From an uncultured Draconibacterium sp. (GTDB taxonomy: Bacteria; Bacteroidota; Bacteroidia; Bacteroidales; FEN-979), in contig CAZVNF010000001.1 in NCBI GenBank assembly GCA_964628215.1, positions 48,485-72,484 on the forward strand: a stretch of 24,000 nt of DNA, read 5' to 3'. The stretch's first letter is position 1; every line of letters begins with the position of its first letter. Positions 1-24,000 of this stretch are shown in pieces. The notes beneath the pieces were generated by a model, which saw nothing but the letters and a program-made list of their open reading frames with translations, had not been told where the DNA came from and searched no databases. A program made the translations under genes and the position numbers.

Positions 1-299
1 TTGAGATGTGTGTCTTTGAAATAGACATACGCAGGAATTGTGGTAAGCAGGGTGGACAGTTCTTCGGCGCGGATTTTCAGGTTGTCGGAAACTTTTTTCA
101 GATCGGCTGAAGTTCTGATCAGCAAAGACGAAAAGATGCTCTTTTCCTTGCTTGACCGTTCATATTTAAACTGCAGTTTTTCATATTCCGAATGAGTTTT
201 TCTTAACTCATTCAGGATAAATTCCTTTTTTTCGGAAAACTCGTCCGGATTCTGAATCCCGGTTATCTCTTCAATAAGTGAAAGAATTTTATGTGACAT
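1..299 (-). CDS. Partial CDS (N-terminal 99 aa, continues past the window start): coiled-coil segment followed by the beginning of a PAS-like sensor domain; probable signal-transduction protein
   Basis: My own minus-strand translation from ATG 299-297 is MSHKILSLIEEITGIQNPDEFSEKKEFILNELRKTHSEYEKLQFKYERSSKEKSIFSSLLIRTSADLKKVSDNLKIRAEELSTLLTTIPAYVYFKDTHL. The frame stays open to position 1. It is absent from the ORF track because the window edge truncates it. Its start overlaps the FIST gene stop (289-291) by 11 nt. The segment LLTTIPAYVYFKD resembles the start of PAS domains. Confidence 0.45.
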   Translation of the reverse strand, partial: MSHKILSLIEEITGIQNPDEFSEKKEFILNELRKTHSEYEKLQFKYERSSKEKSIFSSLLIRTSADLKKVSDNLKIRAEELSTLLTTIPAYVYFKDTHL

Positions 300-1431
300 C
301 GGGTTTTTGTTTTAAGGAAACCATCGTAAATGTTTCATTAAAAAAATCGCATGCAGCGTGGTAATTATTTCCGATCTCACCATAGGTAAAGAAGCCGATC
401 AGGGGCCTTGTCCAGTTTTGCCATGCTTCATCGATCTCTTCCGAAATGCTGGGCCCAAGTGCATTATGACGCGCCATGCAGGAAAAGAGGATCAATACAT
501 CGGTTTCCCTGTTTTTTTCATGAAATTCCATTACTTTGTTCCGGGTATATTCGATGATCTCAAATCCGGGTGAACTGGAAAAGGTGACAATGGCGCCATT
601 GGGAACTGTACCGGCAAACATCAGCGATTTTTTCACAGGATCGACATTGACAACCGCCCGCAAAACATCCTGGGCGCCGGCCCTTTTAATCAGCAACGGG
701 TATTCAACCCCTATTTCAGGGAGGTCGGCATCACTCACACTGAGGTAATTCTTGTATACATCGAGGGCCGGCTCACCGTCTATGGTATATACTACATTCC
801 CCTCTGCATGGGTGATCACTTTGTCGGCACCAATGCTGACCCAGCCACTGGTAGCAATCCCCTGAATATCGTAAATTTTTGTATTAAAAGCCATGGCGAT
901 GGCCCCGTTATTCTCAAGGTTGTTTTCGGAAAAAACAAAGGTCTCCTGAAACCGCGCATCATCCCCTGCGAGCCCTCCGAACATGGTAATTTCGTTTCCG
1001 GCAACCTTCTGAATCCCCCTTACCAGTTGCTCTCCGTCGGTGTCAAGACCGCTGGCCAGGATAAGTATTGCCGGTTTTTCAAAAACATCTCCGGCCCATT
1101 TCCCGATATGATTCCCCAGTTCAAATGAAGTTTGCCCCGAACCTGGGAATAATTTAATGGCAAAGCTGCCAGGCTTCATATCCATCATCAAACACACCAG
1201 TCCACCCTCCGTAATAACATGATCCTGCTGATTATATAAAAATTCGCCGCACGAACTGCAGCCAAACACACTGACCTGCTGCTGCCCGAGAAAGCCGACA
1301 ATTTCCTTCAGATCAAGTTCAACAGAAGAAAAAATGATCGCCGTATTGGGATGAAAACCATCCTGGACATGGTCGGCCCACAATTGCCGGAAACCATGAA
1401 TTGTATCGGTATGAAATGTTTTCTGAAGCAT
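289..1431 (-). CDS. FIST-domain (FIST_N + FIST_C) signal-transduction sensor protein
   Basis: The ORF is 289..1473. I prefer the ATG at 1431 (MLQKTFHTD...) because a TATATTTG -7 box lies at 1470..1463, inside the longer ORF. FSSVELDLKEIVGFLGQQQVSVFGCSSCGEF looks like FIST_N, and LIGFFTYGEIG near the C-terminus looks like FIST_C. Confidence 0.75.
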   Translation of the reverse strand: MLQKTFHTDTIHGFRQLWADHVQDGFHPNTAIIFSSVELDLKEIVGFLGQQQVSVFGCSSCGEFLYNQQDHVITEGGLVCLMMDMKPGSFAIKLFPGSGQTSFELGNHIGKWAGDVFEKPAILILASGLDTDGEQLVRGIQKVAGNEITMFGGLAGDDARFQETFVFSENNLENNGAIAMAFNTKIYDIQGIATSGWVSIGADKVITHAEGNVVYTIDGEPALDVYKNYLSVSDADLPEIGVEYPLLIKRAGAQDVLRAVVNVDPVKKSLMFAGTVPNGAIVTFSSSPGFEIIEYTRNKVMEFHEKNRETDVLILFSCMARHNALGPSISEEIDEAWQNWTRPLIGFFTYGEIGNNYHAACDFFNETFTMVSLKQKPDVT

Positions 1432-1462
1432 AAAGAAGGTTTTAAGTTTGAAGAACTCAGAA

Positions 1463-1470
1463 CAAATATA
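1463..1470 (-). promoter_or_regulatory. Candidate Bacteroidota -7 promoter box (TATATTTG on the minus strand) for the FIST/PAS genes
   Basis: Plus-strand caaatata is TATATTTG on the minus strand, an exact match to TAnnTTTG. It lies 32 nt upstream of ATG 1431 in a divergent intergenic region. Confidence 0.35.
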
Positions 1471-1530
1471 CAAATTTCGACAAATTGGTCAATTGTTTTA
1501 TATGCTTTAAATTCGAATGAAGAATAACGC

Positions 1531-1538
1531 TATTTTTG
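1531..1538 (+). promoter_or_regulatory. Candidate Bacteroidota -7 promoter box (TATTTTTG) for the T9SS cargo gene
   Basis: TATTTTTG matches TAnnTTTG and lies 19 nt upstream of ATG 1557. Confidence 0.35.
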
Positions 1539-1556
1539 TGTTTTAACCCCGGCCTT

Positions 1557-3944
1557 ATGAAAAACATGTTTTACCTCTCTGTAATATTGCTGTTTACCCT
1601 GAAGACAGCTTCAGCCCAGGATGCCCCCCGGCTGGTTCCGGCCATTGACCATGCAGTGTATTTTGACATTTCACCCCCTCTCCGGGATTTGCCGAAAACA
1701 GCATTGCTGCCTGCCGACGGAAGTTGGAAAGACGGCGTGGTGAACAACTATGTTGATCCGATGAACGACGCCGGGACCAACCTTCGTGAAGGCCTCACCC
1801 GGTATCCGGGTATGCAGGACAAATTCGGCAGTTTGCTTACCGATACCACCATCCAGAATTTTGACGGGATGGGAAACCTCGGGGGCTATGTTCCTCCCGA
1901 TACCCACGGCGATGTGGGCTTCAGCCACTATTTCCAGGTGATCAACTGCTCCTATTCCATTTACAATAAAAGCGGGGCAAGAATTTTTGGTCCTGCAGGC
2001 AACAGCACGGTATGGTCGGGAATGCCGCACAATTCAAATGACGGGGATGCCATCGTTCTGTTTGATGAACTGGCCAACCGCTGGCTTTTTTCCCAGTTTT
2101 CCCTTCCCAACGGATCATCCACGGCACCATTCTACCAGATGATCGCGGTGTCGCAAACTCCCGACCCAACGGGCAGCTGGTACCGGTGGGTATATGAATT
2201 CAGCTCAATGCCCGATTACCCCAAATTCGGCATCTGGCCCGATGCCTATTACATGTCCACCAACAACTTTGGTCCGGGTGCCGCAGGCTGGGTAGGCAAC
2301 GGAGCCTATTCCTACGACCGGAATGCCATGCTGGCAGGGAATCCTGATGCCGCGAGGATTTCGTTCAACCTTTCACCGGGAAGTGACGGGTTTATCTCCC
2401 TCCTGCCGGCTGATTGCGACGGCACCTTCCCTGCCCTGGGAACCCCAAACTATTTCACCTACATCCGCACCAACGGGACCCAGCGCCTGGGAATCTATGA
2501 GTTTCATTCAGACTGGAATACCCCGGCCAATTCAACATTTGGAAACCTTACCTACCTGAATGTCACTCCGTTCGGCACCCTGGGATGGGGAGCAGGAATT
2601 TCACAGCTCGGGTCACCCCAAAAACTCGAAACACTCGGCGACCGCCTGATGTACCGGCTGCAATACCGGAAATTCAGCGGCTATTCATCCATGGTGCTGA
2701 ATCACACGGTAGATGCCGGATCGGGAAAGGGAGGGGTCCGCTGGTATGAGTTAAGGAAAACCGGCTCTGCCTGGAGCATATACCAGCAGGCAACCTATGC
2801 GCCCGACAGCCACTCACGATGGATGGGCAGTATTGCACAGGATACGGCCGGCACGATCTCCATGGGTTATTCCGTATCAAGCTCAACCATGTACCCTGGC
2901 ATCCGCTATACCGGGAGGCTGAAAAACGACCCGATCAACCAGATGACCATCATGGAAAAAACCATTGTAAACGGAGGTGGTTCTCAAACCGGCAACTGGA
3001 ACGGCCGGAGCCGCTGGGGCGACTACAGCGCACTGAGCATCGATCCGGCTGCCCCCACAACATTCTGGTTTACCACAGAATATTATACCACCACCTCTTC
3101 CAGCGGATGGCAAACACGGATTGCTTCTTATACCTATGACAATGTGTTCTCTTCCGCCGCCTCGGTAACCCCGGCTATCATCTGCAATTCCGCCACTTCC
3201 GACTCAGCACTGCTGCGTGCCTATGGATATGGCGGAAGCGGAAATTATACATTTTCCTGGACCTCCATTCCCCCGGGATTTACCTCTACCCTGCAAAATC
3301 CAAAGGTCAAGCCACCTCAAACAACCCGGTATGCCGTAGCTACCAGCGATGGTACCGCAACCAGGCACGACACTACCGAAATGCGTATTATTGACACCCC
3401 TACCGCCTTCGCAGGAAATGATACCACGGTTTGCTGGTATATCTCACCGATTCCGGTCAATGGCTCGGCTACAAGTTATCTCAGGTTTTTATGGGGAAGT
3501 ACCGGAGACGGAACATTTACCAATCCCGATTCACTCATAACTGCTTACATTCCAGGCATAAAGGATAAAACATCCGGCGGTACGGATTTAAAACTCATCG
3601 TTTGGCCGCTGGCTCCCTGCCTGGACAAGGCCACAAGCATGATGCACATTACACTTGATCCGTGTACCGGGATCCCTGAAAATCCTGTTGCCGGCGTAAC
3701 CCTGTCAATTCAGCCAAACCCCGTGCACGACAAGGTATCTTTCACCGTAACCGGGCTGAAGAACCAGGCGGTTGTGACTATATCAGGGGCGGAAGGCAGA
3801 ATGATGTATTCCGGAACAGTTGATCCTTCCGGGAAACCAAGCATCACAACGGAACTGAATGCAGTTTCCTGGCCAAAAGGCCTCTATTTGCTCAAACTGC
3901 AGTCGGACGACAAAGTAACAGTTGCCCGCTTTATTGTGCAATAA
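1557..3944 (+). CDS. Secreted multidomain protein: signal peptide, sialidase/BNR-like beta-propeller-like region, Cys-containing middle repeats, T9SS type-A C-terminal sorting domain. Function unknown.
   Basis: The ORF track starts at a TTG (1536). ATG 1557 gives MKNMFYLSVILLFTLKTASAQ, a signal peptide. GGVRWYELRK and SRWGDYSALSIDP...FWFTTEYY are propeller-like motifs. The C-terminus LSIQPNPVHDKVSFTV...GLYLLKLQSDDKVTVARFIVQ is a typical Por_Secre_tail domain. Confidence 0.7.
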   Translation: MKNMFYLSVILLFTLKTASAQDAPRLVPAIDHAVYFDISPPLRDLPKTALLPADGSWKDGVVNNYVDPMNDAGTNLREGLTRYPGMQDKFGSLLTDTTIQNFDGMGNLGGYVPPDTHGDVGFSHYFQVINCSYSIYNKSGARIFGPAGNSTVWSGMPHNSNDGDAIVLFDELANRWLFSQFSLPNGSSTAPFYQMIAVSQTPDPTGSWYRWVYEFSSMPDYPKFGIWPDAYYMSTNNFGPGAAGWVGNGAYSYDRNAMLAGNPDAARISFNLSPGSDGFISLLPADCDGTFPALGTPNYFTYIRTNGTQRLGIYEFHSDWNTPANSTFGNLTYLNVTPFGTLGWGAGISQLGSPQKLETLGDRLMYRLQYRKFSGYSSMVLNHTVDAGSGKGGVRWYELRKTGSAWSIYQQATYAPDSHSRWMGSIAQDTAGTISMGYSVSSSTMYPGIRYTGRLKNDPINQMTIMEKTIVNGGGSQTGNWNGRSRWGDYSALSIDPAAPTTFWFTTEYYTTTSSSGWQTRIASYTYDNVFSSAASVTPAIICNSATSDSALLRAYGYGGSGNYTFSWTSIPPGFTSTLQNPKVKPPQTTRYAVATSDGTATRHDTTEMRIIDTPTAFAGNDTTVCWYISPIPVNGSATSYLRFLWGSTGDGTFTNPDSLITAYIPGIKDKTSGGTDLKLIVWPLAPCLDKATSMMHITLDPCTGIPENPVAGVTLSIQPNPVHDKVSFTVTGLKNQAVVTISGAEGRMMYSGTVDPSGKPSITTELNAVSWPKGLYLLKLQSDDKVTVARFIVQ

Positions 3945-3947
3945 GCC

Positions 3948-3988
3948 GTTCTCTGTGGTTCTCTGTGCCTCCTCTGTGTACCTCTGTG
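3948..3988. repeat. Four tandem 10-11 nt repeats sharing a CTCTGTG core
   Basis: The units are gttctctgtg (3948-3957), gttctctgtg (3958-3967), cctcctctgtg (3968-3978) and tacctctgtg (3979-3988). They start 4 nt after the stop of the T9SS gene and lie about 105 nt upstream of the crotonase ATG. Confidence 0.8.
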
Positions 3989-4093
3989 TAATTTTATTTC
4001 CATGGTAAAAATGTTTTTTAACTGAATATTAATTATTCAAATTTTTTCCTACATTTATATCGCGAAAAAACACTGACTGTTAATACAATAACA

Positions 4094-4864
4094 ATGGATT
4101 ATCAAATACTGAAAATTTCGATCGCTGACCGCATCGCCCTCGTTACCATCAGCAGGCCGGCAGCACTGAATGCGCTGAATACAAACTTTTTCAAAGAGTT
4201 CAACCATTTCCTCGATGACCTCGGGCCGCGCGATGATGTAAAAGCCCTGGTAATCACAGGAGAAGGAAAATCCTTTGTGGCAGGCGCCGATATTGCTGAA
4301 ATGGTCCACATGAACGAAGAGGAAGGCTATGCGTTTTCCACCTTTGGCCAGCAAACCTTCGACCGGCTCGAACAGCTCTCCATTCCGGTAATTGCAGCAG
4401 TTAACGGGTATGCCCTCGGGGGTGGCTGTGAACTGGCGATGGCGTGTGATTTCAGAATCGCAAGCAAATTTGCCAAATTCGGACAACCCGAGATGAACCT
4501 GGGCATGATTCCGGGGTATGCGGCAACCCAGCGTTTATCCAGGCTTACCGGACTTGGCAATGCATTGTACCTGATCCTCACTGCTGATACCATAACCGCC
4601 GACGATGCCCTCCGCATCGGCCTGGTTCAAAAAGTCACGGAACCCGAAATGCTGATGGAAGAAGCGATGAAACTGGCTGCGAAAATGGCCTCCAACGGCT
4701 CGCAGGCGGTTGCCACTTCAAAAAGAGTGATCCGTGCGGGAATTGCCATGGATTTTGCAGAGGCTTCGAAACTCGAAGCCGTCGAATTCGGCAGGCAATT
4801 TAACAGCAAAGCCACCAAAGAAGGGATGACCGCATTTCTCGAAAAACGCAAACCATCCTGGTAA
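4094..4864 (+). CDS. Enoyl-CoA hydratase / crotonase-family (short-chain, 3-hydroxybutyryl-CoA dehydratase-like)
   Basis: 256 aa. The N-terminus ALVTISRPAALNALN...ALVITGEGKSFVAGADIAEM and the core AAVNGYALGGGCELAMACDFRIA form the canonical crotonase-fold oxyanion-hole pattern. Confidence 0.9.
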   Translation: MDYQILKISIADRIALVTISRPAALNALNTNFFKEFNHFLDDLGPRDDVKALVITGEGKSFVAGADIAEMVHMNEEEGYAFSTFGQQTFDRLEQLSIPVIAAVNGYALGGGCELAMACDFRIASKFAKFGQPEMNLGMIPGYAATQRLSRLTGLGNALYLILTADTITADDALRIGLVQKVTEPEMLMEEAMKLAAKMASNGSQAVATSKRVIRAGIAMDFAEASKLEAVEFGRQFNSKATKEGMTAFLEKRKPSW

Positions 4865-4937
4865 CTTTAGCACTTTAGCAATGCATTTTGCGATTTGAAC
4901 TTTTTTAGGTAGAAAATAAACCCAAATTATCAACAAT

Positions 4938-6272
4938 ATGTCCTACGAAGAACGATTACAGCACGTTTCCGTGCTGGGCGCTGCAGGAAAAATGGGGAGC
5001 GGCATCCTGCTGCTTACCGCTGTGGAGATGGCTGACATCAGCCTGAAGCCCGAGAATAAAGGCAAACCTTTCGTCCTGAATGCCATCGATGTTTCTGACG
5101 AGGCCCTGTCCGGGGTTATGAAATATCTGAAGGCCCAGGTGTTGAAAATGGCAGAGAAAAAAGTGGTGGCCTTGCGAAAAGTATATGCAGATCATGCGAA
5201 CCTGATCGACAACGATGAGATCATCGATCAGTATATCTTTGATGTAATCAGCCTGGTCAGAACCACCACACGGATTGAGTCGGCCTATGATTCGCACATG
5301 GTATTCGAAGCCATCAAGGAAGATCCTGCGCTGAAAATCAAACTCTTTTCACAAATTTCCACTAACAACCCGCATCAACCCTGGTTTTTCACCAATACCT
5401 CCTCCATTCCCATCACCAAGCTGGATGAGGGCGCAGGGCTGAATGGCCGCATCATCGGGTTCCATTTCTATAACCCTCCTGCCGTACAGAAGCTGGTTGA
5501 GATCATCAATGCAGCAAAAACCCTTCCCGAGGTGGAAGCTTTTGCCCGGCAATATGCAAAAAACCTGCGAAAGGTGGTTGTTCCTTCACATGATAAGGCG
5601 GGTTTCATCGGCAACGGACATTTCATGCGCGATATTCTGCATGCAAACAACGAAGTGGATAAACTGAGTAAGGAATTTTCGTTTACTGAGGCTGTTTATG
5701 CCCTCAATAAAATCAGCCAGGATTACCTGGTTCGCCCAATGGGGATATTCCAGCTTATCGATTATGTTGGCGTGGATGTGTGCAGTTTCATCATGTCGGT
5801 AATGAATCCTTACCTGCCGGATGAGAACCTTCACAGCCCGCTGCTGGACCAGCTTCTGTCGCATGGCATCAAAGGAGGGCAATATTCCGACGGGTCGCAG
5901 AAGGATGGTATTCTGAAATATGAAAAAGGACGGCCTGTGGCCATTTATGATCCTGCCTTAAAAGCCTACCGGGCCATCAGCGAAGTTCAGTCAGGCGTTG
6001 ATGAAAAACTTGGTTCAATGCCTGTGCCGCCGGCCTGGAAATCAGTGGTGGGCAGCAAGTCGAAAGAAACGATGCTTCAAGGCTACTTCGACCAGTTAAA
6101 ACTTGCGTCAGGATTGGGCGCTGAGTTATCAAAAACCTATGCAACACGCTCCTGTGCAATTGGCCTTCAACTGGTCAGTTCCGGGGTAGCCATGAACGAA
6201 AATGACGTTAACACGGTCATGCTCACCGGGTTCTTTCACGCATATGGTCCCATTAACAATTATTTAGCATAG
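4938..6272 (+). CDS. 3-hydroxyacyl-CoA dehydrogenase family protein, long form (444 aa) with extended C-terminal region
   Basis: VSVLGAAGKMGSGI is a Rossmann GxGxxG-type motif. MVFEAIKEDPALKIKLF and IGFHFYNPPAVQKLVEII match the 3HCDH N-domain signature. Confidence 0.85.
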   Translation: MSYEERLQHVSVLGAAGKMGSGILLLTAVEMADISLKPENKGKPFVLNAIDVSDEALSGVMKYLKAQVLKMAEKKVVALRKVYADHANLIDNDEIIDQYIFDVISLVRTTTRIESAYDSHMVFEAIKEDPALKIKLFSQISTNNPHQPWFFTNTSSIPITKLDEGAGLNGRIIGFHFYNPPAVQKLVEIINAAKTLPEVEAFARQYAKNLRKVVVPSHDKAGFIGNGHFMRDILHANNEVDKLSKEFSFTEAVYALNKISQDYLVRPMGIFQLIDYVGVDVCSFIMSVMNPYLPDENLHSPLLDQLLSHGIKGGQYSDGSQKDGILKYEKGRPVAIYDPALKAYRAISEVQSGVDEKLGSMPVPPAWKSVVGSKSKETMLQGYFDQLKLASGLGAELSKTYATRSCAIGLQLVSSGVAMNENDVNTVMLTGFFHAYGPINNYLA

Positions 6273-6286
6273 ACCCTGCCCTGGCT

Positions 6287-6306
6287 CCCGCCCCTTCAGG
6301 GGAGGG
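6287..6306 (+). other. Short GC-rich hairpin in the 53-nt spacer between the dehydrogenase and thiolase genes, followed by a G-rich tract
   Basis: The sequence ccc g cccc ttca gggg a ggg gives 7 bp with one g/a mismatch and a 4-nt loop. The downstream tract gtaaggggtgaggtgaaaaaATG is purine-rich and SD-like. Confidence 0.4.
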
Positions 6307-6325
6307 TAAGGGGTGAGGTGAAAAA

Positions 6326-7567
6326 ATGACGACTATGAGAAGAAAAGTATATATGATTGCCGGGTACAACACCATTTCAATGGGTACCGGCCGGAAGGAG
6401 TTCAACCCGAAAAAAGAACGTCCGGGATTAGAAGAATATATCAAAGAAGCCGGGCAGGGAACCCTGGCCCAAATCGGCGGGGCAACGAACGTGGACGAAT
6501 GCGTGATCGGCAATTTTATGGCATCCCGGTTTAACCGCCAGGCAAACCTTGCCGCCTTTTTCCCGTTTGTGGATGAGGGGTTGCGCTACAAACCCGCCAT
6601 CAGGGTTGAAGGAGCCTGTGCCACCGGCGGACTGGCCCTGATGAGCGGTATCAAAAGCATCCTGGCCGAAACAGCTGAAGTAGTTTTAGTGATTGGTGTG
6701 GAAGTGCAAAACACGGTGAAAGCAATTTATTGCGCCGACTTTCTTGCCGGTGCAGGCTGGTTCAAGAACCGTAAAAACGGTCATGCCTATTTTTTCCCCG
6801 GACAGTTCAGCGACCGTGCCGGTTCCTATTTTGAAAAATATGGCAGGGAAAAGACCCGCCAGGCAATGGCACGCTGGTTCAGGAATGCCATCGACAATGC
6901 ACGGCTCTGCCCCACTGCGCAGGAACATCAGAATACTGTAAAGGATCTTGAAGCCCTGGGCATGATGGAGCCGAACGGCAAATCATTTGTTGACCATCTG
7001 AATATCTTCGATTGTTCCAAGGTCTCCGATGGCGCTTCTGCCATTGCGATAGTTTCCGAAGAGGGACTGAAGCGTTGCGGCATCCCTGCCAGCGAAGCCA
7101 TAGAAGTACTCGGCTGGGGCCAGCTGGAAGAGGATATTACCATGCCTCCGATGGATCCGACCGAATTGACTACCACCAAGCAAGCCGTAAAACAAGCCCT
7201 TGCTTCTGCCGGGATCACCCGCGACCAGATTGGTACTGCAGAGATACACGACTGCTTCTCCATTGCCGGACTGATGTGCATGGAAGCCATCGGTTTTGCT
7301 GAAAAAGGCAAAGGCGCTGATTTCATCCTCGAAGGAAATACCGCCCGAAACGGAAGGGTACCTATCAATACCACAGGCGGCCTGATCGGCTGGGGCCATC
7401 CCACAGGAGGCACCGGCGTTCACCAGGCTGTAACCATCCTTGAACAACTCACCGGAAAAGCAGGCGACGCCCAGGTAACCATCCCTGCCGACCGGCCTTA
7501 CGGACTTACCGTGAATATGGGAGGGGACGATAAATCGCTGGTATCTATCGTTTATAAAAAAGGATAA
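6326..7567 (+). CDS. Thiolase-fold enzyme, SCP-x / archaeal-type 3-ketoacyl-CoA thiolase (acetyl-CoA acyltransferase)
   Basis: 413 aa. RVEGACATGGLAL carries the nucleophilic Cys. EIHDCFSIAGLM is the HDCF motif typical of SCP-x-type thiolases, and TTGGLIGWGHPTGGTGV is the C-terminal GHP motif. Confidence 0.85.
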   Translation: MTTMRRKVYMIAGYNTISMGTGRKEFNPKKERPGLEEYIKEAGQGTLAQIGGATNVDECVIGNFMASRFNRQANLAAFFPFVDEGLRYKPAIRVEGACATGGLALMSGIKSILAETAEVVLVIGVEVQNTVKAIYCADFLAGAGWFKNRKNGHAYFFPGQFSDRAGSYFEKYGREKTRQAMARWFRNAIDNARLCPTAQEHQNTVKDLEALGMMEPNGKSFVDHLNIFDCSKVSDGASAIAIVSEEGLKRCGIPASEAIEVLGWGQLEEDITMPPMDPTELTTTKQAVKQALASAGITRDQIGTAEIHDCFSIAGLMCMEAIGFAEKGKGADFILEGNTARNGRVPINTTGGLIGWGHPTGGTGVHQAVTILEQLTGKAGDAQVTIPADRPYGLTVNMGGDDKSLVSIVYKKG

Positions 7568-7602
7568 TACATTCTATTTGCACATTGCATGTCAAATTGC
7601 AA

Positions 7603-14926: not shown

Positions 14927-15307
14927 ATGATTTTAAAAAAGGCGCATACCCTCCTTATAGCATTGAGTGAATCAGTTCCTCATACAGAAATGATCAACTC
15001 GCTGCGCACCAGCGAGTATAATCTTCTTGAATCAAAAACAGGCGGGGAAATTCTTCAAACACTTTGCGAACATTCAGAGATTGATCTGATCATGATAACC
15101 GTTGATATTTCAGGAATGGATGGAATTGAAACCATTCTGGCAATAAGAAAACAGTATATAAAAATACCGATCATCCTGCTTTTAAATCATGTAACCATTG
15201 AATCAGTGCGACTCGCTCAAAACATCGGTTGTAATGAGATCATACAAGCTCCGGTTGATCATAAAACCCTAGAAGCAATCATCCTGAAATATCTTCCAAT
15301 TCCATAA
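14927..15307 (+). CDS. Stand-alone receiver-fold protein with degenerate phosphorylation site (pseudo-receiver)
   Basis: The (beta-alpha)5 receiver pattern is recognisable (DLIMITVDISGMDGIETILAIRK...IPIILLLNHV...CNEIIQAPV). A by-eye alignment to CheY puts A/L at D12/D13, T at D57 (an Asp sits 2 residues later), L/N at T87 and A at K109. Confidence 0.65.
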   Translation: MILKKAHTLLIALSESVPHTEMINSLRTSEYNLLESKTGGEILQTLCEHSEIDLIMITVDISGMDGIETILAIRKQYIKIPIILLLNHVTIESVRLAQNIGCNEIIQAPVDHKTLEAIILKYLPIP

Positions 15308-15326
15308 TACTTTATAACCATATTCC

Positions 15327-16148
15327 ATGAAACTCCCATTTTTAACAAAATCATTACGCTGTCTGGCTTTCGGTCTCATTTTCTTTTATACGCCGGTCAT
15401 CGCCCAAAACGAAAAGGCAGCCTCCGACATGTCAGAGCTCGCCAAGCAATCGCAAAACCCTGTGGCAAACATGTATCAGTTGCCTGTCAGTTACTTAGGG
15501 GATTTTAATTCCGGGGTGACTAAAACCTACATTTCAACGGTTATGTTAAAACCAGTTATCCCGATTACACTCTCCAAAAGTCTGTTATTTATTTTCAGGG
15601 CCATTATCCCGGTTACTTTCATGCCTTCACCAATTAATAAAACCGGATTAAGCGACATCCAGTTACAGTTTTATTTATCGCCTACCGGCAAATCAAAATT
15701 TATCTGGGGGATAGGCCCGATCGTTTCATTGCCTACAGGAGTTCCACCTGATATGTGTTCAGGGAAATGGACAGCAGGACCGGGAGGGGCAGGATTGTGG
15801 ATGTTAAAACATTGGGTAATAGGAGCGCTCATAACCCAGCGGTGGTCGTTTGCGGGCGCAAGTGATAAGTCGGACATTAGTCAATTGTACATTGATGCCT
15901 TCGCCAATTACAATTTCAAACACGGTTGGGCTTTGGGCTATACACCTGAAATCTATGTAAACTGGAACCAACCTGACGATGCATGGAATCTGCCGGTAGG
16001 CCTGAATGTTTCAAAAGTCTTCAAGATCGGGAAACAGCCGCTTTCTGCCAATCTTGCCTACTTCTACAATGTCGTTCGACCCGACGATTACCCTGATATG
16101 TATATCAAAGCGGGATTGACTTTCCTGTTTCCGAAAAAGGCAAAATAA
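15327..16148 (+). CDS. Outer-membrane beta-barrel protein, 'transporter'/MetA-pathway-of-phenol-degradation-like family (hydrophobic compound channel type)
   Basis: The signal peptide is MKLPFLTKSLRCLAFGLIFFYTPVIAQ. LAKQSQNPVANMYQLPV, the MLKPVIPI pattern, GLSDIQLQFYLSP, WGIGPIVSLPTG...GKWTAGPG and the C-terminal LTFLFP match my recollection of this barrel family. The sequence shows alternating beta-strand periodicity. Confidence 0.5.
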   Translation: MKLPFLTKSLRCLAFGLIFFYTPVIAQNEKAASDMSELAKQSQNPVANMYQLPVSYLGDFNSGVTKTYISTVMLKPVIPITLSKSLLFIFRAIIPVTFMPSPINKTGLSDIQLQFYLSPTGKSKFIWGIGPIVSLPTGVPPDMCSGKWTAGPGGAGLWMLKHWVIGALITQRWSFAGASDKSDISQLYIDAFANYNFKHGWALGYTPEIYVNWNQPDDAWNLPVGLNVSKVFKIGKQPLSANLAYFYNVVRPDDYPDMYIKAGLTFLFPKKAK

Positions 16149-16175
16149 TTTATTCATTTCTAAATCCAGACACAT

Positions 16176-17054
16176 ATGAAACACATTGAAATACAAGATA
16201 ATGAATGGTCTCCGAATGCTAACCTTTCAGTAATGACCAAAACCGACAAGCTCTGCATCGGAGCGTTCTTGTTTTTTTTATTGGTCTTCTTTTATATGTT
16301 TTGCCGGGAATTTCTTTCTCCGGTACTTGCACTTCCGGTTCTTCCCGGAGGGTCTTACGGTAAAATGTTACCCCCTGTTATGTTTGCCCTCCTTTACCTT
16401 ATTTATACCCGTGGATATAAAAGTACTCTATCCATGTTACTTTTTATTTGGGTTTATGGCTGGATAGCAGAAGAACTGAGTGTCCATACCGGTTTCCCAT
16501 ACGGGCATTACTATTACTCGGATGCGCTTGGCTATAAACTTGATGTAGTACCAATTACAATAGGAATCAATTACCTGTGGCTCTTTATATTTCCTGCATT
16601 TTTTATCTCCAACCTCCTCGCCCAGGGAAGTTTTCTATTCATGGGTAAAGGTATAAAAGGACTGCTATTCACCTCCCTGGTTGCAAGTATTGTCATTTCA
16701 GGCATTGATATGGTGGCTGACCCGCTGGATGCAACCAAAATGTCGGAATGGGTATGGACAAAGAACGCCTATACCGGTTATTATGGCATTCCTTACATGA
16801 ATTACCTGGGCTATGTCATTGTGATGACCCCGGCATTTTTTATTTATGGCCTTATTCAAAGGAAATTCAAAGCAAAACCCATTGGTCCCGTAAATATCTG
16901 GATCGCTTTTATTCCTCTGTTTTTCTATTTTCTCATCTTTCTCATGTACGGAGCACCGGCTCCCAGCGGAGTATTCCTGGTCGGTTGCTTTACAATGGTT
17001 TTTCCGCTGATCCTTTCAATAGATAAATTATTGAAGCAGTTCTCAACGAAATAA
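16176..17054 (+). CDS. Polytopic membrane protein, carotenoid biosynthesis protein (DUF422 / CruF carotenoid 1',2'-hydratase) family-like
   Basis: 292 aa with about 7 hydrophobic helices. The motif AEELSVHTGFPYGHYYYSDALGYKLDVVPITIGINYLWLF resembles the TGFPFGxYxY...lG.kl.gvP core I recall for DUF422/CruF. Confidence 0.5.
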   Translation: MKHIEIQDNEWSPNANLSVMTKTDKLCIGAFLFFLLVFFYMFCREFLSPVLALPVLPGGSYGKMLPPVMFALLYLIYTRGYKSTLSMLLFIWVYGWIAEELSVHTGFPYGHYYYSDALGYKLDVVPITIGINYLWLFIFPAFFISNLLAQGSFLFMGKGIKGLLFTSLVASIVISGIDMVADPLDATKMSEWVWTKNAYTGYYGIPYMNYLGYVIVMTPAFFIYGLIQRKFKAKPIGPVNIWIAFIPLFFYFLIFLMYGAPAPSGVFLVGCFTMVFPLILSIDKLLKQFSTK

Positions 17055-17066
17055 AAAAACAGATCT

Positions 17067-17999
17067 ATGGCATTTTTTAAGAGATTTACGGTATTCTTGG
17101 TTCTCCTGCTGTTTTGTCACCAGGTCATTCAGGCACAATATGGAAGAATTTACTCGAATGTTCCCCGTAATGATAATTATTTCCAGTTGCATTATTACAA
17201 TACGATCTCAAATTCATGGGCCGAACAAACCATACCGGCTGATAAAAACCAAAGCATCACCAACCTGGGAAGTTTATCATACACACGGGTCATGAATATT
17301 TTCGGACGTACCGGCGGTCCTGGTATCGTTATCCCATATTCAAGCATGCTGAGTTTCAACGAGGAAACAGATACCATCACATACCGGGGCAGTGGCTTCG
17401 GTGATCCATCTTTCACCTTCGACTGCAATATATTTGGAGCACCATCCTTGAGGAAAACGGATTTTGACCATCATGTCCCTGCCACTTATATGAGCGCCCA
17501 TTATGTGATGAGTTTTCCGTTTGGTAGTTATAACAGCAGCAAGACAACCAATATCGGCTCAAACAGGTACACCTGCAAATTTGTACTTAACTACAGCATC
17601 ACCACGATGAAAGGGAAAAACTGGATTGATATGTATGCCAATGTTAAATTATCCGGTAAAAACAATAGTTACCTGGGAGATAAGACATTAAGCCAATCTC
17701 CGATTTATGGTTTTGAGATCCATTACAGTCAGGATATTCTTGAAAAATTACTCGGTAAGGGCTGCTGGTTCAACATTGGTGCCATCTACAGTGGTGGAGG
17801 AAAGGTCACGGTGGATGGCGTTACAGGAAATGATCAGCATTCTGTTAAAGGATGTGGGGCAGTTTCATTTCCAACCTGGAAACATGGTTCCATCATCGTC
17901 AGTTACAATGGCTCAGTGTGGGGAACCAATGGCTCACCAGTGACACATCAGTTGATTGTACAAATCAATTGCCCGTTTGTTTGTAAATCACAACAATAA
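17067..17999 (+). CDS. Second outer-membrane beta-barrel-like exported protein (Phenol_MetA_deg-like)
   Basis: The signal peptide is MAFFKRFTVFLVLLLFCHQVIQAQ. The protein is beta-rich with alternating polarity. GSGFGDPSFTFDCNIFGAP and NIGSNRYTCKFVLNYS resemble the G-x-GD and N-x-G-x-N-R motifs of that family. Confidence 0.4.
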   Translation: MAFFKRFTVFLVLLLFCHQVIQAQYGRIYSNVPRNDNYFQLHYYNTISNSWAEQTIPADKNQSITNLGSLSYTRVMNIFGRTGGPGIVIPYSSMLSFNEETDTITYRGSGFGDPSFTFDCNIFGAPSLRKTDFDHHVPATYMSAHYVMSFPFGSYNSSKTTNIGSNRYTCKFVLNYSITTMKGKNWIDMYANVKLSGKNNSYLGDKTLSQSPIYGFEIHYSQDILEKLLGKGCWFNIGAIYSGGGKVTVDGVTGNDQHSVKGCGAVSFPTWKHGSIIVSYNGSVWGTNGSPVTHQLIVQINCPFVCKSQQ

Positions 18000-18010
18000 A
18001 AAAAATCCAT

Positions 18011-19708
18011 ATGGTAACATTTAAGTTAATAAGTAATTGCGCAATAGCAATTTACTTTATTTCCGGAATGTTTTGGTCCGATACATCCATCGCCCAAAAT
18101 AATAAACCGGCAAAACCAGCATTAGCAATTAACCCCGATTCGTATGTTTCGGCATCCAAGGAAGAGTGGGGTCAGTTAATGTGGGATTTTAAACTCTTCA
18201 ATCAGCCCCTGGATGAATTTGCAAATTTTGATGAACCCAATGATGCCGGTCTGGCAGCAAACCGTTTTATTGATAATTATGCGGCATACTTTATTGCAGC
18301 TGAACAATACCACAAGTTTCCGGCATGGTCGGAAGCCATTCAACCTGTTTTGGACAGGGTAAATATGAAATTGCTCGAGAAATTTTTGTGGAAATATTGG
18401 TCGGACGAAAGCATTGGTATTCCCAAATTTCAGCCCGATATGGATCAGACATTCCCTGCAACTGCCGACCCTGTCGGGTTTGCCAATATTATGTATTCGG
18501 GACATTTGTTATTCCAGATGAATCTTTATCAGTCGCTTTACCGCGACATGAAATGGGATAAACCGGGGTCGGTTGTGTTAAAATGGGATGATTACACACA
18601 ATTTGTTTACGATAACAAGAAAATACAAGAGTTGATCACCATGCAATTTCTCAGCAATCCTGTTCCGGGAGTAGAATGTGAACGTAACGCTGTTTTCTCG
18701 GCCTGTAATCAGTTCCCTTTAAATGGGATGAAACTTTATGATGAAATGCATGGCACCCGTTATTTTGCTGCCGTTGCGCCATTGTATAAAAAATGGTTCG
18801 AAGATGTTTTTGTAGATCCTCAAACCTATAATATTGCCTGGTTTTATTTAATCAAACAAAAAATTGCCTTTTCCGAAAAGACGCCATATTATGGCAACAA
18901 GTCAGATTCATTGGAAAAGCAATTGGTTAACAAGGGGGTTGATTTTATCTCGGCAGGTAATGATGGTGCTGTTGGTACTTTTATGCATGCCTGGAACCCG
19001 GAACTGATCGAAAAAATATATCCTGCTTTAAAGAAAAAAGTCTTTTCCGTTGATGCAACCGGCCTGGCAAAATTGCACCAGGATGTATTTATCCAGGACG
19101 CTACCTATTCATATTTTACCTGCCTGGTAGCCGAAATGGGCGATGAACCAACAAAACAATTGCTGATACAAACAATGGACAGTATTTACCAGGGAGTTTG
19201 GCTGGATGGCACATACCATTATGCCTACAACGAAAATGCTGCGGGATTAAGTGTTGGATCGCCCGATGCAGCAAAGAAAACCGGAACAGCGATCAAGCCA
19301 AAGTGTTGTGAATCGCCGATGAAAAAAATGCAGGCGCCTCAATCAGATGTTTCCAACCAGGTGATTGGTCTTGCACGGGCATTGCCTAAAAACGGAATGT
19401 GGATGATGGTGAATAAACCCTTTGATGATTTACACTTTACCGAACCGGCATTAAGCGGAGTTGATGTTAAGAGTGTAATGATGAAAAGAGCCATCTACGA
19501 CAGAACTCAGAAAGCGCTTATTGTTTCAACATTTTCAAATAAAACAGGGGTAGAAACAACCATTAAAGTGATCAAGCTGAATCCTGCAAAAACGTATAAC
19601 ATATTTATCAACCAGGAATTTCATAAAGAAGTTAAAGGCATAACAGAAGAGGATATTAAAATGGACAGCAAAAAGAACTATGACATTGTCGTTGTAGAAA
19701 AATATTAA
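18011..19708 (+). CDS. Exported linalool dehydratase/isomerase (Ldi)-like protein with an extra C-terminal beta-rich domain
   Basis: The signal peptide ends ...SDTSIAQ. ANIMYSGHLLFQMNLYQSLY compares with the recalled Castellaniella Ldi ENIMYKGHLNLMYGLYQL. VECERNAVFSACNQFPLNGMKLYDEMHGTRYF compares with [31 protein letters not shown]. The Cys-x8-Cys pair (codons 18677 and 18704) and the GHL His (18503) are conserved. The protein is 565 aa versus about 400 aa for Ldi. Confidence 0.6.
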   Translation: MVTFKLISNCAIAIYFISGMFWSDTSIAQNNKPAKPALAINPDSYVSASKEEWGQLMWDFKLFNQPLDEFANFDEPNDAGLAANRFIDNYAAYFIAAEQYHKFPAWSEAIQPVLDRVNMKLLEKFLWKYWSDESIGIPKFQPDMDQTFPATADPVGFANIMYSGHLLFQMNLYQSLYRDMKWDKPGSVVLKWDDYTQFVYDNKKIQELITMQFLSNPVPGVECERNAVFSACNQFPLNGMKLYDEMHGTRYFAAVAPLYKKWFEDVFVDPQTYNIAWFYLIKQKIAFSEKTPYYGNKSDSLEKQLVNKGVDFISAGNDGAVGTFMHAWNPELIEKIYPALKKKVFSVDATGLAKLHQDVFIQDATYSYFTCLVAEMGDEPTKQLLIQTMDSIYQGVWLDGTYHYAYNENAAGLSVGSPDAAKKTGTAIKPKCCESPMKKMQAPQSDVSNQVIGLARALPKNGMWMMVNKPFDDLHFTEPALSGVDVKSVMMKRAIYDRTQKALIVSTFSNKTGVETTIKVIKLNPAKTYNIFINQEFHKEVKGITEEDIKMDSKKNYDIVVVEKY

Positions 19709-19732
19709 CTCATTAACCTAAATAAATATTTT

Positions 19733-21034
19733 ATGAAAAAACTAATCATCACTTTCTATTTACTGGCCTCCATTGGCATGTTGTTCAACACGGGCTGTTC
19801 ATCCCAGCCAAAAATCACCAAATTGGAAGCCACCCAAAAACTGGCAGAACTTAAAATGAAATACGATATCGCAAACACCCAGTGGTACGATATCTATACG
19901 CAAGGCTTGATCCCGGGTGCCGAAGAGGCTGGTAAGCTGATTTCACAGGCACAGAATGCGGTGGATTCGGGGGAGATGAAAAAGGCTGAAGAGTTGATCA
20001 TTCAGGCCGATACGTTGCTGAAAACCTACACCATGGCCAACCTTCCCGATTACAGTCCTCCCACTCCGCTGGCCGATCCTGCCGATCATGGCAAGGTTCA
20101 TAAGGCAACCCTCCAGGATCTCAGGGCCATGGAGTTCTATGGCGTTCCAAGATGGAATTACTGGTTCAATTTTGTGGGTAAGGCCGATGACGGAACCCTT
20201 TACATGGCTTATGCCTACATCAACCACCATGGTACGGGAAAGATAACTCCGCCCATCGTGTTTGCCATGAGCACGAGCAAGGATCCGTCCAACATTCTGA
20301 AGGTGAAATTCACCGCTGAACCCACCCTGAAAGACACCAAAGATTCGCGGATCTGGATTGTGAAAGACGGTGATAAAACCTTAACCTACACCCTGACAGA
20401 TGGCAAAGTGGGGATTAAATACGAATCAAAAGACCTTACAGTTGATGTGGCTTCGGTGATGCAATACTCTTTCTGGTATAACAAAAACGTGAACTCCGCC
20501 GAGATGATGCCGGGAGCCCCCATGGCGGGATTCGAAGAGACTGGCGCCGCTGAGGGTTACTTCCTTGTAAATGGGCTGAAGATCGTGGTTAAAGGCTTTG
20601 GAGAATCTGAGAACCTCTTCTGCGGTGGCAAGGGGGTTGACTATCGCAGTGCACTGATCAAGTACGGTAATGAATGGTGGGTGCCATTCCATACCGACCA
20701 GGCCCAGGGACTCATCTGTATGACAGGAAAATACAAGGATGCAGGACTTTTCCTCAATGGGAAATATGTGGTACCATCATCGGTTGAAGTTGTGCCGATC
20801 GAGGCAAACAAATCCTTTAAACTGAACATGAAAACTTCGGAAGGGGATCTGAACCTGATCATCACATGCTGGGGTTGGGACCCTCCCCTTTATGAACATT
20901 GGGCGACCTGCGAAGGAACTTTCAAAGAACAGAACCTGACCAACGGCTATGCCTGGCTGGAACATATCCCACAAGGCGGGGTCAATGCAAGCCCACCGGT
21001 GGGAGGAAGACAAGGAATTCCTGAAAAACAATAA
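19733..21034 (+). CDS. SPII lipoprotein: N-terminal helical region plus beta-rich domain, possibly CrtC/AttH-like (carotenoid 1,2-hydratase lipocalin-like fold)
   Basis: The lipobox is MLFNTGC|SS. DPADHGKVHKATLQDLRAMEFYGVPRWNYWFNFVGKADDGTLYMAYAYI loosely resembles the P-x-DHG-x-H...EWWY...G...DG opening of CrtC/AttH proteins. The assignment is weak. Confidence 0.3.
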   Translation: MKKLIITFYLLASIGMLFNTGCSSQPKITKLEATQKLAELKMKYDIANTQWYDIYTQGLIPGAEEAGKLISQAQNAVDSGEMKKAEELIIQADTLLKTYTMANLPDYSPPTPLADPADHGKVHKATLQDLRAMEFYGVPRWNYWFNFVGKADDGTLYMAYAYINHHGTGKITPPIVFAMSTSKDPSNILKVKFTAEPTLKDTKDSRIWIVKDGDKTLTYTLTDGKVGIKYESKDLTVDVASVMQYSFWYNKNVNSAEMMPGAPMAGFEETGAAEGYFLVNGLKIVVKGFGESENLFCGGKGVDYRSALIKYGNEWWVPFHTDQAQGLICMTGKYKDAGLFLNGKYVVPSSVEVVPIEANKSFKLNMKTSEGDLNLIITCWGWDPPLYEHWATCEGTFKEQNLTNGYAWLEHIPQGGVNASPPVGGRQGIPEKQ

Positions 21035-21075
21035 ATGAATCACTAAATCAGTAATTAATACTAAACCAATATCTT

Positions 21076-21768
21076 ATGAAAACAGCAAAAATTTATTTCG
21101 GTCTTCTGGCAGTCGTGGCTGCCTTTGTAATCACTTCGTGCGGTTCGCCGGTCACAATGACCAGTTGGAAGAACCCGGCAGACAATTCAAAAATCTCGAA
21201 AGTTATGATAATGCCCTTATTCGACAAACTAGATTACATTAAACCATTTGAACAGTCGATGGATGCCTATTTAACTGCACAGGGGATGAAGGTGCTAGGG
21301 TCACTTGATATACTGAATCCAAATGTCAAATACGCGATTTCCGAAATCAAAAAGAAGTGCGACAGTCTGGGCGCTGATGCAATTTTGATATTCGTTTACA
21401 AAGGCACCGATAAATCAGAAAGTTACGTTCCTCCCACTACTTACACAACCGGTGGGTTTGGTGGCAACTGGGGTGGCGGATACTGGGGCGGTGGTTATTG
21501 GGGTGGCGGCTACGGCGGCGGTATTTATGGGGGAAGCGGCTTCGACGACGTCAGTACCGTAACGACTGGAGGCTACTGGACAACCACCTCCGTGGTAAAC
21601 CTGAAAGCAAGTCTCTACACCAAGTCTGCGACGGATGCCGTATGGACCAGTGATATTACGGTAACCGACCCGAATTATGTGGACCAGTGTGCTACAACAA
21701 TCGCAAAGGACATATATGCAGATTGGCAGAAAAATAATCTTTTGAAATATCCATCGGTAAAAAAATAA
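21076..21768 (+). CDS. SPII lipoprotein, DUF4136-like, with an internal Gly/Trp/Tyr repeat
   Basis: The lipobox is FVITSC|GS. The internal repeat is GGFGGNWGGGYWGGGYWGGGYGGGIYGGSGF. The overall size and the layout of conserved flanks around a Gly-rich insert resemble DUF4136 lipoproteins. Confidence 0.4.
   Translation: MKTAKIYFGLLAVVAAFVITSCGSPVTMTSWKNPADNSKISKVMIMPLFDKLDYIKPFEQSMDAYLTAQGMKVLGSLDILNPNVKYAISEIKKKCDSLGADAILIFVYKGTDKSESYVPPTTYTTGGFGGNWGGGYWGGGYWGGGYGGGIYGGSGFDDVSTVTTGGYWTTTSVVNLKASLYTKSATDAVWTSDITVTDPNYVDQCATTIAKDIYADWQKNNLLKYPSVKK
21469..21528 (+). repeat. In-frame 15-nt tandem repeat encoding (W)GGGY units
   Basis: The units are tggggtggcggatac (21469-83), tggggcggtggttat (21484-98), tggggtggcggctac (21499-513) and ggcggcggtatttat (21514-28). 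Confidence 0.85.
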
Positions 21769-21974
21769 CGACGGATTATCCATATTTTCAGCCCATTGGT
21801 CCTTCAATACCTTAATGGAATGGGGTATGAACCAGGTACATTGATATTGCCATACTCCTACGGCAATTTACCACAATAGCGGTTTGACGCTGTTTTACAC
21901 TTTTAGAAGGTGACGATTATATGTCAAATCCAAATGTCAAAGATGAATGAAAGCGTTTAATGCTACTGTATACA

Positions 21975-22004
21975 TTGCATTGAGCTTTACTTCGCTCAAT
22001 GCAA
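21975..22004 (+). other. Perfect 11-bp stem / 8-nt loop hairpin in the intergenic region, with no U-tract
   Basis: ttgcattgagc (21975-85), loop tttacttc, gctcaatgcaa (21994-22004). It lies about 205 nt after the stop at 21768 and about 90 nt before ATG 22095. Confidence 0.5.
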
Positions 22005-22094
22005 ACACCTCAAACCAAATTTTCCGAACGTGAAATATCCCAGGCCTGAACTCAATTGAAAATTCATAAAAGACTAGCCCTCAAATCCAAAAAA

Positions 22095-23761
22095 ATGAAA
22101 AATAAAAAACCAATTTTCCGACTGCTGGTATTTATCTTCCCGGTATTAATTCAATTTTCCGCTTTCGCGCAAGGGGTAATAAAGGCAGAATCAGGCGCTC
22201 GCATCGTAAGTGAAGCAGGCAGTTACTGGGTGCTTGATAACGGTGGCTTTTCCCTTGGCAGCCCAACTGCAGCCACGCCGGTTACCATGGCCAATCTTAA
22301 AATCGAAGCTGATGCATCGCTTACCATCGGGCCGCTCAACTATCTTACGGTAACAGGCACTCTCTCTAACAATGCCGGGAATAGCGGCCTGGTTGTAAGT
22401 TCCGATGCCACCGGCGACGGTTCGCTTATAAACGGCACGGCATCTGTGCCGGCTACTGCAAACCGCTAATCACCGGAGCCTCTGCTGCATGGCATTTGCT
22501 CTCATCGCCGGTTGCAGCGCAATCTATCAGCGGTACTTTTACACCTGACCCATCCACATCGTACGACTTCTTTGCCTGGTACGAGCCAACCGGTGAATGG
22601 GTCAATTTTAAAAGCACTTCCGGCACTTCCTGGAATACGGCAAACGGGAGTGCCAATTTTTCAGCAGGGAAAGGTTATCTCATTGAATATCTGGCACTCA
22701 ATCCAACAAAACAATTTCAGGGAAACCTGAACGCCGGAACAGTTTCGCCCGCGATTACAAAAAGCGGCACAGGAGTTTATAAATCCTATAACCTGGCGGG
22801 GAACCCTTATCCTTCGGCCATCGACTGGAAAGCGACAAACGGATGGGACAGGAGCAAACTGGTTGAAAGTGGTGGCGGCTACCTTATGAGCATTTGGAAC
22901 GATGCCTTAAGCACCGGCAATTATGGTGAATTCAACAGTGCACAACTCAGCGGAAGCGGAACAAACGGGGTGTCGCAGTATATTCCGGCAGGCCAGGGAT
23001 TTATGGTAAAAGCGGCGTCAGTTGGCACACTGGGCATGACTGATGAAGTCAGGATACATGCAACTCAGGAATACCTTAAATCAACCGATGCAATCGCCAA
23101 TATTCTCCGCGTGAAGGTTGCCGGCAACGCAAATAACTGGTCCGATGAAATCATTGTTGAATTCGGACACCAAACTGCTGATGGGGGTGCTGAGAAGATG
23201 TTCAGCTTTTACGAAACTGCGCCCAGCTTATACACCGTCAAGCCTGATGGCAATTATTCCATTGATTTCCGCGGGGAAGCCGGAGCTGTTACCATCCCGA
23301 TGAGTTTTAAAGCAGGCGCCGATGGCAATTACACGCTCACTGCCAGCCAGCTGGTGTCGTTTACCTCATCCACGGCGATCACGCTCGAAGATAAAAAGCT
23401 GAATGCCACGCAAAACCTGGTTCAAAACCCGGTTTATACCTTTTCCTCTGCCAAAACTGATGAGGGTGCCCGTTTCCTGCTCCATTTTGGCGGCGCTTTC
23501 AGCATCAGTGAAAATGCAGGCCAGTTGCCGGTCACTGTTTATTCATCAGGCAATACAATCTGCATTGCCAGTAAATCGGGAAGTGTGATAAAAGGAGGGG
23601 TAACGGTTTACAACATGATCGGCCAGCCGGTGATGCAGCAGCCACTCGGTGAAAATCCGCTGACAAGGATCAGCCTCAGCGGGGCAACAGGGTATTACCT
23701 CGTAAAGGTGGTAACCGGCGACCAGGTTTATTCGGTCAAGGTTTTTATTAACAAGTATTAA
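22095..23761 (+). pseudogene. T9SS-secreted protein (type-A sorting domain) disrupted by a single frameshift near 22466-22469
   Basis: Frame 0 from ATG 22095 (MKNKKPIFRLLVFIFPVLIQFSAFAQG, a signal peptide) ends ...GTASVPATANR* at 22467-69. In the frame that continues into ORF 22496..23761, the sequence reads straight through as ...LITGASAAWHLLSSPVAAQSIS..., so a 1-nt indel joins the two ORFs into one protein of about 555 aa. The C-terminus VTVYNMIGQPVMQQ...GYYLVKVVTGDQVYSVKVFINKY is a Por_Secre_tail domain. Confidence 0.6.
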
Positions 23762-23772
23762 AACGACAAACA

Positions 23773-24000
23773 ATGAAAAAGGTACGCAAACCCCTCATGT
23801 TTTCCCTGCTGATGCTCTGTTTCATGCTGGCTGCCCAAACAGGCATGGCTCAGGCTCCTCCGCCTCCTCCGTTAGAAAAGGGAACGAATACCAACAAAGC
23901 CCCGGGAGGCAATGCCCCCGTTGAAGGCGGGTTGTTCATTTCACTGGCCCTGGCTGCCGGTTTTGGCGCGTGGAAATGGCTGAAAAGGAAAGACGGATGA
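23773..24000 (+). CDS. Small exported protein (75 aa): signal peptide, poly-Pro/low-complexity linker, C-terminal Gly-motif + TM helix + basic tail (sorting-signal-like)
   Basis: MKKVRKPLMFSLLMLCFMLAAQTGMAQA | PPPPPLEKGTNTNKAPGGNAPVEGG | LFISLALAAGFGAWKWL | KRKDG, with the stop at 23998-24000. It starts 11 nt after the T9SS gene. Confidence 0.55.
   Translation: MKKVRKPLMFSLLMLCFMLAAQTGMAQAPPPPPLEKGTNTNKAPGGNAPVEGGLFISLALAAGFGAWKWLKRKDG

Follow-up and report, generated by a model that had tools for sequence, protein, structure and literature searches.

The gene at positions 18011-19708 of the window (the whole 24,000-nucleotide stretch of DNA that was analyzed) encodes a genuine (α/α)6-barrel protein of the linalool dehydratase/isomerase (Ldi) superfamily, and it is not a linalool dehydratase/isomerase ortholog. 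Sequence comparisons place it in a large, phylogenetically broad long-form subfamily that appears to combine a complete catalytic core with a different active-site closure. Its genes keep company with those of an unannotated family whose fold is that of kievitone hydratase and CrtC, and in some loci with CruF-like genes. The gene at 18011-19708 lies in a predicted operon whose other members include relatives of two further families of water-adding enzymes, and this suggests an unstudied oxygen-free route that modifies isoprenoid-type compounds. Cofactor-free hydratases that convert unactivated alkenes to tertiary or allylic alcohols are uncommon and sought after in biocatalysis, and to our knowledge few enzymes carry out an anaerobic, oxygen-free attack on isoprenoid alkenes. 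The gene and its product (hereafter the query) have the following features:

18011..19708, + strand: complete long-form Ldi-family gene, 565 aa (ORF list, Pfam, AF2, Foldseek)
18011..18097, + strand: probable Sec signal peptide, residues 1-29, with K5, a hydrophobic stretch and SIA/QN cleavage (read from the sequence)
18128..19453, + strand: (α/α)6-barrel catalytic domain, residues ~40-481, corresponding to the whole Ldi chain (hhalign, Foldseek)
18485..18505, + strand: N-I-M-Y-S-G-H block, with M161 and H165 equivalent to Ldi M125 and H129 (alignments, translation)
18677..18709, + strand: C-E-x7-C-N block, CERNAVFSACN, with C223, E224, C232 and N233 equivalent to Ldi C171, E172, C180 and N181
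19229..19336, + strand: variable insertion/linker, residues 407-442, with KPKCCESPMKK (gap in the Ldi alignment, translation)
19454..19705, + strand: appended Fn3-like β-sandwich, residues 482-565, 84 aa (AF2 strands, profile)

The open reading frame contains all the sequence blocks on which the original prediction was built. That prediction had placed the feature at 18470-19708; the blocks are where it put them, but position 18470 corresponds to residue 154 and the gene starts at 18011. The query scored 208.5 bits with the Pfam family PF18566 (Ldi), whose cut-off is 26.1 (E=2.3e-61, profile positions 5-317 of 318), and a profile of the query's own family matched Ldi in the PDB with E=2.2e-36. 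As reference we used the full 5g1u_A chain, checked at 100% identity, and the Ldi blocks quoted in the original prediction proved correct against it. Profile-profile comparison of the query with Ldi in hhalign gave a probability of 100 and E=1e-67 over 360 aligned columns, a full-length match well beyond chance, and the global alignment paired query residues 13-481 with Ldi 1-372, i.e. with the whole Ldi chain. Identity between the two proteins is 16-22%, and a pairwise phmmer search against the PDB covered residues 152-272 alone. Profile and fold comparisons rule out that the likeness is confined to short blocks.

The AF2 monomer model of the query (pLDDT 90.6, pTM 0.90) has both the (α/α)6 barrel and the appended β-sandwich that had been anticipated. 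In Foldseek, ranks 1-27 were all Ldi chains, with E~1e-14 and TM scores of 0.76-0.82 normalized to Ldi. The query exceeds the 397-aa Ldi precursor by 168 aa, close to the ~165 aa first estimated. This surplus is not one long tail, however: ~84 aa are appended at the C-terminus, and the rest is made up by four insertions within the barrel domain, which hhalign places at residues 137-151, 184-199, 286-308 and 407-442 (15, 16, 23 and 36 aa). At the other end, residues 1-30 are modeled with pLDDT below 51 in a region that is gappy and poorly conserved across the family; from its signal-like sequence, the query is probably exported by Sec.

The core catalytic residues of Ldi are retained. As predicted, the Cys pair and the His are kept with identical C-x8-C spacing, C223, C232 and H165 aligning to Ldi C171, C180 and H129. 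The query has M161, Y162, H165, C223, E224, C232, N233, D244, E375 and D378, and what it shares with Ldi comprises, in Ldi numbering, M125, Y126, H129, C171, E172, C180, N181, D192, E306, D309 and Y335. The last of these is Y404 in the query, invariant in the long form and Tyr in 76 of 82 short-form sequences. Among the 118 long-form relatives that we collected, from at least 10 phyla and fungi, M161, Y162 and S163 are invariant, as are C223, E224 and C232, and H165 is present in 117. The short-form equivalents of C223, E224 and C232 are invariant in 82/82 sequences, except for E172 (81/82). Taken as motifs, N-I-M-Y-x-G-H, C-E-x7-C-N, Y-D and E-x-G-D are invariant or at least 99% conserved in both the 118 long-form and the 82 short-form sequences. 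By this distribution, the Cys-x8-Cys/His core marks the whole superfamily rather than linalool dehydratase. Equivalents of C171, C180 and H129 occur superfamily-wide and are therefore non-discriminating for Ldi sensu stricto, so that the retained residues lose their value as a pointer to Ldi-like specificity. The other conclusion that had been drawn from them, an active enzyme rather than a scaffold, is favored: the Cys pair, the His and the Met are kept across relatives, and because the catalytic residues are invariant there, the query is probably active.

The query deviates from the family at a few positions. F86 stands in place of Ldi Y66, a position that is Tyr in 81/82 short-form and 103/118 long-form sequences; since 13 members share F86, including a whole Victivallales group, we regard it as a tolerated variant. 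Two further near-invariant N-terminal positions differ, with E69 where the family usually has Asp and V46 where it usually has Pro.

Two features that surround the core in Ldi, the capping disulfide and Y45, have no counterpart in the sequence of the query. Residue roles in Ldi have been described for H128, Y44, D38, C179 and C170 (PMC12455561) and for the catalytic C170/C179 and the C48-C101 disulfide (PMC6600392), with further roles drawn from PMC6013536. PDB numbering, used here, is one above that of these papers, so that C49-C102 is C48-C101 (PMC6600392) and Y45 is Y44 (PMC12455561). The C49-C102 disulfide caps the Ldi active site and is essential (PMC6600392). We did not find it in the query, where C102 is replaced by E123 and C49 by A71 (MAFFT) or D68 (hhalign), and which contains no Cys between residues 11 and 222. 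Sequence mapping also gave no counterpart of Y45, the query being gapped there in both the MAFFT and the hhalign alignments; an aromatic residue from another part of the chain may take its place in the structure. For Ldi D39, MAFFT pairs E69 (family consensus Asp, 108/118) and hhalign pairs K61, while HMMER leaves the region unaligned. Among short-form sequences, C49, C102 and Y45 are each found in just 20-23 of 82, and both disulfide cysteines occur in 20 of 82, all of them at least 66% identical to Ldi. Judged by conservation, the Ldi active-site residues belong either to a core found throughout the superfamily or to a shell specific to the Ldi clade, a division that offers a rational map for mining and engineering.

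This split also orders the comparison with characterized and uncharacterized relatives. Ldi/LinD of Castellaniella defragrans (EC 4.2.1.127; 5G1U, 5HLR, 5I3T) and the query have PF18566 and the barrel (TM ~0.8) in common, and both carry an N-terminal export signal, predicted in the case of the query, for which cofactor-free acid/base chemistry is likewise probable. Unlike Ldi, the query has no C49-C102 disulfide and no Y45 counterpart, carries F86 for Y66, and contains the insertions and the 84-aa tail; its neighborhood lacks monoterpene-oxidation genes, and its host is an anaerobic member of the Bacteroidota. Ldi is a cyclic homopentamer whose active site lies at the subunit interface, with Asp39 contributed by the neighboring subunit, and this site needs both that subunit and the disulfide cap. 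By sequence relationship Ldi has in effect been a one-enzyme family (PMC6013536). Apart from the linalool isomerase of Thauera linaloolentis, a membrane-bound enzyme (PMC6013536), its short-form homologs are uncharacterized. The short-form homologs (348-491 aa; Oligoflexus, Arenicella, Porticoccaceae, Chloroflexi, Leptospirales and others) have the same superfamily core as the query, and most of them likewise lack C49-C102 and Y45. None of 86 short-form matches reaches long-form length, so the short forms cannot carry all insertions plus the 84-aa tail. Searches seeded with short and with long forms returned non-overlapping sets, and the short forms are therefore a separate sequence cluster.

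The tail folds, in the AF2 model, into a seven-stranded β-sandwich, with DSSP strands at residues 490-497, 502-508, 515-521, 528-533, 536-542, 547-552 and 557-563 and pLDDT values of 93-98. A β-rich C-terminal module had been proposed and is indeed present, but it is about half the size that was implied, and it is not novel, since 116 of the 118 relatives, fungi included, have it. No Pfam fn3-type HMM scored above its threshold, the only match being PF24942 (Fn3_Dep-1_1st) with 16.8 bits against a cut-off of 26 (E=0.007). A profile of the tail module matched 3-16 repeats per protein in giant proteins, four of which were scanned and are Pfam fn3 arrays; its full-length matches were found exclusively at the C-termini of Ldi-positive proteins. 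The tail is a divergent Fn3-like β-sandwich.

The linker insertion at residues 407-442 is modeled with pLDDT 52-55 and varies in length from 8 to 87 aa across the family. Its vicinal cysteines, C432-C433 (nt 19304-19309), were correctly noted in the query, but they do not hold as a family feature: within this variable insertion, CC occurs in 62 of 118 members. As a conserved functional motif, the vicinal CC in this length-variable loop is rejected at the family level.

The query gene is surrounded by the following genes:

12727-14682, + strand: putative regulator, a TPR + LuxR/GerE protein (Pfam, NCBIfam)
14897-15307, + strand: putative receiver-only response regulator (Pfam, NCBIfam)
15327..16148, + strand: secreted 273-aa protein of no recognized family, unk273 (conserved neighbor)
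16176..17054, + strand: CruF-like membrane protein, Caroten_synth family (PF04240)
17067..17999, + strand: MetA-type outer-membrane channel for hydrophobic compounds (PF13557, E=4.4e-9)
19733..21034, + strand: 433-aa lipoprotein of an unannotated family with a kievitone-hydratase/AttH (CrtC-like) fold (AF2, Foldseek)
21076..21768, + strand: Gly/Tyr/Trp-rich 230-aa lipoprotein, lipo230, last gene of the packed block (sequence)

From the response regulator to lipo230, seven co-directional genes follow one another with gaps of 11-41 nt, and this block is a predicted operon, called from intergenic spacing only. Scans for sigma-70 promoters and terminators, which are unsuited to Bacteroidota, gave the same counts as shuffled sequences. 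The 273-aa protein had no match in Pfam, NCBIfam or the PDB, and hhalign found no relationship to the MetA-type channel; lipo230 had no family match in Pfam or NCBIfam.

Two of the neighbors resemble known hydratases. The CruF-like gene matches PF04240 with 80.4 bits against a threshold of 25 (E=2.4e-22) and, like the carotenoid 1,2-hydratase CruF, encodes a polytopic membrane protein of similar size. Unlike CruF, it stays well short of the NCBIfam equivalog cut-offs (46-52 bits and E~1e-12 to 1e-14 for TIGR03460, NF041333 and NF045693, with cut-offs of 155-400) and has no carotenoid biosynthesis genes nearby. The 433-aa lipoprotein had no sequence match in Pfam (including CrtC), NCBIfam or the PDB, and the 84 members of its family are all without a Pfam domain. 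Its AF2 model (pLDDT 91.5) has a double β-barrel like that of kievitone hydratase (7A0T), AttH (2ICH) and CrtC (Foldseek E~1e-9): Foldseek matched 7a0t and 2ich with E~1.6e-9, probability 1.00 and TM scores of 0.41-0.52, and also Fsa2/Phm7/CghA with E~1e-9. Like proteins of this fold, it is secreted or lipid-anchored and has invariant acidic and aromatic residues, its family showing an invariant E314-W315-W316, a near-invariant Y334 and an invariant D336. Unlike kievitone hydratase and AttH, it carries an extra N-terminal helical hairpin, and the TM score is only ~0.5; the fold also houses non-hydratase pericyclases, including Diels-Alderases. The catalytic residues of CrtC, H-x-W...Y-x-D, are H239, W241, Y266 and D268, and its closest known structure is AttH (PMC4717167); Y334-x-D336 of the lipoprotein recalls CrtC Y266-x-D268 (PMC4717167) by pattern only. 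KHS, LDI, CrtC and CruF have been grouped as the hydratases that act without a cofactor on non-activated C=C bonds of the isoprenoid type (PMC6013536).

Across 80 loci with Ldi-like genes, the most conserved neighbor is the 433-aa lipoprotein family, which accompanies them in 30 loci from about eight phyla; the lineages with this pairing are Bacteroidota, Ignavibacteria, Desulfobacterota/Geobacter, Negativicutes, Elusimicrobia, Verrucomicrobiota, Bacteriovoracaceae and Syntrophorhabdaceae. The 273-aa family lies near Ldi-like genes in 21 of the 80 loci, usually directly upstream, lipo230 relatives occur in 15, and both putative regulators are kept upstream in 11-12. CruF-like and MetA genes are linked to Ldi-like genes in four of the fetched loci (L019, L023, L031, L055) from four phyla and are also found on two other contigs with an identical Ldi-like protein. 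The pair is missing beside an 89%-identical ortholog and is an optional insertion. Among the 80 loci, partner genes are absent beside the Victivallales, Myxococcota, Desulfomonilia and Sphingomonadaceae homologs.

Taking as observed its family, fold, residue conservation, domain anatomy and synteny, we infer the export, activity, substrate class and physiological role of the query. On balance, it is probably a periplasmic, cofactor-free (de)hydratase and/or allylic isomerase that acts on an isoprenoid-type substrate in anaerobe conversion or detoxification. The query would be a Sec-exported, cofactor-independent acid/base enzyme of the long-form subfamily of PF18566. By analogy with Ldi, a reduced C223/C232 pair, together with H165, M161, E224 and N233, may form the acid/base machinery inside the barrel and protonate or deprotonate an alkene/tertiary-alcohol pair via a carbocation-like or thio-adduct intermediate. 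Other N-terminal elements, the four insertions and the Fn3-like sandwich would replace the cap and Y45 of the Ldi clade, and the substrate and oligomeric state of the query therefore probably differ. The gene would be co-transcribed with that of the 433-aa lipoprotein and, in this genome, with those of the CruF-like hydratase and the outer-membrane channel; given these predicted operon partners, the query is most likely periplasmic and acts on an imported isoprenoid-type substrate. Candidate substrates would carry C=C bonds of the prenyl or terminal isopropylidene kind or be the corresponding tertiary allylic alcohols, and the role may be an oxygen-independent conversion or detoxification route in this anaerobic freshwater member of the Bacteroidota. 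Counted against this explanation were the 16-22% identity to Ldi with the F86, E69 and V46 deviations; the normally biosynthetic role of CruF and CrtC and the pericyclases of the KHS/AttH fold; and partner genes missing beside some homologs, with no substrate-specific gene present.

Other explanations fit parts of these data. The query could be a true functional ortholog of Ldi that acts on myrcene, linalool or geraniol at the entry of anaerobic monoterpene catabolism, its Fn3 tail being neutral. The catalytic Cys pair, His, Met, Glu and Asn, the fold and a likely periplasmic signal, as carried by Ldi (PMC6013536), are in line with this, and Ldi itself accepts many α-methylallyl alcohols (PMC6013536, PMC12455561). 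However, those residues are invariant superfamily-wide, whereas the disulfide and Y45, restricted to the clade at least 66% identical to Ldi, are missing in the query. Together with the four insertions, the different N-terminal region, an operon with no geraniol/geranial dehydrogenase-type gene, and conserved partners that are other hydratase-fold proteins rather than monoterpene-oxidation genes, this makes orthology improbable. Less so, though still unlikely, is a biosynthetic block: in the periplasm or outer membrane, the three hydratase-type proteins would add tertiary hydroxyls to an envelope lipid that the cell makes itself, an isoprenoid or a carotenoid-like compound. In favor of this, carotenoid tailoring is the classical role of CruF and CrtC (PMC6013536), the block encodes several lipoproteins or membrane proteins, and it is conserved as a unit. 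Yet neither the window nor the extra genes checked at L039, L055 and L031 held a phytoene synthase, desaturase, prenyltransferase or cyclase, and the CruF-like/MetA pair is optional. Moreover, import-type outer-membrane channels with dedicated regulators fit inducible uptake, and several paralogous loci per MAG resemble substrate-diversified utilization loci.

GH127-type hydrolases, whose nucleophile is a cysteine, likewise consist of a barrel followed by a β-sandwich, and the (α/α)6 barrel also occurs in GH76-type enzymes. The query might accordingly be a carbohydrate-active enzyme of GH127/GH76-like type mis-filed under Ldi: Foldseek ranks 29-50 were GH127, GH76 and other glycosidases, the Fn3-like tail is reminiscent of glycoside hydrolase architectures, and so, presumably, is the vicinal CC. 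We consider this very unlikely, as the GH127 matches had TM scores of 0.25-0.4 and the GH76 matches no more than 0.65 (E-values 1e-6 to 1e-4), whereas Ldi chains gave TM ~0.8 with E~1e-14; the query has no CAZy-type Pfam match, the Ldi-specific motifs are invariant but CC is not conserved, and the block contains no SusC/SusD or glycan genes. The least probable reading is that the query keeps just the ancestral fold and, without catalysis, binds or chaperones hydrophobic ligands. F86 in place of a near-universal Tyr and the missing Ldi cap would suit such a protein, but more than 10 polar or catalytic residues are strictly invariant across the phylogenetically broad set of 118 long-form sequences, and F86, common to 13 members, is tolerated.

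Extending the favored reading, of a periplasmic (de)hydratase or isomerase, to its neighbors gives a more tentative picture, which we hold to be possible but doubtful. The block may constitute a previously unrecognized oxygen-independent envelope system of anaerobes that activates or remodels isoprenoid hydrocarbons solely by adding and removing water. It would combine cofactor-free hydratases built on three unrelated scaffolds (long-form Ldi, KHS/CrtC-fold and CruF-like) with dedicated import channels in the outer membrane. Squalene, carotenoid or phytol-derived chains and prenylated plant phenolics would be examples of substrates, and paralogous loci in one genome could be tuned to different ones, like polysaccharide utilization loci. 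If these proteins do act jointly on isoprenoids in anoxic waters, they would provide a testable genetic handle on the anaerobic, oxygen-free attack on isoprenoid alkenes.

Ldi homologs outside Betaproteobacteria had been described as functionally uncharacterized. Our literature search found no paper characterizing long-form homologs or PF18566, in agreement with that description, and relatives of Ldi, short-form as well as long-form, are common outside this class. Distant long-form genes also occur in cultured strains, among them Sphingomonas colocasiae JCM 31229, Sphingomonas sp. Root720, Sphingobium phenoxybenzoativorans SC_3 and Pseudorhodoferax sp. Leaf274. Most source genomes, however, are MAGs of anaerobe-rich lineages from stratified lakes, and single MAGs hold several paralogous Ldi-like loci.

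The Ldi-like gene is an ORF on the + strand (18011-19708) encoding 565 aa, and the interval first assigned to it, 18470-19708, is its 3' three-quarters. Every peptide quoted in the original prediction was found in this ORF, and the peptides of linalool dehydratase/isomerase (Ldi) from Castellaniella defragrans given with them were correct against the complete chain A of PDB 5G1U (residues 1-372, 100% identity confirmed). Translation of the ORF located the following blocks:

18485-18505, + strand, NIMYSGH block
18677-18709, + strand, CERNAVFSACN block
within 19229-19336, + strand, linker with KPKCCESPMKK
19454-19705, + strand, beta-rich tail

We found that the similarity to Ldi is real and full-length. 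The Pfam model for Ldi, PF18566, matched the protein with 208.5 bits (E=2.3e-61) over profile positions 5-317 of 318. The pairwise phmmer match to PDB sequences was confined to the central block (residues 152-272, E~7e-8), and a profile of 118 relatives matched Ldi with E=2.2e-36. Global profile-profile alignment of the long form (these 118 relatives, nearly all with a C-terminal tail) with the short form (relatives of Ldi length) paired residues 13-481 with Ldi 1-372 (probability 100%, E=1e-67). An AlphaFold2 model built from the 118-sequence alignment (mean pLDDT 90.6, pTM 0.90) adopts an alpha/alpha barrel, and Ldi chains occupied ranks 1-27 of a Foldseek search against the PDB (E~1e-14, TM 0.76-0.82, normalised to Ldi). 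With a likeness that extends beyond short blocks and a barrel fold, the original proposal of an Ldi-like protein holds, and the protein is a clear member of the Ldi superfamily.

The alignments place Ldi M125, H129, C171, E172, C180 and N181 (PDB numbering, one higher than in the papers) at M161, H165, C223, E224, C232 and N233, and the catalytic cysteine pair and histidine claimed originally are therefore kept. Every one of the 118 aligned sequences has M161, Y162, S163, C223, E224, C232, D244, E375, G377 and Y404, and 117 have H165. A search seeded with Ldi returned 86 short-form relatives of 231-491 aa, from Denitromonas, Porticoccaceae, Binatia, Oligoflexus, Chloroflexi, Leptospirales, Arenicella and others; the 81 of at least 340 aa (348-491 aa, median 419) were aligned with Ldi. 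All 82 sequences retain M125, H129, C171, C180, N181, D192, E306 and D309, and 81 retain Y126 and E172. Because this core is invariant in both sets, the Cys-x8-Cys/His signature marks the whole superfamily. As a sequence signature it argues well for the catalysis predicted here, as first proposed, but is uninformative on linalool specificity.

Both C170 and C179 are essential in Ldi (PMC6600392), its key residues are H128, Y44, D38, C179 and C170 (PMC12455561), and its active site is capped by a C48-C101 disulfide (PMC6600392), C49-C102 in PDB numbering. The remaining published essentials have no clear counterpart in our protein. C102 aligns with E123 and C49 with A71 or D68, depending on the method, and the first cysteine of the mature protein is C223. 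Both alignments leave Y45 opposite a gap, and the D39 position is E69 by MAFFT or K61 by hhalign, a method-dependent mapping. Among the 82 short-form sequences, both disulfide cysteines occur together in only 20, each at least 66% identical to Ldi, while Y45 is found in 23 and D39 in 26. Judged from these alignments, the disulfide, Y45 and D39 are traits of a narrow Ldi clade. Ldi Y66 is replaced by F86; 81/82 short-form and 103/118 long-form sequences have Y here, and 13 long-form members have F, among them the closest relatives of our protein and a Victivallales group.

Relative to Ldi, the global alignment resolved 168 extra residues into four internal insertions and one appended module:

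137-151, internal insertion 1
184-199, internal insertion 2, a beta-hairpin in the model
286-308, internal insertion 3
407-442, internal insertion 4, with vicinal C432-C433
482-565, appended module

The C-terminal helices of Ldi (residues ~337-372) correspond to residues 443-481, so the barrel domain extends to about residue 481. The "linker" with vicinal cysteines of the original prediction is thus present, but as an insertion inside the barrel domain (pLDDT 52-55). Since the length of this insertion varies between 8 and 87 aa in the family and 62/118 members have CC, CC is not a family-defining motif; a lid or redox role within a subclade is possible.

The appended module is modelled as a seven-strand beta-sandwich (pLDDT 93-98). 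It had been called novel, but 116/118 aligned members carry it, Penicillium and Aspergillus proteins (25-27% identity) among them, and it is a divergent Fn3-like sandwich, with a weak, below-threshold Pfam match to PF24942 (Fn3-like, E=0.007). Searching its profile against 1.84 billion representative proteins gave 185 matches. Full-length matches lay only at the extreme C-terminus of 530-770-aa proteins, or of fragments, and the two such proteins that we scanned were both Ldi-positive. Partial matches to the module core came as 3-16 repeats per giant protein, and all four scanned were Pfam fn3 arrays. At the sequence level the module forms a family of its own, restricted to long-form Ldi proteins and lacking a Pfam model. 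Conserved residues at its start (D485, R493, A494, D497), together with the high pTM, suggest that it packs in a fixed manner against the barrel. The fungal relatives P0115, P0116 and P0117 (526-569 aa, 25-27% identity) share the long-form architecture including the tail, which is therefore older than, or has crossed, the bacteria-fungi divide; two are annotated Penicillium and Aspergillus, and P0117 is an unnamed JGI protein.

The Ldi-like gene lies in a run of seven co-directional genes (14897-21768) with spacers of only 11-41 nt, preceded at a distance of 214 nt by a TPR-LuxR regulator:

14897-15307, + strand, receiver-only response regulator (domain match)
15327-16148, + strand, secreted 273-aa protein, no detectable family
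16176-17054, + strand, CruF-like membrane protein (PF04240, E=2.4e-22; below NCBIfam equivalog cut-offs)
17067-17999, + strand, MetA-type outer-membrane channel (PF13557)
18011-19708, + strand, Ldi-like gene (PF18566)
19733-21034, + strand, 433-aa lipoprotein with kievitone hydratase (KHS)/AttH fold (predicted structure)
21076-21768, + strand, Gly/Tyr/Trp-rich lipoprotein of 230 aa (sequence)

Scanning one genome per species turned up 147 encoding stretches, and 80 loci were kept. By tblastn, 30 of these loci contained the 433-aa protein and 21 the 273-aa protein; the Gly-rich lipoprotein was detected in 15 and the regulators in 11-12, against 5 loci for the MetA-type gene and 4 for the CruF-like gene. 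The CruF-like/MetA pair (16176-17999) separates the Ldi-like gene from its usual upstream neighbour. It adjoins Ldi-like genes in L019, L023, L031 and L055 (Ignavibacteria, Acidobacteria, Verrucomicrobiota, Bacteroidales), and two other metagenome contigs encode an identical Ldi-like protein in the same CruF-MetA-Ldi-lipoprotein order. An 89%-identical orthologue (L081) lacks the pair, which is therefore an accessory insertion. The 273-aa protein, directly upstream of Ldi-like genes in its 21 loci, has many invariant Pro/Trp/Gly and showed no similarity to the MetA-type channel by hhalign. The 230-aa lipoprotein, with a Gly/Tyr/Trp low-complexity tract (GGFGGNWGGGYWGGGYWGGGYGGGIYGG) and no family match, is 72-86% identical in 14 of the 15 related Bacteroidota loci having it and 53% in L020.

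No other neighbour accompanies long-form Ldi genes as consistently as the 433-aa lipoprotein, which is found with them in about eight phyla (loci within L001-L060). Neither Pfam, NCBIfam nor the PDB gave a sequence match, and its family comprises 84 proteins, all without annotation. Its AlphaFold model (pLDDT 91.5) found KHS (7A0T), AttH (2ICH) and the pericyclases Fsa2/Phm7/CghA as best Foldseek matches (E~1e-9, probability 1.00, TM ~0.5), and we confidently assign the modelled structure to the KHS/AttH (CrtC-like) fold. Among known structures, AttH comes closest to the carotenoid 1,2-hydratase CrtC (PMC4717167). Many Trp/Tyr/Glu/Asp residues are invariant, with N-E-W-W at 313-316, an invariant D336 and a nearly invariant Y334. 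Two loci carry tandem KHS-fold paralogues after the Ldi-like gene, 31-59% identical to the window copy: three in L055 (9705-14951), with a HAD-family hydrolase among them, and two in L039 (10514-13235). In L031 (6159-14187, a Verrucomicrobiota MAG) the genes flanking the Ldi-like gene and its KHS-fold partner encode an SBF (bile-acid/Na+ symporter family) transporter, a CdhC-like protein, two HGD-D (2-hydroxyacyl-CoA dehydratase/benzoyl-CoA reductase-type) subunits and a BcrAD/BadFG-type activator ATPase. Such an HgdAB-type radical enzyme and activator hint at a link to anaerobic radical chemistry.

KHS, LDI, CrtC and CruF have been grouped as cofactor-free hydratases of non-activated C=C bonds, all acting on prenyl/isoprenoid termini to give tertiary alcohols (PMC6013536). 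On this grouping, the operon unites relatives of three scaffolds (KHS and CrtC sharing one fold) with outer-membrane channels for hydrophobic molecules. What is directly established is family, fold, invariant core, domain anatomy and synteny, and the protein is very probably an active Ldi-superfamily enzyme. Its N-terminus reads as a Sec signal, like that of Ldi (PMC6013536), which would place the working enzyme in the periplasm. By analogy, a reduced C223/C232 pair with H165, M161, E224 and N233 could catalyse (de)hydration or allylic isomerisation through Ldi-type acid/base or thio-adduct chemistry. The pocket would be closed by parts of the protein unlike the Ldi disulfide cap, and the oligomer may differ. 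As substrate we propose an isoprenoid-type alkene or tertiary/allylic alcohol that is imported, its isoprenoid nature being an even call; this compound or related ones would also be acted on by the KHS-fold lipoprotein and, in this operon, by the CruF-like protein. Taken whole, a periplasmic Ldi-type (de)hydratase/isomerase acting on an imported isoprenoid-type substrate is the reading we favour, with some reserve.

Biosynthetic tailoring of an endogenous isoprenoid lipid is unlikely, as isoprenoid-backbone genes were not found in the window or the loci examined. A true linalool dehydratase orthologue is less likely still, given that the residues specific to the Ldi clade are missing and monoterpene-oxidation genes are absent. 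Glycoside-hydrolase matches in Foldseek were far weaker than those to Ldi, making a glycoside-hydrolase-like enzyme highly improbable, and a non-catalytic binder, contradicted by the invariant catalytic residues, is the least credible of these alternatives.

The protein is thus one of an uncharacterised long-form subfamily whose Fn3-like tail is private to it and whose active-site shell differs from that of Ldi. By 2018, the only known sequence relative of Ldi was a Thauera isomerase (PMC6013536), and our literature search found no paper mentioning PF18566 or characterising long-form homologues. Of most interest is the conserved coupling of long-form Ldi to a new family with the KHS/CrtC fold, through which the idea of a multi-hydratase envelope pathway in anaerobes can be tested.

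The 80 loci span Bacteroidota, Ignavibacteria, Victivallales, Verrucomicrobiota, Geobacter/Desulfobacterota, Acidobacteriota, Negativicutes, Elusimicrobia, Myxococcota and Desulfomonilia, with a few cultured aerobes at 26-30% identity (Sphingomonas colocasiae, Sphingomonas sp. Root720, Sphingobium phenoxybenzoativorans, Pseudorhodoferax sp. Leaf274). The nearest genome matches are Bacteroidota/Bacteroidales MAGs (86-93% identity), and T9SS sorting domains within the window are consistent with a Bacteroidota origin. Several MAGs each hold 2-4 divergent paralogous long-form loci, which suggests substrate diversification inside one organism: CAIWTA01 (L008, L017, L036), CAXXDQ01 (L049, L050, L051, L056), CAIKNA01 (L015, L016) and JBAXKG01 (L007, L035).

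Within the window, G+C falls from ~0.51 (2-10 kb) to ~0.40 (12-20 kb), with the drop at ~10000-12700 and a truncated DUF4143 fragment (11977-12441, profile positions 48-160 only) at the boundary; together these may mark the edge of a horizontally acquired block. A beta-oxidation-like set on the + strand (4094-8553; enoyl-CoA hydratase, 3-hydroxyacyl-CoA dehydrogenase, thiolase-like protein and NMO/FabK-like flavoenzyme) lies ~10 kb upstream of the hydratase block, with oppositely oriented CdhD-like, LMW phosphatase and TolC-like OEP genes between them.
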